In this document: one piece after another, positions 1 through 64,000 of the stretch | Layout of the letters: each line of letters opens with the position of its first letter | How positions within the stretch are numbered: the stretch's first letter is position 1 | Assembly: GCA_958448515.1 (NCBI GenBank) | Contig: CAUDEF010000001.1 | Coordinates: 15,488 to 79,487 of the forward strand | DNA length: 64,000 nt | Source: an uncultured Phascolarctobacterium sp. | GTDB lineage: Bacteria; Bacillota; Negativicutes; Acidaminococcales; Acidaminococcaceae | Reading direction: 5' to 3' | Notes under the pieces: model-generated | What the model was told of the DNA's origin: nothing | Databases searched by the model: none | What the model saw: only the letters and a program-made list of their open reading frames with translations | Program-made: the position numbers and the translations under genes

Positions 1-347
1 CATCACGTATTTCAGAAGCTATATTGATTGTAGATTGACCCTTATGAACTATTGTGCTTTTTGCTGTCAATTTTCCCATACCACGGATATTGCTTATATA
101 ATTTATATTCATACTCAAAGTCTGAGCCATCTTGCCGACAGAAGCGCAGGTAATACCAGTCAAAGAGTCTGCCAGAGCAGCCATAGCACCCCCATGGACA
201 CCAAGCCAATGATTGGTGTGTATATCAAAATCAATAGGCATTTCTAAAGTTGTTCCACCACAATGCACTTCTTTGATGCTTATCTTAAGAACATTCATAA
301 ATGCATTGCCGCTCCACATATTTCTGATAATTTCTTCAGGACTCATA
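1..347 (-). CDS. PaaI/hotdog-fold thioesterase (partial; C-terminus lies beyond the left edge)
   Basis: Minus-strand ORF runs off the window. ATG at 347 is preceded by AAGGAGA. My translation, MSPEEIIRNMWSGNAFMNVLKISIKEVHCGGTTLEMPIDFDIHTNHWLGVHGGAMAALADSLTG, has the PaaI-type 'HGG' core. Confidence 0.6.
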
Positions 348-361
348 CTTTAATCTCCTTC

Positions 362-1318
362 CTAAAAATAAATATTTACTATAGTCATATAAAATGGTAT
401 AACTATCAATCCACATAAAATAGTTATAAAACTCAATGCAGCTGCGTACTGGCTGTCAGCACCGTACTGCTTGGAGACAATAGCCATCTGCGTCATGGCA
501 GGCATTGCCGCCTGCATGGTAAATACTTTAACTGACATATCAGTCACCGTAAAAAAAGGTACTAATGCCAGAACACTCAGCGGACATACTATAAATCTGC
601 CAAATAACCCTGCAAAAATATCTTTTTCAAAATTAAACGTTTTTAAGGATATCTTGCTTATTTCGATACCAATAAAAATCAGTGACATAGGTGTTGTCAG
701 ATTACCTACATACTGAAAGCTGTTCATCATAAAATCCGGTAACTTAATATTAAAAGCAATTAAAAATAAGGCTGCAAAAAATCCCATCAGCGGAGGAGAA
801 AATAACTTTTTCAGAACATTAAGAGAAAAGAAACTGTTATTCTTCTCATTATCAGTGTCTGCAACAATATTATGAACACCAAAAGTCCAGAAAAAAATTG
901 TATTAACTATATAATATAACATTACCGAGGGAATGCTTTGATCACCAAACAAAGCTAGATTAACCGGCAGTCCGATAAACATTGTATTAGCTATAAAATA
1001 ATTTGTTTTAAATACGCCCTGCCTGCCCTTGGGTATTTTACACAAATAACTCATTACAACGCCAATCAGCATAGCCAATAACATGGAGCCAACAGGCAGC
1101 AGCATATCCGGTGCCATAGCTGCCAGTGATTCTGCCGTAAAATTTTTAGTAAGACTTGTTATCATATAGAGAGGCAAAGATACGGTTGTAACAAGCTTTG
1201 CGATCAAGGCGCTGCTCTTATCGTCAAACCATCCTTTTTTACTCAGAACATACCCTATGGCTACAACAAATATTATCGTAAATATTGCTTCCAAAGATTG
1301 TACTATAAAGTTCAACAT
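362..1318 (-). CDS. AEC (auxin efflux carrier) family permease; candidate MdcF-like malonate/organic acid carrier
   Basis: ORF 362..1345. AGGTGA lies 4 nt before ATG 1318. Polytopic membrane protein with N-terminus MLNFIVQSLEAIFTIIFVVAIGYVL, typical of AEC permeases. Sits directly downstream of the mad operon. Confidence 0.75.
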   Translation of the reverse strand: MLNFIVQSLEAIFTIIFVVAIGYVLSKKGWFDDKSSALIAKLVTTVSLPLYMITSLTKNFTAESLAAMAPDMLLPVGSMLLAMLIGVVMSYLCKIPKGRQGVFKTNYFIANTMFIGLPVNLALFGDQSIPSVMLYYIVNTIFFWTFGVHNIVADTDNEKNNSFFSLNVLKKLFSPPLMGFFAALFLIAFNIKLPDFMMNSFQYVGNLTTPMSLIFIGIEISKISLKTFNFEKDIFAGLFGRFIVCPLSVLALVPFFTVTDMSVKVFTMQAAMPAMTQMAIVSKQYGADSQYAAALSFITILCGLIVIPFYMTIVNIYF

Positions 1319-1342
1319 AAAATCACCTGTCTTTACAACGCA

Positions 1343-1375
1343 CAATAAGGCTCGGCTATTCGCCGAACCTTATTG
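1343..1375 (-). other. 14-bp GC-rich stem-loop without U-tract between mdcB and the AEC permease gene
   Basis: caataaggctcggc / gccgaaccttattg pair with one G.U wobble. No T-run follows on either strand. Confidence 0.5.
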
Positions 1376-1462
1376 CACTTCTCGGAGGTCTTAGCAGTCT
1401 ACTATGCTAAGAAAAGCATTTGTGTTGTATATGTCAAGGAATGCTGTTGAAATATAATGTCC

Positions 1463-2413
1463 CTAAACTATATCAACAGGAAATTCCTTATTATCAATCA
1501 AATATAAACCTATGGTAACTGATAATAAATCAGCACTACCGCCTGGGCTGATTCTTCTGCTGCAGAAATATTCTTCAGCCTGTTTAATCTTTTCCCAGCC
1601 CTGGCTGGTAAAAACACTGCCTGCAGATATTATATCTTTAGCAATAATTTTGACATTTTCTGCCATTTCTACATCAGTTCTCCATATTACATTACTATCT
1701 TCTACAACAGTCATCAGAGAAACCAAACTATGCAATAAGGCATCATTTAAACTCGCACCTTTATTGAAAGCTTCTGTTAAAGCAGGCAGTCCATATTTTA
1801 AAACACTTGGAAAACCTTTCTCCACTTCTCCTCTAATTCCTGTTATACCATATTCTTTATATAATTTTTCTCCAGCAGTCTTTACTTCTGAGTCTAATTT
1901 TTCTAATTCCGACTCAACAAGACCATCTGTCATTTTCATGACTATAGGTATGATATTTTCTTTATCAAATCCCTGATTATATGCGTACCCGGCAGCAGCA
2001 CTGACAAGTCCGCCGGCAAACAAAATTCCTCTTTGTGTATTAACTCCCTTTGTTACTCTGAGGAGCTCTTTTTCAGCTAATATACCATAAGATCTTACTT
2101 TAGCAAACAGTTCTTTTTCAGAACCGCTATGAGTCATTCCAATATCCTGTAAATCATTAAACGCTTGTCCCAAAACAGCAGAACTCATAGCAAAGGTCAG
2201 TATACTCATATCATTATGCGACCCTTTGGACAGTCTGGTAACCAATCCTGGTTTGGGATGTGTACAGACCTCTAACAAAATAGCCTGCGACAAGTACTGA
2301 CTCATCTTACAAAGTTCTGGTTTATGATGAGAAAATTGATACTCATATACTCGTTCCAAACTCTTTTTATTGTATTTGTCTACTCTACATGTCAAACAAT
2401 TCAGACCAGCCAT
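1463..2413 (-). CDS. mdcB: triphosphoribosyl-dephospho-CoA synthase (MdcB/MadG/CitG family)
   Basis: About 300 aa with THPKPGLVTR (the CitG/MdcB 'KPGLV' block). Last gene of the malonate decarboxylase operon. Confidence 0.8.
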   Translation of the reverse strand: MAGLNCLTCRVDKYNKKSLERVYEYQFSHHKPELCKMSQYLSQAILLEVCTHPKPGLVTRLSKGSHNDMSILTFAMSSAVLGQAFNDLQDIGMTHSGSEKELFAKVRSYGILAEKELLRVTKGVNTQRGILFAGGLVSAAAGYAYNQGFDKENIIPIVMKMTDGLVESELEKLDSEVKTAGEKLYKEYGITGIRGEVEKGFPSVLKYGLPALTEAFNKGASLNDALLHSLVSLMTVVEDSNVIWRTDVEMAENVKIIAKDIISAGSVFTSQGWEKIKQAEEYFCSRRISPGGSADLLSVTIGLYLIDNKEFPVDIV

Positions 2414-2463
2414 GACAGTACCAACTTTCTCATCTAAATAATTTTACCGATTTGAGTTTTAAA

Positions 2464-3234
2464 TCAAGCACCCATAATAGCTTTGGTAGCCAGATATAAT
2501 ACGGACGGGCACAGGAGGCAGCCAGTACCGGTATAGAAAGTTGCAGTCATTGCTCCATAAGGAACAAGTTTAGCATCTACTGCAGCAAGTCCTGCAGCAA
2601 CACCGGAAGAGGTACCCATAAGACCACCATAAATCATTGCAGATTGAGGATTGTCGAGCCCAACCATATTTTTTACAAACGGGGTTAAGAGCATAACTGC
2701 AACAGATTTAACTACGCCAGCAGCAATACTGATTGCAATTACATCAGAAGATGCACCAAGAGCCGCACCGGTAACAGGACCTACAACGAAAGTACAAACA
2801 CCTGCACCAATGGTAACCATGGAAATTACATCAGGATATCCCATGAAATATGCCAGCACACAGCCAACAACGAAGGAACTTAATACGCCCATCAACAGGG
2901 ATACTACACCAACAATGCCGCATTTTTTGATTTCACGTAAATCTGCACCAAATGCTGTGGATACGATAGCAAAATCACGGAACATACCGCCGCCCATCAT
3001 GCCAACACCTGCAAACATCGGAATGCTTGCAAGACCTTTGGTTCCGCCGGTAGTAATACCGCCAATATAAGCTAAAATAAGACCTGCAAAAATCGCAATT
3101 GCAGAACCATGAACTTTACCTTTAGTAAGACCAGAAAGCTTATATGTAATAAGAGTAATAACGCCAATTAATAAAAATGCGAATACAAGACCATTGCTTT
3201 GGCAAACCTTTACAAACATAGCTGCAATATCCAT
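2464..3234 (-). CDS. madM: malonate transporter subunit MadM
   Basis: 256-aa Gly-rich polytopic membrane protein. Its ATG lies 1 nt after the madL stop. Size and position match MadM of the Malonomonas mad cluster. Confidence 0.8.
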   Translation of the reverse strand: MDIAAMFVKVCQSNGLVFAFLLIGVITLITYKLSGLTKGKVHGSAIAIFAGLILAYIGGITTGGTKGLASIPMFAGVGMMGGGMFRDFAIVSTAFGADLREIKKCGIVGVVSLLMGVLSSFVVGCVLAYFMGYPDVISMVTIGAGVCTFVVGPVTGAALGASSDVIAISIAAGVVKSVAVMLLTPFVKNMVGLDNPQSAMIYGGLMGTSSGVAAGLAAVDAKLVPYGAMTATFYTGTGCLLCPSVLYLATKAIMGA

Positions 3235-3235
3235 C

Positions 3236-3610
3236 TTACTTCACCTCACCGTTCTTACTACCAAAAACTTTAGCAATAACAGGAATAAGTGCAAAAGCTA
3301 CGGCAACACCTAAGAGACCGCCGCCTATAGCAAGAGGACCACCTTTTATTGCTGCTACTACGTTCTGAATGGAGCTCATAGCCACAACGATAGGAATGTA
3401 CATAGCACTCCAGAATGCAATACCGCTTTGTGCTTTGGAGTCCAACCAACCTTCGTCAATACCTTTGTTAGTTAATAAAATGAGGAACAACATTGCGAAG
3501 CCAACGCCACCTACATTAGCTTTTACTCCAACTAACGCACCAAAAAGGTCACCTAAAAACATACCGACAATATAACAAGCCGCTAATAAAGCAACACCAT
3601 AAATAGCCAT
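3236..3610 (-). CDS. madL: malonate transporter subunit MadL
   Basis: 124-aa protein with four TM segments, immediately upstream of madM. Size and order match MadL. Confidence 0.8.
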   Translation of the reverse strand: MAIYGVALLAACYIVGMFLGDLFGALVGVKANVGGVGFAMLFLILLTNKGIDEGWLDSKAQSGIAFWSAMYIPIVVAMSSIQNVVAAIKGGPLAIGGGLLGVAVAFALIPVIAKVFGSKNGEVK

Positions 3611-3642
3611 AATTACACCACCTTAAGTACAATTTTTTATTA

Positions 3643-3666
3643 TCGCAGCTCTAAAAAGAGCTGCGA
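3643..3666 (-). other. 9-bp stem-loop (tcgcagctc/gagctgcga) between madF and madL, no U-tract
   Basis: Perfect inverted repeat with a 6-nt loop in the 79-nt madF-madL spacer. Confidence 0.45.
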
Positions 3667-3689
3667 AACAACAAAAGGCTTAATTAAAA

Positions 3690-3899
3690 TTATTCAATAA
3701 TAGCGATTACAGTACCAGCGCTTACACGGTCGCCAGGTTGTACTTTGAATTCTTTAATGGTACCAGCTACAGGGCTCGGAACCAATTGTTTCATTTTCAT
3801 TGCTTCCATTACTGCAATTACGTCTTTTACTGCTACTTGATCGCCAACTTCTTTTTCAAAACGAACAATTTTACCAGGTACTCTAGATTTAATTTCCAT
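3690..3899 (-). CDS. madF: biotin carrier protein of malonate decarboxylase (MadF-like biotinyl domain), copy 1
   Basis: 69-aa biotinyl domain with the EAMKM biotinylation motif. GGAGATAATAAAA-ATG supports ATG 3899. The 10-codon upstream extension in the ORF track has no RBS. Confidence 0.85.
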   Translation of the reverse strand: MEIKSRVPGKIVRFEKEVGDQVAVKDVIAVMEAMKMKQLVPSPVAGTIKEFKVQPGDRVSAGTVIAIIE

Positions 3900-3934
3900 T
3901 TTTATTATCTCCTTTATTATGTCAGTCAATTAAA

Positions 3935-4144
3935 TTATTCAATGATAGCAATTACAGTACCAGCACTTACACGGTCGCCAGGTTGTACTTTGAATTCTTT
4001 AATGGTGCCAGCTACAGGACTCGGAACCAATTGTTTCATTTTCATTGCTTCCATTACTGCAATTACGTCTTTTACTGCTACTTGATCGCCAACTTCTTTT
4101 TCAAAACGAACGATTTTACCAGGTACTCTAGATTTAATTTCCAT
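3935..4144 (-). CDS. madF: biotin carrier protein of malonate decarboxylase (MadF-like biotinyl domain), copy 2
   Basis: 69 aa, protein 100% identical to copy 1. Same RBS and EAMKM motif. Confidence 0.85.
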   Translation of the reverse strand: MEIKSRVPGKIVRFEKEVGDQVAVKDVIAVMEAMKMKQLVPSPVAGTIKEFKVQPGDRVSAGTVIAIIE

Positions 4145-4156
4145 TTTTATTATCTC

Positions 4157-4834
4157 CTATTCCAAATAAGCTAAAACTTCTTTTTTATTAATTAAGTCAA
4201 CATCTTGCAGACTTTTACCTAAAACTGTACTGGTATTCATAAAAACTTCTGCAAGCTTTATACCATAGCCATTGGGCAAATCAAGCTCAAAATCCATATT
4301 TATTCCATCTGACAATCTCTTTGCTTCTTCATAAAAGTCAAATAATTTTTTATACTCAGCTGGTTTTACCAGAATATCAATATCAGAATTTTCATCAGTA
4401 TATGGTAATCCGGTTATGAGTTCGAGCCCTGCTGACCCCAGTACACCTACTTTCAAACCATAGGCATCGGCCAGATTTTTAATATCATCAACAACTGCCA
4501 TGCATTTATTGCGCTTGTCATTGTGATAACGTATAACTTCATAAACAGTAACAATTTTTGTTATATCTTGATTTGCTACATAGCTGCCGATGCGAAGTCT
4601 GTTACCATCAACTCTTTTACAATGTACAAATCCGACAGCGACTTTATCATCATCCAAACATTCTCCACGACGTATTATTCCAGGTATTTCTGAAACATCG
4701 TACAGGATTTCTTTGGCTGCGCTCAGTGTCATTTCATTAGTTCTCTTATCTTCGTTTACACATTGCAGAACAAACTCTTTTCCTTTTTCAGAAAGAAACA
4801 CCAAATTATGTCGTTTTAATTTCGTTTTGTCCAT
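4157..4834 (-). CDS. mdcG: malonate decarboxylase holo-ACP synthase (phosphoribosyl-dephospho-CoA transferase, MdcG/MadK-like)
   Basis: GSAGLELITGLPYTDENSDIDILV is the MdcG-type nucleotidyltransferase signature. AAGGCGGA RBS. Overlaps the upstream gene by 19 nt. Confidence 0.8.
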   Translation of the reverse strand: MDKTKLKRHNLVFLSEKGKEFVLQCVNEDKRTNEMTLSAAKEILYDVSEIPGIIRRGECLDDDKVAVGFVHCKRVDGNRLRIGSYVANQDITKIVTVYEVIRYHNDKRNKCMAVVDDIKNLADAYGLKVGVLGSAGLELITGLPYTDENSDIDILVKPAEYKKLFDFYEEAKRLSDGINMDFELDLPNGYGIKLAEVFMNTSTVLGKSLQDVDLINKKEVLAYLE

Positions 4835-5919
4835 ACAGGATCCGCCTTACTGTTTTGCTGATAATCAAGCTGTGCCTGAATCATATCATCAAAAAGCTTA
4901 GTTTTCTCCGGACCTTCGATGATAATAGGATCTTGCTTTATACCACTTATATAATCAGGTACAAGTTCAAGAACTGTATGCTCGGCATTTGTTACAACAT
5001 CAGGACTAACCTTTACAATTCTTCCTTTAATTCTCAAAATGCTTCTGGCAACTCTCCCTAAAGTGACTGCTGATGTAAGTTTTGTCGCCTTAACAATAAC
5101 TTCATATTCCGGATAGCTTCGTTCGCGTCTGTAGGTAATAATTTTCCCATCTCTATTACATACATGGCCGCTGTTAGTTACAGGAAAGCAATCTCCCATT
5201 GGCAGACCACCAACTACCAATTCAAAGAACTCCTGTCCCTTATTTACAGATGTAGGTACAAGTTCAATATCGTCTCTAACTGGTATACCGTCCATGGTTA
5301 ACCAACCAAATTCCTGGCATCCATATAAGTCGTGTACTTCTGCATTAAGTACTTCTTCAGCTATTGGCAGCAGTTCGAGATCAAGAGGAGTACCTGCTGT
5401 CAACAGAACGATATTTTTAGGCAATTCATCTGCAACACCCATATGTTTAGCATCTTCCAAAGCCGCTCTGATAAATGAAGACTCGCCTAAAACTGCATGG
5501 GGCTGAAATTCGTACAAAGCTGCCAAAAAGGCATCTCTGCTTGAACGAACAAGAAAGGACCACTCTATACCATACTTTTTAAAAGCGTCACCAGAAAAAA
5601 CATTTACTAAAGGCGGATAAGTTACCAGAACTCTGTCGCCTGCTTTTAAACCTGCTCTCTCTAAAATTTTAAAAGAGGCTTTTATTCTGTTTGGCATTTC
5701 AGCAAAAGTAACACCAACAATATTTTGAAAAGCAGAAGAACCAGTAGTAAAAGTCAAGTACGCAAAATTAAGAGGTGTATGAACTTCCTCAATAGTATGC
5801 GCAGCAGTGGGACCTGCTATTCCCTTATCTGCCAGAGTTCTTCTGGGCATATCCTCAAATTTTGGTGCTGAACCAAAATCCTTTACCAAACTGCAAATCT
5901 CTTTAAGAATACCGTCCAT
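4816..5919 (-). CDS. adenylate-forming (PaaK/F390-synthetase-like) enzyme at the madH position; candidate ACP-SH:acetate ligase
   Basis: 367 aa with FTTGSS and HDLYGCQEFGW blocks, reminiscent of phenylacetate-CoA-ligase-like enzymes. AGGAGGG RBS. Occupies the slot between the carboxyltransferase genes and mdcG, as madH does in Malonomonas. Confidence 0.55.
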   Translation of the reverse strand: MDGILKEICSLVKDFGSAPKFEDMPRRTLADKGIAGPTAAHTIEEVHTPLNFAYLTFTTGSSAFQNIVGVTFAEMPNRIKASFKILERAGLKAGDRVLVTYPPLVNVFSGDAFKKYGIEWSFLVRSSRDAFLAALYEFQPHAVLGESSFIRAALEDAKHMGVADELPKNIVLLTAGTPLDLELLPIAEEVLNAEVHDLYGCQEFGWLTMDGIPVRDDIELVPTSVNKGQEFFELVVGGLPMGDCFPVTNSGHVCNRDGKIITYRRERSYPEYEVIVKATKLTSAVTLGRVARSILRIKGRIVKVSPDVVTNAEHTVLELVPDYISGIKQDPIIIEGPEKTKLFDDMIQAQLDYQQNSKADPVWTKRN

Positions 5920-5944
5920 ACATACCCTCCTAAGATTGACTTAA

Positions 5945-6835
5945 TTATGCATTAATATATTTGTCAGCAACTGCTGCAAATTCATCATACACTTTGTTAA
6001 TGGTTTCCATACGTTTTGTACGGCCGCCACGTTCGTTACCAAGGATGCCACGACCCCACGGACCAAGTAATTCAAACTTGCCCTCTGCTTTTAATGCCGC
6101 AACTTCCTTGATATGTTTAATAATTACATCACGCATATCTTCCGGTTTTTCAACGATTTCCTGTACACCGCCAAGTTTATAGAAGAAGTCAACACCTGCA
6201 GCAAATACAGGATTTGTTTTGGACAATTCTTCAAGACGTTCAATGTCCATTTTGGTAATACGGGAAATAGAGGTAATAGGCATAACGTGAATCATTGTGC
6301 CATATTCTTTAGACAAAGCAAGAATATGGTCAGCCTGCAAGCCATGGCACAGGAACGCACCGGAAATAGCACGGCCGATAACCATTGCAATAATAGGATG
6401 GCCAGCTTTTCTTGCTTCAGCCAGTGCAAGCTGATATCCACCGGTAGATTTATTCATACCAGCAATTTCTTCCATTTTGCCAGGGCCATTGCCCGGGGTG
6501 TCAACAACAAGCACGATCGGGCGTTTTTCAGCCAGCGGTTTGTCTTTATCAGCTTCCATTGTGCGGTAAACAGCAGTTGCCATTTTATAGCCTTCTTCAA
6601 GACCAATTACGCCGCCAAAAACAACCGGAAATCTTTCATTGAATGCATATGCATCGTTGCCGATAACGGTAACTGTCATGCCTTCCATTTTACCGGTACC
6701 AACTACAGAGCCAGGACCATACTCAGGATCAAAATCAAAAGCTCCAATTTTATTTTCTTCGAAAGAGCCTTCATCCAAAATCATGTCAATCGCATCACGG
6801 CCGCGGCCAATCATAGTCATTTCTAATTCTTCCAT
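5945..6835 (-). CDS. mdcE: malonate decarboxylase carboxyltransferase subunit (MdcE gamma / MadD)
   Basis: 296-aa AccA-like carboxyltransferase domain. AAGGAGG RBS. Follows mdcD. Confidence 0.8.
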   Translation of the reverse strand: MEELEMTMIGRGRDAIDMILDEGSFEENKIGAFDFDPEYGPGSVVGTGKMEGMTVTVIGNDAYAFNERFPVVFGGVIGLEEGYKMATAVYRTMEADKDKPLAEKRPIVLVVDTPGNGPGKMEEIAGMNKSTGGYQLALAEARKAGHPIIAMVIGRAISGAFLCHGLQADHILALSKEYGTMIHVMPITSISRITKMDIERLEELSKTNPVFAAGVDFFYKLGGVQEIVEKPEDMRDVIIKHIKEVAALKAEGKFELLGPWGRGILGNERGGRTKRMETINKVYDEFAAVADKYINA

Positions 6836-6854
6836 GTTTGTTACCTCCTTTGCC

Positions 6855-7814
6855 TTATGCGCGAACTCTGCGTTTTACAACTTTCAGGAATTCAGCAGTG
6901 CTGAGTTCAGGAAGTTCAGCAGGATTTTCGTTACCAAAATGTTTCCACAGATCCATGGAATCTTTCGGTTGCATTTCACCAACAAGTTTTACTAATTCTT
7001 GTTGTTCTTGAACTAATTTCAAAGAACCGATGCGGCGCATTTCTTCGATCTCAGCCATCGGGATGTCAGCAACTTCTGCCAATACATTGTGGAAGTCACC
7101 GATTTTATCTTCAACAAGATAGTTGCAGTCTTGAATAATGTATTTATGTTTCGCACCAGTTGTACGATATACAAGAGCTTTGTTGGAAGCATCAAATTCA
7201 TCTTTACCCATTTCCTGTTCAATTACTTCAGGACCGGTAAGACCAATACGACCTTCTTCATTCATAACAATTACGTCAGTTGCTGCGGCAACGAAGCCCA
7301 TACCACCAAAGCAGCCTACTTTACTGCCTACAACAGAAACAATAGGAATGATACCACGGCAGTCCTGGAAAGCATCCATAACTTCAGCATGTGCTAAAAG
7401 ACCAGCATTTGCTTCATGCAAACGAACACCACCGGTTTCATAAGAAATAGCAACCATAGGACGACGAGCATCATAATCTTCAGGATGTTTTTCCTGCAGT
7501 TCTTTAGCGGTTTTGAGAGCTAAGCGAATGGTTGCAACCATTTTGCCGCCGTTAACTTCACCAATAGCACCACCAATGAATTTGCCTTCCATGGATACAA
7601 CAAACACAGGATGTTTGCCGATAAGACCAACACCGGTTACAGTACCGTCATCAAACTCAACAGCTGCACCTAATACAGGAAGGTGAGGGCTGCAAAAACG
7701 ATCAATAGGGCTCAGAAATTCAGTAAAAGTTCCTTTATCAACTAAGCCCAAAGCACGTTCACGTGCATTTGCAGAAAAAAAGCTGCTGTTAGAAAGTTCA
7801 GTCCAACTTTTCAT
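6855..7814 (-). CDS. mdcD: malonate decarboxylase carboxyltransferase subunit (MdcD beta / MadC)
   Basis: 319-aa AccD-like carboxyltransferase domain. Its AGGAGG RBS lies inside the end of mdcC. Confidence 0.8.
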   Translation of the reverse strand: MKSWTELSNSSFFSANARERALGLVDKGTFTEFLSPIDRFCSPHLPVLGAAVEFDDGTVTGVGLIGKHPVFVVSMEGKFIGGAIGEVNGGKMVATIRLALKTAKELQEKHPEDYDARRPMVAISYETGGVRLHEANAGLLAHAEVMDAFQDCRGIIPIVSVVGSKVGCFGGMGFVAAATDVIVMNEEGRIGLTGPEVIEQEMGKDEFDASNKALVYRTTGAKHKYIIQDCNYLVEDKIGDFHNVLAEVADIPMAEIEEMRRIGSLKLVQEQQELVKLVGEMQPKDSMDLWKHFGNENPAELPELSTAEFLKVVKRRVRA

Positions 7815-7816
7815 TA

Positions 7817-8143
7817 TTATTCAACCTCCTTAGCATTAGCTTCAGCCAAAGCTTGACGTAATCTCATATATACAACGATAGGAGTTGCATTGTCATCGTT
7901 GATTTCAATGCTGATATTACCAACACCGGTATCAACAACAAATTTTTCCAGCATTTTTTCCCAAACTGCATCAAAGCCCTTTACAGGAGTTACAACTTTA
8001 GCTTTAACATTGCCACCCAGATCTTGTTTTACAAACAAAACTTCCAGATCACCGGAACCAGTTACGCCCAGATGAGACCATTCTTTATCGATGGTTTGGG
8101 TAGCTTCTGATTTGAATTCAAATTCCAATACTTGTAATGCCAC
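7817..8143 (-). CDS. mdcC: malonate decarboxylase acyl carrier protein (MdcC delta / MadE)
   Basis: 108 aa with GVTGSGDLEVLF, which holds the prosthetic-group Ser. GTG start with AGGAGG RBS. Confidence 0.85.
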   Translation of the reverse strand: MALQVLEFEFKSEATQTIDKEWSHLGVTGSGDLEVLFVKQDLGGNVKAKVVTPVKGFDAVWEKMLEKFVVDTGVGNISIEINDDNATPIVVYMRLRQALAEANAKEVE

Positions 8144-8158
8144 TTTAATCTCCTCCTA

Positions 8159-9832
8159 TTACCAGTTTCTGAATTTTGCAGGCGGATTATACAAGCCTTT
8201 AGACCATACAACGAGGTCATGTACATTTTTAGCAGCCAACATAGAACGGTTAGCACGGCTAATGTCAATGCCAAGGTCTTGTGCTGTTTTAATAACGCCA
8301 AGCTCACGCAGACGTTTGGTTTCTTTCGGATCGGCTTTCATACCAACTTCGGTGAAACCTGCAATACCACGGATTGCAGCAGTACGTTCTTCCATGTTGC
8401 GGCATTTCGGCAGATAAGCAATACCTTCTTCAGTAATGATATGAGTAAGGTCATCACCGTAAATCATTACAGGTTCAATTGCCAGGTTTGCATTTTTAGC
8501 AAGTTTGAACGCATCAAGTTCTTCAACAAATCCAGGAGCAAGTTTTTCACGGAAGGTTTCAGCCAGTTGTACAACAAGGCGTTTACCACGGCGAACAGGT
8601 CCCCAAAGTTCAGAATTAAGAGCATATTCTTCACCGCATTTGAGCCATGCGTCAGAAGAATGACGACGACCTTTAGGATCGCAGCCCATGTTAGGAGCAC
8701 CACCAAAGCCTGCTACGCGGTTAGCAGTAGCTGTGGAGCTGTTACCATACGGGTCAATTTGCAGAGTGCCGCCGATGAACATGTCGATAGCGTAATGACC
8801 TGCAGTTTGAGAGAATGCACGGTTAGAACGCATGGATCCGTCAGGACCAACAAAGAAGATATCGCTGCGAGCAGCAACATATTCATCCATACCTAATTCA
8901 CCACCAAAGCAGTGAACAGATTCTACCCAGCCACATTCAATAGCCGGAATCAGAGTCGGATGCGGATTTAAAATAAAGTTAGTGCAGATTTTGCCTTTCA
9001 GACCTAATTCTTCACCATAGGTAGGAAGCAGCAATTCAATTGCAGCAGTATCGAAACCAATGCCATGGTTCAGAGATTTAATGCCATATTCGCCATAAAT
9101 ACCTTTAATAGCCATCATGCCTTTCAATACTTGAGCATCGGTAATAAGTGCCGGGTCACGAGTAAAGAGAGGTTCAATATAGTAAGGTTTCGGAGATTGG
9201 ATTACATAGTCAACCCAGTCGCCAGGAATATCTACACGAGGCAATTCGTCAACAATTTCGTTAACTTGTGCAACAACAATACCTTGACGGAATTTAGTTG
9301 CTTCAACAATTGCCGGGGTATCTTCAGTACTGAAACCGGTATAAAGGTTACCGTTTTTATCAGCTTTAGTTGCAACTACCAATGCAACACGAGGAGTCAA
9401 ATCTACGAAATAACGTCCATACAATTCAAGATAGGTGTGAATTGCGCCTAATTCCAGTTTACCTTCTTGCAAAAATTGAGCTATGCGACCTGCCTGCGGT
9501 CCGGAGAAAGACATATCCAATTTTTTTGCAATTCCTTTTTCGAACACATCAAGATGTTCAGGAAGAGTAAGTACAGATTGAACCATATGCAGATCATGTA
9601 CTTTTGCAGGATCAACCTCACACAGGCATTTAGCCAAAAAGTCAGCCTGTTTTTGGTTGTTGCCTTCGATGTTTACTTTATCAAAAGGTCTGATAACTGC
9701 TTCCAATAAAGCAACTGCATCTTTTGCATCAACAATTTTTCCTTCCTTGACGTAGGGAGCGGCAGCTTTAGCACGTTCCAACGCGTCTTTTTTCAGAGTG
9801 TCCCACTCACGAGTGATTCCTTTGAACTCCAT
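8159..9832 (-). CDS. mdcA: malonate decarboxylase alpha subunit (acetyl-S-ACP:malonate ACP transferase, MdcA/MadA)
   Basis: 557 aa, the size and position of MdcA/MadA. First gene after the 9881..9927 terminator. AAAGGAGAG RBS. Confidence 0.85.
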   Translation of the reverse strand: MEFKGITREWDTLKKDALERAKAAAPYVKEGKIVDAKDAVALLEAVIRPFDKVNIEGNNQKQADFLAKCLCEVDPAKVHDLHMVQSVLTLPEHLDVFEKGIAKKLDMSFSGPQAGRIAQFLQEGKLELGAIHTYLELYGRYFVDLTPRVALVVATKADKNGNLYTGFSTEDTPAIVEATKFRQGIVVAQVNEIVDELPRVDIPGDWVDYVIQSPKPYYIEPLFTRDPALITDAQVLKGMMAIKGIYGEYGIKSLNHGIGFDTAAIELLLPTYGEELGLKGKICTNFILNPHPTLIPAIECGWVESVHCFGGELGMDEYVAARSDIFFVGPDGSMRSNRAFSQTAGHYAIDMFIGGTLQIDPYGNSSTATANRVAGFGGAPNMGCDPKGRRHSSDAWLKCGEEYALNSELWGPVRRGKRLVVQLAETFREKLAPGFVEELDAFKLAKNANLAIEPVMIYGDDLTHIITEEGIAYLPKCRNMEERTAAIRGIAGFTEVGMKADPKETKRLRELGVIKTAQDLGIDISRANRSMLAAKNVHDLVVWSKGLYNPPAKFRNW

Positions 9833-9880
9833 TACGGTCTCTCCTTTCTGATTAAGAAAAGCTTTTCATATATCAAGACC

Positions 9881-9927
9881 AAATAAAAAAGAGAGCATAC
9901 CACAGGTATTGCCTGTCATATACTCTC
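9881..9927 (-). terminator. intrinsic terminator/attenuator between the first HutP paralog and mdcA
   Basis: Minus strand reads GAGAGUAUAUGACAGG-CAAU-ACCUGUGGUAUGCUCUC (15 pairs, 1 mismatch) followed by UUUUUUAUUU. It lies 48 nt upstream of the mdcA ATG. I see no promoter between it and mdcA. Confidence 0.7.
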
Positions 9928-9954
9928 AATCACCATTATGAATTTTTATTTAGT

Positions 9955-10401
9955 CTATATATGCATTACACCCAAGCCAGCACGATCATGATTAGTCATA
10001 TAATGCAATGCCGACTTGCCAAACAACGCAACAGCTATCCAATTCTCATCCCTTGCTACAGCAATCTTCAAAGCTAAATTTGCACTGGTACTTACACTCA
10101 CTAAAATCCCTTTTTTAGCTTCCTCTGTAGCATGTATCAACGCATGGATATGACTGCTCGTTTTCTGTATAATACCAGAATTTAAACTAGCTCCAATAAC
10201 AGCACGATTTATTTTTTCATTGAAATCATCGAATGATGTTCTGCCACCGACTTCAGTAACAACTGCTTTAAAGCCATTTTTAGCAACCATTTTCTTTACC
10301 GCTTCCTCGTCATATAACGACTGAGTAAGAGCTAACAGCATCGCTGCTGTTCCTGCACTGTTAATGCTGCTTTCAAGTAAAACTCTAGAGTTCTCCGCCA
10401 T
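9955..10401 (-). CDS. HutP-family RNA-binding antiterminator-like protein (paralog 1)
   Basis: 148 aa from ATG 10401 (GAAGGAGAGA RBS 6 nt upstream). The blocks HALIHATEEA, WIAVALFG and C-terminal GLGVMHI match B. subtilis HutP HALYHAT.EA, WIAVSLYG and GVGINHI (from memory). Confidence 0.75.
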   Translation of the reverse strand: MAENSRVLLESSINSAGTAAMLLALTQSLYDEEAVKKMVAKNGFKAVVTEVGGRTSFDDFNEKINRAVIGASLNSGIIQKTSSHIHALIHATEEAKKGILVSVSTSANLALKIAVARDENWIAVALFGKSALHYMTNHDRAGLGVMHI

Positions 10402-10419
10402 ATTCAATCTCTCCTTCTC

Positions 10420-11163
10420 TCAACGGATACTGATTTCTCCAAAATCAAAACTTCTTTGTATTCCCTGCGCGTTGCGAATTAAAAGTGCTCCCTGAGGATT
10501 CATATCTATAGCAACGCCCTCAAAAATTATCTTGTCATCATCTTTTACCAAAACATGCTTTCCTAATGTACAGCTGTGAACCTTCCATTCATCCAGCAAC
10601 TTATCCGGTCCATTTGTTAACCACTCATCATACAACAAAGATAACTCTTCTAAAATATGTTGCAAAACTACATCACAAGAAATGTCCATACCGCAGGCAA
10701 TTTTCAAAGAAGTTGCAGTATGTTTTAACGCTTCCGGAAAATCTTCATCATGCAAATTTACATTAACGCCAATCCCCAAAATAGCGTAGTCAACCATTCC
10801 ACGTTCATCCAATTTCATTTCTGACAATATGCCACAAATTTTCTTGCCGTCAAACAACAAATCATTAGGCCATTTTATTCTGGCCTTACCAGTGTTGTAA
10901 AGCTTTGAAATTGCTTTTACAACACTGACACCAGCCAATAAAGTCAGTTGCGCAACAATTTCCGGGTTTATACATGGTCTTAAGATTAAAGAAAACCATA
11001 ATCCTCCTTCCGGAGAGTTCCATATTCGCTGCATTCTGCCGCTGGCCTTACATTGCCGTCTGGCAACAATCACAGTACCCTCAGGAGCTCCGCCAAGAGC
11101 TTTCTCAACAGCGGTAATATTAGTCGATTCTAAAACATCATAATATTGAAGCTGTATTTTCAT
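10420..11163 (-). CDS. birA: biotin--protein ligase (group I, no N-terminal HTH)
   Basis: SGRMQRIWNSPEGGLWFS fits the BPL GRGRxxRxWxSPxG motif. At 247 aa it is too short to carry a repressor domain. Confidence 0.85.
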   Translation of the reverse strand: MKIQLQYYDVLESTNITAVEKALGGAPEGTVIVARRQCKASGRMQRIWNSPEGGLWFSLILRPCINPEIVAQLTLLAGVSVVKAISKLYNTGKARIKWPNDLLFDGKKICGILSEMKLDERGMVDYAILGIGVNVNLHDEDFPEALKHTATSLKIACGMDISCDVVLQHILEELSLLYDEWLTNGPDKLLDEWKVHSCTLGKHVLVKDDDKIIFEGVAIDMNPQGALLIRNAQGIQRSFDFGEISIR

Positions 11164-11198
11164 TATGATTACCTTCTATAAAATAAAACTAACTTAAA

Positions 11199-12413
11199 TT
11201 ACTTTACCATACCAATAGTGGAAATGAATACACCACAAGCAATAGCAGATACAATTACGCCACCGATATTAGCACCCATTGCAACCGGGAATACAATTGC
11301 AAACGGATCTTCGTCTTCTGCAGCATGTTGTGCAATTTTAGCAGTAGTAGGTACGCAGGATACGCCGGCAATACCAACAACAGGGTTGAAGTCACCTTTT
11401 TTGAACCAGTAAACAACCAGACCACCAAGCAGACCAACAGCACCAGAAATTGCCAGAGCCAAAATGCCCAGCAAAATAAGAGGAGCAACTTTAGGATTCA
11501 GCAGGGTAGAAGCTTCGCACAAGGTACCAAGCAACAGGCCAAGAGCCAAAGTACCAGCATACAGCAGGGTGTTTTCAATGAAGTCCTGATACGGAATGAT
11601 TTCTGCTTCTTTAATAGCCATACCAAGGAAGAAGGACATAATAAGAGGAGCAGCCATTGGCAGCAGGATGCACAGCAGTGCACAGCATACAAGAATAAAG
11701 ATAAATTTCTTAGCTTTAGGCACTTCAGGCGCATCAAAAATAATATCATTGCCTCTCATACGTTTAGGAATAATCATTTTTACAAGGTAAGGATAACCTG
11801 CATAAGTAAGGCTCAGATACAGGTAAGCAATTACGGAAATAGGAACAAACAGATGCGGAGCAAGCATCAGAGAAGTGAACAGTACCATCGGACCGTCCGC
11901 ACCACCGATAGAAGCAACAGCCGCAGCTTCCGGAGGAGTCAAGCCAAGATGTACACCTAAAATCAAAGTAACAAAAGTACCAGCTTCTGCAAAGATTGCA
12001 ATAATTATAGAAGTCCAGGGATTTGCAAGAATAAAGCTGATTTCGCACATAGCACCAACGCCCATGAATACGAAACAAGCAACAAGGCTGTTACTGAAAG
12101 TTAAATTATAAATAGGCTGCAGGAAGTTAATCTGCATAATATCAACTAACTGATTAGGATCAGAAATCATAGGATCAAGGAACAAGGTTCCCAGTCTGCC
12201 GCCTTCAAAGAACAATACGCCGCAGTTGATAGCAATCATACCGATACCCATAGGTACCATGATCAAAGGTTCCAAAGTACGTTTAAATCCCATGTATGCA
12301 AGTACGAAGCCAAATGCAATAAGGAGTACCCTTGCAATAGCAATTACAGGATCTTGAACAAATAAGCTGGCTACGCCAGGAAATAACATTGACAAAATAT
12401 TAGCTGTATCCAT
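11199..12413 (-). CDS. madB: Na+-translocating carboxybiotin decarboxylase beta subunit (MadB; OadB/GcdB/MmdB family)
   Basis: 404-aa polytopic membrane protein with the SIGGADGPMV block, which holds the conserved Asp of the OadB family. Confidence 0.85.
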   Translation of the reverse strand: MDTANILSMLFPGVASLFVQDPVIAIARVLLIAFGFVLAYMGFKRTLEPLIMVPMGIGMIAINCGVLFFEGGRLGTLFLDPMISDPNQLVDIMQINFLQPIYNLTFSNSLVACFVFMGVGAMCEISFILANPWTSIIIAIFAEAGTFVTLILGVHLGLTPPEAAAVASIGGADGPMVLFTSLMLAPHLFVPISVIAYLYLSLTYAGYPYLVKMIIPKRMRGNDIIFDAPEVPKAKKFIFILVCCALLCILLPMAAPLIMSFFLGMAIKEAEIIPYQDFIENTLLYAGTLALGLLLGTLCEASTLLNPKVAPLILLGILALAISGAVGLLGGLVVYWFKKGDFNPVVGIAGVSCVPTTAKIAQHAAEDEDPFAIVFPVAMGANIGGVIVSAIACGVFISTIGMVK

Positions 12414-12544
12414 TATTGATCCATCCCTTCTCCATTAGAACTTCCGCCCATTACTTTATTGAGCAGGACTACAGCACCAATCATAAATAAAGAGATCGCT
12501 GCGGTAAACAAATAAGAAAAAGCCGCGTATAACTCAACGCTCAT
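12413..12544 (-). CDS. small single-TM subunit, OadG-like / decarboxylase-associated membrane peptide
   Basis: AAGGGAGA RBS precedes ATG 12544, giving MSVELYAAFSYLFTAAISLFMIGAVVLLNKVMGGSSNGEGMDQ. The stop overlaps the madB ATG (ATGA). Confidence 0.5.
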   Translation of the reverse strand: MSVELYAAFSYLFTAAISLFMIGAVVLLNKVMGGSSNGEGMDQ

Positions 12545-12612
12545 AATTAATTCTCCCTTCTTAAATATCTTACTTTCCAGATAGATTAATGTCTGCAATT
12601 TCCGGACATAGC

Positions 12613-12660
12613 AAACAAAAAAAGAGACACAGCAATAGAATTACTCTATCTCTCCGTCTC
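12613..12660 (-). terminator. second, imperfect terminator-like hairpin in the madB leader
   Basis: Minus strand reads GAGACGGAGAGAUAGAG-UAAU-UCUAUUGCUGUGUCUC (13 pairs, 2 mismatches) followed by U7. The 5' arm is rich in GAG/UAG. Confidence 0.45.
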
Positions 12661-12750
12661 CTGTATTTATCTGGTAGGTAAAATCTCTCAAAACACTATT
12701 TATTTTTTGTCTTTTTATTATGAAGGTTGATATTAGAAAGTTAAATCATG

Positions 12751-12800
12751 ATAAAAAAACAAAAAGAGACTGATGATTACTACTCAATCACTCAGTCTCT
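12751..12800 (-). terminator. intrinsic terminator/attenuator in the leader of the madB sub-operon
   Basis: Minus strand reads AGAGACUGAGUGAUU-GAGUAGU-AAUCAUCAGUCUCU (14 bp, one bulged G) followed by UUUUGUUUUUUU. Confidence 0.8.
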
Positions 12801-12801
12801 A
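12783..12801 (-). promoter_or_regulatory. NAG triplet repeat set 2 (UAG-N5-GAG-N5-GAG), candidate HutP-type RNA site overlapping the terminator 5' arm
   Basis: Minus strand reads TAGagactGAGtgattGAG, read directly from the sequence. Confidence 0.45.
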
Positions 12802-12828
12802 AATATGTAATTTTAAGAGTTTAAATAA

Positions 12829-12847
12829 CTAATACACTCATTCTCTC
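12829..12847 (-). promoter_or_regulatory. NAG triplet repeat set 1 (GAG-N5-GAG-N5-UAG), candidate HutP-type RNA site
   Basis: Minus strand reads GAGagaatGAGtgtatTAG, about 10 nt downstream of the predicted transcription start. Confidence 0.4.
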
Positions 12848-12856
12848 TTGCCTCAT

Positions 12857-12885
12857 ATTCTAATATAACGACACACTTTTGTCAA
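12857..12885 (-). promoter_or_regulatory. sigma-70/SigA-type promoter of the madB sub-operon
   Basis: Minus strand has TTGACA (12885..12880), a 17-nt spacer and TAGAAT (12862..12857). Confidence 0.7.
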
Positions 12886-12916
12886 TATTAATTTTTTACA
12901 TGACTTTAACATGCAG

Positions 12917-13363
12917 TTACTTTTCAATATGCATAGTACCAACACATACTCTGCGATGATTAGTACTGTAATAAAATGCAGAATATCCTGAAAAAGCTAC
13001 CGATATCCATTTATCTTTTCTGACTATCGCTACCTTAACAGCCACATTAGCCTTCATCACAGAGCTAATAAAAAATCCCCTGCCAGCTTCCTCTGCCGCA
13101 TGTATAACAGCATGAATATCTGATTCTTCTTTTTCTATAAGCTTTTTGTTCAGAGCAGCACCAATGATACTAGTTATCAGTTTTTTAGAAATTTCTTCCT
13201 GATTACCGCCAATTTCTGTAACTACACATTTATAACCATGTTTTTCACAAAGCAATTTTAAATTATTCTCTGCACGTATAGTCGTAGTCATAGCTAAAGA
13301 AACTGCTACAGACTGTACATCTGCTAAAAAACTTTCAATAAGCTCCTGATAATTAAAATCCAT
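12917..13363 (-). CDS. HutP-family RNA-binding antiterminator-like protein (paralog 2)
   Basis: 148 aa from ATG 13363 (GAGGGA RBS 7 nt upstream), the same length as paralog 1. Blocks HAVIHAAEEA, WISVAFSG and C-terminal CVGTMHIEK. The upstream codons in the ORF track lie inside a palindrome. Confidence 0.75.
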   Translation of the reverse strand: MDFNYQELIESFLADVQSVAVSLAMTTTIRAENNLKLLCEKHGYKCVVTEIGGNQEEISKKLITSIIGAALNKKLIEKEESDIHAVIHAAEEAGRGFFISSVMKANVAVKVAIVRKDKWISVAFSGYSAFYYSTNHRRVCVGTMHIEK

Positions 13364-13384
13364 CTCAAAATCCCTCATTCTCTT

Positions 13385-13430
13385 ATAGTATAAAATAGTA
13401 TTTATCAATAAATACTATTTTATACTATAT
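13385..13430. repeat. perfect 22-nt-arm AT-rich palindrome at the 5' end of HutP paralog 2
   Basis: The sequence tatagtataaaatagtatttat-ca-ataaatactattttatactata lies between the putative -10 box and the start codon. Confidence 0.85.
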
Positions 13431-13456
13431 TATACTCTATCTTCTCCCCCCCGCAA
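13429..13456 (-). promoter_or_regulatory. putative promoter of HutP paralog 2
   Basis: Minus strand has TTGCGG, a 16-nt spacer and TATAAT. The -10 box abuts the palindrome. Confidence 0.45.
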
Positions 13457-13464
13457 GCATATGT

Positions 13465-13501
13465 ACACAAAATCAAATTACTGAGTAATTTGATTTTGTG
13501 T
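13465..13501. other. perfect 16-bp hairpin upstream of the HutP paralog 2 promoter
   Basis: acacaaaatcaaatta-ctgag-taatttgattttgtgt. No clear U-tract on the minus strand. Confidence 0.6.
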
Positions 13502-13552
13502 ATTCTATTTTACGCGTTAATTTCGTTAATTTTTTATTTTATGTTACTGCAC

Positions 13553-13580
13553 AAAAAGGATGGCTGCGCCATCCTTTTTT
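13553..13580 (-). terminator. intrinsic terminator after map (symmetric A/T flanks, could act both ways)
   Basis: aaaaaggatggc-tgc-gccatccttttt, a perfect 12-bp stem. Confidence 0.8.
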
Positions 13581-13592
13581 CTCTTTACCCTC

Positions 13593-14459
13593 TTAATAAG
13601 TCAGTATCTCCGGTCCGTTTTCTGTTATTAAAATTGTGTGCTCCCATTGAGCAGAAAGACTGCCGTCCTGAGTATAAACAGTCCAGTCGTTAGACGCATC
13701 AATAAATACATCCCTGCGTCCTGCATTAATCATCGGTTCAATAGTAAAAATCATTCCCGGCACCAAAACCATGCCTGTTTTGCGTTTTCCTACATGGCAT
13801 ACAAAAGGTTCTTCATGAAATTCCACGCCAACGCCATGTCCGCCAAATTCGGTAACTACGGAATAGCCATGCTTTTTAGCAAGTGCAGAAACAGCTGCGC
13901 CGATATCACCAAGATAGCCCCAAGGCTGCGCAGCCTCAACGCCACGCTTTAAACACTCTTTGGCAATAGCTACCAGATCTTTGGCTTTTTTATCAACCTT
14001 ACCAACGGTAAACATTCTTGAAGCATCAGCATAATAGCCATTGTAGATAGTAGATACATCTACATTAACAATATCACCACTGCGCAAAATATCCTTTTCG
14101 CTGGGAATACCATGGCAAACCTGATCGTTGATAGAAGTGCAGACACTTTTAGGGAAACCGCAGAAACCCAGTGGCGCAGGAGTTGCACCTCTGCTGATAG
14201 TGTAATCGTATACAAGCTTATCAATCTCAGCAGTAGACATACCGGTCTTAATATTTTCAGCAACCAGATCCAAAACAGCTGTATTAATTTCGCAGGCTTT
14301 ACGGATACCCTCTATCTGAGCAGGAGTCTTAATCATTTCTCTGTCGGGAACTTCTGCTCCCTGTGCTTTCAGCAAAGCAATTTTATCATCAATAGCTTTA
14401 TGGCATTCGCCATAGGGGGCACCACTGCCGCACCAACATAATTCTTGTTCCATTTTCAT
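13593..14459 (-). CDS. map: type I methionine aminopeptidase with N-terminal SEC-C zinc motif
   Basis: CWCGSGAPYGECH is the SEC-C motif. MetAP metal-site blocks are present: CHGIPS, DIVNVDVS, GGHGVG, TIEP, WEHT. AAGGAGA RBS precedes ATG 14459. Confidence 0.9.
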   Translation of the reverse strand: MKMEQELCWCGSGAPYGECHKAIDDKIALLKAQGAEVPDREMIKTPAQIEGIRKACEINTAVLDLVAENIKTGMSTAEIDKLVYDYTISRGATPAPLGFCGFPKSVCTSINDQVCHGIPSEKDILRSGDIVNVDVSTIYNGYYADASRMFTVGKVDKKAKDLVAIAKECLKRGVEAAQPWGYLGDIGAAVSALAKKHGYSVVTEFGGHGVGVEFHEEPFVCHVGKRKTGMVLVPGMIFTIEPMINAGRRDVFIDASNDWTVYTQDGSLSAQWEHTILITENGPEILTY

Positions 14460-14621
14460 TCTCCTTACAAAAATCATTCTAATTTCATATTATATCATAC
14501 AAAAAATATTCTGCATAAAATTTATTGTTACCCTGCCTTTGCTTGTGGTAAAATTATTTTATGATTGTTTTTAAGATAAAAACCATCTTTAAACACTAAA
14601 TACATACAAGGAGACTGAAAT

Positions 14622-15272
14622 ATGGAAGCATATTTAATGCAGTTTATTGATTTAATTCTTCATCTGGACAAACATCTGCCGGATATTATGGCTGCTTATG
14701 GTCATTTTATTTACGCAATTTTATTTATGGTTGTTTTCTGTGAAACAGGTCTTGTTGTCACACCGTTTCTTCCCGGGGATTCACTGCTTTTTGCCTGCGG
14801 TGCACTGGCAGCAACATCTCCTGAGGGCATGGATGTTAAAATAATTGCTCTTATTTTCCTTGTTTCATCAGTACTTGGCGATGCCTGCAATTACTATATT
14901 GGCGAAAAATTCGGTCTGGCTATATTAAAGTCTGAACGCGCTTTTATCAAGCCTGCTCATATCCAGAAAGCATCTGACTTCTATGCCCGCCATGGTCATA
15001 AGGCGATCTTTTTAGCACGTTTTGTACCTATTGTCCGTACTTTTGCTCCCTTTGTAGCAGGTATCGGCAACATGCATTATACAACTTTTGCCCATTACAA
15101 CGTTATCGGCGCAGTTGTCTGGGTAACAGTTTTTGTGGGCGGCGGTTATTTCTTTGGCAATATACCCTTTGTCAAAAATAACTTCCCCGTTGTAACTTTA
15201 GGTATTATCCTTTTCTCAGTAATGCCCATTATCTATGAAATGTTTATAAAAAAATTATTAGGCAAAAAATAA
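14622..15272 (+). CDS. DedA family membrane protein
   Basis: CETGLVVTPFLPGDSLLF is the DedA signature. AAGGAG RBS. Confidence 0.85.
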   Translation: MEAYLMQFIDLILHLDKHLPDIMAAYGHFIYAILFMVVFCETGLVVTPFLPGDSLLFACGALAATSPEGMDVKIIALIFLVSSVLGDACNYYIGEKFGLAILKSERAFIKPAHIQKASDFYARHGHKAIFLARFVPIVRTFAPFVAGIGNMHYTTFAHYNVIGAVVWVTVFVGGGYFFGNIPFVKNNFPVVTLGIILFSVMPIIYEMFIKKLLGKK

Positions 15273-15285
15273 AGAGGTGTTTGTT

Positions 15286-16320
15286 ATGTATTGCTTTAAC
15301 AGCGATTATACCGAAGGCTGCCATCCTGCGGTTTTAAAAAGACTTATGGAAACAAATATGGACCAGACTACAGGTTATGGTCTTGATCCTTACTGTGAAG
15401 AGGCTCGCTCTCTTATCCGTGAAGCCTGCGCCTGCGAAAACGCAGATGTGCATTTTCTTGTAGGCGGAACCCAGACTAACCTTACAGTTATCTGTGCTGC
15501 CCTGCGTCCGCATCAGGCTGTTTACGGTGCAGTTCCCAGCCATATAAATACCCACGAGGCAGGCGCCATTGAGCACGTTGGACACAGAGTTCTGCCACTG
15601 CCGTCATCAGAGGGTAAATTAACTGCCGCACAAATTGCCGCAGAATGGAAAAAATATGATACTGACCCCAGCCGCGAACACTGGGCACAGCCTAAAATGG
15701 TCTATATTTCTCAGCCTACAGAAATAGGCAGCATGTATACCAAAAAAGAACTTACTGAACTTTACGCAGTATGTAAAGAAGCAGGATTATATCTTTTTAT
15801 TGACGGTGCAAGACTCAGCTATGCTCTTGGCAGCCCGGAAAATGACCTTACCCTGCCGGAAATTGTTCAAAACTGCGATGTTTTATCTATCGGCGGTACA
15901 AAATGCGGTCTGCTTTTTGGTGAAGCAGTAGTTATTGTCAACGACGCTATTAAACCTGATTTCAGAACTATTGCCAAACAAAACGGTGCTATCTTAGCTA
16001 AAGGCAGACTGCAGGGTGTGCAGTTTGCAGAGCTTTTCCGCAATAATCTTTATGTGGAAACCGGACGTTACGGCACTCTGCTGGCTTTAAAAATTAAAGC
16101 AGCAGCTGAAAAATGCGGTTTTAAATTTATTACTGATTCTCCTACTAATCAGCAGTTTATTATTTTAACACCTGAGCAATACGAAAAATTAAGTCAGGAT
16201 TTCACTCTCAGTCTGATTGAATATCTGCCGGACGGCAATTATTCTGTACGCATCTGCACCAGCTGGGCTACCAGTGAAGAAGAAACAGATAAACTGATTG
16301 CTGCTATCGAAAACCTGTAA
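15286..16320 (+). CDS. ltaE: low-specificity threonine aldolase family PLP enzyme
   Basis: The N-terminus YCFNSDYTEGCHPAVLKRL...GYGLDPYCEEA and the GGTKCG Lys block are typical of the beta-eliminating lyase/threonine aldolase family. AAGAGGTG RBS precedes ATG 15286. Confidence 0.65.
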   Translation: MYCFNSDYTEGCHPAVLKRLMETNMDQTTGYGLDPYCEEARSLIREACACENADVHFLVGGTQTNLTVICAALRPHQAVYGAVPSHINTHEAGAIEHVGHRVLPLPSSEGKLTAAQIAAEWKKYDTDPSREHWAQPKMVYISQPTEIGSMYTKKELTELYAVCKEAGLYLFIDGARLSYALGSPENDLTLPEIVQNCDVLSIGGTKCGLLFGEAVVIVNDAIKPDFRTIAKQNGAILAKGRLQGVQFAELFRNNLYVETGRYGTLLALKIKAAAEKCGFKFITDSPTNQQFIILTPEQYEKLSQDFTLSLIEYLPDGNYSVRICTSWATSEEETDKLIAAIENL

Positions 16321-16326
16321 CTACAT

Positions 16327-16364
16327 AAAAAAAGGAGCATATCAAAAGATATGCTCCTTTTTTT
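16327..16364. terminator. bidirectional intrinsic terminator between convergent ltaE and tolC
   Basis: aaaaaaaggagcatatc-aaaa-gatatgctccttttttt, a perfect stem with A/T runs on both sides. Confidence 0.9.
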
Positions 16365-16372
16365 ATTATATT

Positions 16373-17854
16373 TTAGTTTTGTTTTACCGGTACATTGCTT
16401 ACTACCGGGCCAGTTTTTTCTTCTGCAGCGGCTTGCTCAGCAGTATCAGCAGCTTCCTGCTGGCTGTTATATTCTTCAACAGCAGCATTTTCTACAGTTA
16501 CAGTGTGCGGAAATTCCATGGGCACGCCAATAGCTGTTTCCAGAGCTGTTTTGGAAGTATTGTAATCATACAGAGACTGGATATAGTTGTTCTTTGCATC
16601 AGTTAAAGCAACCTGAGCATCCAGTACATCAGTATTGGTGCCTACGCCAGCCATATATCTTACCTGAGCAATATGGAAATCTTCTTCTGCTTTAGCTACA
16701 GCAACCTTGGTTGTACCAATACGTTTTTCTGCTTCGCGCAGGTCAAGGTAAGTGCTGCGTACATCAAGCATCACGGCATCTTCAGTATCGCGATAGGATT
16801 CTTCAGCTTTGGCAAGGTCTGCTTCTGCACCATGGATTCTGGACATGGTAACACCGGTATCAAAAATATTCAGGCTTACGCCAACACCTACGCTCCAGTT
16901 GCCATTCTCATCACCGGGCCAGTTGCTGTCATTCCAGTTTTGAGATGCATTGGCAGAAACCTGCGGCATATGACCGCTGCGAGCTACTTTCAATGCACCT
17001 TTGGCAGCTTCTACGCCCTGTTTAGCCTGTTCCAGTTCCGGACGATGCTGAGCCGCATAATCAAGGCAATATTTCAGGTCATTATCATAAGGGGTATACT
17101 GCATGCTGTCCTGCAGTTTTAAAGTTGTATCCATGGGCAGGCCAATAATTCTGTTTAAGCTTGCCTCAGCAATCTGGTAGGCATTTTCTGCTTTAATAAG
17201 ATTCTGCTGAGCATCTGCCAGTTCTACTTCACTGCGCAGCACATCAACTTTTGCTACTACGCCAACATCATACTGAGCCTGAACATTTTTTAAATGTTCT
17301 TCCAGACGGTTAACAGATTCACGGCTTAAAATCTGTACATTATCTGCCTGCAGCATGCTGTAATAGCTGTTGGTAACTGTTTCGCGCATATCATTATAGG
17401 CTTTTTGCTCCCCTACAAGATAGCTTTTATAATTAGCCTCTGCCTGATCAATGGCACCGGATAATTTACCACCGGTATAGATAGGAATACTGGCAGTGAT
17501 GGTATTGGAATGATTGTTACCAATACCTTTATTATAGTAAATAATCCTACCATCTCCACCGTACACAGGCGCAAGATTATCATCATACCCACCACGAGTA
17601 GTGCTGTGCTGACCGGTAATGGTTATACCTTTACTCTGACGGGCTGCATTATAGTTTGCACGCGCGGAATCTTTTTCATAACCGGAAATTTTAATAGCCG
17701 GATTTGTATTAAAAGCTCTTTCCATGGCCTGCTGCAAGTTTAATTCTACAATTTGCGGCTCTGCTGCTTCTTCTGCAAAAGCATAACTGCACAAGCTCAT
17801 AGTAATAGCTGCAGAAATTGCCAATAAGCGCTTGCTTAATTTATTTCCATACAT
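16373..17854 (-). CDS. tolC: TolC-family outer membrane efflux protein
   Basis: Signal peptide MYGNKLSKRLLAISAAITMSLCSYAFA, followed by two OEP repeats. GGAGG RBS lies 8 nt before ATG 17854. The C-terminal tail is Ala/Glu-rich. Confidence 0.85.
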   Translation of the reverse strand: MYGNKLSKRLLAISAAITMSLCSYAFAEEAAEPQIVELNLQQAMERAFNTNPAIKISGYEKDSARANYNAARQSKGITITGQHSTTRGGYDDNLAPVYGGDGRIIYYNKGIGNNHSNTITASIPIYTGGKLSGAIDQAEANYKSYLVGEQKAYNDMRETVTNSYYSMLQADNVQILSRESVNRLEEHLKNVQAQYDVGVVAKVDVLRSEVELADAQQNLIKAENAYQIAEASLNRIIGLPMDTTLKLQDSMQYTPYDNDLKYCLDYAAQHRPELEQAKQGVEAAKGALKVARSGHMPQVSANASQNWNDSNWPGDENGNWSVGVGVSLNIFDTGVTMSRIHGAEADLAKAEESYRDTEDAVMLDVRSTYLDLREAEKRIGTTKVAVAKAEEDFHIAQVRYMAGVGTNTDVLDAQVALTDAKNNYIQSLYDYNTSKTALETAIGVPMEFPHTVTVENAAVEEYNSQQEAADTAEQAAAEEKTGPVVSNVPVKQN

Positions 17855-17935
17855 TGCGTTAACCTCCAATCACACTGACTGATTAGTCAATATACCAAGA
17901 TTATATATTTTTTTCCACAAAAAAGCAAATAAAAA

Positions 17936-19204
17936 TTAGAAATAACTGCGTACACCTACATAGGTATCCTGTTTTGTACCTTTAAGATCCATGCTTTCGC
18001 CATATAAAGACAAATTACTGTTCAGCTTCAGTTCGCCGCCCAGACGTATTTTACTGTTATCAAAATCATAGTACTGAGAATACAGCTTAAAGCTGTCACC
18101 AAAATTATAGCTTAAGCCAACGCCAAATTCTCCCTGCATGGCACCCATGCTCAATCCGGCATTGCCCATATATTTACCGGCAATAAAATCAAACTTGTTG
18201 CTCTCACCCAGGTCGTAACCACCCATATATACAAAACTGTCATCAGAAGGTGTCAGGGTTACACCTAAATTACTGCGCCAGTCAGTATCGCTCAGGCTGG
18301 CACTTACATCAGCCTGCAAACGGGCATCGCTCACTGTACCAAGTATTTTATTGGCACGGGCACTTGCTTCTTTGGCATTTACTACAGTTTCTTTTAAAGA
18401 CTGTTCTACAGCAGGATCTGTAGCCACATTTTCCAGCACCTTAACAATATTTTCTACTTTCTCGCTTGTATCTGCCAGGTTCTGAGCCATTCTTGCAACA
18501 TTTCTGCCAGTTTCACCGTTATTATCCATACCTGCCATAATACTTTCCATATGCATGGCAACCCCATTCATGCGCTTGCTCATTTCATTCATCTGGAAAA
18601 TCATGGCGTTGATATCCTTTTGATTTTCAATAGCCACATCAGCCATAACCTTGGTAAAGGTATTCATATTTTCACTGATGTCCCGCATGTTTTTAAAGCC
18701 ATCACGCATGGACTGCTGAACTTCCTTATCGCCAAAAACATTATTCAGTGCATCAGCTATGTTTTCCACTTTAACCATTAAATCACCAGAGGAAGCAAAA
18801 AATTCTTCCATTCCGCCGCCGGGAATACCTTTTAACTTACTGCCTTCAGTAATATATCCCTGCCCCGGATTGGCAGGAGGTATAACATTAACAAATTTTT
18901 CACCCAAAATACCGTCAGAACCTATGGTAAAAACTGCGCCCTGCGGAATTTTTATATTATCATCAATTTCGGCAGTAACTTCAACACTGCCGGATGTCAC
19001 ATCAATAGCTTTAACCGTACCTACCTGCACACCTGCGTAGCGTACAATATGACCCGGCATCAGTCCGCTTACCTGGGGATAATCAATTTGCAGTTCATAT
19101 CCACGATCGCCGAAAGTAAAAGCTCCCATAAAAGTAATTATTCCCGCCAATACCGCAAAACCACCAAGGGTAAAGGCGCCAACCTTCACTTCATTGCTGC
19201 TCAT
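17936..19204 (-). CDS. mlaD: MlaD (MCE-domain) protein with ~280-aa C-terminal extension ending in a beta-barrel-like segment
   Basis: N-terminal TM plus MCE domain (VSGLMPGHIVRYAGVQVGTVKAIDV). The middle is helical. The last ~120 aa have alternating hydrophobic residues and end ...YVGVRSYF. Confidence 0.8.
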   Translation of the reverse strand: MSSNEVKVGAFTLGGFAVLAGIITFMGAFTFGDRGYELQIDYPQVSGLMPGHIVRYAGVQVGTVKAIDVTSGSVEVTAEIDDNIKIPQGAVFTIGSDGILGEKFVNVIPPANPGQGYITEGSKLKGIPGGGMEEFFASSGDLMVKVENIADALNNVFGDKEVQQSMRDGFKNMRDISENMNTFTKVMADVAIENQKDINAMIFQMNEMSKRMNGVAMHMESIMAGMDNNGETGRNVARMAQNLADTSEKVENIVKVLENVATDPAVEQSLKETVVNAKEASARANKILGTVSDARLQADVSASLSDTDWRSNLGVTLTPSDDSFVYMGGYDLGESNKFDFIAGKYMGNAGLSMGAMQGEFGVGLSYNFGDSFKLYSQYYDFDNSKIRLGGELKLNSNLSLYGESMDLKGTKQDTYVGVRSYF

Positions 19205-19959
19205 TGTTCATCCTCCTTCTGTAATTCCTGTCCGTTTATAAAAGCCTGTACAACAGGATTAGTACTGCTGCGTATTTCTTCTACAGTGCCAACCTGCACT
19301 ATTTTTCCATTATGCAGCATGGCAATTCTGTCAGCTGTAAAAAATACCGATTCCATATCATGAGTTACTAAAAGCGACGCTACATGCAGCTGCTCCTGTG
19401 TTTTTCTGATCAGCCTGCTGATAGTCATTGTCATTACCGGATCAAGACCGGAAGTAGGCTCATCATAAAAAACTATCTGCGGGCGGATAGCCAATGCTCT
19501 GGCAAGACCAACACGCTTTTTCATACCGCCGGATAATTCTGACGGCAGCATGTTTTCGGTGCCGGGAAGTCCTACCATCTGCAGCAGCTCACTCACTCTT
19601 TTGCTGATTTCTTCTTCCGGCAGCTTAAAATGTCTGCGCAGACCAAAGGCAACATTTTCTCCTACCGTAAGAAAGTCAAACAATGCAGAATACTGAAATA
19701 CAACGCCCATATTTCTGCGCTGCTCGTCCCATTCTTCCTCACCAAAATCAGCCGTGTCACAGCCGTTAATAATAACACTTCCCGAGGTTGGTTTTAAAAG
19801 ACCTGTCAGCACTTTCATAACCGTACTCTTTCCTGTTCCGGACGGCCCGATAACTGCCAGTGTTTCTCCGGGATAAATATCAAGGTCTATTTCATTTAAA
19901 ACTACTTTAGAGCCAAAAGCCACTTTTAATTTACGTACTTTAATTACCGGTTCCTGCAT
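19201..19959 (-). CDS. mlaF: ABC transporter ATP-binding protein MlaF
   Basis: Walker A GPSGTGKST, signature LSGGMKKR, Walker B IVFYDEPTSGLD. AGGAGG RBS lies 8 nt before ATG 19959. Confidence 0.85.
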   Translation of the reverse strand: MQEPVIKVRKLKVAFGSKVVLNEIDLDIYPGETLAVIGPSGTGKSTVMKVLTGLLKPTSGSVIINGCDTADFGEEEWDEQRRNMGVVFQYSALFDFLTVGENVAFGLRRHFKLPEEEISKRVSELLQMVGLPGTENMLPSELSGGMKKRVGLARALAIRPQIVFYDEPTSGLDPVMTMTISRLIRKTQEQLHVASLLVTHDMESVFFTADRIAMLHNGKIVQVGTVEEIRSSTNPVVQAFINGQELQKEDEQ

Positions 19960-19971
19960 AACAAACACCTC

Positions 19972-20742
19972 CTACACATACAAAATAATCGAGAGAAAGT
20001 AATTTGTTATAAAAATCAGGATAATAGAAAGAACTACTGACTTTGTTGTAGCAAGACCTACGCCCTCTGCTCCGTTAGGCGCCGTCAGGCCCTTATAACA
20101 GCCTACAATGGCGATAATCGCGCCAAAGACAGAACCCTTAATCATACCGCCAACCATATCATAGACCTCTGCCAGCGTTTTAATAGAGTTTTCATAGGTA
20201 AAGGTACTGATACCTGCATAATAATGGGCAACAACCCAGCCGCCTATATTACCGATAAGATTGGCAAAAACAATCAGTACAGGCATCATTAGTACAATAG
20301 CAATAAAACGCGGCACAACAAGATAGCTTACAGGATTGGCCGCCATAACCTTTAAAGCGTCAATCTGCTCTGTAACCTTCATGGTACCAATTTCGGCAGC
20401 AATAGCCGCACCTATGCGCCCTGCAACTACAACGCCTGTCAATACCGGCACCAGCTCACGTGCCATGGCAATAGCCACAATACCTCCAACAGAAGAAGCC
20501 GCACCAAAACGAACAAATTCCTTAGCTGTCTGCACAGAAAAAACCATACCCGTACATAAAATTGTCATCAGTACAATGGGCAGAGAATCAGCACCCAAAA
20601 GCGCCATCTGACGCAAAGTTTCCTGCATGCGCGCGTCTTTAAGCCTTTTTACTGTATCAATAAACAGTAAAGTCATCTGACCTGTACTGGCGCAGCTTTC
20701 AATTATTCTCTTACCAAGGGAATTACAGATTTTACTAAACAT
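19972..20742 (-). CDS. mlaE: ABC transporter permease MlaE
   Basis: 256-aa polytopic protein that precedes mlaF and mlaD. The EIGTMKVTEQIDAL block is typical of MlaE. Confidence 0.85.
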   Translation of the reverse strand: MFSKICNSLGKRIIESCASTGQMTLLFIDTVKRLKDARMQETLRQMALLGADSLPIVLMTILCTGMVFSVQTAKEFVRFGAASSVGGIVAIAMARELVPVLTGVVVAGRIGAAIAAEIGTMKVTEQIDALKVMAANPVSYLVVPRFIAIVLMMPVLIVFANLIGNIGGWVVAHYYAGISTFTYENSIKTLAEVYDMVGGMIKGSVFGAIIAIVGCYKGLTAPNGAEGVGLATTKSVVLSIILIFITNYFLSIILYV

Positions 20743-20792
20743 AGCATTTCCTTTCGGTGGTTCATTCTGATTTTATAATAATTTTATGTTTT

Positions 20793-22469
20793 TTATTTGT
20801 CGATTACATTAATAACTATTTCTTTTTCGCCGTCAATAATGTAATCAAAAGCTGTTTTCTGCTTAAATGGACTTCCCTGCAGCATGCCTGCAAATCCGGC
20901 ATCATTCTGCATGTTTTTATCTGCATTGGCGTTCAGTGCCTGTGATGCAGATATATCAACGATAATTTCATTATTTTTATCCGCTTCATTCAGATTTTTA
21001 ATAAAATCTGCCAGTTTGCGCTTATTATCCTGTTTTGCAGCCGGCAGACCTTCCTCCTGCTGTTTTCGAAGCAGGTTCTGAATCCAGGCTAGTGAACTGC
21101 CTCCCCGCACGCTGAGAGCCATCTTGCCTCCCTGATGATGTTCAGGAACAGTAAAATAAATGGTCTGTACAAATTCACTGCCGCGATAAGGCTTTAAAGT
21201 AACATTTATAGGCAGTTTTTCACCGGGCTTAACCTCACGCTTTTGCGGAGCCACCTGGGTAATTTCTGCTACCTGCACATTTTCAGTAAGCTCTACATTA
21301 ACATTAATACCATAAATATCAACTTTTTCAAACTTATTCTGCATCAGAATATTAACTGCCTCAACCAGCTCGGCATTAACTGCTTTCTGAATTCCGTCAA
21401 CTGTATAATACATGTTATCACGATTAATCGTAATATAATTATTGCTGCTGTCAACACCGGTAATTTCAAAATGCATCTTTGCCGTACCGCCGCCATTACG
21501 GTCAACGGTCTTGGTTACGGTATTAAACACAGCTGCGTCAACAATGACAGGTACCATTTTTTCATCTTCAACAATATTTACACGAGTAGTATTATTAAAG
21601 CCTCTGTCCAAATCGCTGACAGCCGTATAAACCGGAATAGTTTTTGGTCCGGGCCCTGTTTTGCCGGCAATACCGCTTGCTCTGTCCTGATTAATTACAC
21701 CAATGGTTTTGCCTATGGTGCCTACTTTATAGCTGCTTTGCATATTGGGTATGCAGCCTAAAATCCATACATTATTCATAAAAAAGTTACTGTTGCCGCG
21801 CTGCATAAAAGGGTGGCCAAAAGCCAGAATATGCCCTTCATCATCAGTCCAGGTAACTGTTCCCAATGCTCCCAAGGATAAATCGCCCTGCATCAGAGAA
21901 ACACCTACTGCACTGCCAGGCTCCAAACTTCCTGCAGCAAGATCTGCATTGCTGCCTCCGCCATTTACAGCGTCAAGACCCAAGCCATGCAGCTTCTCCT
22001 GTAAATATTCCATACCCAGAGGGGTAAAACCGCCTGCCATAAGTGCCGTACCCTGCGGAACTAAATCTTTGTAAAGAGGTACAGGCTCATCTAACAGCTT
22101 CAGCATGCTGGAAATAGGTGTCAAAAAGCAGTAGTGAGGATCATTAAATGCCTTACCAAAAGCAACAGCACCTACAAGCCTTCCGTCAACATATACAGGG
22201 CTGCCGCTCATGCCCTGAGCCACACCGCCTGTTTTGTCAATTAAATCTCCATATAAACGTACAAAAACACTGTAACCGCCGGCTTCACTTCCGGTTACAC
22301 CAAGTATTTCCACATTGAATTCTTCAATTGTATTACCGCTGATTACAGTTTTGCCGATACCATGCATGCCCGGCTTTAAATCCTTAATAGGCATCAAAGG
22401 CGTATTCGCCAGAGCTGCAGTGCTGTATATGCACAGCACTAACGCAAGAAACAAAGTTTTTAACTTCAT
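20793..22469 (-). CDS. secreted SpoIVB-like peptidase S55 domain protein
   Basis: Signal peptide followed by GVAQGMSGSPVYVDGRLVGAVAFG, the S55 serine block. Confidence 0.7.
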   Translation of the reverse strand: MKLKTLFLALVLCIYSTAALANTPLMPIKDLKPGMHGIGKTVISGNTIEEFNVEILGVTGSEAGGYSVFVRLYGDLIDKTGGVAQGMSGSPVYVDGRLVGAVAFGKAFNDPHYCFLTPISSMLKLLDEPVPLYKDLVPQGTALMAGGFTPLGMEYLQEKLHGLGLDAVNGGGSNADLAAGSLEPGSAVGVSLMQGDLSLGALGTVTWTDDEGHILAFGHPFMQRGNSNFFMNNVWILGCIPNMQSSYKVGTIGKTIGVINQDRASGIAGKTGPGPKTIPVYTAVSDLDRGFNNTTRVNIVEDEKMVPVIVDAAVFNTVTKTVDRNGGGTAKMHFEITGVDSSNNYITINRDNMYYTVDGIQKAVNAELVEAVNILMQNKFEKVDIYGINVNVELTENVQVAEITQVAPQKREVKPGEKLPINVTLKPYRGSEFVQTIYFTVPEHHQGGKMALSVRGGSSLAWIQNLLRKQQEEGLPAAKQDNKRKLADFIKNLNEADKNNEIIVDISASQALNANADKNMQNDAGFAGMLQGSPFKQKTAFDYIIDGEKEIVINVIDK

Positions 22470-22579
22470 ATATAAACTCCCGTATATTATAAATCGGCGG
22501 GGTCAACCCTCGCCGATCTGATCTGCTGCAATAACTATCTGCCTGAAAGCAGAATATATAAATACTTTTGCACAAATTA

Positions 22580-22608
22580 ATTATACAACCTCTAATGGGC
22601 TTTGACAA
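22580..22608 (-). promoter_or_regulatory. promoter for the S55 peptidase gene
   Basis: Minus strand has TTGTCA, a 17-nt spacer and TATAAT. The ~100-nt 5' UTR contains a 10-bp GC-rich hairpin at 22493..22517. Confidence 0.6.
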
Positions 22609-22613
22609 GTAAA

Positions 22614-24005
22614 CTAGTCTTTGGCAAAAAGCCCTGCCCCTATACTTACCATACGCTCTCTGCCGTCAGAAGGACAATTAACTATCTTGCCGCGTACCAC
22701 CATTTCGCTGGAGCCGCCGCCGTCAAAATTAACAGCATCCCTTGCGCCTAAACGAAGAAAATACTGTGCCAGTTCTGTAAGCGTCAAACCGGCAGAGTTT
22801 TTATTTCTTCCGTCAACAACAAGAATAAGCAGGGTTCCGTCTTTCTTTAGGCCTACTGCTGTACGCGGCGCTCTGCCTTTGGCAATATCATTTGCTATGT
22901 ATTCTTCAGCTGTACGCACATTTACTTTGCCATTTTCCAAAAGCAGCGGTCCGCCGCCAATGACAGTTTTGCTTTTATCAGCAACCTCGTTGCCAAGTGT
23001 TTCAGTAAGTTTTACCTTATCGCCTACACGTACACCGGCAAGAGCTGCAGCATTGCTTCCATGTCCGGAAATAACAATTGTACCTGGCTCGATAGTCATA
23101 TTTCCGCTGCTGCTTACAGCTATAACTTTATTATTTCTGATTTTAATTTCTCTGCCCCACTGGTTTGTTTTGGTTCTTGCTGCATAATATTCATTATACA
23201 GAACAAGATCTTCTACAATTCTTGCTCTGTTCATTCCTTTAATATTAAGTACCTGTCCATTTTCCAGCTGCAGTTTACCGCTGTAAACAAGATCTTTAAC
23301 AATATTCTTGGAGTTTTTATCAGCTGCCAATCCACTTCTTGGGGTGTAATCTGCGGCAAAAATATTATTTCTGTCTTTAAGTACGCCTATTACCCAGCCA
23401 TCAGTATCAAAATATGACGCATTAACTGCTGCTAAAAGACCCAGCCTGTCCGCTGCCTTAACAAGAGAACCTCTGCCGTTATAGGTTCCGGCAGCAGAAA
23501 ACGGACGCAATTCATAGTCAGCATCTTTATCAACACTGAGCAGATAGCCCTGCAATTGTCTGCCGTTAATTTCATCCTGCAGATAGGTATAAGTTACACC
23601 CTTAGCCAGCTTCTCTGTTTTTTTGATAATGTTAATTCTGAAAATATCAATAACCAGCCGATGAGGATTTTCCAGCTGATAAATTTTATACTGGCAGTCT
23701 TTAGCTAAAGTTATTTCCAGTTTGCTCTTGTTTCTTCCGTCAGGAGCAAGTTTTACTTTTTTTATAAAGGCATCTTTAACTATCGGCTTCATGGTTTTGC
23801 TGCTGCTTTCCGGCAGTTCTATTTCCAGCACATTATCATCTTTTTTGGCTTCATAAGCAATTTTTTCTTTACTGTCCAATACAAATCTTACTCTGCTCTG
23901 ACTGATACTGGTACGTACATTATCTATCGGAGCTGCCCATGCAAGCTGGGGTATAACAAAACTGCTTACAATGCTTATCAGAACAATTATATTTTTTAAT
24001 TTCAT
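22614..24005 (-). CDS. AMIN domain + phosphodiester glycosidase (NAGPA/DUF2233) family protein
   Basis: Signal peptide, then an AMIN-like block (RVRFVLDSKEKIAYEAKKDDNVLEIELPES). The C-terminal region carries NFDGGGSS. AGGTGA RBS precedes ATG 24005. Confidence 0.7.
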   Translation of the reverse strand: MKLKNIIVLISIVSSFVIPQLAWAAPIDNVRTSISQSRVRFVLDSKEKIAYEAKKDDNVLEIELPESSSKTMKPIVKDAFIKKVKLAPDGRNKSKLEITLAKDCQYKIYQLENPHRLVIDIFRINIIKKTEKLAKGVTYTYLQDEINGRQLQGYLLSVDKDADYELRPFSAAGTYNGRGSLVKAADRLGLLAAVNASYFDTDGWVIGVLKDRNNIFAADYTPRSGLAADKNSKNIVKDLVYSGKLQLENGQVLNIKGMNRARIVEDLVLYNEYYAARTKTNQWGREIKIRNNKVIAVSSSGNMTIEPGTIVISGHGSNAAALAGVRVGDKVKLTETLGNEVADKSKTVIGGGPLLLENGKVNVRTAEEYIANDIAKGRAPRTAVGLKKDGTLLILVVDGRNKNSAGLTLTELAQYFLRLGARDAVNFDGGGSSEMVVRGKIVNCPSDGRERMVSIGAGLFAKD

Positions 24006-24080
24006 TATTATCACCTGATTATAAATACCTGTAAAAACAAAATACACAGCCAAGGCTGTGTATTTTTATGTACTTGTAAA

Positions 24081-25103
24081 TTAACCCAAATTAGAAGAAG
24101 TATAAATGGAACCGGGATGAAGTTTATCCAGATTTTCCAAAGCTTTGCCGGTACCAAGAGCAACACAGTCCAGTGGATTTTCAGCAATGTGAGTAGTAAT
24201 ACCGGTTTCTTTTTCCATAATTTCTGCCAAACCGTCAAGCAGTGCACCGCCGCCGGTTAAATAAATGCCATTATCAACAATATCCGCAGCCAGTTCCGGC
24301 GGGCATTTTTCCAGCACACCACGAACAGTAGCAATAAGAGAAGCAATAGAATCTTCAAGTGCCAGACGGCAGTCTTCAGAAGTTACATTAAAGGTAGTAG
24401 GCAAGCCTGTAACCATATCACGGCCACGCACGGAAATAGACTCCTTGCGGCCATTTGGAGAAACAGTAGCTATGCTCATTTTGATTTCTTCCGCAGTACG
24501 TTCACCAATCAAAACATTATGTACTTTTTTAACATAACGTACAATTGCTTCGTCAAAATGGTCGCCGCCAACACGGATGGAAGAATCAACAACAATACCT
24601 CCAAGGCTCAAAACAGCAATGTCAGTAGTGCCGCCGCCAATATCAACAACCATATTTCCGCGCGGTACGGAAATATCAATACCAGCACCCAAAGCAGCTG
24701 CCAAAGGTTCCTCTATAAGGTATGTTTTTGAAGCACCGCCCTGAATTGTAGCTTCCATAACCGCACGTTTTTCAACAGATGTAATACCAATAGGTACACA
24801 GGTCATAACACGCGGTTTAAAGAACAGGCATTTGCCGGCAACTTTTTCAATTACATAAGCAAGCAGCTTCTGGGTAACAGTATAATTAGCAATTACGCCT
24901 TCCTTTAAAGGACGAATAGCAATAATGTTTCCCGGCGCACGCCCCAGCATTTCGCGGGCTTCATCGCCTACAGCCAGCACTTTATTTCTGGTTTTATCAA
25001 TAGCAACAACTGATGGCTCATTCAAAACAACACCCTTGCCTCTTACATAGACAAGTATATTAGCAGTACCAAGATCGATACCAATATCTGTACTCTTAAA
25101 CAT
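24081..25103 (-). CDS. mreB: rod shape-determining protein MreB/Mbl
   Basis: DIGIDLGTANILVY, VVDIGGGTTDIAV and LTGGGALL are actin-fold motifs. Confidence 0.92.
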   Translation of the reverse strand: MFKSTDIGIDLGTANILVYVRGKGVVLNEPSVVAIDKTRNKVLAVGDEAREMLGRAPGNIIAIRPLKEGVIANYTVTQKLLAYVIEKVAGKCLFFKPRVMTCVPIGITSVEKRAVMEATIQGGASKTYLIEEPLAAALGAGIDISVPRGNMVVDIGGGTTDIAVLSLGGIVVDSSIRVGGDHFDEAIVRYVKKVHNVLIGERTAEEIKMSIATVSPNGRKESISVRGRDMVTGLPTTFNVTSEDCRLALEDSIASLIATVRGVLEKCPPELAADIVDNGIYLTGGGALLDGLAEIMEKETGITTHIAENPLDCVALGTGKALENLDKLHPGSIYTSSNLG

Positions 25104-25121
25104 CTTTTTAGCTCCTCATCT

Positions 25122-26381
25122 TTAAATATCAATACGTTCAATATCAGCACCAAGTGCTTTGAATTTATCTACAATATTTTCATAGCCTCTGTCAATATGA
25201 TGCAGATCGCCGATAGTAGTAGTTCCTTCTGCTACCAGACCTGCCAGAATCATGGCAGCTCCGGCACGAAGATCTGTAGCACGGACATCACAGCCGGACA
25301 GTTTGGCAGGCCCGTCAATAACAGCGCTTCTGCCCTCGGTAGTAATATTTGCTCCCATACGATTCAACTCTACAACATGCATAAATCTGTTTTCAAAAAC
25401 AGTTTCAGTTACCTTGCTGCGGCCTTCAGATACTACCATCATTGCCATAACCTGTGCCTGCATATCTGTTGGAAATCCCGGATAAGGTAAAGTTTTAATA
25501 TCCACAGCCTTTAAAGTACCATTGCCAATAACACGCACTCTGTCGATATCTTCCATAACGGTTACGCCAGCTTCACGCAGTTTGGCAATTAACGGCTTCT
25601 GATGTTCCGGCAGAACGTTTTCTATAGTAACATCACCGCCAGTCATCGCAGCAGCAATCATATAAGTACCTGCTTCAATTCGGTCCGGAATAATTGTGTA
25701 ATCTGCGCCATGAAGCTTTTCTACACCTTCAATGCGGATTACATTAGTACCTGCACCACGAACTTTGGCACCCATTTTGTTTAAATAGTTAGCCAGATCA
25801 ACAATCTCCGGTTCTTCAGCTGCATTTTCCAAAATGGTAGTGCCTTTAGCCATAGCAGCAGCCATCATAATATTTTCTGTAGCACCTACGCTGGGAAAGT
25901 CAAAATATATTGTAGTGCCTGTTAAACCTTCAGGAGCATGAGCCTCAATATAACCATGACCCTGAGTAATCTGCACACCCAAAGCTTCAAAACCTTTTAA
26001 ATGAATATCAATAGGTCTGGCACCAATGGCACAGCCGCCGGGCATGGAAATTCTGGCAAAACCTTTTCTTGCCAGCAAAGGTCCCATTACCAGGAAAGAT
26101 GCACGCATATTACGCACTAATTCATAGGGCGCCTCACAGGACGTAATCTCTGTACTGTCTATATCAAGAATATGTTCTTCCGGACTTTCTACCTTAATGC
26201 CAAGGCATTTCAAAACTTCACTTATAGTATGTACATCCTCAAGCATAGGAACTTCATCTAATCTGCTTGGACCCCCGCCTAAAATAGATGCGGCAATAAT
26301 AGGTAAAACAGCATTTTTTGCCCCACTTGTTTTAACGGTACCTTTAAGGGAATGGCCTCCCTTTACCACTAACTTCTCCAA
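25122..26381 (-). CDS. murA: UDP-N-acetylglucosamine 1-carboxyvinyltransferase
   Basis: 419 aa. N-terminus [28 protein letters not shown]. The [13 protein letters not shown] block holds the active-site Cys. Confidence 0.95.
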
Positions 26382-26509
26382 AATCTTCCTCCACTATTTC
26401 AACACTATCTGTGATAGTATATATTTTCTGCAAAATTTATGCTATAAGTTTAACATTTTTAGCCATGGCAATGCAACACTGTCACAGGCTTTTTCATATA
26501 TTTCAAGCA

Positions 26510-26542
26510 AGAAAAAAGCTTAAATACACATGCATTTAAGCT
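26510..26542 (-). terminator. intrinsic terminator after the 151-aa membrane protein gene
   Basis: Minus strand: agcttaaat-gcatgtgt-atttaagct followed by TTTTTT. Confidence 0.75.
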
Positions 26543-26544
26543 GA

Positions 26545-27000
26545 TTACTGCTCCAGTTTCTTTTTCGTCAGATGAAGTTTTTCTCTGTACTCTTCTTCCT
26601 GTATTTTTCGTTCTAAGGCAAGTTCATTTAAACGGCGCTCTTTTTCCTCCAGGCGCTCCTGCTCAATCTTGCGCAACTCTGTCATGGTTTCACTGTTTTT
26701 AGTTAACTCTTCTTCACGCATAGCAAGCCATTTCTTTTTTTCTTCAGCAATCATTTTGCGTTCTTTTTCAGCACGCTTGCGCTGCTCAACAGCCATCAGC
26801 TGCGCTTTAGACAGCTTAGGCTCACTTTTTTTCATTGTACGATATACAAGATAACCTGCTAAAGTCAGAGGAAATACAAAAGTCGCAATTAACCATATAT
26901 TGGCATAACGTATATTTCTTTTGTTTGCATCAGTATATACATAATAAGCTGCTCCTGCAGCAATAACAAACTTAACAATAACTGGCAGCATGCCTTCCAT
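26545..27000 (-). CDS. hypothetical membrane protein with Lys/Glu-rich coiled-coil tail
   Basis: GGAGG RBS. Two N-terminal TM segments, then a ~90-aa charged helical region. No family recognised. Confidence 0.55.
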   Translation of the reverse strand: MEGMLPVIVKFVIAAGAAYYVYTDANKRNIRYANIWLIATFVFPLTLAGYLVYRTMKKSEPKLSKAQLMAVEQRKRAEKERKMIAEEKKKWLAMREEELTKNSETMTELRKIEQERLEEKERRLNELALERKIQEEEYREKLHLTKKKLEQ

Positions 27001-27012
27001 TTTATCCTCCGC

Positions 27013-27207
27013 CTACATAGGCATATTATTAATTTTCATCTTATCAGCTAAGATATAATAATGAGTTTCTTTTTCCATAATAAGTTTTTTCAAAGAAGCA
27101 ACTTTTGCTACGTCGTCACAGCTTTTTAACTGTGCACGCAGATCAATTATTTCCTGTTTTAATTGCAGCATTTTAGCGGCAGTTGTGGAATTTACTACAT
27201 CGTTCAT
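27013..27207 (-). CDS. small hypothetical coiled-coil protein (64 aa)
   Basis: AAAGGAG RBS. Its stop is 12 nt before the next gene. No family recognised. Confidence 0.45.
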   Translation of the reverse strand: MNDVVNSTTAAKMLQLKQEIIDLRAQLKSCDDVAKVASLKKLIMEKETHYYILADKMKINNMPM

Positions 27208-27302
27208 TTCTGTGCTCCTTTCTGGGTAATTACGTTTTTATTATAGCAAACTTAACACTTATAAACAATATTTTATATGTGTCTATTTTTCGAAATACAC
27301 AT

Positions 27303-27337
27303 ATAAAAAAGGCATAGCCCATACGGACTATGCCTTT
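27303..27337 (-). terminator. intrinsic terminator of the atp operon
   Basis: Minus strand: aaaggcatag-tccgtatggg-ctatgccttt followed by TTTTAT. Confidence 0.8.
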
Positions 27338-27354
27338 AGCGTATCTTCAAACTC

Positions 27355-27774
27355 CTATTTGCCCTGAGACATTTTATAAGTTTTCAGACGGCTTAATGCT
27401 CTGTTCAATGCTGCTTCAGCGCGAAGGATATCGGTATCAACAGTAGGATTTGCTAAACGTTTTTCAGCTCTTTCTTTAGCTGCTTCAGCACGAGCAACAT
27501 CGATATTCTCTGCAAGCTCAGCTTTAGCACTAAGAATAGTAACTTTGTTTTGTCCTACTTCCATAAAGCCAACATCAAGGCTTGCAAAATGATCAATGCC
27601 TTGTGCATCGCGATATTTGAGCGGAGCAGCCTTTAATGTAGAAATCAAAGGTGCATGGTTAGCAAAAATGCCTATACCTCCATCAAGAGCTTCAGCAAGA
27701 ACATAAGTTACATCTTCTCTGAACAGTAAGGACTGATCAGGAGTAACTATTTCCAATTGCATCATTTTAGCCAT
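27355..27774 (-). CDS. atpC: F1 ATP synthase epsilon subunit
   Basis: 139 aa. MQLEIVTPDQ... begins the beta-sandwich, followed by a C-terminal helical hairpin. Follows atpD. Confidence 0.9.
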   Translation of the reverse strand: MAKMMQLEIVTPDQSLLFREDVTYVLAEALDGGIGIFANHAPLISTLKAAPLKYRDAQGIDHFASLDVGFMEVGQNKVTILSAKAELAENIDVARAEAAKERAEKRLANPTVDTDILRAEAALNRALSRLKTYKMSQGK

Positions 27775-27778
27775 GCAA

Positions 27779-30126
<2,348 letters not shown>

Positions 30127-30133
30127 CAGTTAC

Positions 30134-31990
30134 TCACCTCGCTTCGCCGGTGACTGCAAAGGTTTCCTTAAATTCGGAAATAGCTTTTTTCAAAGCTTCT
30201 TCATTTTCAGCAGTAATTTTCTTTTCGCTGACAATGGATTGACCGATTTCCGGATAGTTAGCGCCCAGGAATGCGAGCAATTCTTTTTCAAAACGAGTAA
30301 CATCAGCTACAGGGATATCATCAACATATCCGTTGGTTGCAGCATACAAGGACATAACTTGTTTTTCTACAGACAGCGGAACATATTGACCTTGTTTTAA
30401 AACTTCAGTCATACGTGCACCACGATCAAGTTGTGCTTTAGTTGCTTTATCCAAATCAGAACCGAACTGAGCAAACGCTGCCAATTCACGATATTGAGCA
30501 AGATCCAGACGCAGAGTACCTGCAACGGATTTCATAGCTTTGATTTGTGCACTACCACCTACGCGGGATACAGAAAGACCTACGTTGATAGCAGGACGGA
30601 TACCGGAATAGAACAATTCAGATTCCAGATAAATCTGACCGTCGGTAATGGAAATAACGTTGGTAGGAATGTAACCGCCTACGTCACCAGCAAGGGTTTC
30701 GATAATCGGCAGTGCAGTGATAGAACCGCCGCCAGCTTCCTTGTTACGACGAGCAGCACGTTCAAGCAGACGAGAGTGCAAATAGAATACGTCGCCAGGG
30801 TATGCTTCACGTCCTGGAGGACGACGGAGCAACAGGGACATAGCACGATATGCAACCGCATGTTTGGAAAGGTCGTCATATACGCACAGTACGTCTTTAG
30901 CTTGATCCATGAAGTATTCACCGATAGCAACACCGGTATAAGGTGCCAGATATTGCAACGGAGCAGAATCAGCTGCAGTAGCAGCAACGATAATGGTATA
31001 TTCCATAGCGCCATGTTGTTCGAGGATACGAGCAATACGAGCTACGTTAGAAGCTTTTTGGCCGATAGCTACATAAATGCAGATAACGCCAAGGCCTTTT
31101 TGGTTAATGATAGTATCAATAGCTACAGCGGTTTTACCGGTACCACGGTCGCCGATGATAAGTTCGCGCTGACCACGTCCGATAGGTACCAATGCGTCGA
31201 TAGCTTTGATACCGGTTTGCAGAGGAACGTCAACGGATTGACGAGCTGCAATACCAGGTGCAGGAGATTCGATAGGACGAACAGTAGTAGTTTTGATAGG
31301 TCCTTTGCCGTCAACAGGTTGGCCCAAAGGATTTACAATACGACCAAGCATAGCTTCGCCTACAGGAACTTCCATGATACGGCCGGTACGACGAACTACG
31401 TCGCCTTCTTTGATGAGGGTTTCGCCACCCATCAATACAATACCTACATCGTCAGGACGCAGGTTTTGTACCATGCCGGTAATGCCATGAGGCAGTTCAA
31501 CAAGTTCGCCAGCCATAGCGCCACGCATACCGCTTACAGTTGCGATACCATCGCCGACTTTTTCAATAATGCCGATTTCTTCAAGATCAGCATCGATAGC
31601 GTAATCCTGTACTTTTTGTGCTAAAGCATCGGTAATGCCTGCCGGTTTGCTAATAGATTGACCATCGAGGTCAACTTTATGCATTTCGTTGCCAACTTTT
31701 TCCAGTTGACGACGAGCACTAGCATCATATACATCATCGCCAATTTTAACGATAATGCCGCCGATAATGCTGGAGTCTACCATTTTTTCAAGGTAAACTT
31801 CTTTGCCCAATTTCTCAGCCAGAATTACGGAAACAGATTCATATTCAGATACAGTGAGTTTTTTAGCAGTTATAATTCTAACAGGCAGAATGTCGCCTTC
31901 CATCAGTTCGTCAGCAGGAATTTTTGCCGGGTCAAAGCTGAAATCGATAAGGCTTTTTCTGATGATAGAAAATTTGTTTTCATTCTCCAT
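30134..31990 (-). CDS. atpA: F1 ATP synthase alpha subunit fused in frame to an N-terminal delta(OSCP) C-terminal-domain-like segment
   Basis: The alpha core starts near residue 115 ([12 protein letters not shown]...GDGIATVSG...GDRGTGKT). Residues ~35-105 ([21 protein letters not shown]...[29 protein letters not shown]) resemble the delta C-terminal domain. Start is ATG 31990 or TTG 31999, after GGAGGTGA. Confidence 0.85.
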
Positions 31991-32132
31991 CTGTATCAAT
32001 CACCTCCGTATTCTCCCATCGCTTTGCAATAGGTATTATTAACGAGCAGATTTCTACTCTAAATTTTAATTTAGGGTTTATCCGTTCTTAAACATTCTCA
32101 ATAAGAAGCAAGATCCCTGTCACACTTGAAAA

Positions 32133-32621
32133 TTAATTGCGGTCTTTCAATACAGAATCAGCAGCTGCAGCTACCAGTTTCTGATCTTCTGCAGAGTTCA
32201 ATTTCTGATCAACAATTTTACCGGCAATCATAGTGCTAAGTGCGATAACTTCAGAACGGATATCCAACATAGCCTGTTGTTTTTCCTGTTCAATACGTTC
32301 TTTGGCACTAGCCATCATTTCTTCTTTTTCCACACGAGCCTGTTCAACCATCTCGTCATGGAGATTTTGAGCAATTTTGTTAGCTTTTTCTACAATTTCA
32401 GTTGCCTGTTGACGAGCATCAGCCAGCTGTTGAGTATATTCAGCTTTCAAACTTTCTGCTTCTAATCTCGTTTTTTCAGCGGAATCCAAATCATTAGCGA
32501 TGCGATTGCGACGCTCTTCCATTACTTTAAGTAACGGTTTGTAAGCGAATTTCGCAAGAATTGCCAAAAGAATCAAAAAGTTAAGGATCTGCGCAATAAG
32601 TGTTGCATTAATACTAGCCAA
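32133..32621 (-). CDS. atpF: F0 ATP synthase b subunit
   Basis: 162 aa with one N-terminal TM (ILNFLILLAILAKFAYKPL) and a long charged helix. Confidence 0.9.
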   Translation of the reverse strand: MASINATLIAQILNFLILLAILAKFAYKPLLKVMEERRNRIANDLDSAEKTRLEAESLKAEYTQQLADARQQATEIVEKANKIAQNLHDEMVEQARVEKEEMMASAKERIEQEKQQAMLDIRSEVIALSTMIAGKIVDQKLNSAEDQKLVAAAADSVLKDRN

Positions 32622-32657
32622 TTATAGCACTCTCCTTCTTTGCATTTCCGACAAAAA

Positions 32658-32912
32658 TTATTTTACAAACGGATTAGCAAATACGAGAACGATAGCGATA
32701 ACGGATGCAATAATGGGGATAGATTCTACAAGGCCGATACCGATGAGCATGTTAACTTGGAAAGTGGAAGCTTGTTCAGGTTGACGAGCCATGCATTCCA
32801 AAGCTTTGGAAGCAACAACAGAGTCACCTTTAGTAGCGCCGAGAGATGCACCTGCACCGATGATAGCAGCTGCAAGTACGGAAGTTGCAATAATAATAGC
32901 GTTTTCAGTCAT
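32658..32912 (-). CDS. atpE: F0 ATP synthase c subunit
   Basis: 84 aa from ATG 32912. Hairpin with an ARQPE loop and the carboxylate in GLVESIPII. Confidence 0.9.
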   Translation of the reverse strand: MTENAIIIATSVLAAAIIGAGASLGATKGDSVVASKALECMARQPEQASTFQVNMLIGIGLVESIPIIASVIAIVLVFANPFVK

Positions 32913-33008
32913 TTTTAGATACATCCTTTCAAATCTTCTTTTTTGATTTTTCAAATTATATAAATTTAATTTGAACTGAATTAATAAAGTACTAAAACTG
33001 TATCAGTC

Positions 33009-33716
33009 TTAGTGATGCGCTCTGAATACAGGCGCAATGGCAGTCATTGTCAGCATTGTAAAAATAAATGCCTGCAAGAAACCTACTACAAGGCTGAAGC
33101 CAACCCACAGTTCAGGAATAATCCATGGTGCCAGCATGTACAGCACGATAAGCAGAATTTCACCTGCCAGAATGTTACCGAAAAGACGAAGTGCCATAGT
33201 TAAAGGTTTGGACACTTCTTCCAACAGATTAAGCGGAAGGAATACCACAGAAGGCTGAACAAAATGTGCAAAGTAGCCTAAGCCGTGTCTCATAACGCCC
33301 AACACATAAACGGTAAGGGATACCATAATGGCCATACCCAATGTTACGTTAACGTCGTTGGTCGGGGAGGTGAAATGCACACCAACCTGCGGCAACAAAC
33401 CAAGCTCGTTGGCAACAAACAGGTAAAGGAACAAAGTGATAATAAACGGAGCAACACTACGGCGTCCTTCAATACCAAGGTTACGTTCCATTAAATCATT
33501 CAACCAGTCAATGAACATTTCTACAATGTTCTGTATTCCAGACGGTATCATTTCCGGTTTTCTGGTAGCTGCAAACACAATAATCATGACAATTGCCATA
33601 GCAAGCCAAGACATATAAATAGACTGCATGTTTACAACTGCGCCACCTAAGAAATCAATCTGTGTTGGCAGATAATGAATGATTTCATTGCTAGCTTCCG
33701 CTTCAACATTTCCCAT
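33009..33716 (-). CDS. atpB: F0 ATP synthase a subunit
   Basis: 235 aa. The LRLFGNILAGE block holds the conserved Arg. Confidence 0.92.
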   Translation of the reverse strand: MGNVEAEASNEIIHYLPTQIDFLGGAVVNMQSIYMSWLAMAIVMIIVFAATRKPEMIPSGIQNIVEMFIDWLNDLMERNLGIEGRRSVAPFIITLFLYLFVANELGLLPQVGVHFTSPTNDVNVTLGMAIMVSLTVYVLGVMRHGLGYFAHFVQPSVVFLPLNLLEEVSKPLTMALRLFGNILAGEILLIVLYMLAPWIIPELWVGFSLVVGFLQAFIFTMLTMTAIAPVFRAHH

Positions 33717-33720
33717 TCTG

Positions 33721-34131
33721 TCACTCTCCTTTCTTCACGACCGCCTTTTTCTTTAAATCACGGTTCGCGATAATTATGAGATTAATAAGTAAAAATATAT
33801 GCATAAGCAGGAACCCAACGTATATACCTAAAACGTTGAGATCCAGCTTCAACATAACTATAGTAGACAAAAACAATACAGACATTCTGATAAGCATGGT
33901 TCTGTGCATTACGGCAACGGATTCTTTAATAGATTTTTCCATGCCTTTTTTTACTCCGCGGAATGTCAGATAACTGTCAAATACACCCAGCGACAGCCCA
34001 AACAGCCACAATGACGCTGTCAGCATACCATACTTTAATCCGATAAATCCTGCAACGACAACTGCCAAAACAGCCTGTCTACGTAAAATAGTACTCCATG
34101 CAGAGTACACCGCAGCAACAATGCTATTCAT
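33721..34131 (-). CDS. atpI: ATP synthase subunit I-like membrane protein
   Basis: 136 aa, 4 TM, immediately upstream of atpB. Confidence 0.6.
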   Translation of the reverse strand: MNSIVAAVYSAWSTILRRQAVLAVVVAGFIGLKYGMLTASLWLFGLSLGVFDSYLTFRGVKKGMEKSIKESVAVMHRTMLIRMSVLFLSTIVMLKLDLNVLGIYVGFLLMHIFLLINLIIIANRDLKKKAVVKKGE

Positions 34132-34381
34132 CTTTTCTACCCTTATTTTTGTTATTTTTCGACAACAGCAAATCTCTAGTTATAATTTTATAAATAGATA
34201 AAAATGCGGTTACAATACCCATAACGGTGCCAACCAGTCTGCAGGTATGTTTCTCAACCTCCAGATAAACATCCAGCCAGCCGCCAATGTAATATCCTGC
34301 TAATATATTAGCACCAATAATACTAATTACTGACGTAGCAAATAGCAGGGCTTGCATTACTTTTCCGTACTTTGGATCCAT
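34124..34381 (-). CDS. AtpZ/AtpI family small membrane protein
   Basis: 2-TM protein and first gene of the atp operon. GGGGTG RBS precedes ATG 34381. Overlaps atpI by 8 nt. Confidence 0.55.
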   Translation of the reverse strand: MDPKYGKVMQALLFATSVISIIGANILAGYYIGGWLDVYLEVEKHTCRLVGTVMGIVTAFLSIYKIITRDLLLSKNNKNKGRKDE

Positions 34382-34525
34382 AATCAGCACCCCACTCAAC
34401 ACTCATCTATATGGAAATTATAAACTTTATATGTATAATTTTCGACAAATTTGTGAACAGTCCTGCAAAAATCTGTCGGCTGTTTAATATTTTACAAAAA
34501 ATCCATAACTTTTACAACAGTTTTA

Positions 34526-35686
34526 TTACTTTTTCGCCAAAAATTCTTCAAAATCTTCTACAGGAAAATTATACTTTTTCAGGATGGCCTTAATTATGCG
34601 CTCACACGCTCTGCCGTCACCGTAGGGATTAGCAGCTTCAGCCATCTGACGATAATGTTTCTCATCATCCAGAAGCATATTTGTTTCACGCAGAACATCT
34701 TCGTACGCTGTACCAATCAGTTTTACAGTACCAGCCTCTACAGCTTCCGGTCTTTCTGTAGTATCGCGCAGTACAAGTACGGGTTTGCCAAGTGCAGGAG
34801 CCTCTTCCTGAATTCCGCCGCTGTCGGTAAGAACAATATCCACCTTAGCCATCAGATTGGCAAACGGCTCATAATCCATAGGCTCGATTAAATGTACTCT
34901 GTCAAGAGTACCCAATTCTTCCTGAACAATTTCACGCACTTTAGGATTTTTATGTACAGGGAAAATGGCTTCAACATCCGGATGAGTTTCAAGTACTGTT
35001 TTAAGGGCCTTATAAACGTGACGCATAGGTTCGCCAAGATTTTCTCTGCGATGGGTAGTCATTAAAATAAGCTTTCTGCCTGACTCAAATACTTCGTTAA
35101 ACTCTTTGTCAGCAAATTTATAATCTTCTTTTACAGTAGCCTGCAGCGCATCAATAACTGTATTACCGGTAACGAGAATATCTGCCGGTTTGACATTTTC
35201 TTTCAGAAGATTGCCTTTGCTTGTACTGGTAGGCGCAAAATGCATATCGGCAATAGCACCGGTAAGCTTGCGGTTCATTTCTTCAGGATAAGGAGAATAT
35301 TTATCGCCTGTTCTGAGACCTGCTTCAACATGTCCTACGGGAATCTGCGCATAAAAGGCTGCCAAAGCACCCGCAAAGGTTGTAGTGGTATCACCATGTA
35401 CAAGTACAATGTCAGGCTTAGCCTCTTCCATAACGCATTTAAGCCCCATCAGCGCCTTGCTTGTTACATCATGCAGGGTTTGTCCCGCAGTCATAATATT
35501 GAGATCATAGTCCGGCTTGATTTTAAACAGTTCCAGAACCTGATCCAGCATTTCTCTGTGCTGAGCAGTTACTGCAACAACCGGCTCAATCCACTCCTCA
35601 TATTTCTGCATTTCCAGTACCAGCGGACACATTTTTATTGCTTCCGGTCTTGTACCAAATACTGTCATAATTTTAATCTTTTTCAC
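34526..35686 (-). CDS. wecB: UDP-N-acetylglucosamine 2-epimerase (non-hydrolysing)
   Basis: KIMTVFGTRPEAIKMCPL and HVEAGLRT motifs. GTG start after GGAGG. Confidence 0.9.
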   Translation of the reverse strand: MKKIKIMTVFGTRPEAIKMCPLVLEMQKYEEWIEPVVAVTAQHREMLDQVLELFKIKPDYDLNIMTAGQTLHDVTSKALMGLKCVMEEAKPDIVLVHGDTTTTFAGALAAFYAQIPVGHVEAGLRTGDKYSPYPEEMNRKLTGAIADMHFAPTSTSKGNLLKENVKPADILVTGNTVIDALQATVKEDYKFADKEFNEVFESGRKLILMTTHRRENLGEPMRHVYKALKTVLETHPDVEAIFPVHKNPKVREIVQEELGTLDRVHLIEPMDYEPFANLMAKVDIVLTDSGGIQEEAPALGKPVLVLRDTTERPEAVEAGTVKLIGTAYEDVLRETNMLLDDEKHYRQMAEAANPYGDGRACERIIKAILKKYNFPVEDFEEFLAKK

Positions 35687-35702
35687 TGCTCTTCCTCCCC
35701 TG

Positions 35703-36719
35703 CTATTTATCGTTTAAAATACCGATTTTTTTAGCACCAACTGCAACAGCAGTAATAATCACTGCAATTATAAGCGCAGCATAAAATCCGTCCACCTCTG
35801 CCCATAACACGGCAGCAATACCAAGCACAGCACTTATGCCATACATCAGCAGCACCGCTTCCTTCTGGTTCATACCCATGGCAAGCAGTCTGTGATGCAG
35901 ATGCCCTTTATCCGGCTGAAAAATAGGTCTTCCGTTAGTATATCTGCGCATAATTGCAAAAGCCGTATCCATTATGGGCAAGCCTAAAGCAATTGCAGGA
36001 ACAATAAGCGCAATTGTCGTAGCAGTCTTTACCGCACCAAGCACAGAAATTGCTGCCAGCATATAACCAATAAACATACTGCCGGTATCACCCATAAATA
36101 TAGTTGCGGGATTAAAATTATACCTGATAAATCCCAGGATACCGCCTGCAAGAGCAGCTGTCAGCACAGCAATATGAAAATAACCCATCTGCGCTGCTAC
36201 CAAGATCACAGTTATTGAAGCAATGGCAGAAACGCCTGCCGCAAGTCCGTCCAGTCCGTCAATAAGATTTACAACATTAGTGAAGCTTATTATCCAGAAA
36301 ATGGTAACAGGTATGGATATAAACTTATCAAGATAAAAATATCCGCCTAAAGGATTATTAAGCCACTCTATACGAATATCAAACAACACAAGCACAGCAG
36401 CAGCGGCAATCTGCCCCAGCAGCTTAACCTTTGCAGGAAGCTGATATTTATCATCCAGAACACCAACTATCACTATCAGCGTTCCTCCCAAAAGAACACC
36501 TGCTATATCCCAGGTTATCTCAATACTGCTTATCGCGCCAACCATAAAGGCTATATATATTGCCAGACCGCCGAGCCTGGGCATAATCCTTTTATGTACT
36601 TTTCTGTTATCAGGCTTATCGATAGCACCGATTTTAAACGCCAGCTGTTTAATATAAGGAGTTAAAACATAGCTCACTAAGGCTGCCAGCAGCAAAGGAA
36701 AACCATATACTTTTAACAT
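35703..36719 (-). CDS. MraY-like glycosyltransferase family 4 (undecaprenyl-phosphate GlcNAc-1-P transferase, WecA/TagO-like)
   Basis: Blocks: KPDNRKVHKRIMPRLGG, VNLIDGLDGLA, MGDTGSMFIG. Confidence 0.85.
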   Translation of the reverse strand: MLKVYGFPLLLAALVSYVLTPYIKQLAFKIGAIDKPDNRKVHKRIMPRLGGLAIYIAFMVGAISSIEITWDIAGVLLGGTLIVIVGVLDDKYQLPAKVKLLGQIAAAAVLVLFDIRIEWLNNPLGGYFYLDKFISIPVTIFWIISFTNVVNLIDGLDGLAAGVSAIASITVILVAAQMGYFHIAVLTAALAGGILGFIRYNFNPATIFMGDTGSMFIGYMLAAISVLGAVKTATTIALIVPAIALGLPIMDTAFAIMRRYTNGRPIFQPDKGHLHHRLLAMGMNQKEAVLLMYGISAVLGIAAVLWAEVDGFYAALIIAVIITAVAVGAKKIGILNDK

Positions 36720-36861
36720 TTCTACCTCTCCGCAGAATATTATCTTCTGCGCATTTTTAAATTATTTTAATTTTGTAACCAAGTTTATTATAGTATATCA
36801 AAAAAATTCCTTTTGTGAAAAATATTTTGATAAATTCAAGGTTTTTTAACAATCTTATCAG

Positions 36862-36901
36862 CTCATAAAAATAGTCATCCGTTTATACGGATGACTATTT
36901 T
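36862..36901 (-). terminator. intrinsic terminator after the dCMP deaminase gene
   Basis: aaaatagtcatccgt-ttat-acggatgactatttt (perfect stem) followed by a T-run on the minus strand. Confidence 0.85.
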
Positions 36902-36902
36902 A

Positions 36903-37349
36903 CTATTTATCCAGTACAACAATTTCAATACCTGATGCGGCCATCATATCTTCTGCCAGTTTATCCGGATACGGATTTGCATAAACAATTCTGGTTATAC
37001 CCGCATTTATCAAAATCTTAGTACATACTACACAGGGCTGGTGCGTACAATACAAAGTGCCTCCATTAACAGATACACCGTGATAAGCAGCCTGCACTAC
37101 AGCATTTTGCTCAGCATGAATACCTCGACACAACTCGTGCATCTGCCCGGAAGGCACGTTAAGCTGCTGTCTTAAACATCCTACCGTTTCGCAATGAGGC
37201 AGATTTTTGGGTGTACCATTATATCCTGTTGCTACAATTTGCCTGTTTTTGACAATTACAGCACCTACACTTCTGCGCAGACAGGTTGATCTTTTGCTGA
37301 CAACCTGCGCAATCTCCATAAAGTAATTATCCCAGTCCGGTCTGTTCAT
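36903..37349 (-). CDS. comEB: dCMP deaminase (ComEB-type)
   Basis: [14 protein letters not shown] at the N-terminus, with HAEQNA and PCVVCTK zinc motifs. The start ATG lies 1 nt after the upp stop. Confidence 0.85.
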
Positions 37350-37350
37350 C

Positions 37351-37971
37351 TCAGATTGTACCAAAAATGCGGTCACCTGCATCACCTAAACCAGGAACAA
37401 TATAACCGCGTTCATTAAGATGATCATCTAAAGCAGCAGTATAAATCTTTACATCAGGATGAGCTTCGTTCAGCTTTTTAACACCTTCAGGAGCGGCAAC
37501 CAGACACATGAAACGAATATTTTTTATTCCGCGTTTTTTAAGCTGTTCGATTGCAGCAACAGCTGAACCGCCTGTAGCCAGCATAGGATCTAAGACAACA
37601 GTGTACGCATCCATATCTTTGGGCATTTTGCAGTAATATTCCATAGGCTCCAAGGTTTCTTCATTGCGGCTCATGCCTATATGACCAACATTAGCCTCTG
37701 GAATAACCTGAGTTACACTGCTTAGAAAGCCAAGTCCGGCACGCAAAATAGGTACAACTGTTATGCTGCCGGCTATTTTATAACCAACAGTTTCAGTAAG
37801 CGGGGTTTGTACTTTTACAGTATCCAACGGCAAATCTTTAGTAACTTCAAAAATCAACAGCATGGCAATTTCGTCCAGAATACGCTTAAACATGACAGTA
37901 TCTGTCTTAATATCACGAATCTGAGTCAATTTTGCTTTAATTAATGGATGTTCAACTACTGTAATTTGCAT
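37351..37971 (-). CDS. upp: uracil phosphoribosyltransferase
   Basis: [12 protein letters not shown] is the PRPP motif. [16 protein letters not shown] lies at the C-terminus. Confidence 0.95.
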
Positions 37972-37987
37972 TTGTATCTTCCTTTGC

Positions 37988-39238
37988 TTAAATATTTTGA
38001 TACATTGGATATTTCTCGCACAACACAGCTACACGTTTTTTAGCCTCAGCACGCTTGTCAGCATCTGCAGGATTATTAAGTACTAATCCGATGATAGCTG
38101 CTACTTCACGCATATCGTCCTCATTAAAGCCTCTGGTAGTAACAGCAGGTGTACCAAGTCTGATACCGCTGGTAACAAACGGACTTGCAGGATCAAAAGG
38201 AATGGTATTTTTATTGCAGGTAATACCAACTTCATCCAGCAAATGTTCTGCCTCTTTGCCAGTCAGACCCTGTCCACGTACATCAACGAGAACCAGATGG
38301 TTGTCAGTACCGCCGGATACAAGGCGGAATCCTTCCTTAATAAGAGCTGCAGCAAACGCTTTTGCATTTTTAACAATATTTTCCTGATATTCTTTAAATT
38401 CAGGTTGCAGAGCTTCACCTAAAGCAACAGCTTTTGCAGCAATAACATGCATCAACGGGCCGCCCTGAATACCAGGGAAAATAGCCTTATCAATTGCTTT
38501 GGCATATTCTTCTTTATTGCATAAAATCAGTCCTCCGCGAGGTCCGCGCAGAGTTTTGTGAGTTGTAGTTGTTACAATATCAGCATAAGGCACGGGGCTT
38601 GGATGTACACCGGCAGCTACAAGACCTGCAATATGTGCCATATCAACAAGCAGCAGTGCGCCTACACTGTGAGCAATATCAGCAATGCGTTTAAAATCAA
38701 TTTCTCTTGGATATGCGCTGGCACCGGCTACAATTAATTTAGGTTTATGTTCCTGAGCCAGTTTTTCCATTGCATCATAATCAATCATTTCTGTTTCCTG
38801 GTCTACGCCATAAGGAATAATGTTAAAATAACGACCGGAAATATTAACAGGTGATCCATGGCTCAAATGACCGCCCTGAGATAAGTTCATACCCATCATG
38901 GTATCTCCGGGCTGTAAAAATGCGTAATATACTGCAAGGTTAGTGCTTGCGCCGCAATGAGGCTGTACATTAGCGTATTTAGCGCCGAATAATTTTTTAG
39001 CGCGTTCAATAGCCAGGGTTTCTACCTTATCAACGTATTCGCATCCGCCATAATAACGGCGTCCAGGATAGCCTTCTGCGTATTTATTAGTCAAAATTGT
39101 ACCCATTGCCTCCATAACAGCAGGAGTAACAAAGTTTTCAGAAGCAATAAGCTCAATTTTATTTCTCTGTCTGCCTAATTCCTCAGCAATATAACCGGTA
39201 AGTTCCGGATCAACAACAGCTAATTTTTCCAAATTCAT
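37988..39238 (-). CDS. glyA: serine hydroxymethyltransferase
   Basis: [14 protein letters not shown] and [14 protein letters not shown] motifs. GGAGGG RBS precedes ATG 39238. Confidence 0.95.
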
Positions 39239-39264
39239 TAATAATCCCTCCAAATAAAATTATC

Positions 39265-39816
39265 TCATCTAGATTCAGGGTATTTAGCCCTTTCACCGCC
39301 AATAAGCGGCGGTCTTGTTCTTGCGGCAGTTAATACGGCACTGCCTATTTCTCTGTATTTTAATCTTACAGGTACCGCAACTCTTTTTAAGTGCATACCT
39401 ATCAGAGTCTGACCAATGTCAATTCCCAGATGGGCACGTACACTCTCCAGAACAACAGGTTCCTTAAAACCTTCGTAAGCCGCAGTTGCCATAGCTCCTC
39501 CGGCGTGAGGCATCGGTCTTACTGTTACTTCTGTAAAATCATATTTGTCCAATATGGCAGTTTCTGCTACTAAAGCACGATTTAAATGCTCACAGCACTG
39601 TACTGCCAGAAACAGCTGGTATTTATCTGTAATCCGTTTCAGCGCTTTAAACATAATATCGGCAGCCTCACTGCTTCCGCCGGTACCTATTTTATTACCA
39701 ATTACTTCACTGGTACTGCATCCCAGAACAAAAATCTGTCCCGGTCTTGCCTTAGCTGTTATAATAAGCTCTTCAGCCACTTCCTGTAATTGCTGTGCAA
39801 TTAGCTCAATTTCCAT
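39265..39816 (-). CDS. TIGR01440/DUF436 (YwlG-like) family protein
   Basis: GQIFVLGCSTSEV block. Conserved position between rpiB and glyA, as in Bacillus ywlG. Confidence 0.7.
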   Translation of the reverse strand: MEIELIAQQLQEVAEELIITAKARPGQIFVLGCSTSEVIGNKIGTGGSSEAADIMFKALKRITDKYQLFLAVQCCEHLNRALVAETAILDKYDFTEVTVRPMPHAGGAMATAAYEGFKEPVVLESVRAHLGIDIGQTLIGMHLKRVAVPVRLKYREIGSAVLTAARTRPPLIGGERAKYPESR

Positions 39817-40265
39817 TATTTATCGGACTCCAATGCCATAATTTTATCTACTCTTCTGGCATGTCTGCCACCGGCAAATTCTGTTTCCAGCCACACGTCA
39901 GTTATCATTTCTGCAAGGCCTACGCCTGTTGTACGCTCGCCCATGCACAATACATTTGCATTGTTATGTTCGCGGCTCATTTTGGCAGAAAAAACGTCTG
40001 CGCAGAGAGCTGCTCTGATGCCATGGCATTTATTTGCCGCAATAGATATACCAATACCGGTGCCGCAGATCAAAATTCCTCTTTCAGCTCCGCTTTCTCC
40101 ATTTACAATATCTTTACAGAGCTTTTCGGCAAAATCAGGATAATCACAGGATTCTTCAGTGTAGGTGCCATGATCTACAACTTCAATTCCCTTATCCTGC
40201 AGATATTTTTTCAAATGCTCTTTTAAATGAATTCCACCATGATCAGATGCCATTGCAATTTTCAT
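39816..40265 (-). CDS. rpiB: ribose-5-phosphate isomerase B
   Basis: MKIAMASDHGG and ILICGTGIGISIAANK motifs. GGAGG RBS. Confidence 0.9.
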   Translation of the reverse strand: MKIAMASDHGGIHLKEHLKKYLQDKGIEVVDHGTYTEESCDYPDFAEKLCKDIVNGESGAERGILICGTGIGISIAANKCHGIRAALCADVFSAKMSREHNNANVLCMGERTTGVGLAEMITDVWLETEFAGGRHARRVDKIMALESDK

Positions 40266-40300
40266 AATCATTCCTCCATTCGGCAAGGTATCAGTTCTTC

Positions 40301-41398
40301 TTATTTTACCATAAAAGGCGGTAGTTGAGCACCGTTTTTTAAATGTATACCGAATGCATCAGCTGTCACTATCTGATAACCTGCAGCTTTTCTCATTCTG
40401 TTCATGACAGCCAGTCCTATTCCGCTTTCATCAACGCCTTCAGCTAAAATCACATCAGGCATGGTTCTGTCAAAGTCGCGCAGCAGATAAAATAATTTTG
40501 CAGCCAGCTCCTCCTTACATGTTCCCCAGTCGGCAACGGTAAGATTTTCATGCTTCTGCAGTCTTTGAGCAGTATCACTGCTGCATAAAACACCTGTTTT
40601 CAGTCCATGATTTAATGCCTGAAATACAAACTCTGTAAAATCTTCGCTGCTTATGCCTTCAAAAAGATACATGGCAGACTTAGGAGCATAATGCCTGTAC
40701 TTCATTCCCGGGGCTTTCGGCTTGAAGTTTTTATCGCCCTGCAGAGCAGGATCAATATCAACTGCACCTAAAACCTCTGTAAGCATTTCATAAGTTATCC
40801 CGCCCGGACGCAAAATTACAGGTACAGGAGAAGTTGTATCAACAACAGTTGATTCTAGTCCAATACCGCAATTGCCACCATCAACAACACCGGCAATTTT
40901 TCCTGACATATCCTCCAATACATCCTGCGCATTAGTAGGACTTGGTTTGCCGGAAATATTTGCTGATGGTGCTGCTATCGGACAGCCACATGCTCTGATA
41001 AAACTCTGTGCATATTTGTTAGAAGGAAATCTTACTGCTACAGTGGGCAACCCTGCACTGACAGCGTCAGGAACAATATCTGACTTATCAACAACTATTG
41101 TTAACGGTCCCGGCCAGAAAGCTTCTATTAAAGCTTCCGCATTTTTAGTCAGTCTGCTGCTCAGCTGCTGAATATCTTTTTTGTCAGCTATGTGCAGAAT
41201 TAAAGGATTATCATTAGGCCTGCCCTTGGCGGCAAATATTTTGGCAACTGCCTCACTGTTTAACCCGTCAGCTCCAAGACCATAAACTGTTTCTGTAGGA
41301 AAAGCAACAACCTCTCCTGCCTTTATCAGTGCCGCTGCCTGCTCAAAAACACATTTATCACTTTCACTATTTTGCAATTTCCAATAAGATGTCTGCAT
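40301..41398 (-). CDS. tsaC: L-threonylcarbamoyladenylate synthase (Sua5/YwlC type, with C-terminal Sua5 domain)
   Basis: VVAFPTETVYGLGAD and SANISGKPSPT motifs. ATG 41398 follows GGTGGA. Confidence 0.88.
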   Translation of the reverse strand: MQTSYWKLQNSESDKCVFEQAAALIKAGEVVAFPTETVYGLGADGLNSEAVAKIFAAKGRPNDNPLILHIADKKDIQQLSSRLTKNAEALIEAFWPGPLTIVVDKSDIVPDAVSAGLPTVAVRFPSNKYAQSFIRACGCPIAAPSANISGKPSPTNAQDVLEDMSGKIAGVVDGGNCGIGLESTVVDTTSPVPVILRPGGITYEMLTEVLGAVDIDPALQGDKNFKPKAPGMKYRHYAPKSAMYLFEGISSEDFTEFVFQALNHGLKTGVLCSSDTAQRLQKHENLTVADWGTCKEELAAKLFYLLRDFDRTMPDVILAEGVDESGIGLAVMNRMRKAAGYQIVTADAFGIHLKNGAQLPPFMVK

Positions 41399-42272
41399 AT
41401 TTTCCACCTTCTTTAGCTGCAAAAACCATTCTGTCTATTCCAGCATAATCTTTTCGTACAGCTACTTTTGTAAATCCACCTGCTCTGCATAAATCTGCAA
41501 CAGCAGCACTTTGATTTATACCTATTTCAAAAGCTAACAAACCGTCAGTTTCCATGTAATTGCCGGCCTGCTCGGTAATCCTCCTGTAAAAATCAAGACC
41601 ATCTTCGCCTCCGTCTAAGGCTGACACCGGTTCATTTTGTACATCCTTAGCCAGGCCTTTAATATCAGCAGCAGGAATGTAAGGAGGATTGGAAACAATA
41701 ATATCAAACTTTTTATCTGCCGGAATAGCAGCAAAAAGATCAGACTTTAAAAAAGCCAGTCTTGCAGCAACACCTATGGAAACGGCATTTTCCTTAGCCG
41801 TCTGCAATGCTCCCTGTGATATATCTACTCCCACGCCTTTTGCCTGCGGCAGATAATCCAGCAAAGACACAATAATAGCACCGCTGCCGGTACCTATATC
41901 AAGAATTTTAGGCGCTTCATTCACCAGCTGAGAAGCTTTTACCAGACTTTCTACAAGAAGTTCAGTTTCCGGTCTTGGCACAAGAGTAAACTTATTTACC
42001 TTAAAAGTATTGCGCATAAAAGCTTTTTCTCCAAGAATATACGCCAAAGGCTCGTGCTGAGCACGTCTGACAACAAGTTTTTTAAAGGCTGCCAGCTCAC
42101 TTTCATCAAGAGGTCTTTCAAAATCAACATATAAATTAATGCGTTCACAGTTTAAAACAGCACAAAGCAGTATCTCAGCATCAAGGCGTGGATTTTCCAC
42201 GCCTTTATCTGCAAAATACTGCTTTGTCCAATTTAATATTTTCATAACAGTCCAGACAGACTTTATTTCCAT
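41367..42272 (-). CDS. prmC: release factor glutamine N5-methyltransferase
   Basis: DIGTGSGAI is the SAM motif. NPPY is the catalytic motif. Confidence 0.9.
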   Translation of the reverse strand: MEIKSVWTVMKILNWTKQYFADKGVENPRLDAEILLCAVLNCERINLYVDFERPLDESELAAFKKLVVRRAQHEPLAYILGEKAFMRNTFKVNKFTLVPRPETELLVESLVKASQLVNEAPKILDIGTGSGAIIVSLLDYLPQAKGVGVDISQGALQTAKENAVSIGVAARLAFLKSDLFAAIPADKKFDIIVSNPPYIPAADIKGLAKDVQNEPVSALDGGEDGLDFYRRITEQAGNYMETDGLLAFEIGINQSAAVADLCRAGGFTKVAVRKDYAGIDRMVFAAKEGGKYADILLEIAK

Positions 42273-42274
42273 AT

Positions 42275-43342
42275 CTATTTCACCTGACGTAATTGTTCAC
42301 TTTGTTTTGCTGTAATCAGAGCATCCAGAAGTTCATCAAGATCTCCGTTTACGATAGTATCAAGCTTATGCAAAGTAAGTCCGATGCGATGATCAGTTAC
42401 ACGACCCTGCGGGTAGTTATAGGTTCTGATTCTTTCACTGCGGTCACCGGTACCAACCTGACTTTTTCTGTCTTCAGCAGTTGCAGCACGCTGCTCCTCC
42501 TGAGCCATTTCCAAAATACGCGCACGCAGTACACGCATACATTTTTCACGATTTTTAAGCTGTGATTTTTCATCCTGGCACTGCGCTACAATACCTGTAG
42601 GAATATGGGTAATACGTACGGCAGATTCTGTTTTATTTACATATTGTCCGCCGGCACCGCCTGCTCTGTAGGTATCAATACGCAAATCAGCAGGATTAAT
42701 CTCTACATCAACTTCTTCAGCTTCCGGAAGTACGGCAACAGTTACGGTAGAAGTGTGCACTCTTCCCTGAGATTCTGTTTCCGGAACGCGCTGCACACGA
42801 TGAACACCACTTTCAAACTTCATGCGGCTGTATACATTATCGCCGTTAATCTGGAATACCACTTCCTTAAAACCACCCAGCTCTGTAGGGTTGGAGTCCA
42901 TAACCTCAACTTTCCAGCCTCTGGTTTCAGCATAACGCACATACATTCTGAACAGTACTCCGGCAAATAATGCTGCTTCTTCACCACCGGCACCGCCGCG
43001 AATTTCAACAATGACATTTTTTTCATCGTTAGGATCAGAAGGGAGCAGTAAAATAGTCAGTCGCTCTTCATATTCAGCCAGCTTCGGTTTCAGTTCTTTA
43101 AGCTCTTCCTTAGCCATTTCCGCCAGCTCTTCATCATCTCCGGCCTGCATTATTTCCTCAGCTTCATCTTTAGCTTTCATCATATCACGATATTCACGAT
43201 AAACAGTAACAATATCGGTAAGCTTTGCATGCGCCTTGGTACATTTAAGCCATTCTGCCTGATTGGCAATTACGTCCGGGTCACTGATACGTGCTTCCAA
43301 ATCAAGGTATTTATCTTCTATTGCCTGTAATTTATCTAACAT
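42275..43342 (-). CDS. prfA: peptide chain release factor 1
   Basis: PET tripeptide and GGQ ([12 protein letters not shown]). [12 protein letters not shown] from ATG 43342, which overlaps the upstream stop (TAATG). Confidence 0.95.
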
Positions 43343-44235
43343 TAACAAATCTTCTCCTGCTTAATAATTTCTTCTTCCGGCAGCACTGCTTTTAAGGAAG
43401 CTATAGCAACTTCAATCTGATCATCATCAGGTTCTCTGGTAGTCAGCTTCTGCAGCAGCAAACCAGGCATTATAGAAAATCTTACCAGCTTATTGTCTGC
43501 ATGAGCTCCGGCAAATCTGATAATTTCATAGCTTACTCCGGCAATAACCGGCATTAATACTACTCGGGAAGCAATTCTCTCCCAAAGATCCGGCCAGCCT
43601 AAAAATGTAAACACAAACATACTGATCAGCATTACTATCATCAGAAAGTTAGTGCCACAGCGTGGATGCAGAGTGCTGAATCCACGGATATTTTCTACTA
43701 TAAGCTCTTTTTGTGCTTCATAAGCATAAATAGTCTTGTGCTCTGCTCCATGATACTGGAATACTCGCTGAATATCTTTCATTGAAGATATAGCCGCAAT
43801 ATATATCAAAAATATGACCATTCGCAGAACGCCTTCTGCCAGATTGAGCATCATGGGATCTGCCGTAACTTCATGTAAAAATCTCATGGACCAGGTAGGC
43901 AGTACAATAAAAAGTCCTACAGCCAAAAGTACAGAAGTCAAAATAGTCATGATCATTCCTTTCGTTGTCAGTTGCTCGTCTTCTTCACCGGATACCTGCG
44001 CTGAGTAGGCCAAAGCTTTCATACCATCGTACAAAGACTCAAACAGTGCAACCACACCTCGTAAAAAAGGCTTGTTTAATATCGGAAACCTGTCACGAAT
44101 ACTGTTTACAGGCTTCACATCTACAGCAATTTCGCCGTTGGGCTGACGAACAGCTACAGCCATCTTGTCCTTGCCGCGCATCATAACGCCTTCAATAACG
44201 GCCTGTCCGCCAACATTAAATTTTTGTTTAGTCAT
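43342..44235 (-). CDS. DUF1385 domain membrane protein
   Basis: [15 protein letters not shown] and YHGAEHK blocks are typical of DUF1385. Confidence 0.75.
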
Positions 44236-44279
44236 AATTTACCCCATTTAAAAACATAAAAAACAATAAATGCCGATAT

Positions 44280-44313
44280 ACAAACACAGCAGAGCTTTTT
44301 GAGCTCTGCTGTG
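44280..44313 (-). terminator. intrinsic terminator after rpmE
   Basis: cacagcagagct/agctctgctgtg (12-bp stem) followed by TTTGT on the minus strand. Confidence 0.75.
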
Positions 44314-44320
44314 AAGATAA

Positions 44321-44524
44321 TTATTTTTCTGTGTTGTAACGTTTATTGAATTTTTCAATACGACCACGTGCTGCAACATTACGTTGTTGACCGGTAAAGA
44401 ACGGATGACATTTGGAGCAAACGTCTACACGCAATTCACCTTTAACACTGCCGGTTACAAAGCTTGCACCGCAACCGCAGGTTGCTTTAACTTCTTCGTA
44501 TTTAGGATGAATATTTGCCTTCAT
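44321..44524 (-). CDS. rpmE: 50S ribosomal protein L31 (Zn-ribbon type A)
   Basis: [16 protein letters not shown]...[21 protein letters not shown]. Confidence 0.93.
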
Positions 44525-44645
44525 TATCTTGTGCACCTCACTTTTCAATTAACATGTATATATTTAATCGATATTAACGCTAAATAATTGTATCATATAC
44601 CTTTAATCTGCGCAAGCTGTTTTTGCATATAAAAAGATTTTTTGT

Positions 44646-44675
44646 ATAAAAAATAACCCCTGATAAAATCAGGGG
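44646..44675 (-). terminator. intrinsic terminator after hsp20
   Basis: cccctgat-aaa-atcagggg followed by TTATTTTTT on the minus strand. Confidence 0.8.
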
Positions 44676-44681
44676 CTGCGC

Positions 44682-45131
44682 TTAGCCTTCAATAGCAATG
44701 TATTTCTGTTCTTCTACTTTTTTAGGCTCAGTTTTCGGAACAAATACTTTCAAAATGCCATCTTCAAATTTAGCTTTGATGTCCTCTTGTTTTACATCCT
44801 CACCTACATAGAAAGTTCTGGAGCATTGTCCTGTATAACGCTCACGGCGGATATAGACACCTGCATCATTTTTTTCATCTTTATCAAGACCTTTAACAGC
44901 ACTGATGGTAAGGTATCCTTTTTCCAGTTTCGCTGTTACATCTTCTTTTTTAAATCCCGGCAGATCAATGTCCATTTCATAACCGGCATCTGTTTCTTTA
45001 ACATCAGTCTTCATGATATTTTTTTCATGTTTGCCATAAAGGGGATTATGTCCGTTAAAGAACTCTCTTTCAAAAGGAAAACTCATAAAATCATCAAATA
45101 AACTTTCACCAAAAATACTAGGAACTCTCAT
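44682..45131 (-). CDS. Hsp20/alpha-crystallin family small heat shock protein
   Basis: 149 aa from ATG 45131 (GGAGG 8 nt upstream). Alpha-crystallin domain with GILKVFVPK near the C-terminus. Confidence 0.88.
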   Translation of the reverse strand: MRVPSIFGESLFDDFMSFPFEREFFNGHNPLYGKHEKNIMKTDVKETDAGYEMDIDLPGFKKEDVTAKLEKGYLTISAVKGLDKDEKNDAGVYIRRERYTGQCSRTFYVGEDVKQEDIKAKFEDGILKVFVPKTEPKKVEEQKYIAIEG

Positions 45132-45243
45132 AATAAATACCTCCATTATTAAGTTCATAGTAAGCAGCTTCTGTTTGCTATGAATTATATCATTTTTATA
45201 CCTTTGAAGCCTCTCTTTTGTGGCTTCTTCTTGGTACAATTAT

Positions 45244-45272
45244 GTTATAACTCTTTTTGTTAGCACTGTCAA
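45244..45272 (-). promoter_or_regulatory. promoter of hsp20, with its -35 box inside the CIRCE spacer
   Basis: Minus strand has TTGACA, a 17-nt spacer and TATAAC. Confidence 0.55.
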
Positions 45273-45286
45273 TAGTTGAGTGCTAA
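45260..45286. promoter_or_regulatory. CIRCE element (HrcA operator)
   Basis: TTAGCACTG-N9-GAGTGCTAA compared with the consensus TTAGCACTC-N9-GAGTGCTAA (1 mismatch). Confidence 0.85.
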
Positions 45287-45344
45287 TATTTTATTATTTT
45301 ACATTTTTAACACAAATTTATAAATTTATATATTATTATTTAAT

Positions 45345-45389
45345 AACAAAACAAAAAACTCACTGAACATAATTATATCCAGTGAGTTT
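45345..45389 (-). terminator. intrinsic terminator after sstT
   Basis: aaactcactg/cagtgagttt (10-bp stem) followed by TTTTTTGTTTTGTT on the minus strand. Confidence 0.8.
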
Positions 45390-45399
45390 AAATATCAGT

Positions 45400-46611
45400 T
45401 TAAGCTCTATTGCGATAATTTTCGTCAGCAATAGCTGTAAAAAGTACGTCAGTAGATGAATTCAGAGCAGTTTCTGTGGAGTCCTGCAATATACCAATGA
45501 TAAAGCCTACTGCAACAACCTGCATGGAAATATCATCAGAGATACCAAACAAGGAACATGCCATAGGCACCAGAAGCAATGAACCACCGGCAACACCGGA
45601 AGCACCACATGCACCTATGGTAGCCATAATGCTAAGCAGGAAAGCTGTCGGCAAATCCACGGGAATACCCAGAGTATAAACCGCAGACAAGGTCAAAATT
45701 GTAATGGTAATTGCCGCACCCATCATGTTAATTGTTGCACCTAAAGGAATAGATACAGCATAAGCATCCGGGTTAAGACCCAATTTTTTACACAAAGCCA
45801 TATTTACCGGAATATTAGCAGCACTGCTGCGGGTACAGAAAGCGTAAATACCACTTTCCTTCAGGCATGTGAAAACAAGAGGATAAGGATTGCGGCGTAA
45901 AACTGCAAACACAATAAGCGGATTTACAATGAGTGCCATAAAGAACATGGTACCAAGCAATACACACAAAAGTTTTGCATAACCAACCAGAGCATATAAG
46001 CCGTTAGCAGAAATGGAGCTTGCTACAAGACCAAAAATACCGATAGGAGCAAGACGAATTACCCAGCGAATAATTTTGGATGTACCAACAGCAAAATGGA
46101 AAATTACATCCTTAACATGCTCAGGGCTGTTGCGGAAAGCAATACCTAAAAGTACGCTCCAGGTAAGAATGCCGATATAGTTTGCATCAACAAGGGCACC
46201 AATAGGATTGGCAACCATATTCATTACCAGTGTCAAAAGCACTTCAGCAATATTTCCGGGCGGCTTCAGTGACTCAGCACCTACACTCAAAGTTAAGCTT
46301 GTAGGAAAACTGAAAGAAGCAAAAACTGCAGCAGCTGCTGCCAGGAATGTACCGCTCAGATACAGAAAGATAATCTTTGTCATATTTGTTTTAGTGCCTT
46401 CCTGATGGCGGGAAATAGACGCAATTACCAGGAAAAATACCAAAATAGGAGCAACAGCTTTTAACGCTCCTACAAACAAATTACCAAAAAGAGTAAAATA
46501 CTGTGCAAGTCCCGGTGCCGTCAGTGCAACTATAACACCCAATACAAAACCAACAAAGATCTGCACCACTATGCTGACACTGTTAACAGCATCAAACAAG
46601 CCTCTCAACAT
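45400..46611 (-). CDS. sstT: serine/threonine:Na+ symporter SstT (DAACS family)
   Basis: 403 aa. The N-terminus [25 protein letters not shown] and the overall DAACS topology resemble SstT. Confidence 0.75.
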
Positions 46612-46830
46612 ACATTAACACTTCCTTATATAATATTTCCCCTCAAAACAAGGAAGTAAAATCTTATGTATAACAACCGGCATTCTTTGTATACATAATA
46701 CATTTTACTGCTCCTCCAAAAACCATGTGTATATGATACCACCACACATTCCATTATGTAAAGTCTTTTGTTTTGCTGTAGTGTCCACAACTGGTGTACA
46801 CTACATATTTTTTCATGTTTACTATTTAAC

Positions 46831-46890
46831 TTATCAACAACTGTGGATAAGTTATGCACTTTATGTTGATAAGTGATATATTTATCCACA
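46831..46890. promoter_or_regulatory. cluster of four DnaA boxes
   Basis: TTATCAACA (46831..46839). TGTGGATAA (46842..46850), a perfect box on the minus strand. TGTTGATAA (46864..46872). TTATCCACA (46882..46890), perfect. A weaker gTgTCCACA lies at 46781..46789. Confidence 0.7.
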
Positions 46891-46922
46891 AAAAAATCCT
46901 GCTCCTTTATAAAAGAGCAGGA
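46890..46922 (-). terminator. intrinsic terminator after the NCS2 permease gene
   Basis: Minus strand: tcctgctc-ttttataaag-gagcagga followed by TTTTTTT. The T-run abuts a perfect DnaA box. Confidence 0.75.
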
Positions 46923-46940
46923 CAAAACTCATATCCGGTT

Positions 46941-48320
46941 TTATACATATACGTATTTCAAAATAAATAATATTGCCAGAACATAGATAAGACTGCTTAT
47001 CTTTTTATGTTTGTAGGTGCCGCATACCAGGTTGATAGCTACATAAGAAATAACACCCATGGCAATACCTTCAGATATAGAATACATAAAAGGCATTGTT
47101 ACTGTTGCAATAAATGCAGGTATCGCTTCACTCAGTTCATTAAAATCAATTTTAAGCATACTGCTGAACATTAAAAATCCTACAATAATCAAGGCTGGAG
47201 CCGTTGCAAAATCAGGAATAGCCAAAAATACAGGTGCCAAAAACAGACTCAAAAGAAAAAGAACGGCAACAGTTACTGCGGTAAGACCTGTACGTCCGCC
47301 AGCAACAACTCCGGCAGAACTTTCAACAAAAGTAGTTACTGTTGAGGTACCAAGAATGGCGCCACCTGTTGTTGCAATAGAATCCGCTAAAAGAGCGCCT
47401 TCAATTTTAGGCAGGCGTCCTTTTTCATCCAGCATATTAGCCTTGGAAGCAACACCAATAAGCGAACCTAATGTATCAAATAAATCTACAAATAAAAATG
47501 AAAGCATAATGGTTATAAAATTAAATGTCAGTATGGCACTGAAATCCAACTGCATAAAAGTAGGCGCAATACTGGGAATATTTATTCCTGACGAAAAATC
47601 AGGCATAACGGAAAACATACCCATCTTAGGATCAGGAGTATAAATTCCAACAACCTCACAGATCATGCCTAAAACCCATGTTCCCAATATACCAAACAAA
47701 ATACCGCCGGGAATATTTTTCACAAGAAATACAGCAGTCATCAAAGTACCGATAATTGCCAAAAGTGCACCTATACCGGTTACATAAAAACTTCCGTCCT
47801 CAAAAGAAGCCTTAAACGGGTAAAGCCCTACAAGAGTAGGCCCTGCAACAACCATTTTGGAATTCTGCATACCTATGAAGGCTATAAAAAGTCCTATACC
47901 GCTTGTAACGCCCAGCTTTAAACTCATGGGAATACAATTAAAGATAGCCTCACGAACCTTGGTAAGTGATAAAACTATAAATATAAGACCTTCAACAAAA
48001 ACCGCAGCCAGAGCAACCTGCCACGAATAACCCATCTGTCCGACAACAGTATAGGCAAAAAAAGCATTCAGACCCATGCCGGGAGCAAGGGCAATGGGAT
48101 AATTGGAAAAAGCCGCCATTATCAAAGTACCTAGGCAGGCAGAAACTGCAGTAGCAGTAAATACGGCTCCGGTATCCATTCCTGCTGTTCCTAAAATACC
48201 GGGATTGACTGCCAGAATATACGCCATCGTCATAAAAGTAGTTATTCCGGCCATAATTTCTGTGCGTATATCAGTATGATGTTCTTTTAACCGAAATATT
48301 CTCTCACAAAATGCATGCAT
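46941..48320 (-). CDS. NCS2 family purine permease (adenine/guanine/hypoxanthine, AzgA/PbuG-like)
   Basis: The block RTEIMAGITTFMTMAYILAVNPGILG is typical of the AzgA-like NCS2 subfamily. 459 aa, about 13 TM. Confidence 0.8.
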   Translation of the reverse strand: MHAFCERIFRLKEHHTDIRTEIMAGITTFMTMAYILAVNPGILGTAGMDTGAVFTATAVSACLGTLIMAAFSNYPIALAPGMGLNAFFAYTVVGQMGYSWQVALAAVFVEGLIFIVLSLTKVREAIFNCIPMSLKLGVTSGIGLFIAFIGMQNSKMVVAGPTLVGLYPFKASFEDGSFYVTGIGALLAIIGTLMTAVFLVKNIPGGILFGILGTWVLGMICEVVGIYTPDPKMGMFSVMPDFSSGINIPSIAPTFMQLDFSAILTFNFITIMLSFLFVDLFDTLGSLIGVASKANMLDEKGRLPKIEGALLADSIATTGGAILGTSTVTTFVESSAGVVAGGRTGLTAVTVAVLFLLSLFLAPVFLAIPDFATAPALIIVGFLMFSSMLKIDFNELSEAIPAFIATVTMPFMYSISEGIAMGVISYVAINLVCGTYKHKKISSLIYVLAILFILKYVYV

Positions 48321-48389
48321 TAATTTTCCTCCTTTAAAAGCTTTGTTACAATTTATAAAATCCAGCTATTTATACAGGATTTTTTAGAA

Positions 48390-48431
48390 AAGCAACAGTC
48401 TTCACCAGTACTAACTGATGAAGACTGTTTT
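48390..48431. terminator. terminator hairpin after the hydrogenase-like gene
   Basis: aacagtcttca...tgaagactgtt stem. T6 follows on the plus strand and GCUUUUCU on the minus strand. Confidence 0.6.
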
Positions 48432-49886
48432 TTATTTGGTATATTTATCATCCACAGTCTGTTTCACAGGAGCAGCATCCGCATATTTCGTCAGGGAAAC
48501 CTTACTTAACCTGAAATCAGCAACAGCTCCCGGACCATCAATACAGCCGTTAGGACAGGCCATACCCTCAAAATACGTACAGCCATCAGCATCTTTGGCC
48601 AAATCTCTTAAAGCCTTATGACAGCTGTCAATACCTGCCGCATAACAGCTTTTGGCAACACTGCCTCCTTTTGCCTCAACTGTAGCTTTTACCGCTGCCG
48701 TAACACCTGCATAAAGCGGGAAACCAAGACCAAGCCTTGAACCATCTCTTTCATAAGCAATGTTTTCTTCTTCCTCTATTACAATATCTTTTCCGTCCAG
48801 CAGGCATTTAATCTCTTCAAAAGTCATAACATAATCAATCACATCACCATGTGCTCTTCCTTCTGACTTTTTAGCAATACATGGACCGATAAAAACAGTA
48901 ACTGCATCCTTGTAAATCTTCTTAACCAGCTTGCCGCAGGAAACCATGGGAGAATCTGTTTCAGATATTTTATCTGCAATTTCAGGAACATGTTTCTTGA
49001 TTAAATTTACAAATGCAGGGCAGCAGGAACTTGTCATAAAAGCCTGCTTTTCAGGAACTTTGTCCAGATATTCCTCTGCTTCAATAACGCTCGTAATATC
49101 AGCTCCTACAGCAACTTCTACCACTTCGGCAAAGCCCGCTTTTTTCAGAGCACTGTAAAACTGTCCAACCTCAACCTTAAAACCATACTGACCGGCAACA
49201 GAGGGAGCAACCATGGCAATTACATTTTTACCTGCCTTAATATCCAGTATTACTTTTACGATACTGCTGCGCTCGTCAATTGCGCCAAAAGGACAGGCAT
49301 TGCGGCAGGCACCGCATTCAACACATTTGTCATGATCAATAACAGCCTTCTTATCATGCTTTACGCTGACAGCTCCAAGGGCACATGCTCTTACACACGG
49401 ACGATGAATCTCCAAAATAGCACCATAAGGGCAGGCACTTTTGCATCTGCCGCATTCAATGCATTTTGTTCTGTCTATAAAAGCTCTGTTCTGATACAGA
49501 CTGATAGCCTTTTTCGGGCAATTATCCATGCATTTATGTGTAATGCAGTGACGGCAGGCATCAGAAACAAAGTATGTTTCAATAGGACACTGATCACAGG
49601 CCACCGGCAAAACATCAATGACAGGCAAATCTTTGCGTTCCGGCTGATTTAAAGTCAGCTTTGCTGCCTCAATAATATTCAGATCACAGGTCTGACCCAG
49701 AGCCATATCAATTCTGTTTTTTAATACCGCTCTTTCCTTATAAACACAGCAGCGATACCTTGGAGTGTCTTCCCTTACCTCCTGCAGAATATCATACACT
49801 CTTTCAACCAGCTGGTCATTCCATGTATATCTTGCCAGATGCTCAAGCACCATTCTGCGCAGTTGCGCTACAGCAGTTAGTTCCAT
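48432..49886 (-). CDS. [FeFe]-hydrogenase-like protein (N-terminal unknown domain + four 4Fe-4S motifs + short H-cluster-type domain)
   Basis: H-cluster-like motifs: TSSCCPAF (P1), GPCIAKKSE (P2), EGMACPNGCIDGPG (P3). Ferredoxin motifs: CIECGRCKSACP and CVECGACRNACP. AAGGAGG RBS lies 6 nt before ATG 49886. Confidence 0.7.
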   Translation of the reverse strand: MELTAVAQLRRMVLEHLARYTWNDQLVERVYDILQEVREDTPRYRCCVYKERAVLKNRIDMALGQTCDLNIIEAAKLTLNQPERKDLPVIDVLPVACDQCPIETYFVSDACRHCITHKCMDNCPKKAISLYQNRAFIDRTKCIECGRCKSACPYGAILEIHRPCVRACALGAVSVKHDKKAVIDHDKCVECGACRNACPFGAIDERSSIVKVILDIKAGKNVIAMVAPSVAGQYGFKVEVGQFYSALKKAGFAEVVEVAVGADITSVIEAEEYLDKVPEKQAFMTSSCCPAFVNLIKKHVPEIADKISETDSPMVSCGKLVKKIYKDAVTVFIGPCIAKKSEGRAHGDVIDYVMTFEEIKCLLDGKDIVIEEEENIAYERDGSRLGLGFPLYAGVTAAVKATVEAKGGSVAKSCYAAGIDSCHKALRDLAKDADGCTYFEGMACPNGCIDGPGAVADFRLSKVSLTKYADAAPVKQTVDDKYTK

Positions 49887-49902
49887 ATTGTACCTCCTTA
49901 TT

Positions 49903-50589
49903 TCAGCCTTGCTTTGCCAGCTCCTGTACATGAGCAGTAATCATATCCCAAAGCTCCGGTTTACTATCCAGTACAGCGCGCAATCTCTGCGGATATACAC
50001 CATTTTCAATATATACATTTATAATAAATTCAATTGCATCTGTAAGCTGCTGCTCTGTAAGAGGAACAGCAATATGTTTTCCCTGAACGGGTTTATTTCC
50101 CAAAAGTCCTCCCAGATAAATTTCATAATTTCCAAGCTTTGTAAAAGATGGCATTACCCCAACGTCCTGTGCCATGGCTTTACCCAGGCTGTTCATACAG
50201 CCAAACACACCGATTTTAAACTTTTTGGGAACTGCTCTGGCATAAAACTGTTCATCAAGTCTGCACGCCAAACCATGCACATCAAACATACCTCTGCGGC
50301 ATGCAGTACCCTTGCAGGCAACCACTGCACGTACAGTAGCTCCTGTGCCGCCAATACGTAAATTATGTTTTTTTATTTCAGATACAGCATCATCTAAAAG
50401 TTCAGCAGTAATACCCTCTATCTCAAAGGTTCCTCTGCTTGTAGCTGTGATATTGCCATTACCAAAGCGTTCTGCTATTTCAGCAATCCTGCTTATTTCT
50501 TCTGCAGAAAACTGGCCGCAGTTACCCAAAATTCTTACAGCAAATAAGTTATTTTTTTGCGGAACAACACCAAAAATTGCTTTATTCAT
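49903..50589 (-). CDS. short nitrite/sulfite reductase-like protein (ferredoxin-like half domain + partial 4Fe-4S/siroheme domain)
   Basis: GQFSAEEISRIAEIAERFGNGNITATSRGTFEIEG is NIR_SIR_ferr-like. CKGTACRRG and GVFGCMNSLG are partial Cys motifs. The start is ambiguous: ATG 50589 or GTG 50619. Confidence 0.55.
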   Translation of the reverse strand: MNKAIFGVVPQKNNLFAVRILGNCGQFSAEEISRIAEIAERFGNGNITATSRGTFEIEGITAELLDDAVSEIKKHNLRIGGTGATVRAVVACKGTACRRGMFDVHGLACRLDEQFYARAVPKKFKIGVFGCMNSLGKAMAQDVGVMPSFTKLGNYEIYLGGLLGNKPVQGKHIAVPLTEQQLTDAIEFIINVYIENGVYPQRLRAVLDSKPELWDMITAHVQELAKQG

Positions 50590-50790
50590 TTCTTGTCCGT
50601 CCTCTTTCGTAAAAATCACTGCCCTTTATATTCTATAAATGATGTTATTTTCCCTGCCGCACAGCTTACATTTATTTTTTACACTTCCACAAATATTTTC
50701 AGATAATTCGGTAGTTTTCTATTTAACAACTTATTTTTAATTTTTGCAATATTGTAAATAAACAAACTTTATTTTTTTGCATTTTTCCTG

Positions 50791-50819
50791 TTTACAAATA
50801 CAGATTTTAGATTTATAAT
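50791..50819 (+). promoter_or_regulatory. promoter of the type III glutamine synthetase gene
   Basis: TTTACA, a 17-nt spacer and TATAAT. Confidence 0.7.
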
Positions 50820-50827
50820 GTGCCCAT

Positions 50828-50910
50828 AAAGCAACAACGTCGTTGTTGGGCAGCAAAAGCTGTCTGATTCGGGTTGTTGCTTTTTTGTTTTTATTTTTAT
50901 TTTATTTTGA
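50828..50910 (+). terminator. leader terminator/attenuator upstream of glnN
   Basis: AAAGCAACAAC (50828..50838) pairs with GUUGUUGCUUU (50874..50884), followed by a ~25-nt U-rich run. A second copy of GUUGUUG (50842..50848) offers an alternative pairing. Confidence 0.55.
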
Positions 50911-50947
50911 GGGGACAAAAAATGTCCCATTTTGGGAGGTTTAACAA

Positions 50948-53035
50948 ATGAAAGAAGTACCTAAAATTTTTGGCAGCTTAGTCTTTAACGAAACAGTTAT
51001 GAAAGATCGTATGCCTACAGCTACCTACAAAGCATTTAAGGAAGCTGTTCTTGAAGGCCGCCCTTTAGATTTGACTATGGCCAATGTCATTGCTAATGCT
51101 ATGAAAGACTGGGCTCTGGAAAATGGTGCAACTCATTTTACCCACTGGTTCCAGCCGATGACCGGAATAACTGCAGAAAAACATGAAAGCTTTATTGCTC
51201 CTACCGCTGAAGGCAGAGTAATTATGGATTTTTCCGGCAAAGAATTAATTCAGGGCGAACCTGATGCTTCCAGCTTCCCTTCCGGAGGTTTGAGAGCTAC
51301 ATTTGAAGCTCGTGGTTATACTGCATGGGATCCTACATCCTACGCATTTATTAAAGATGACTGCCTGTGCATTCCTACTGCATTCTGCTCCTATACAGGC
51401 GAAGTTCTGGATAAGAAAACTCCGCTGCTCCGTTCTATGACCGCAGTAAACAAAGCAGCATGCAGAATTTTAAAATTAATCGGTATTGATACTGCCAAAG
51501 TAACCAGCACCGTTGGTCCGGAACAGGAATATTTCCTGGTAGACAAAAAAATGTGGGAAAAACGTAAAGACCTTGTATATACCGGACGTACTCTTTTTGG
51601 CGCAAAACCGCCTCGTGGACAGGAGCTTGATGACCATTACTTTGGTATGATTAAACCCCGCGTTATGGCATTCATGAAAGAACTGGACGAAGAACTCTGG
51701 AAACTTGGCGTACTTGCCAAAACAGAACATAACGAAGTAGCTCCTGCTCAGCACGAACTTGCACCTATTTTCACTTCTACCAACGTTGCTTCTGACCATA
51801 ACCAGTTGACCATGGAATTTATGAAACGCATTGCTCTGCGTCACGACCTGGTTTGCCTGCTCCACGAAAAACCCTTTGCAGGTGTTAACGGCAGCGGCAA
51901 ACATAACAACTGGTCTTTAAGCACAGCTGAAGGCATGAACCTGCTGGATCCCGGCAAAGAACCTTATAAAAACACCAGATTCTTACTTTTCCTGGCTGCA
52001 ATCTTAAAAGCAGTAGACGAATATCAGGATTTGCTGCGCGTTTCTGTTGCCAGCGCAGGCAATGATCATCGCCTTGGCGCAAACGAAGCACCTCCTGCAA
52101 TCGTTTCTGTCTTCCTCGGTACAGAGCTTACTGCTATTCTTGACGCAATCGCTGCTGATAAAGAATATGAAGCTTCTCCTGTAACCCTGATGAAAGTCAG
52201 TGATAATACTATTCCTGCTCTGGTAAAAGATACTACAGACCGCAACAGAACCTCTCCCTTTGCATTCACCGGCAATAAATTTGAATTCCGTATGCTGGGC
52301 AGCATGTTCTCCATCTCCGGTCCCAACATTATCTTAAATACCATTGTAGCCGAAGAACTGGACAAATTTGCAGATATTCTGGAAGCTGCCGATGACAAGG
52401 AATCAGCTATCTACAAAATTGTTAAAGATACCTATCTTGCACATAAACGCATTGTATTCAACGGCAATGGTTATACCGATGAATGGGTTGAAGAAGCTGA
52501 AAAACGCGGTTTGCTGAATCTGAAATCAACTCCTGATGCAATTCCCTACATGGCTGCCGCTAAAAATATTGAGCTTTTCGAAAAACACAATATCTTTACT
52601 GCTGCCGAAGTAAAATCTCGTGTAGAAATTCTTCTGGAAAATTACTGCACAGTTTTGAAAATCGAAGCATCTACCATGCTGGATATGCTCTATAAAGACA
52701 TTCTTCCCGCAATCAATGCTTATGATAAAGATTTGACTGCTTCCATTCTGGATAAAAAATCTGCCGGAATTACTCCTGGCTTTGAAAATAAATTGGCAGA
52801 GAAAATTTCTCTCATTGGCGCAGACATTTATCAGAAAGCTGAAGTTTTATCTGATGCTGTTGCTCACGCAGCAGAAATTGCTGACGCTCATGCCGCAGCC
52901 GTATACTACCATGACAGCGTACTGAAAGCTATGGATGACCTGCGCAGCGCAGTAGATTCCATTGAAGGAATGCTGGCAGAAAAATACCTGCCCTATCCTA
53001 CTTACGGTGAACTGCTCTTTGGTGTAAACGACTAA
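50948..53035 (+). CDS. glnN: type III glutamine synthetase
   Basis: 695 aa. The N-terminus [23 protein letters not shown]...[12 protein letters not shown] is typical of GS type III (GlnN). Confidence 0.85.
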
Positions 53036-53065
53036 AACAACAACTTAATATTGTACAAACACAAT

Positions 53066-53101
53066 GGGGTGTATCTATAAAAGGATACATCCCTCTTTTT
53101 A
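53066..53101 (+). terminator. terminator/attenuator hairpin between glnN and amtB
   Basis: GGGGUGUAUC-uauaaaag-GAUACAUCCC (10 bp, one G.U) followed by UCUUUUU. It ends 17 nt before the amtB ATG. Confidence 0.6.
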
Positions 53102-53117
53102 TGATGGGGGTAATAAT

Positions 53118-54800
53118 ATGTATTCATCTGCAGACACAATATGGGTCCTTATCGGAGCCTTTATGGTATTTTCCATGCAGCCAGGCTTTGCCATGGTAGA
53201 AACTGGTTTTACCAGAGCAAAAAATGCCGGCAACATTGTTATGAAAAACTTTATGGATCTTGCTTTAGGCTCCATAGTTTTCTGGATTTTAGGCTTCGGT
53301 CTTATGTTCGGTACTGATATCAGCGGTATTATCGGCAGACCTGACTTTTTCATTCAGAATGATTACGGCGCAGCCTTTCCTTCCATGGCCTTTATTATTT
53401 TCCAGACTGTTTTCTGTGCTACCGCAGCAACAATCGTTTCCGGTGCTATGGCAGAAAGAACTAAATTCTCCGTATACTGCATCTACAGTGTTCTCATAAG
53501 TGCAGTTATCTATCCTATCTCCGGTCACTGGATCTGGGGCGGCGGCTGGCTTGCTCAGGCAGGCTTCCATGATTTTGCAGGTTCCACTGCCGTACACATG
53601 GTAGGCGGTATTGCCGCACTGGTTGGTGCTAAAATTCTCGGCCCACGTATTGGCAAATACAATCCTGACGGAACAGTAAATGCAATCCCTGGTCACAGCC
53701 TGACACTGGGTGCTCTTGGTGTATTCCTGCTCTGGTTCGGCTGGTTTGGCTTCAACGGCTGCTCTACTGTATGCGCAACCGGCGATGACGCTCTTTTATC
53801 AATGTCTAAAATCTTCGTAACCACCAATATGGCAGCAGCTGCTGGTGCTACTGCAACTATGCTTTATACCTGGGCACGTTACAAAAAACCTGATGTTTCC
53901 ATGACTCTTAACGGTGCTTTGGCAGGCCTTGTAGCAATCACCGCAGGCTGCGACATGGTAAGTGTTGCCGGGGCTTTTGCTATCGGTATTATGGCTGGTA
54001 TTCTGGTTGTAGCAGCAGTAGAATTTTTTGATCAGAAAATGAAAATTGATGATCCTGTAGGTGCAATTTCCGTTCACGGTGTCTGCGGTGCCTTCGGTAC
54101 TCTGTGTGTAGGTATTTTCGCTGAAGAAGGCGGCTTACTGTACGGCGCTGGTGCAGATTTCTTTATAACTCAGCTTACTGGCGTTGTATCTGTTGCCTTG
54201 TATACCTTAATTACTATGACCATCATTTTCACCATACTTGATAAAACAATCGGTCTCAGAGTATCCGAACAGGAAGAAATTGCCGGTCTTGACATGGAAG
54301 AACATGGCCTTGCAAGCAGCTATGCTGACTTTATGCCTGTTACTGAATACTTGCCTACCACTGCGGCAGTTAACAGCCAGCCGGTAGTATTCACCAAAGA
54401 TTCCGATAAAACAGATTCTGATACTGATAAACCTAAACTTACAAAAGTTGTTATTATTACCTCTCAAAATCGTTTTGAAAGACTTAAAACAGCACTGGAC
54501 AGCCTGGGCATCACCGGCATGACAGTTACTAAAGTTCTTGGTTATGGTATCCAAAAAGGACAGACAGAGATGTACCGTGGTGCAGAAGTTGCTGCTTTCC
54601 TGCTTCCTAAAGTTAAAGTAGAAATGGTAGTATCTGCAATTCCTGTTGAAACTGTTGTAGAAACAGCTAAAAAAGTTCTTTACACCGGCAAATACGGCGA
54701 TGGTAAGATTTTCGTTTACAATGTAGAAAATGTTATTAAAATCCGTACCGGCGAAACAGGCTTTGATGCCCTTCAGGATATGCCCTTAAACGAAAAATAA
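53118..54800 (+). CDS. amtB: ammonium transporter AmtB fused to a C-terminal PII (GlnK/GlnB-like) domain
   Basis: The Amt core runs from MYSSADTIWVLIGAFMVFSMQPGFAMVETG to GLDMEEHG. A ~35-aa Asp/Lys/Thr-rich linker follows. The PII domain is KVVIITSQNRFERLKTALDSLGITGMTVTKVLGYGIQKGQTEMYRGAEV...GDGKIFV. Confidence 0.85.
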   Translation: MYSSADTIWVLIGAFMVFSMQPGFAMVETGFTRAKNAGNIVMKNFMDLALGSIVFWILGFGLMFGTDISGIIGRPDFFIQNDYGAAFPSMAFIIFQTVFCATAATIVSGAMAERTKFSVYCIYSVLISAVIYPISGHWIWGGGWLAQAGFHDFAGSTAVHMVGGIAALVGAKILGPRIGKYNPDGTVNAIPGHSLTLGALGVFLLWFGWFGFNGCSTVCATGDDALLSMSKIFVTTNMAAAAGATATMLYTWARYKKPDVSMTLNGALAGLVAITAGCDMVSVAGAFAIGIMAGILVVAAVEFFDQKMKIDDPVGAISVHGVCGAFGTLCVGIFAEEGGLLYGAGADFFITQLTGVVSVALYTLITMTIIFTILDKTIGLRVSEQEEIAGLDMEEHGLASSYADFMPVTEYLPTTAAVNSQPVVFTKDSDKTDSDTDKPKLTKVVIITSQNRFERLKTALDSLGITGMTVTKVLGYGIQKGQTEMYRGAEVAAFLLPKVKVEMVVSAIPVETVVETAKKVLYTGKYGDGKIFVYNVENVIKIRTGETGFDALQDMPLNEK

Positions 54801-54813
54801 CAAAAGCTAAGTT

Positions 54814-54852
54814 AAAAACAGGTAAAAGTAAAATTTTACCTGTTTTTATTTT
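54814..54852 (+). terminator. intrinsic terminator after amtB
   Basis: aaaaacaggtaaaa-gtaaaa-ttttacctgttttt followed by ATTTT. Confidence 0.85.
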
Positions 54853-54922
54853 ATGTTTTCCTAATCTTATTCTTATGTTAATATTATTAATGGTAAGAAT
54901 TTTTATTATAGACGAGGTAAAC

Positions 54923-55615
54923 ATGAGCATTTATGCAATCGGCGATTTGCATCTCTCCGGAGATCCACCTGCCAAACCCATGGAAATCTTTGGAGAACAC
55001 TGGTGTAATCATAAAGAAAAAATTAAAGCCAACTGGCTGGCAAATATACATCCCAAGGACACTGTCATTATCTGCGGCGATACATCCTGGGCTCTTCAGC
55101 TGGAAGAAGCTCAGCCTGATTTAGACTGGATAGCGCAGCTTCCCGGTCAGAAAATTCTGCTTCGCGGCAATCACGATTACTGGTGGACAAGCCTGAAGAA
55201 AATGCAGACATTTACAAACAACAATTTTTCGTTTCTTCAAAACAACTGCTTTACGGCAGAAAACACAGCTATCTGTGGCACCAGGGGCTGGCTGCTGCCC
55301 AGTGCGGAAAATTTTACTGAAAATGATGATAAAATCTATCAGCGTGAAAGTATGCGTCTGGAACTTTCTCTGCAGGCAGCAAAAAATGCAGCTGCCGAAG
55401 AAATCATTGCAGTATTTCACTACCCTCCGCTTTTCATTGCCGAAGAACATAATCTCTTTACAGACCTGCTTGAAAAATATCAGGTTACCCATTGCATTTA
55501 TGCACATATTCATGGAGAGCATAATACCTTTACTTTTGAAGGTCTGCGCAATGGCATCAACTATAAACTTGTCTCCTGTGATACGCAGAAGTTTCAGCTG
55601 TACAAAATAAAATAA
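54923..55615 (+). CDS. metallophosphoesterase family protein
   Basis: IYAIGDLHLS, ICGDTSW and LRGNHDYWW are calcineurin-like phosphoesterase motifs. GAGG RBS precedes ATG 54923. Confidence 0.8.
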   Translation: MSIYAIGDLHLSGDPPAKPMEIFGEHWCNHKEKIKANWLANIHPKDTVIICGDTSWALQLEEAQPDLDWIAQLPGQKILLRGNHDYWWTSLKKMQTFTNNNFSFLQNNCFTAENTAICGTRGWLLPSAENFTENDDKIYQRESMRLELSLQAAKNAAAEEIIAVFHYPPLFIAEEHNLFTDLLEKYQVTHCIYAHIHGEHNTFTFEGLRNGINYKLVSCDTQKFQLYKIK

Positions 55616-55616
55616 T

Positions 55617-55648
55617 AAAAGCTCCGCGTAACAGTACGCGGAGCTTTT
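55617..55648. terminator. bidirectional intrinsic terminator between convergent genes
   Basis: aaaagctccgcgta-acag-tacgcggagctttt, a perfect stem. Confidence 0.9.
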
Positions 55649-55668
55649 ATTATTTTGTGGTTATGTAG

Positions 55669-56550
55669 TTAGATAATGTAATAAATTGATGTAAAGTCTT
55701 GCGTGACTTTTCCATCGTACGCAAAATCAACAGGACCCAAAAATTCAATATTGCCGCCGCTTACAGCTATACCTTTTATTTTACAGTTTTTACCCACGGT
55801 AATACCTGCTCCTGCCAGCAAAAGAACATTCGTCAGTTCTGCGTTATCTTCAATAATAATTTTTCCATCCGAAATCATAACTGCCCCGTCAGCCAGTTTA
55901 CAGCCTCTGCTGAGTGTAATGCTTCCCTCAGCAGCAATCAGCCCGTTTCCCTTAATCTTACTGCCGGCGGGCACTTTGACACCCTGATAATCATTACTGA
56001 AATAAATTCTCTGACACAGTCCTACAAGGCAGACAGTATTCATATTAAGATCATTAATCCCCCATGGCTCAAAGGATCTGGCAGCAGGAAAAATTACTTC
56101 ATGGTTGCTTGTATATAGTATTCCTGCCGGTAAATATTCTTCCCCCAATATATCCTTTGAACTGATAACACCATAGTTCTGCGCCATATTTTTTATAGTG
56201 TCATCAAAGGTTACCTTAACTCTTTTTACTTTCTGCTCTGCTTTGGCACTGCTGGCATTTACTTCAGTACAGCAAATATTCCCATCACTGCTGAATATAT
56301 TTTTAAGATGTAGCCTTGCTTCACTGTTGCCCGGATAAAAAACAGTCTTAAACATGTACTGCTCCGGTGTTTTTTCTGCAAAGCTTTCAGCCGCAGAGAT
56401 ACATAACGCCCGCAGCTGCATATTATGTACATACTCTGTCTGTTTTTCATATTCGCCTGATACATAACGTACAACGAGCTGCCCAATCAGCAGCAAAATT
56501 ACTGCTGCTGACAACAAAAGCAGTGAAACACTTCCTTTGCTATGATTCAT
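55669..56550 (-). CDS. ComGG-position membrane-anchored protein with repetitive beta-helix-like C-terminal region
   Basis: One N-terminal TM (SVSLLLLSAAVILLLIGQLVV). The C-terminal ~100 aa carry short G/I/V-rich repeats (GSITLSRGCKLADGAVMISDGKIIIEDNAELTNVLLLAGAGITVGKNCKIKGIAVSGGNIEF). Last gene of the pseudopilin operon. Confidence 0.5.
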   Translation of the reverse strand: MNHSKGSVSLLLLSAAVILLLIGQLVVRYVSGEYEKQTEYVHNMQLRALCISAAESFAEKTPEQYMFKTVFYPGNSEARLHLKNIFSSDGNICCTEVNASSAKAEQKVKRVKVTFDDTIKNMAQNYGVISSKDILGEEYLPAGILYTSNHEVIFPAARSFEPWGINDLNMNTVCLVGLCQRIYFSNDYQGVKVPAGSKIKGNGLIAAEGSITLSRGCKLADGAVMISDGKIIIEDNAELTNVLLLAGAGITVGKNCKIKGIAVSGGNIEFLGPVDFAYDGKVTQDFTSIYYII

Positions 56551-57067
56551 ATTCTATAATTCCGTTCAGACAGTAAATATATTTATCACATATAATTGTG
56601 TCAGCATCTTTGCCAATAGTAAACCTCAGCCGTAAACTTCTTTCAGAAATACGCTCAGCCTGCCATTCACTGATATTACAACCAGGTATATACAAAGGAT
56701 TTTTTCCTTTAGTACCAAGCGTCTGTGTAGTTTTATACAATCCCCTGTTTTCAAAGGTATACATAAGCTGTTTGCCCGCATATATACTCTGCGTTTTAAT
56801 AACAGTATTGCCTCTGTAATCCCTGCTCAGGATAATCCTTGTACTTTCATAGCCCAGATTCTTTTCCATATCACTGAGCATATACCTTTCCACACTATAT
56901 AACTGCGCATAGTTAACAGCTTTATGCATATTCTGCACTGCAGTAATAAAATCACTGTAGAAAACAGCTGTTATAATGGCTGTCATGGCTGCAGCAGCCT
57001 GCAGCTCCAGCATAAAATATCCATGTTTATTTTTCCATATACACGCTGTTACAGATGATAGTTTCAT
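56540..57067 (-). CDS. minor pseudopilin-like protein (ComGF-like)
   Basis: Prepilin-type N-terminus KHG/YFMLELQAAAAMTAIITAV with Glu at +5. Confidence 0.55.
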   Translation of the reverse strand: MKLSSVTACIWKNKHGYFMLELQAAAAMTAIITAVFYSDFITAVQNMHKAVNYAQLYSVERYMLSDMEKNLGYESTRIILSRDYRGNTVIKTQSIYAGKQLMYTFENRGLYKTTQTLGTKGKNPLYIPGCNISEWQAERISERSLRLRFTIGKDADTIICDKYIYCLNGIIEYES

Positions 57068-57320
57068 TTTGCCAAACCTGTACCTCTTTGATTTTTATGC
57101 CATCTTCAGTTCTGTGCAATACTTTCACAGAAAAATTTCCGCCGCTGCAATCATCAGATATGTTTTTATCCGCGTATTTCCATGCTTCATGCAAATCACG
57201 AGACTTAGAAGATATCAATATAAAATTTCCTGATATTTTCAGCAGTGCAGTTAATAAAACACAAAGAAGGAGCATTCCTGCCAAAAACTCCATCATTATA
57301 AATCCTTTATCAGCTTTCAT
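57027..57320 (-). CDS. minor pseudopilin-like protein (ComGE-like)
   Basis: Prepilin-type N-terminus MKADKG/FIMMEFLAGMLLLCVLL with Glu at +5. Confidence 0.55.
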   Translation of the reverse strand: MKADKGFIMMEFLAGMLLLCVLLTALLKISGNFILISSKSRDLHEAWKYADKNISDDCSGGNFSVKVLHRTEDGIKIKEVQVWQNETIICNSVYMEK

Positions 57321-57810
57321 CTATAACAACTCTCCCCGTAACAGGCTGTACAGATAAAATACATCTGAAATTCGATACTTTTTTATGTCCCAGAACAATA
57401 TTCCCTGTAAAGGATGGACTTCCGTTATTTGTATACTGCACTACAGGCATTTTTTGCATGATGTACACACCATCACATCCCAAGTTTTTAAAATATATTC
57501 TTTTACTTACCTTACGGTCTACATAAAATCCGTATCCGCCGTTATCACTCATAAATTTTATCTGCCTGTTTAAAATACCATCGCTGAACATGGAATCCTG
57601 CTGCAGCAATCTTATATCACTTGCCATAACATCTGCTGCTATGCGTACCTGCTGTTTGTAATAATAATGCTGACAGGCATCTCCTGAAATAACTGTAAAG
57701 GCTGCCAAAAGGCTTAGTCCAAAACATATCAGCAGTATTTCAGCAGCCAGAAAACCGCTTTTACTCAGTTTCTTTGCTGCCGTTAGAGATAACATCTGCA
57801 CCTGATGCAT
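57310..57810 (-). CDS. minor pseudopilin-like protein (ComGD-like)
   Basis: Prepilin-type N-terminus KLSKSG/FLAAEILLICFGLSLL with Glu at +5. Confidence 0.6.
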   Translation of the reverse strand: MHQVQMLSLTAAKKLSKSGFLAAEILLICFGLSLLAAFTVISGDACQHYYYKQQVRIAADVMASDIRLLQQDSMFSDGILNRQIKFMSDNGGYGFYVDRKVSKRIYFKNLGCDGVYIMQKMPVVQYTNNGSPSFTGNIVLGHKKVSNFRCILSVQPVTGRVVIDES

Positions 57811-58138
57811 TTTTGCCCTTTAATGTATAAGTAAGCTTATCACCGCCTACTGTATAAGTCATGCTTTCATTAAGAGCATCTTTAAATTCACTGCCTTTAG
57901 TCAGATATTTTTCATCAAGCTGTTCCAGACTATCCGGACATGTGCCTGTTTCCAGCTTATACAGCATAATAGCCTGATCAACTGCCAGCAGATCGTTTTT
58001 CAGCTTGGCATTTTTCACTTTTTCATTAGCTCCCTCCAGTGACGGCATAAGCATGGTAATCAATACCCCCAGGAGAGCCGCAACTGCAACAACTTCTATT
58101 AAAGTAAATCCGCTCTGTTTGGTTCCTTTAAGTTTCAT
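57761..58138 (-). CDS. comGC: major pseudopilin (ComGC / type IV pilin-like, N-terminal methylation motif)
   Basis: MKLKGTKQSG/FTLIEVVAVAALLGVL. AAGGGTGA RBS precedes ATG 58138. Confidence 0.75.
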   Translation of the reverse strand: MKLKGTKQSGFTLIEVVAVAALLGVLITMLMPSLEGANEKVKNAKLKNDLLAVDQAIMLYKLETGTCPDSLEQLDEKYLTKGSEFKDALNESMTYTVGGDKLTYTLKGKNASGADVISNGSKETE

Positions 58139-58151
58139 ATGTTTCACCCTT

Positions 58152-59348
58152 TTAGTCCGGTATTGCTGAAAATAAATCAAATAGTGGAGTTATTACAGCA
58201 CATACAACCAATGCAGTCATCAGCGCAGCCGTCAGCAAAAGCACAGGCGCCAGAATCTCTTTAAAAGTGTTCAGCTTGTTTTTTAAATCCTGTTCCAGTA
58301 TCTTGGATGCCTCACTCAGCATATAAGGCAATTTGCCTGTTGCCGTACCAACAGCAATAAACTCCACTGTCAAGGCAGAAAATATATTGCGTACATTTCT
58401 TGCAGCCAGTCCCATATCTACGCCACGTTCCAGACTTCTGCTGAAAATGACAATTTCTGCCTGACCATAGCTTTTCCTATAAACCTTTCCTGCTTCATTT
58501 ACTGCATGAGTAATGTTGATTCCACTGCTGAGCAGCAAGGAAAGAATCCTGCAAAACCTTATCTCCAATATCAGGCTGTAAACACTCTTTAACACAGGTA
58601 ATTTCAAAAGCATATCTATGATGACATTGTAATTTTTGATACAGCAAAACACTGCCAGAAAAATTATCACTGACAATACCGTACCATAAGTATCAAGAAA
58701 GCTGCTCAGCAGCAAAATATTCTCCAGCAAAAAACCTGGTCTTGCCTGCATACTGATATAAGTTTTTGCCAGTACAGGTAAGACATATATCATAAAGAAG
58801 ACAAGAACTGCCAGCGATGCCAGAAGAAGAAGCACCGGATATGCGGCAGCCTTATACAAAAAATGTTTTAAAAGATATTGCTTTTCATAGTAATCTGCAA
58901 TCTCCTGCAGGACCTGATTTAATGAACCGCTCATCTCTCCTGCTTCTACCAGAATAACAGCTAAAGGAGGAAAAAAATCAAGATGTCTTGCCATAGCCAT
59001 ATTTAATGAAGAGCCTTTGCATAATTCATCTTTCAGCTGCCAGCATAAAGCACCGGCACGGCTGTCAAGCCTGTGCTGCAACAAATCTATTCCTTGCAGC
59101 AGGGGAACTCCACTATTTAATATTACAGCTAATTGTTTAAAAAATATAATACGCTGCTTATCCGTAAAATTTCCCTTTTTGCGAAAAATAGATGTTTGTA
59201 AGAAATTATTTCCTGCTTTTTCTAAGTGAACAATATATGCATACTTCTTTTTAATTAAAGCAGCAGCTTCAAACTTCGAAACAGCTTCGACCTTGCCTTC
59301 ATATACCATCCCATCTAAATTGCGGGCTTTCCACGAATATAAAGAAAT
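58152..59348 (-). CDS. comGB: type II secretion/type IV pilus platform protein (GspF/PilC/ComGB family)
   Basis: Two T2SSF-like repeats, each with 3 TM. The first ATG is 59309. AAGGAGG lies 8 nt upstream of in-frame ATT 59348, and the added residues (ISLYSWKARNLDG) fit the usual PilC N-terminus. Confidence 0.75.
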   Translation of the reverse strand: MSLYSWKARNLDGMVYEGKVEAVSKFEAAALIKKKYAYIVHLEKAGNNFLQTSIFRKKGNFTDKQRIIFFKQLAVILNSGVPLLQGIDLLQHRLDSRAGALCWQLKDELCKGSSLNMAMARHLDFFPPLAVILVEAGEMSGSLNQVLQEIADYYEKQYLLKHFLYKAAAYPVLLLLASLAVLVFFMIYVLPVLAKTYISMQARPGFLLENILLLSSFLDTYGTVLSVIIFLAVFCCIKNYNVIIDMLLKLPVLKSVYSLILEIRFCRILSLLLSSGINITHAVNEAGKVYRKSYGQAEIVIFSRSLERGVDMGLAARNVRNIFSALTVEFIAVGTATGKLPYMLSEASKILEQDLKNKLNTFKEILAPVLLLTAALMTALVVCAVITPLFDLFSAIPD

Positions 59349-59549
59349 ATATATCGCCTCCTTACCTATCTAGTATTCCACTTTTTTCATATTTTGTCTT
59401 TACTGTTTTGCCACACCTGTGAAATATGCGTGTACTCCCAGTGAATTATTGTTGAAATTTTCAGAATTATTGACACCCTGTTATCATCCCTTTTATACTT
59501 AAAGCAGAAATATATTATTCAGATCTTAAAGAAAGCTCAGGTTATACTT

Positions 59550-60116
59550 ATGAAATTTATTCTTACACTTCTTTGCAGTCTGCTAATTTTAGTCAGTACC
59601 ATTTCTTCAGCAGCAGCTGAAAATCGTTGGCTGCCCGTCGGCAGTGATGCAAACAACAAAACCTCGTGGTATGTTGACAGCAAAACACTGACAGTAAATG
59701 ATAATAAAACAACATCCTTCTGGGCAAAAGTTATTTTAAATAATCCCAAATATGATATTGTCGAAATTAAGCTTAAATATCTTCTGGCAGCAGATAAACT
59801 GCAGCTGACCAAACTGCAGGAAATAGGATACAACGATAAAAAAGAAATTTTATGGAATAATAACGTTACAAAGACTATTTCTGTAATTCCGGGCTCAGGA
59901 CACGAAAAATTAATTATTTTCATTGATGATTTTCTTAAGGAAAAAGAGCGTCTAAAGAAAAATACCGAAGAAAAACAAAAATCTGAGCCTGCCGCAAAAA
60001 AAAATCAGCAGACAATCGAAGAAAAAAATACAGCTGACAGTAATGTTAACCCAAAAAAGGCAGTTACAGATGCTGACTCTGAAAAAGATGCAGAGCAAAA
60101 AGACCAGAAGCAATAA
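59550..60116 (+). CDS. secreted hypothetical protein with Lys/Glu-rich tail
   Basis: Signal peptide MKFILTLLCSLLILVSTISSAAA, a ~110-aa globular part, then a low-complexity KE-rich C-terminus. TTGACA-18-TATACT promoter upstream (59480..59509). Confidence 0.6.
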   Translation: MKFILTLLCSLLILVSTISSAAAENRWLPVGSDANNKTSWYVDSKTLTVNDNKTTSFWAKVILNNPKYDIVEIKLKYLLAADKLQLTKLQEIGYNDKKEILWNNNVTKTISVIPGSGHEKLIIFIDDFLKEKERLKKNTEEKQKSEPAAKKNQQTIEEKNTADSNVNPKKAVTDADSEKDAEQKDQKQ

Positions 60117-60136
60117 ATGCTTCTGGTCTTTTTTAC
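60101..60136 (+). terminator. intrinsic terminator overlapping the end of the 188-aa gene
   Basis: agaccagaagc-aataaat-gcttctggtct followed by TTTTTT. Confidence 0.85.
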
Positions 60137-60146
60137 CAATTTTATT

Positions 60147-61334
60147 TTAAACTTCCTGTTCGTTTTTATGAGTCATAAAAACAGTCACGCTTATACCCAA
60201 CAGAATAATACCTGCCAGGATAAATACTGATTTAATAGGATAATATGTAGCAATAACGCCACCTAAGAGAGGTCCTATCATGGAGCCAAACTGCTGAGCA
60301 GAAAACATAAAGCCAAAAACCTGACCTTTTTGGTCCTGGGTTGTTTTATTTGCCAAAATAGCACTCAGCGATGGATTTATGCCTGCAAAAAATAAGCCTA
60401 CTACAAAATTCAAAGCAGCAAATACTATCAGCGTATCAGGTACAGCTGTAGATAAAGTTGCAATACCTGCCAGCATGGCAGCCAAAGCTAATGATTTATA
60501 AAAACCGTTTCTCTGTCCAAAACGACCCCATAAGGGAGCTGTTAAGGCACTGGCAATACCAACAAGAGAAAATACCAGTCCGGACACAAAAACAATATTA
60601 TCCATACTGTGATTAAGCTCTGCCACATACAGACTTATCATAGGCTGGATAAGCAATATTACCATCTGTACCAGTCCTGCATAAATAAGTGCCTGTCTGA
60701 TTGCAGGCTGTTTATATAAAGCAGACGCCTTTTCTCTTTTTTTGACGCTGACGTTTGCTTCAGATTTGGGTGGCTCCGGAATATAAAGGTAAAAAATAAT
60801 GGTAATGATCAGGAGCACCAGCCCGCCTACCATAAAAGAAGCCCTCATGCCAAAGCATGAAGCTAAAATTCCGCCAAGCAAAGGGCCAACAACGTTACCA
60901 ACAGTAAGCCCTGACTGCATAATGCCAAGGCTTATACCAAGCTTATCCAAAGGTACGCTTGATGTTGCTATAGCAAGACATACAGCCCAAAGGCCTGCAG
61001 CAAAACCATGCAGAACCCTTACCCCAAACATCTGCTCAGGCGTGGTAACAAAAGCTCCCAATAAATAAGCTATTGATAAACCTAAGCCCGAACGAATAGC
61101 CATCAGCTTTTTTCCCTTTTTATCAGCCATCCTGCCCCATACAGGCGATAAAATACCGCCAATTAAAAATGTGATGGAAAAAATAGCTCCTGACCAGAGC
61201 TTAACTTCATCCTGACTAACTCCCAGTTCCGTAATCAGATACATTGGCAAAAAAGGAATCAGCATCGTATAGCTGGCAGCCATAAATACAACATTGGCTG
61301 TCAAAATAGCCAAAACAATTTTCCAGTTCTTCAT
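60147..61334 (-). CDS. MFS transporter (MdtG/drug-efflux-like, 12 TM)
   Basis: GRMADKKGKKLM is MFS motif A. 395 aa. Confidence 0.8.
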   Translation of the reverse strand: MKNWKIVLAILTANVVFMAASYTMLIPFLPMYLITELGVSQDEVKLWSGAIFSITFLIGGILSPVWGRMADKKGKKLMAIRSGLGLSIAYLLGAFVTTPEQMFGVRVLHGFAAGLWAVCLAIATSSVPLDKLGISLGIMQSGLTVGNVVGPLLGGILASCFGMRASFMVGGLVLLIITIIFYLYIPEPPKSEANVSVKKREKASALYKQPAIRQALIYAGLVQMVILLIQPMISLYVAELNHSMDNIVFVSGLVFSLVGIASALTAPLWGRFGQRNGFYKSLALAAMLAGIATLSTAVPDTLIVFAALNFVVGLFFAGINPSLSAILANKTTQDQKGQVFGFMFSAQQFGSMIGPLLGGVIATYYPIKSVFILAGIILLGISVTVFMTHKNEQEV

Positions 61335-61442
61335 TTTCTTCTTCTTTCCGCAGATAAAATTTACAATTTACAAAAAATATTATCGTAAATTGTTTCAAAG
61401 CATGGTAGTAATTATAGCAAAACTCATCTCAATAGTAAATAA

Positions 61443-61485
61443 AAAAACAGAAACAGCCTGTTTAAAACAGGCTGTTTCTGTTTTT
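61443..61485. terminator. bidirectional intrinsic terminator after the flavodoxin gene
   Basis: aaaaacagaaacagcctgtt-taa-aacaggctgtttctgttttt, a perfect stem. Confidence 0.9.
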
Positions 61486-61529
61486 GGAGGAGAAAATATT
61501 ACTTTGCTTTGTAAGCAAATAGCAGCTTA

Positions 61530-61955
61530 TTATGATTGAGCCAGCAATTTACCGGCTTGCTCGCAGCTTTCCAGGGCAGCAGCATCAGGTGTACCCATAG
61601 CTAAAATACCATCGGTCAGCAATTCAGCACCTGCAGCTTTTACTCTGCTTTCCCAGTCCTGCATAAAAGAACCGCCCCATCCGTAGGAGCCAAATAAAAT
61701 TACCTTTTTACCGGACAACATTCCTTCCAGTTCTGCAAAAAAGGGTTCAAACTCATATTCTTCCAGCACTTCTACTCCCATGGACGGACAGCCAAGAGCC
61801 ATAACTGGATATTGGGCAGCCTCCTGTGCAGACATTTCATCTACACGCACAAGCATAGCCTCTTTACCTTCAGCATTAACAGCTGCAGCAATAGCCTCAG
61901 CCATCATTTGTGTATTTCCGCTGGCACTCCAGTAAATAACAGGAATCTTATTCAT
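61530..61955 (-). CDS. short-chain flavodoxin
   Basis: MNKIPVIYWSASGNTQMMAEAI is the FMN phosphate-binding loop. AAGGAGG RBS precedes ATG 61955. Confidence 0.88.
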   Translation of the reverse strand: MNKIPVIYWSASGNTQMMAEAIAAAVNAEGKEAMLVRVDEMSAQEAAQYPVMALGCPSMGVEVLEEYEFEPFFAELEGMLSGKKVILFGSYGWGGSFMQDWESRVKAAGAELLTDGILAMGTPDAAALESCEQAGKLLAQS

Positions 61956-61965
61956 AGTAGCCTCC

Positions 61966-62541
61966 TTATCCGGCATTCACTGCCATATGCAGCGATACGC
62001 CGCTGGTTAATTTATTCAATAAATAATCCCGGCATTTTTCATATGCGGAAAATATTTTTTGAGCTTCTGTTACATCACCGTAAACTTTCCAGTAGCCGCT
62101 GTATTTACAGTTATCTCCTTTATTAAGCACAAACCCCAGAACATCTTCCAGAGGATATTCTAAAAAAATACCAATCTCATGAGGGAAACTTTCTCCCTGC
62201 TGCAGGCGTTGTTCTAAAAAAGCAAGATCTTCATCAAGAGTATTATTTTTGTTATATCCTGCTGCAGTAAGATAAGCTCTGCAGCCTTTGTCACGCAAAA
62301 GAGCACCCAGGCGCTCTTTATTATAAACCAGCAGCAAACTGCGTTTACTGCAGCAGCACAGTTTTTTGAAAACTATTCCGTTATCAGCAAACTGACTGTT
62401 ATAAGCCGATATAAAAACTTCCATATCTTCACTGTTTTCATTAGCCACAGAAATCATATTGGCAGCTTTAATATTCATTAAAACCGGAGAACAGTGAAAA
62501 GCTATCAGTTCATCAAAACTTGAAAATCCATAGAGATTCAT
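61966..62541 (-). CDS. DUF3793 family protein
   Basis: The block FHCSPVLMNIKAANMISV is typical of DUF3793. AAAGGAG RBS precedes ATG 62541. Confidence 0.65.
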   Translation of the reverse strand: MNLYGFSSFDELIAFHCSPVLMNIKAANMISVANENSEDMEVFISAYNSQFADNGIVFKKLCCCSKRSLLLVYNKERLGALLRDKGCRAYLTAAGYNKNNTLDEDLAFLEQRLQQGESFPHEIGIFLEYPLEDVLGFVLNKGDNCKYSGYWKVYGDVTEAQKIFSAYEKCRDYLLNKLTSGVSLHMAVNAG

Positions 62542-62565
62542 ATTCGGCTCCTTTCGATTAGTTAT

Positions 62566-62654
62566 AGCTAACCAATGTATACAAGGAAATGCAAAGGGAT
62601 GGTCAAGGCTAAATATCATATAATCCAGAAGGGTTAGTTATACATTGGTTAGCT
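62566..62654. repeat. 16-nt perfect inverted repeat separated by 57 nt in the DUF3793-flavodoxin leader
   Basis: agctaaccaatgtata (62566..62581) and tatacattggttagct (62639..62654). Each arm is preceded by TTAGTTATA. Confidence 0.8.
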
Positions 62655-62722
62655 TTGTCTAACTACATGTTTATAATAACACATTTACCTTAAGTTAGCA
62701 ATAGCTAATCAAAAATTTTTTC

Positions 62723-62757
62723 AAAAAAAATCAGTCGGCACTGATCTGTCCGACTGA
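62723..62757 (-). terminator. intrinsic terminator after the aminotransferase gene
   Basis: Minus strand: tcagtcgg-acagatcagtg-ccgactga followed by T8. Confidence 0.85.
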
Positions 62758-62765
62758 CTGCACTA

Positions 62766-63956
62766 TTAATACTTAAGCATCTTCAATTTTTCCTTAATTT
62801 TTTTGTTTTCTTCAGGCGTGCCTACAGTTAACCTGATACATCCCTGATAGTAGGCATCTTCCGAAAAATCAGCTGCCAGAATCCCATTTTGCAGCAGATA
62901 TCTGTAGATGAATTTACCTCCGGCAGAAAGTTCACTCAGCTTATTTTCTCCGTAAACCTCTCTGTAACTTTCACTCAGTACTCCCGTCATACTTCCCGGC
63001 CGAAAAAGAACAAAATTAGCACCTGACTCCCACACCTGAAATTTTTCCTGACGCAGAAAACTTTGCAGTTCATTTCGTTCTGCAACGACAGTCTTTATTA
63101 TATCCTTATATAAATGCTTGTACTCGTAAACAGCTTTGGCTGCCATCAATGTATATGCACTTACACTGTACGGCATAATAACCTTGCCTAAAATGCGCAT
63201 TATCCCGGCACTGCCTACTGCATAACCGCAGCGCACCCCCGCAATGCCATACGCCTTTGAAAAGCTGCGCACGCATATCGCATTACTGTACTTGCCGTTT
63301 AAAGTAAGTACTGACCCGGCCACCAGCCAGATCTTATTTAAAGGACGCAAATCAAGAGCATCTACTTCTCTGCCGCCGGCAAACTCAATATACGTTTCGT
63401 CTACAACAACAGGGCATTTTACATACGCCAGAATTTTTTCAATGGTACTTAAAGGACTGTAAGCTCCTGTAGGATTATGCGGATTGCACAATATTAAAAG
63501 AGCTGGTTCTGTCTTTTTGCAAAACTCAATAACTGCATCAGCATCCAGTGCTCCGCTGCTTTCTGTTTCATACGGAGCTTCGGCACTGTCAGCAATATCG
63601 ACAAAACGCCTGTACAAAAATCCCGCCGTTGCCGGAAAAGCTATTTTTCTTCCACTGCCGCCAAAGGCGTAGCATACTTTCTGCAAAATATCTCCTGCAC
63701 CATTACCGATTTTGATATTATCCACTGAAATTTCCAGTTCATCTGCAATAGCCTGCGCCAGATATTCTGATTTTACCGGGGGATATCTGTTAAAAGGAAA
63801 ATCTTCAGTAATATTTTTCAGTTTATCTCTTACAGGTTCCGGCATAGGATAATTACTTTCATTAGCATTAACAATAATTTCCGCCTCAACGTGCTCTACA
63901 GTGTAGTCATATATTTTCTCAATACCATCGCGTGCAGAAAATACTTCCATTGTCAT
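62766..63956 (-). CDS. class I/II PLP aminotransferase (histidinol-phosphate aminotransferase / CobD-like family)
   Basis: ANESNYPMPEPV...FNRYPP at the N-terminus, LCNPHNPTG, and SFSKAYGIAGVRCGY with the PLP Lys. Confidence 0.75.
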   Translation of the reverse strand: MTMEVFSARDGIEKIYDYTVEHVEAEIIVNANESNYPMPEPVRDKLKNITEDFPFNRYPPVKSEYLAQAIADELEISVDNIKIGNGAGDILQKVCYAFGGSGRKIAFPATAGFLYRRFVDIADSAEAPYETESSGALDADAVIEFCKKTEPALLILCNPHNPTGAYSPLSTIEKILAYVKCPVVVDETYIEFAGGREVDALDLRPLNKIWLVAGSVLTLNGKYSNAICVRSFSKAYGIAGVRCGYAVGSAGIMRILGKVIMPYSVSAYTLMAAKAVYEYKHLYKDIIKTVVAERNELQSFLRQEKFQVWESGANFVLFRPGSMTGVLSESYREVYGENKLSELSAGGKFIYRYLLQNGILAADFSEDAYYQGCIRLTVGTPEENKKIKEKLKMLKY

Positions 63957-64000
63957 TATTTTGCGTCATCATCCTTATTTTTTCTTATTATGGGCATAAC
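63956..64000 (-). CDS. 3' end (14 codons) of an unidentified upstream gene
   Basis: The in-frame reading ...VMPIIRKNKDDDAK ends with TAA, which overlaps the next ATG (TAATG). Too short to classify. Confidence 0.3.
   Translation of the reverse strand, partial: VMPIIRKNKDDDAK

Follow-up and report, generated by a model that had tools for sequence, protein, structure and literature searches.

HutP of Bacillus subtilis binds two XAG-rich sites that flank a terminator stem and blocks formation of the stem (PMC2425495). A 2025 review describes HutP for the Bacillus hut operons only. TRAP (MtrB) in Bacillus trp attenuation is also a ligand-activated oligomer that recognizes GAG/UAG triplet repeats in a leader and so determines whether the terminator forms (PMC2425495). 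Its fold is unrelated, however, and it promotes termination and reads 11 triplets with 2–3-nt spacers.

The malonate decarboxylase regulators MdcR (LysR-type) and MdcY/MatR (GntR-type) are DNA-binding transcription factors. We know of no RNA-binding antiterminator among the malonate regulators and, to our knowledge, a HutP-like gene has not been described in the mad cluster of Malonomonas rubra or in other malonate decarboxylase clusters. The initial annotation knew of no HutP-type control of a decarboxylase sodium pump, and our literature search for malonate decarboxylase found none either.

Here, we analyzed a 64-kb window, the whole 64,000-nt stretch of Phascolarctobacterium DNA, and consider its mad locus likely to be a HutP-type, ligand-gated transcription antitermination switch for the biotin-dependent, Na+-pumping mad operon. 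The enzyme system is that of M. rubra, with equivalents of madA/B/C/D/E/F/G/H/L/M. The locus resembles the B. subtilis HutP/hut system (1wmq, 1vea, 2gzt; PMC2425495) in the family, fold and metal-binding His triad of the regulator. In both, the regulated structural genes are preceded by an intrinsic terminator, and the regulator gene is found immediately 5′ of that terminator in the same orientation. Purine-rich AG repeats occur upstream of the terminator 5′ arm and in it, and both systems have an upstream site I as well as a terminator-proximal site.

The two systems differ in serving malonate decarboxylation rather than histidine use, in having three terminators versus one, and in a site I–T1 linker of ~45 nt versus 12–17 nt. 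The box is GNGA-N2-4-GAG with AUARYGG here but (NAG-N4)x3 in hut. Moreover, one hutP copy here sits inside the operon past two terminators, and this lineage carries a second paralog.

Results

The locus, all features of which lie on the minus strand, encodes two proteins that are genuine members of the HutP family and share its fold. As initially annotated, both are 148-aa ORFs, hutP-A within the operon at 9955..10401 and hutP-B upstream of it at 12917..13363. With the Pfam HutP model, whose cutoff is 25 bits, they score 118 and 107 bits (E values of 3.3e-34 for hutP-A and 8.4e-31 for hutP-B), and they are 42% identical. The motifs HALIHATEEA/HAVIHAAEEA, WIAVALFG/WISVAFSG and GLGVMHI/CVGTMHIEK are found in hutP-A/hutP-B. 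Both ATG starts are RBS-supported and favoured by homolog alignment, while the longest mechanical ORFs begin at TTG slightly 5′ of them.

A PDB sequence search retrieved B. subtilis HutP (BsHutP) at E 2.6e-5. The AF2 model of hutP-A (pLDDT 85) best matches BsHutP 1wmq/1vea in Foldseek (TM 0.65–0.77), and no other fold came near in score. Both proteins, ~27–30% identical to BsHutP, fall far under the equivalog cutoff for true HutP, and neither is a hut-operon ortholog.

A comparison of the ligand pocket with that of HutP, as had been suggested, gave a divided picture. The metal-binding triad is kept: positions matching BsHutP H73/H77/H138 are invariant in both paralog groups (H84/H88/H136 in hutP-B), and that matching E81 is nearly so (one Q). 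In contrast, positions matching T56, R98, T99 and E137, which we take to be RNA or histidine contacts, are replaced in the alignment, and an 8-residue loop is deleted relative to BsHutP. Hence, residue conservation is no argument for RNA binding.

The operon begins with a small 43-aa hydrophobic protein (12413..12544) that has no Pfam match but precedes madB in all related loci at 62–88% identity. It is followed by madB for the Na+-translocating carboxybiotin decarboxylase subunit (11199..12413; TIGR03136 641 bits, cutoff 597; Pfam OAD_beta) and a birA-type biotin-protein ligase (10420..11163; TIGR00121 187 bits; Pfam BPL_LplA_LipB and BPL_C) in which the Pfam/NCBIfam profiles detected no DNA-binding domain. 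The first gene past hutP-A and its terminator is mdcA/madA for the malonate decarboxylase alpha subunit (8159..9832; TIGR01110 956 bits).

The remainder (1463..8143) comprises ACP (madE), carboxyltransferase madC/madD, a madH-like gene, mdcG, two tandem biotin carriers (madF), madL, madM and citG/mdcB by Pfam and NCBIfam. For the madH-like gene, the MadH_C family match comes from its ortholog in related loci; the ORF in the window itself has only a weak AMP-binding match. As first noted, the locus has no annotated hut genes. Translating the window in all six frames revealed no HutH or HutU signature motif either.

The mad operon promoter (12857..12885) is the near-consensus TTGACA-17-TAGAAT of the initial annotation. 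It is of sigma-70 type, matches at 11/12 positions and is the region's best site. TTGACA-16..18-TAnnnT occurs at the equivalent place in nearly all orthologous leaders. Three intrinsic terminators follow, and they are real and kept at orthologous positions in ~40 related loci. A simple consensus terminator scan missed all three because of their bulges. The leader folds at z = −4.4 and the T3 region at z = −6.0 versus shuffled sequences.

T1 (12753..12801) has its 5′ arm and GA box UAGAGACUGAGUGAUUGAG at 12783–12801, its stem at 12766–12799 and its U-tract at 12753–12765. It folds at −15.1 kcal/mol, the stem being followed by UUUUUGUUUUUUU. The 5′ arm GAGACUGAGUGA is kept in 28 unique orthologs, with the loop and 3′ side variable. 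T2 (12612..12666; −15.3 kcal/mol) consists of the GA box AUACAGGAGACGGAGAGAUAGAG at 12644–12666, a stem at 12624–12660 and a U-tract at 12612–12623, and its stem is followed by U7GUUUG. The T2 box GAGACGGAG is conserved across orthologs and is preceded by a cobalamin riboswitch in most single-hutP species. T2 belongs to this riboswitch in many species, so HutP control need not cover every terminator.

T3 (9881..9939; −22.1 kcal/mol) has the GA box AUAAUGGUGAUUGAGAG at 9923–9939, a stem at 9891–9927 and a U-tract at 9881–9890, with U6AUUU after the stem. From its end to the mdcA ATG (9832) is 48 nt, with no promoter-like site in between, in agreement with the initial annotation. Of the unique Phascolarctobacterium hutP–mdcA spacers, 35/37 contain T3. 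Within it, A.A..GG..A...AGAG is invariant and UGG almost so. The stem-base block GAGAG/CUCUC is invariant while the upper stem is free to vary, and the unpaired segment AUAGUGGNGAU 5′ of the stem is conserved as strongly as the stem base. T3 is missing in loci L043 and L045, where merely 15–25 nt separate hutP and mdcA, and is not detectable in L035 and L041.

Between T2 and the first gene lies a conserved hairpin (12590..12615) with an invariant loop GUCCGGAA. Its stem covaries, with 81% of cells paired versus 27–56% when slid and double changes in 7/8 pairs. No Rfam family accounts for the leader.

A GA-rich box of about AUARYGGNGAYNGAGNG, with the core GNGA-N2-4-GAG, is found just past the promoter and again at every terminator, where it occupies the 5′ flank or arm. 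The promoter-proximal one, site I (12829..12847), reads GAGAGAAUGAGUG then UAG, ~9–11 nt past the −10 hexamer, with the core match at 12835–12845. Its orthologous box GAGA-N2-4-UGAG has the same offset in 23 unique leaders. Site I and the T1 and T2 boxes hold fixed positions in all leaders, and the boxes stay conserved while the upper stems of the terminators vary freely.

Relative to all locus DNA, the core box shows 20-fold enrichment in the leaders and 28-fold in the hutP–mdcA spacers, by a definition made post hoc from the same sort of sequences as those counted. Of the 24 terminator-like hairpins identified in the window, counting both strands, T1–T3 alone have the GA box on their 5′ flank or arm. 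For the pattern GNGANNGAGNG, which was defined post hoc on four of these sites, 6/7 window matches fall within 9923–13382 on the minus strand against 3.1 expected for the whole window.

The proposed binding code, in which NAG triplets spaced by 5 nt come in two groups of three, is not conserved. Both sets are exact at 12829–12847 and 12783–12801, the second being the T1 5′ arm, but the code recurs in just 4/29 site-I orthologs and 6/27 T1 orthologs. The B. subtilis code, two copies of three NAG triplets 4 nt apart, is absent and a 7-nt period is not enriched. The conserved element is instead the bipartite box GNGA-N2-4-GAG with its AUARYGG 5′ extension.

The co-occurrence of hutP and mad genes, suggested as a check, is tight in Phascolarctobacterium (Negativicutes) and extends across phyla. 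hutP lies between birA and mdcA in every one of the ~40 Phascolarctobacterium loci recovered. Outside this genus, it is found between madB and mdcA in Hominifimenecus, which we take to be a Lachnospiraceae genus, in a Cetobacterium record, presumably of the Fusobacteria, and in one or two further lineages. In all related loci, the hutP-A ortholog has birA or madB on one side and mdcA on the other. The leaders from distant phyla (L042–L045) bear the same boxes on their terminators. A Clostridium MAG homolog, 52% identical, resides in a non-mad operon laid out as box–terminator–transporter–hutP–box–terminator–catabolic genes, as in the mad locus.

Discussion

Transcription from the mad promoter would meet T1 and T2 in the leader and then T3 between hutP-A and mdcA. 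We infer that an activated HutP-family protein binds the single-stranded GA boxes. If it works as B. subtilis HutP does, a hexamer could use its two faces for site I and a terminator box. A protein on the box would keep the 5′ arm unpaired and so let RNA polymerase read through. Such HutP-like blocking predicts a conserved GA box overlapping the 5′ side of the terminator, as seen.

HutP-A or HutP-B could instead bind the boxes and act mainly on the stability of the mRNA or the initiation of its translation, and could thereby autoregulate through the box-like sequences over the RBSs of hutP-A and hutP-B, with the terminators as constitutive partial attenuators that set subunit stoichiometry. 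Two GNGANNGAGNG matches do overlie the RBS regions of hutP-A (10409–10419) and hutP-B (13372–13382), GA boxes look like Shine-Dalgarno sequences, and some lineages dispense with T3. We nevertheless find this improbable, as the conserved boxes are always at a terminator 5′ flank or arm or at the transcript 5′ end, lack consistent placement at structural-gene RBSs, and the RBS matches upstream of hutP-B are not kept in L007–L013. About as improbable is a leader acting in cis, riboswitch-like or as a protein-independent attenuator, or read by another trans factor, the HutP-like protein being a mad accessory such as a metal- or ligand-binding factor. The box is short, unstructured and repeated at 3–4 places, with no conserved aptamer-like fold and no Rfam match. 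RNA-binding antitermination is the only known function of the small HutP family (~100 clusters at 50% identity), and the combination of box, terminator and hutP recurs in a non-mad operon. An accessory role would accord with the unconserved RNA-contact residues, the embedding of hutP among enzyme genes, in some lineages 15–25 nt from mdcA, and the other leader RNA elements, namely the GUCCGGAA-loop hairpin and, in other species, the cobalamin riboswitch.

Least probable of all, the conservation would be an artefact of close kinship and terminator base composition (GAGAG/CUCUC stems), and the terminators ordinary operon punctuation of no regulatory significance. One genus supplies most of the compared loci and the invariant GAGAG belongs to the stem base, but the unpaired AUAGUGGNGAU is conserved alike while loops, upper stems and flanks have diverged past alignment. 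The boxes also recur in other phyla on unrelated stems. Moreover, if T3 were strong and unregulated it would silence the pathway, since the first enzyme gene starts 48 nt beyond it and no promoter intervenes.

In the antitermination switch that we favour, the effector is probably a metal-chelating small molecule other than histidine, since the metal His triad is kept and the histidine-holding residues are not. Malonate is the obvious candidate, though a guess. The locus suggests that control by the HutP family is not confined to the one operon for which it has been described, but reaches a further pathway in several phyla.

Lying downstream of T1/T2 and upstream of T3, hutP-A would provide both positive feedback and a gate on the enzyme genes mdcA through mdcB. 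Most species have hutP-A alone, so with the sole hutP downstream of T1/T2 the model requires leaky read-through. hutP-B, which follows the MetAP terminator and a promoter region of its own, lies directly upstream of the mad promoter and may supply the first sensor molecules like hutP in the Bacillus hut operon. It is a lineage-specific addition. Its orthologs occupy the same position in L007–L013 at 54–61% identity and are more distant in L036–L038.

Results

Organization of the malonate decarboxylase locus

All features relevant to the proposed switch, together with the genes described here, lie on the minus strand of the window. The MetAP gene (13593-14477) is followed by a terminator, and the upstream paralog hutP-B (12917-13363) sits between it and a TTGACA-17-TAGAAT promoter (12885-12857), which the initial annotation had picked out and which is the best-scoring site of the region. 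A leader of ~310 nt separates this promoter from the gene of a 43-aa small protein (12413-12544), and then come madB (11199-12413), the biotin-protein ligase gene birA (10420-11163), the in-operon paralog hutP-A (9955-10401), a 122-nt spacer and mdcA (8159-9832). The order after mdcA is ACP, madC, madD, madH-like, mdcG, two tandem biotin carriers, madL, madM and citG/mdcB, and an AEC-family (MdcF-like) transporter gene (362-1345) follows mdcB.

Because all five NCBIfam malonate-decarboxylase equivalogs (TIGR01110, TIGR03136, TIGR03130, TIGR03133 and TIGR03134) exceed their cutoffs in the window, the cluster is assigned to the Malonomonas type, a predicted biotin-dependent and Na+-pumping malonate decarboxylase. 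The Pfam matches are MdcG, Biotin_lipoyl twice, MadL, MadM and CitG. MadH_C is matched by the orthologous gene of related loci, and the window's own ORF gives a weak AMP-binding match only. The nearest protein relatives are from Phascolarctobacterium, placed in Negativicutes by the taxonomic labels.

The 69-aa biotin carrier gene madF is present in two near-identical tandem copies (3690-3899 and 3935-4144, minus strand), a duplication also found in the related loci L001-L006. A TTGACA resembling a promoter element lies in the spacer between mdcB and the AEC transporter gene (1346-1462), as does a GC-rich hairpin. The transporter gene might have a transcript of its own and encode a carrier of malonate or acetate.

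HutP-family proteins

Both ORFs span 148 aa from RBS-supported ATGs and carry the motifs for which they had been called HutP paralogs. The Pfam HutP model (PF09021, cutoff 25) agrees with this call, giving 118.3 and 107.3 bits (E-values of 3e-34 and 8e-31) over its entire 128-position profile. HutP-A and HutP-B share 42% identity, and a PDB sequence search returned HutP as the sole match (E = 2.6e-5). In the structural comparison, the best 11 Foldseek PDB matches of an AF2 monomer model of HutP-A (pLDDT 85.3, pTM 0.83) are all HutP, including those of B. subtilis and Geobacillus, with E-values of 8e-9 to 2e-7 and TM of 0.62–0.77, and the next fold comes at 3e-3.

Known HutP forms a homohexamer, a trimer of dimers, with two RNA-binding faces, and the proteins described here may do likewise. 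The family is small: at E<=1e-3, a search of 1.84 billion proteins gives about 100 cluster representatives (50% identity). Most of these carry the C-terminal H-[DE]-R-x-G-L-G-x-M-H signature of the present paralogs.

We take H73, H77 and H138 of B. subtilis HutP (BsHutP) to be its three-histidine ligands of divalent metal (Mg2+). These metal-ligand roles were reportedly described by Kumarevel et al. in 2005. A MAFFT alignment with BsHutP places H86/H90/H138 of HutP-A and H84/H88/H136 of HutP-B at these positions, which are invariant in 14 homologs, and the position of E81 is E in 13 of the 14 and Q in the other. L-histidine is presumably held in BsHutP by R88, R98 and their neighbours. R98 aligns to A, and R98, T99, E137 and T56 are all replaced in the HutP-family proteins here; a 4-residue gap falls at R88, whose counterpart may be K/R, and an 8-residue loop of BsHutP is deleted. 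From this alignment, the metal-assisted ligand site is probably retained for a ligand other than histidine.

Judged by sequence and gene neighbourhood, the two paralogs are not hut regulators. With NF002838, the HutP equivalog of NCBIfam, they reach 36.1 and 20.4 bits, where the cutoff is 155. Their neighbours are mad genes, birA and MetAP with no linkage to hutH/U/I/G, and a light test by six-frame translation of the window detected neither HutH MIO nor urocanase motifs, in keeping with the initial remark that hut genes are missing.

Terminators and leader RNA

The three terminators proposed initially, T1 and T2 in the mad leader and T3 between hutP-A and mdcA, are stable folds (−15.1, −15.3 and −22.1 kcal/mol, respectively), each with a proper U-tract. 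They were detected by a fold-based scan and missed by a simple terminator scan because of bulges and loop limits. The leader (z = −4.4) and the T3 region (z = −6.0) both fold better than every shuffle. Rfam gave nothing relevant at the gathering threshold in the whole window or at E<=1 within 9800-13600.

Mutually exclusive structures, which had been suggested for checking, did not appear in the MFE and centroid folds, where T1, T2 and T3 stay formed. The pairing of CUCUU with site I, the promoter-proximal GA-rich box, is weak and confined to the two-paralog clade. An antiterminator helix is not required by a HutP-type mechanism.

Of 37 unique hutP-mdcA spacers, 35 contain T3. The upper stem and loop of T3 vary in sequence and length between species, and indels keep the upper stems from being aligned by MAFFT. 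The GAGAG/CUCUC base of the stem and the 14 unpaired nt preceding it are nearly invariant, with a consensus of AUAGUGGNGAU. T3 is missing from L043 and L045, where the gap is 15–25 nt, and none was detected in L035 and L041.

The leaders also share a plan. Site I, GAGA-N2-4-UGAG, starts 9–11 nt past the −10 hexamer of the promoter, AUARYG-GAGACUGAGUGA lies ~45 nt beyond it as the 5′ arm of T1, and GAGACGGAG(A/U)G is at T2.

Between T2 and the first gene there is another hairpin (12590-12615, minus strand) with an invariant 8-nt loop, GUCCGGAA, containing the palindromic UCCGGA, and it recurs at the same position in the L001-L039 leaders. Its stem covaries, with 81% of cells paired versus 27–56% for slid partners and with both-side changes in 7 of 8 pairs. 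It might bind protein as a second site or make a loop-loop contact.

GA-rich box

The conserved RNA unit is a bipartite box with a core of GNGA-N2-4-GAG and a 5′ AUARYGG extension. Relative to 1.2 Mb of locus DNA counted on both strands, the core is enriched 20-fold in the leaders and 28-fold in the hutP-mdcA spacers. The pattern GNGANNGAGNG has seven matches in the window, six of them within 9923-13382 on the minus strand. Among 24 terminator-like hairpins on both strands of the window, T1, T2 and T3 are the only box carriers. The same kind of box is found on terminators in the mad leaders of distant lineages, for example AUAAAGGUGACCGAGGGAAAC... in L045, and in L040, a locus of another kind described below.

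The initial annotation had read the RNA sites as NAG-N5-NAG-N5-NAG. Both sets do occur at their places in the window, but the code is not conserved: triplets with 5-nt spacers are present in 4 of 29 site-I, 6 of 27 T1 and 3 of 34 T3 orthologs, and those with the 4-nt spacers of B. subtilis in 0–1 orthologs per site. The strict model of three NAGs with equal spacers was rejected, as no spacer of 2–7 nt is conserved over these orthologs. No enrichment is seen at an AG-AG distance of 7 (z = 1.2), unlike at 6, 8 and 10, in analysis windows that were selected by the box itself and with GAGAG runs that leave the register ambiguous. CsrA-like GGA sites were also dropped, because GGA is missing from site I and T3.

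Box-like sequences, GAGAAGGAGAG (10409-10419) and GAGAATGAGGG (13372-13382), lie on the minus strand over the RBSs of hutP-A and hutP-B, respectively. They could serve translational autoregulation or merely resemble Shine-Dalgarno sequences.

Gene linkage across genomes

The suggested co-occurrence of hutP with mad genes is borne out by the gene order small-madB-birA-hutP-mdcA, which places hutP between birA and mdcA in every Phascolarctobacterium context recovered. HutP-A has 454 database relatives and HutP-B has 11. An upstream hutP-B precedes the mad promoter in the window and L007-L013, and more distantly in L036-L038, including P. faecium DSM 14760. Since it is found in a subset of the loci, hutP-B is regarded as an add-on and hutP-A as the ancestral operon partner.

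Outside the genus, a HutP-family gene lies between madB and mdcA in L042 (Hominifimenecus, which we take to be a Lachnospiraceae genus), L043 (a record of Cetobacterium, presumably a fusobacterial genus), L044 and L045. L040, from a Clostridium MAG, has a 52%-identical hutP-A homolog in an operon other than mad, with genes of an AEC transporter, hutP, amidohydrolase_2, a TRAP-like protein and Zn-ADH. The nearest relative of its HutP (P0141, 75% identity) is in a mad locus, so the regulator of L040 appears to have been co-opted for a different pathway.

The L040 module (5860-7500) runs as box, terminator, AEC transporter gene and hutP, then a further box and terminator, and lastly the amidohydrolase_2, TRAP-like and Zn-ADH genes.

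Discussion

The arrangement resembles that of BsHutP: downstream of the regulator gene comes an intrinsic terminator, whose 5′ arm holds purine-rich repeats, and then the regulated genes. The position of hutP-B upstream of the leader is that of hutP in Bacillus. Unlike the BsHutP target, two sites of three NAGs with 4-nt spacers, the present RNAs do not follow that pattern. BsHutP binds two XAG-rich sites flanking the terminator stem and stops stem formation (PMC2425495). A HutP-like mechanism predicts a short single-stranded motif that opens the transcript, recurs on the 5′ side of several terminators and is co-inherited with a HutP-family gene across operons and phyla, as is the case for the box.

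Binding at the box would block the 5′ arm of the terminator and, in the case of T3, the five base pairs adjoining the U-tract. These base pairs are needed for intrinsic termination. With T1 and T2 ahead of its gene and T3 behind it, HutP-A would be made by leak, boost its own production and act as a gate for the enzyme genes. HutP-B would be produced independently, from upstream of the leader, and no terminator was found between hutP-B and the leader. Malonate as the effector is our guess, a reasonable one because a dicarboxylate can chelate the retained metal.

Other explanations were considered. The boxes might act in translational or mRNA-stability control, or belong to an RNA element that works without protein, leaving HutP an accessory role, or be conserved from relatedness alone. 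None of these accounts at once for the location of the boxes on terminators, the conservation of an unpaired segment and the reappearance of the boxes in unrelated operons.

We give about an even chance to the boldest reading, in which a distinct HutP subfamily is devoted to Na+-pumping mad operons in Negativicutes, Clostridia and Fusobacteria as their effector-sensing RNA-binding antiterminator, its effector probably being malonate plus divalent metal. It would read a new ~18-nt GA-rich box instead of the (NAG-N4)x3 code. In this lineage the circuit would have two paralogs, HutP-B as a pre-made sensor and HutP-A as an in-operon amplifier and gatekeeper, and in sister species a cobalamin riboswitch would stand in series. 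The small HutP family would then consist mostly of non-histidine regulators.

To our knowledge, HutP has for 25 years been regarded as the regulator of one system, the Bacillus hut operon. In our literature searches, no work connected HutP with malonate decarboxylase or with an operon other than hut, and nothing relevant came up on antitermination of mad genes or on malonate decarboxylase in Phascolarctobacterium. The initial annotation likewise knew of no HutP-type control of a decarboxylase sodium pump. In a November 2025 review of RNA-binding antiterminators, the HutP entry covers the Bacillus hut operons only. The kind of mechanism is already known, and the regulon, the RNA box, the layout of multiple terminators and two paralogs, and the phyletic spread appear new.

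If antitermination by these proteins is true, the HutP family would have a second and phylogenetically broad regulon, and a different RNA recognition box whose many natural variants could help to dissect specificity. It would also provide a candidate RNA-binding sensor of malonate in Phascolarctobacterium, an abundant group of gut commensals, and the first regulator proposed for the biotin-type mad operons. The two-paralog and riboswitch-in-series layouts would be further cases of layered termination control.

The cobalamin riboswitch (RF00174, 47–48 bits) was located in the mad leaders of L021 (4531-4674) and L014 (4548-4687), between T1 and the GAGACGGAG box with T2, and by eye in most single-hutP Phascolarctobacterium leaders. 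T2 comes after it in most single-hutP species. It is absent from the window and its two-paralog clade.

Upstream of hutP-B on the minus strand, a perfect inverted repeat (13388-13434) with 21-nt arms, ATAGTATAAAATAGTATTTAT-TGA-ATAAATACTATTTTATACTAT, lies over the 5′ UTR, and there is also a 19-bp AT-rich hairpin (13463-13503). Neither is kept in the orthologous regions of L007-L013, so a conserved operator was rejected; the two elements might represent a lineage-specific operator or have been inserted recently. In L015, a Phascolarctobacterium MAG from horse gut, a third and very divergent HutP-family gene (1946-2389; 25–29% identity) is present ~1.5 kb upstream of the mad leader.

Follow-up and report, generated by a model that had tools for sequence, protein, structure and literature searches.

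The atp operon encoded in the 64-kb stretch of Phascolarctobacterium DNA analyzed here (64,000 nucleotides, hereafter the window) raises the question of how an F-type ATP synthase is built when atpH, the delta gene, is lacking and just delta's C-terminal domain is left, attached in frame at the alpha N-terminus. A sequence-only reading of this locus had described atpZ-atpI-atpB-atpE-atpF, a gap of 133 nt, one ORF of ~620 codons and atpG-atpD-atpC, and this layout held in full: ORFs, profile matches and related loci agreed on the operon order atpZ, atpI, atpB, atpE, atpF, fusion, atpG, atpD, atpC, and the ORF (30134..31999, minus strand) has 621 codons counted from a TTG. The operon is the sole atp operon within the window and is of the ordinary F-type, an assignment to the alternate, N-type F1Fo ATPases having been rejected on the score of the corresponding alpha profile (TIGR03324, 613.5 bits, under the 750.5 cutoff). 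The in-frame TGA that had been reported immediately before the start region was found at 32000-32002, and the true start is likely the ATG at 31990, which gives a protein of 618 aa with the N-terminus MENENKF. The initiation block preceding this ATG (CGGAGGTGATTGATACAG) is nearly invariant, being the same in 7/7 sequences except for one T/G position, and the anti-Shine-Dalgarno duplex at the ATG has a dG of -13.8; the strongest Shine-Dalgarno match of the operon is that of atpB (dG -15.1). Coordinates are collected in Table 1.

Table 1. Features of the atp locus, in positions of the window; protein residues are numbered from the likely ATG start.
Feature	Position	Strand	Remarks
atpZ-like small membrane protein, first gene of the operon	34124..34402	(-)	PF09527 (ATPase_gene1), E 3e-07, 30.8 bits, cutoff 26.6
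atpI (ATP synthase I chain)	33721..34131	(-)	PF03899, E 5.6e-05, 24.0 bits, slightly under the 25.1 cutoff; position kept in related loci
atpB, Fo subunit a	33009..33716	(-)	235 aa; orthologs 65-96% identical, same position in related loci L001-L005
atpE, Fo subunit c	32658..32912	(-)	84 aa from ATG; ion site: Asp at Q32-equivalent, then E-S-I-P-I-I
atpF, single ordinary b subunit	32133..32621	(-)	162 aa; PF00430 116.7 bits; TIGR01144 116.6 bits
atpF-to-fusion spacer, non-coding	31991..32132	(-)	142 nt; stops in all frames
Translation-initiation block CGGAGGTGATTGATACAG	31991..32008	(-)	GGAGG at 32003-32007, 12 nt before ATG
Fused gene, delta C-terminal domain + alpha	30134..31990	(-)	618 aa + stop
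Residues 1-33, clade-specific conserved N-terminal segment	31892..31990	(-)	predicted helix 3-15, then loop
Residues 34-103, delta/OSCP C-terminal (b-binding) domain	31682..31891	(-)	Pfam, PDB matches, hhalign, fold, dN/dS
Residues 104-116, linker between last delta helix and alpha N-terminal helix	31643..31681	(-)	variable; pLDDT <55
Residues 117-618, complete F1 alpha	30137..31642	(-)	N-terminal helix 116-129, beta-barrel crown, nucleotide-binding domain, C-terminal domain
atpG (gamma)	29209..30126	(-)	
atpD (beta)	27779..29206	(-)	
atpC (epsilon)	27355..27774	(-)	with C-terminal helical domain

Profile comparisons identified both partners of the fusion. Residues 37-106 (621-aa numbering) matched positions 102-172 of the 172 positions of Pfam OSCP (PF00213) with an E value of 2.5e-14 and 54.2 bits against a cutoff of 22.3, marking the C-terminal b-binding domain, and residues 120-615 (same numbering) matched positions 5-502 of the 503 positions of NCBIfam atpA (TIGR00962) with 800.1 bits against a cutoff of 484.45, marking a full-length F1 alpha, whose three Pfam domains (PF02874, PF00006 and PF00306) all scored above their gathering thresholds. 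These matches bear out the earlier proposal that delta's C-terminal domain alone stands in frame with alpha. The delta part also aligned with the delta profile at an hhalign probability of 99.7%, matched, in a PDB sequence comparison, both 9jc1_I and the C-domains of deltas and OSCPs with solved structures, and was predicted to adopt a beta-alpha-beta fold (pLDDT 77-84). Each alpha is thus predicted from the gene to be a 618-aa chain of ~67 kDa made up of an N-terminal helix, the delta C-domain, a flexible linker and a complete alpha, and the expectation that all three alpha copies would carry a b-binding domain follows directly from this gene structure. In the AlphaFold model of the fusion the domains were confident singly and their relative placement was not (pLDDT 69, pTM 0.43; rmsd to 9jc1 ~18 A), and the packing site of the N-terminal helix was not read from it. 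In the N-terminal segment, residues E5, L9 and L14 are nearly invariant across the clade, and profile-profile alignment detected no homolog of residues 1-33 in canonical delta. Some phmmer matches began at query residues 9-18, N-terminal of the delta C-domain; a derivation of the segment from the last helix of the delta N-domain was nevertheless rejected, since the alignment was confident only from residue 29 and, when forced N-terminal of that residue, became gapped with zero confidence.

When the window was scanned with a profile derived from 84 stand-alone deltas, the fusion alone matched (profile positions 106-179), so that no stand-alone atpH is present in these 64 kb, as had been claimed. 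The single marginal match, at 17939-19207, was discarded as a second delta, the protein in question being an MlaD-domain protein. The N-domain of delta (PF00213 positions 1-101) found no match in the ORF, in the spacer or in the whole window, and the spacer, which measures 133 nt as far as the TTG and 142 nt as far as the ATG and has all three frames closed, cannot encode the N-terminal bundle; on both points the sequence-only reading was right. Across the clade the length of this spacer ranges from 67 to 144 nt, its sequence is unconserved save for the initiation block, and it holds no convincing terminator. The idea that it is a 5′ remnant of atpH was dropped, since its frames are closed, its sequence is unconserved and no trace of atpH was detected in it.

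A single ORF might yet give rise to two proteins, a free delta C-domain and an alpha of 55 kDa, through internal initiation or proteolysis of the linker, possibly with a delta N-domain encoded elsewhere. Such an outcome would be compatible with the variability and predicted flexibility of the linker, and with the Met found at residue 103 (MHKVDLDG) of the window protein. Several homologs, however, have no Met there, the in-frame starts in the linker occupy no conserved position and their upstream ribosome-binding dG is -3 to -6 as against -13.8 at the true start, and the homolog comparison revealed no conserved internal start codon or Shine-Dalgarno at the delta/alpha junction, in agreement with the earlier statement that the junction has neither a stop nor a convincing internal RBS. 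As the delta N-domain is in addition absent from the window, production of two proteins from this ORF seems very improbable.

That an assembly or indel error might underlie the ORF had been raised along with it, and the atpF-atpA regions of relatives settled the matter in favor of a real fusion. The uninterrupted ORF and the order of the genes recur in six other Acidaminococcales genomes, with identities of 52-98% to the query region across the seven fusion-bearing genomes, and the related loci are assigned to Phascolarctobacterium, Acidaminococcaceae and Acidaminococcales. The exact 618-aa protein falls in a 90% cluster whose members occur on >150 contigs and nearly all have a length of 618 aa. 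In two independent DNA assemblies at 35-50x the ORF showed only substitutions and no indels, the latter being confined to the non-coding spacer, and a metatranscriptome contig covering 31496-32040 likewise differed only by substitutions in the ORF. Purifying selection acts on the delta part, for which dN was 0 and dS 0.13 in the comparison with L001. Delta-alpha fusions can be artefacts, as illustrated by P0213 on the long-read contig L011, which was used as a contrast. P0213, however, looks quite different: its delta is full length, N-domain included, and its alpha and gamma are each split in two. The fusion is no misassembly, and because four lines (the clade-wide ORF, the >150 contigs, the indel-free DNA and RNA assemblies and the low dN/dS) agree on this, we reject an artefact; a sequencing or assembly mistake, or a decaying pseudogene left by an atpH deletion or frameshift in one assembly, deserves next to no credence. 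Outside Acidaminococcales the sole candidate fusions, P0213 and P0218, were set aside since they resemble frameshift artefacts. A 50%-clustered library was uninformative on spread, since full-length fusions fall there in ordinary alpha clusters and only fragments show; word-index searches likewise returned only short or truncated proteins.

The statement of the sequence-only reading that this architecture was undescribed no longer holds, since a delta(deltaN)-alpha fusion was engineered in Bacillus PS3 by Ueno et al. (Nat Commun 2025; PMC12229609), who joined delta residues 105-178 to alpha, solved the structure (PDB 9JC1), and noted a natural fusion in Acidaminococcus fermentans, in which the delta N-domain is missing. 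What that paper gives for A. fermentans is limited to the gene order, an AlphaFold model and the prediction of a multi-stalk enzyme (PMC12229609). The gene-level fusion and the multi-stalk prediction are therefore already published for a sister genus, and the novelty added here is limited; it lies in the order-wide conservation, the evidence of selection, the lack of a conserved internal start, the additional conserved segment at the N-terminus and the initiation region shared by the clade. The protein resembles the A. fermentans fusion (UniProt D2RLW6; also G4Q3K6 and A0A1I2C5T3) in coming from the same family, with no atpH, no delta N-domain and the delta C-domain in frame, and differs from it in genus, Phascolarctobacterium being unnamed in the paper and its supplement (PMC12229609). 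Absence of atpH between atpF and atpA, together with an in-frame delta C-domain, was found in the window and in the six related genomes, and on this identical architecture and the taxonomy we would place all of them in the A. fermentans class of fusions. Our search for follow-up literature on the biochemistry or structure of the natural Acidaminococcales enzyme found none.

The top Foldseek match of the fusion model was the engineered protein (9jc1 chains I/K/J; 183 columns, 39% identity, E 7e-13), and the 9jc1 chain was also among the top sequence matches, with an alignment that runs through the junction. Both proteins have a delta C-domain, a linker and a full alpha with its N-terminal helix in the same order. 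The natural protein differs in its 33 extra conserved N-terminal residues and in a linker ~12 residues longer than the short, artificial GGSGG-type linker of the PS3 construct, and epsilon's C-terminal domain, which the engineered enzyme lacks, is present here. The b-delta fusion of mycobacteria (e.g., PDB 7JG5) is likewise a fusion of a stalk gene with delta in a bacterial F-ATP synthase, and delta C-domains of this type matched our fusion weakly (E 0.033); there, however, a full-length delta is joined to b, on the stalk side, in one copy per enzyme and with a single stalk. The V/A-type ATPases, which have two or three EG stalks, differ in using non-homologous stalk proteins and a single a-subunit, and their extra stalks therefore add no ion channels. 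Deltas with two or three tandem C-domains were noticed in Clostridium and other lineages.

Two solved cases bear on what such a fusion may do to the enzyme. The engineered PS3 enzyme formed up to three stalks with three a-subunits, two on average as derived from SDS-PAGE and H+/ATP, with b2 bound canonically at all three sites; its H+/ATP was 5.8 vs 3.0 and its equilibrium pmf was roughly halved, at 68 vs 133 mV (PMC12229609). Chloroflexus aurantiacus has a natural F1Fo of composition alpha3beta3-gamma-epsilon-delta2-a2-b4-c10 with two stalks (PMC12002316). Here too, the F1 head carries multiple delta C-domains, which bring in multiple b2 stalks and multiple a-subunits around one c10 ring, although by a different route, in which a separate delta dimerises via a shortened four-helix N-domain without fusion to alpha; the Chloroflexus arrangement carries two stalks, whereas the alpha fusion offers three sites. 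In both solved cases the stalk number thus tracks how many delta C-domains the head carries.

We consider a multi-stalk enzyme with a high ion/ATP ratio, arising from the delta-C/alpha fusion, to be the best explanation and a rather probable one. In an ancestor of the Acidaminococcales, delta would have lost its N-terminal helical domain, and what remained of it, the C-domain, would have become joined in frame to alpha at the N-terminus of the latter. The three alpha chains would then each present a delta C-domain, each of these would dock one b2 dimer, and each b2 would hold one a-subunit, such that one c-ring would come to be surrounded by two or three peripheral stalks and two or three ion channels. 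With ions per turn given by c-subunits x a-subunits, more ions would be moved per rotation and the ion-motive force needed for ATP synthesis would be lowered. The sequence-only reading, although right on the anatomy, is only partly supported in its interpretation, since it took the architecture to be undescribed and did not draw multiple stalks as the main consequence.

Alternatively, the fusion might merely replace the non-covalent anchor between the delta N-domain and alpha by a covalent tether, in a single-stalk enzyme that uses one delta C-domain, leaves two idle and keeps an ion/ATP ratio of c/3, either because the c-ring takes up only one a-subunit or because symmetry is broken by the clade-specific N-terminal helices. 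All characterised F-type enzymes except that of Chloroflexus have one stalk (PMC12002316), and in cryo-EM of the engineered PS3 sample single-stalk particles were common, triple-stalk particles rare and activity below wild type (PMC12229609). The conserved residues 1-33, with the longer linker, could restrict the number of stalks. The authors, however, blame dissociation during preparation for the stalk loss seen in cryo-EM, and the engineered fusion, although expressed from an ordinary operon, formed several stalks of its own accord (PMC12229609); moreover, the sequence marks no alpha copy as distinct. On balance, a single-stalk enzyme seems unlikely, if by no means far-fetched.

The ion/ATP ratio sets the smallest energy that a cell can turn into ATP. 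To our knowledge, before 2025 this ratio was believed to vary through c-ring size alone. In the engineered delta-C/alpha fusion the ratio was doubled by added stalks and a-subunits, and Chloroflexus uses two of them in nature; the fusion design described here is fixed and under selection across a whole order of gut anaerobes. Phascolarctobacterium is a common succinate consumer of the human gut whose energy comes solely from a small decarboxylation step, which provides a clear physiological rationale for the design. P. faecium is a succinate specialist with genes for a Na+-translocating methylmalonyl-CoA decarboxylase (PMC7568257), and succinate decarboxylation yields about -24 kJ/mol, far below one ATP (PMC8473912); the physiology fits the multi-stalk model, in which a low-force enzyme would suit decarboxylation steps of ~20-25 kJ/mol driven by Na+-pumping decarboxylases. 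A broader proposition, about which we are evenly divided, is that all Acidaminococcales (Phascolarctobacterium, Acidaminococcus and relatives) would run an F-ATP synthase with two to three stalks and two to three a-subunits and an ion/ATP ratio 2-3x the usual, as a clade-wide adaptation to low force; that the 33-residue helix would be a new element of the F1 crown taking over a role of the delta N-domain; and that, taken with the tandem-C-domain deltas, the number of stalks and channels would be evolvable by several independent routes. P. faecium and A. fermentans are culturable, so that the existence of natural three-site enzymes, and the ratio they would achieve, are open to testing.

As to the coupling ion, the c subunit was compared with the Na+ ligands of I. 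tartaricus (Q32, E65, S66, T67, Y70). E65 and S66 are present, and the others are substituted (Q32 by D, T67 by I or M, Y70 by I) in a pattern kept across the clade. The Na+ motif is thus partial, yet it has a second carboxylate, the Asp at the Q32-equivalent position.

In the window, wecB and murA flank a complete atp operon whose genes run in the order atpZ-like (PF09527), atpI, atpB (subunit a), atpE (c), atpF (b, 162 aa), fusion ORF, atpG, atpD and atpC, the order already given by the sequence-only reading. The in-frame TGA noted there precedes the fusion start. An ATG within the ORF has GGAGG 12 nt upstream, and all homologs of the fusion share M-x-x-x-E-(N/K) at their N-terminus; because of this motif and the common start, the product is almost certainly a 618-aa protein beginning MENENKF. 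In 621-aa numbering, PF00213 (Pfam OSCP) matched residues 37-106 (positions 102-172 of the 172 in the profile; E 2.5e-14, with a score that passes the gathering threshold) and TIGR00962 (NCBIfam atpA) matched residues 120-615 (positions 5-502; 800 bits, cutoff 484), and therefore the protein is made up of a complete alpha preceded by a delta C-terminal domain. A profile-profile comparison with 54 stand-alone deltas also recovered the C-domain, at residues 29-109 with 99.7% probability. The spacer from atpF to the ATG measures 142 nt and has no open frame in any of the three, and a profile from 84 stand-alone deltas found no other delta among 627 stop-to-stop segments of the window. These profiles, spacer and window scan bore out every detail of the earlier observation that a delta C-domain is fused to alpha and that no stand-alone atpH is present, and with it the anatomical interpretation of a single ORF. 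The sole marginal match of the delta profile, an MlaD protein, was rejected as a second delta. Between atpC and murA lie two small ORFs, one of 151 aa, with a hydrophobic N-terminal segment and then a long helical tail rich in Lys and Glu, and one of 64 aa.

Coordinates of features in the window and at loci used for comparison
Feature	Sequence	Position	Strand	Remark
atp operon	window	~27.3-34.4 kb	-	complete
Fusion ORF	window	30134..31999	-	621 codons from first TTG
In-frame TGA	window	32000-32002		upstream of fusion start
Fusion ATG	window	31990		
Fusion residues 1-33	window	31892-31990	-	clade-conserved N-terminal segment; E5, L9, L14 nearly invariant
18-nt ribosome-binding block	window	31991-32008	-	nearly invariant
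atpE	window	32658-32912	-	
atpB	window	33009-33716	-	
Two small ORFs, atpC-murA	window	26545-27207	-	
atpF of a complete-chromosome MAG	L003 (OY782827.1)	~5411-5914		
P0213	L011	7001-9072		
Tandem-C-domain delta	L007/L008	6001-7095		
Tandem-C-domain delta	L009/L010	6001-6456		

In a scan of one genome per species with the fusion N-terminal region as query, the same region was found encoded at six loci, namely in one uncultured Phascolarctobacterium (98% identity) and, at 52-63% identity over the query, in four MAGs of Acidaminococcaceae, including a complete chromosome, and one Acidaminococcales MAG. At each of the six, atpF is followed by a 67-144 nt gap, one continuous delta-C/alpha ORF (615-618 codons where complete) and atpG, so that the comparison of related atpF-atpA regions, suggested in the sequence-only reading, returned the same layout throughout. 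The exact 618-aa protein is present in a public protein collection, where it belongs to a 90% cluster of 13 proteins, almost all 618 aa long, that were seen on well over 150 contigs. Two independent faecal-metagenome assemblies (35-50x depth) covering 31300-32700 showed substitutions only within the coding sequence, and a gut metatranscriptome contig from a ~95% identical strain showed 25 substitutions and no gaps over 31496-32040; in these independent DNA and RNA assemblies indels were confined to the non-coding spacer. The delta C-domain had a dN of 0 and a dS of 0.13 between the window and L001, a related locus, and dN/dS was ~0.1 between the related loci L003 and L004, similar to the alpha part. 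Against this record, we consider it exceedingly improbable that the fusion is an artefact. An artefact was met elsewhere: in P0213, a search match on an unrelated long-read metagenome contig, a full-length delta including its N-domain runs into alpha, and this fusion was rejected as a frameshift product because alpha and gamma are each broken into two ORFs at the same locus. P0213 has no resemblance to the Acidaminococcales fusion genes and is a useful negative control when calling gene fusions. In addition, the b subunit of L003 ends in …GNRQHWHNL and that of its close relative L004 in …DATDQFLENR, a difference which suggests a single-base indel near the atpF 3′ end in the OY782827.1 assembly.

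The same genomes bear on whether the ORF yields one product or two. At the true start, the ribosome-binding block CGGAGGTGAT(T/G)GATACAG was identical and strong in seven of seven genomes, with an anti-SD duplex of -13.8 kcal/mol. The 18-nt block of the window (CGGAGGTGATKGATACAG) also occurs at the same position in L001-L006; outside it the spacer (67-144 nt) is unconserved, and the adjacent coding sequence is only 52-63% identical. The block may be a translational control element setting alpha output. A second product would require proteolysis of the fusion or separate initiation of alpha. In-frame start codons do occur in the linker; their positions shift, several homologs lack them, and the sequence upstream of them is weak (-3 to -6), in keeping with the earlier statement that no convincing internal RBS separates the two parts, and no convincing terminator or promoter was found between them. 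Nothing supports a separately initiated alpha, and we judge a cleaved or separately initiated product very unlikely. The best Shine-Dalgarno match of this operon belongs to atpB (dG -15.1); from sequence, its strength would fit a complex that has to be supplied with more than one a-subunit.

A PDB sequence search returned 9JC1 chain I ("ATP synthase delta subunit, ATP synthase subunit alpha", 580 aa), which aligned with the fusion across the junction, starting in the delta C-domain and continuing into alpha, and in a Foldseek search with the fusion model the three 9JC1 fusion chains ranked top (183 columns, 39% identity, E 7e-13); poorly determined domain placement in the model accounts for the large rmsd. 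9JC1 comes from the work of Ueno et al. (Nat Commun 2025; PMC12229609). By the authors' reasoning, the delta N-domain sits on the alpha3beta3 pseudo-three-fold axis and thereby permits one stalk only, and in the Bacillus PS3 design delta 2-104 was deleted and 105-178 joined to the alpha N-terminus (PMC12229609). Relative to wild type, the engineered enzyme had 2.2x a-subunit and 1.8x b-subunit; its equilibrium pmf was 68 mV against 133 mV and its H+/ATP 5.8 against 3.0, and the cryo-EM classes had one, two or three stalks, where each stalk held one a-subunit and bound the fusion canonically (PMC12229609). The same paper reports this gene fusion, with the delta N-domain missing, in the A. fermentans atp operon (Supplementary Fig. 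9, UniProt D2RLW6), names two more UniProt entries and calls a natural multi-stalk enzyme "highly likely" (PMC12229609). Thus, the sequence-only view that the architecture was undescribed is out of date. Phascolarctobacterium goes unmentioned there (PMC12229609), and we found no later literature on the natural fusion enzyme. The window fusion appears to be a sister-genus ortholog of the natural architecture published in 2025, whose function there is a prediction; what is new here is the extension of this kind of fusion to Phascolarctobacterium and, from there, to the order Acidaminococcales as a whole.

Given the gene structure, each alpha chain includes a delta C-domain, and the surrounding DNA encodes no delta N-domain; all three alpha copies carry a b-binding domain, as first proposed from the sequence. 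In the PS3 enzyme, an alpha-fused delta C-domain binds b2 canonically and each b2 brings one a-subunit (PMC12229609), and the natural F-type enzyme of Chloroflexus aurantiacus, which has two delta C-domains on its head, surrounds its c10 ring with two a-subunits and has two stalks (PDB 9ITJ and related; PMC12002316). By analogy, the Acidaminococcales enzyme would assemble with two or three stalks and a-subunits, and the extra a-subunits would move more ions per turn and lower the threshold ion-motive force for ATP synthesis. We regard such a multi-stalk enzyme as probable. The chief alternative, which we judge rather unlikely, is an enzyme with a single stalk: the fusion would then act only as a covalent tether, leaving two delta C-domains unoccupied. 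The natural protein does differ from the PS3 design: it has a conserved 33-residue N-terminal extension and a linker ~12 residues longer, and the window operon keeps the epsilon C-terminal domain, unlike the design. The extension (predicted short amphipathic helix at residues 3-15, then a variable loop; 618-residue numbering) has no confident counterpart in canonical delta, nor could a homolog be detected in either canonical delta or alpha; it might form a new part of the crown or limit how many stalks there are. Residues 34-103 form a delta C-domain of the expected beta-alpha-beta-beta-beta-alpha layout (pLDDT 77-84) that keeps the family invariants T41, A42, K60, G62, G77, G78, D85, D89, A90 and R94; a variable linker of low model confidence follows (104-116), and from residue 117 a complete alpha with its own N-terminal helix (116-129) and beta-barrel crown.

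Host physiology fits the multi-stalk reading. Genes for a Na+-translocating methylmalonyl-CoA decarboxylase are present in P. faecium, which specialises in succinate (PMC7568257). In A. fermentans, glutaconyl-CoA decarboxylase is the analogous Na+ pump. Succinate decarboxylation yields ~-24 kJ/mol, compared with the roughly 66 kJ that one ATP requires in anaerobes (PMC8473912). As an illustration with assumed values not taken from this organism (2 ions per decarboxylase turnover, a c-ring of ~10, two a-subunits), ~6.7 ions per ATP and ~0.3 ATP per succinate would result, near the thermodynamic ceiling. With clade-wide conservation, this energetic fit and culturable hosts, the prediction is directly testable. 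The c subunits of the window and L001-L005 have Asp where I. tartaricus has the Na+ ligand Q32, and E-S-(I/M)-P-I-I replaces E-S-T-G-I-Y throughout the clade; compared with I. tartaricus they lack the T67 and Y70 Na+ ligands and have a second carboxylate, an unusual site that is ambiguous as to the coupling ion. Helix 1 likewise departs from the usual GxGxGxG motif (GAGASLGATKGD), a change also conserved in the clade.

An exhaustive protein search with the N-terminal 135 residues of the fusion also returned proteins with repeated delta C-domains, confirmed by Pfam. A first type (364-412 aa) is a full-length delta plus two extra C-domains, i.e., an N-domain and three C-domains; it includes P0027 (364 aa), annotated F0F1 ATP synthase subunit delta in Clostridium argentinense/faecium, and P0028 and P0032 with the same plan. 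A second (P0035, P0209; 285-291 aa) has an N-domain and two C-domains, and a third (P0029/P0185; ~150 aa), found on at least 48 contigs, has two C-domains and no N-domain; P0039 is a further tandem-C-domain protein. The accessible text of Ueno et al. and of the 2025 Chloroflexus paper makes no mention of tandem-C-domain deltas, and a single literature search found none. The P0027 and P0185 genes take the place of atpH in atp operons that are otherwise ordinary and whose alpha is unfused. Tandem C-domain deltas may be other genetic means of giving an enzyme more than one docking site for b2.
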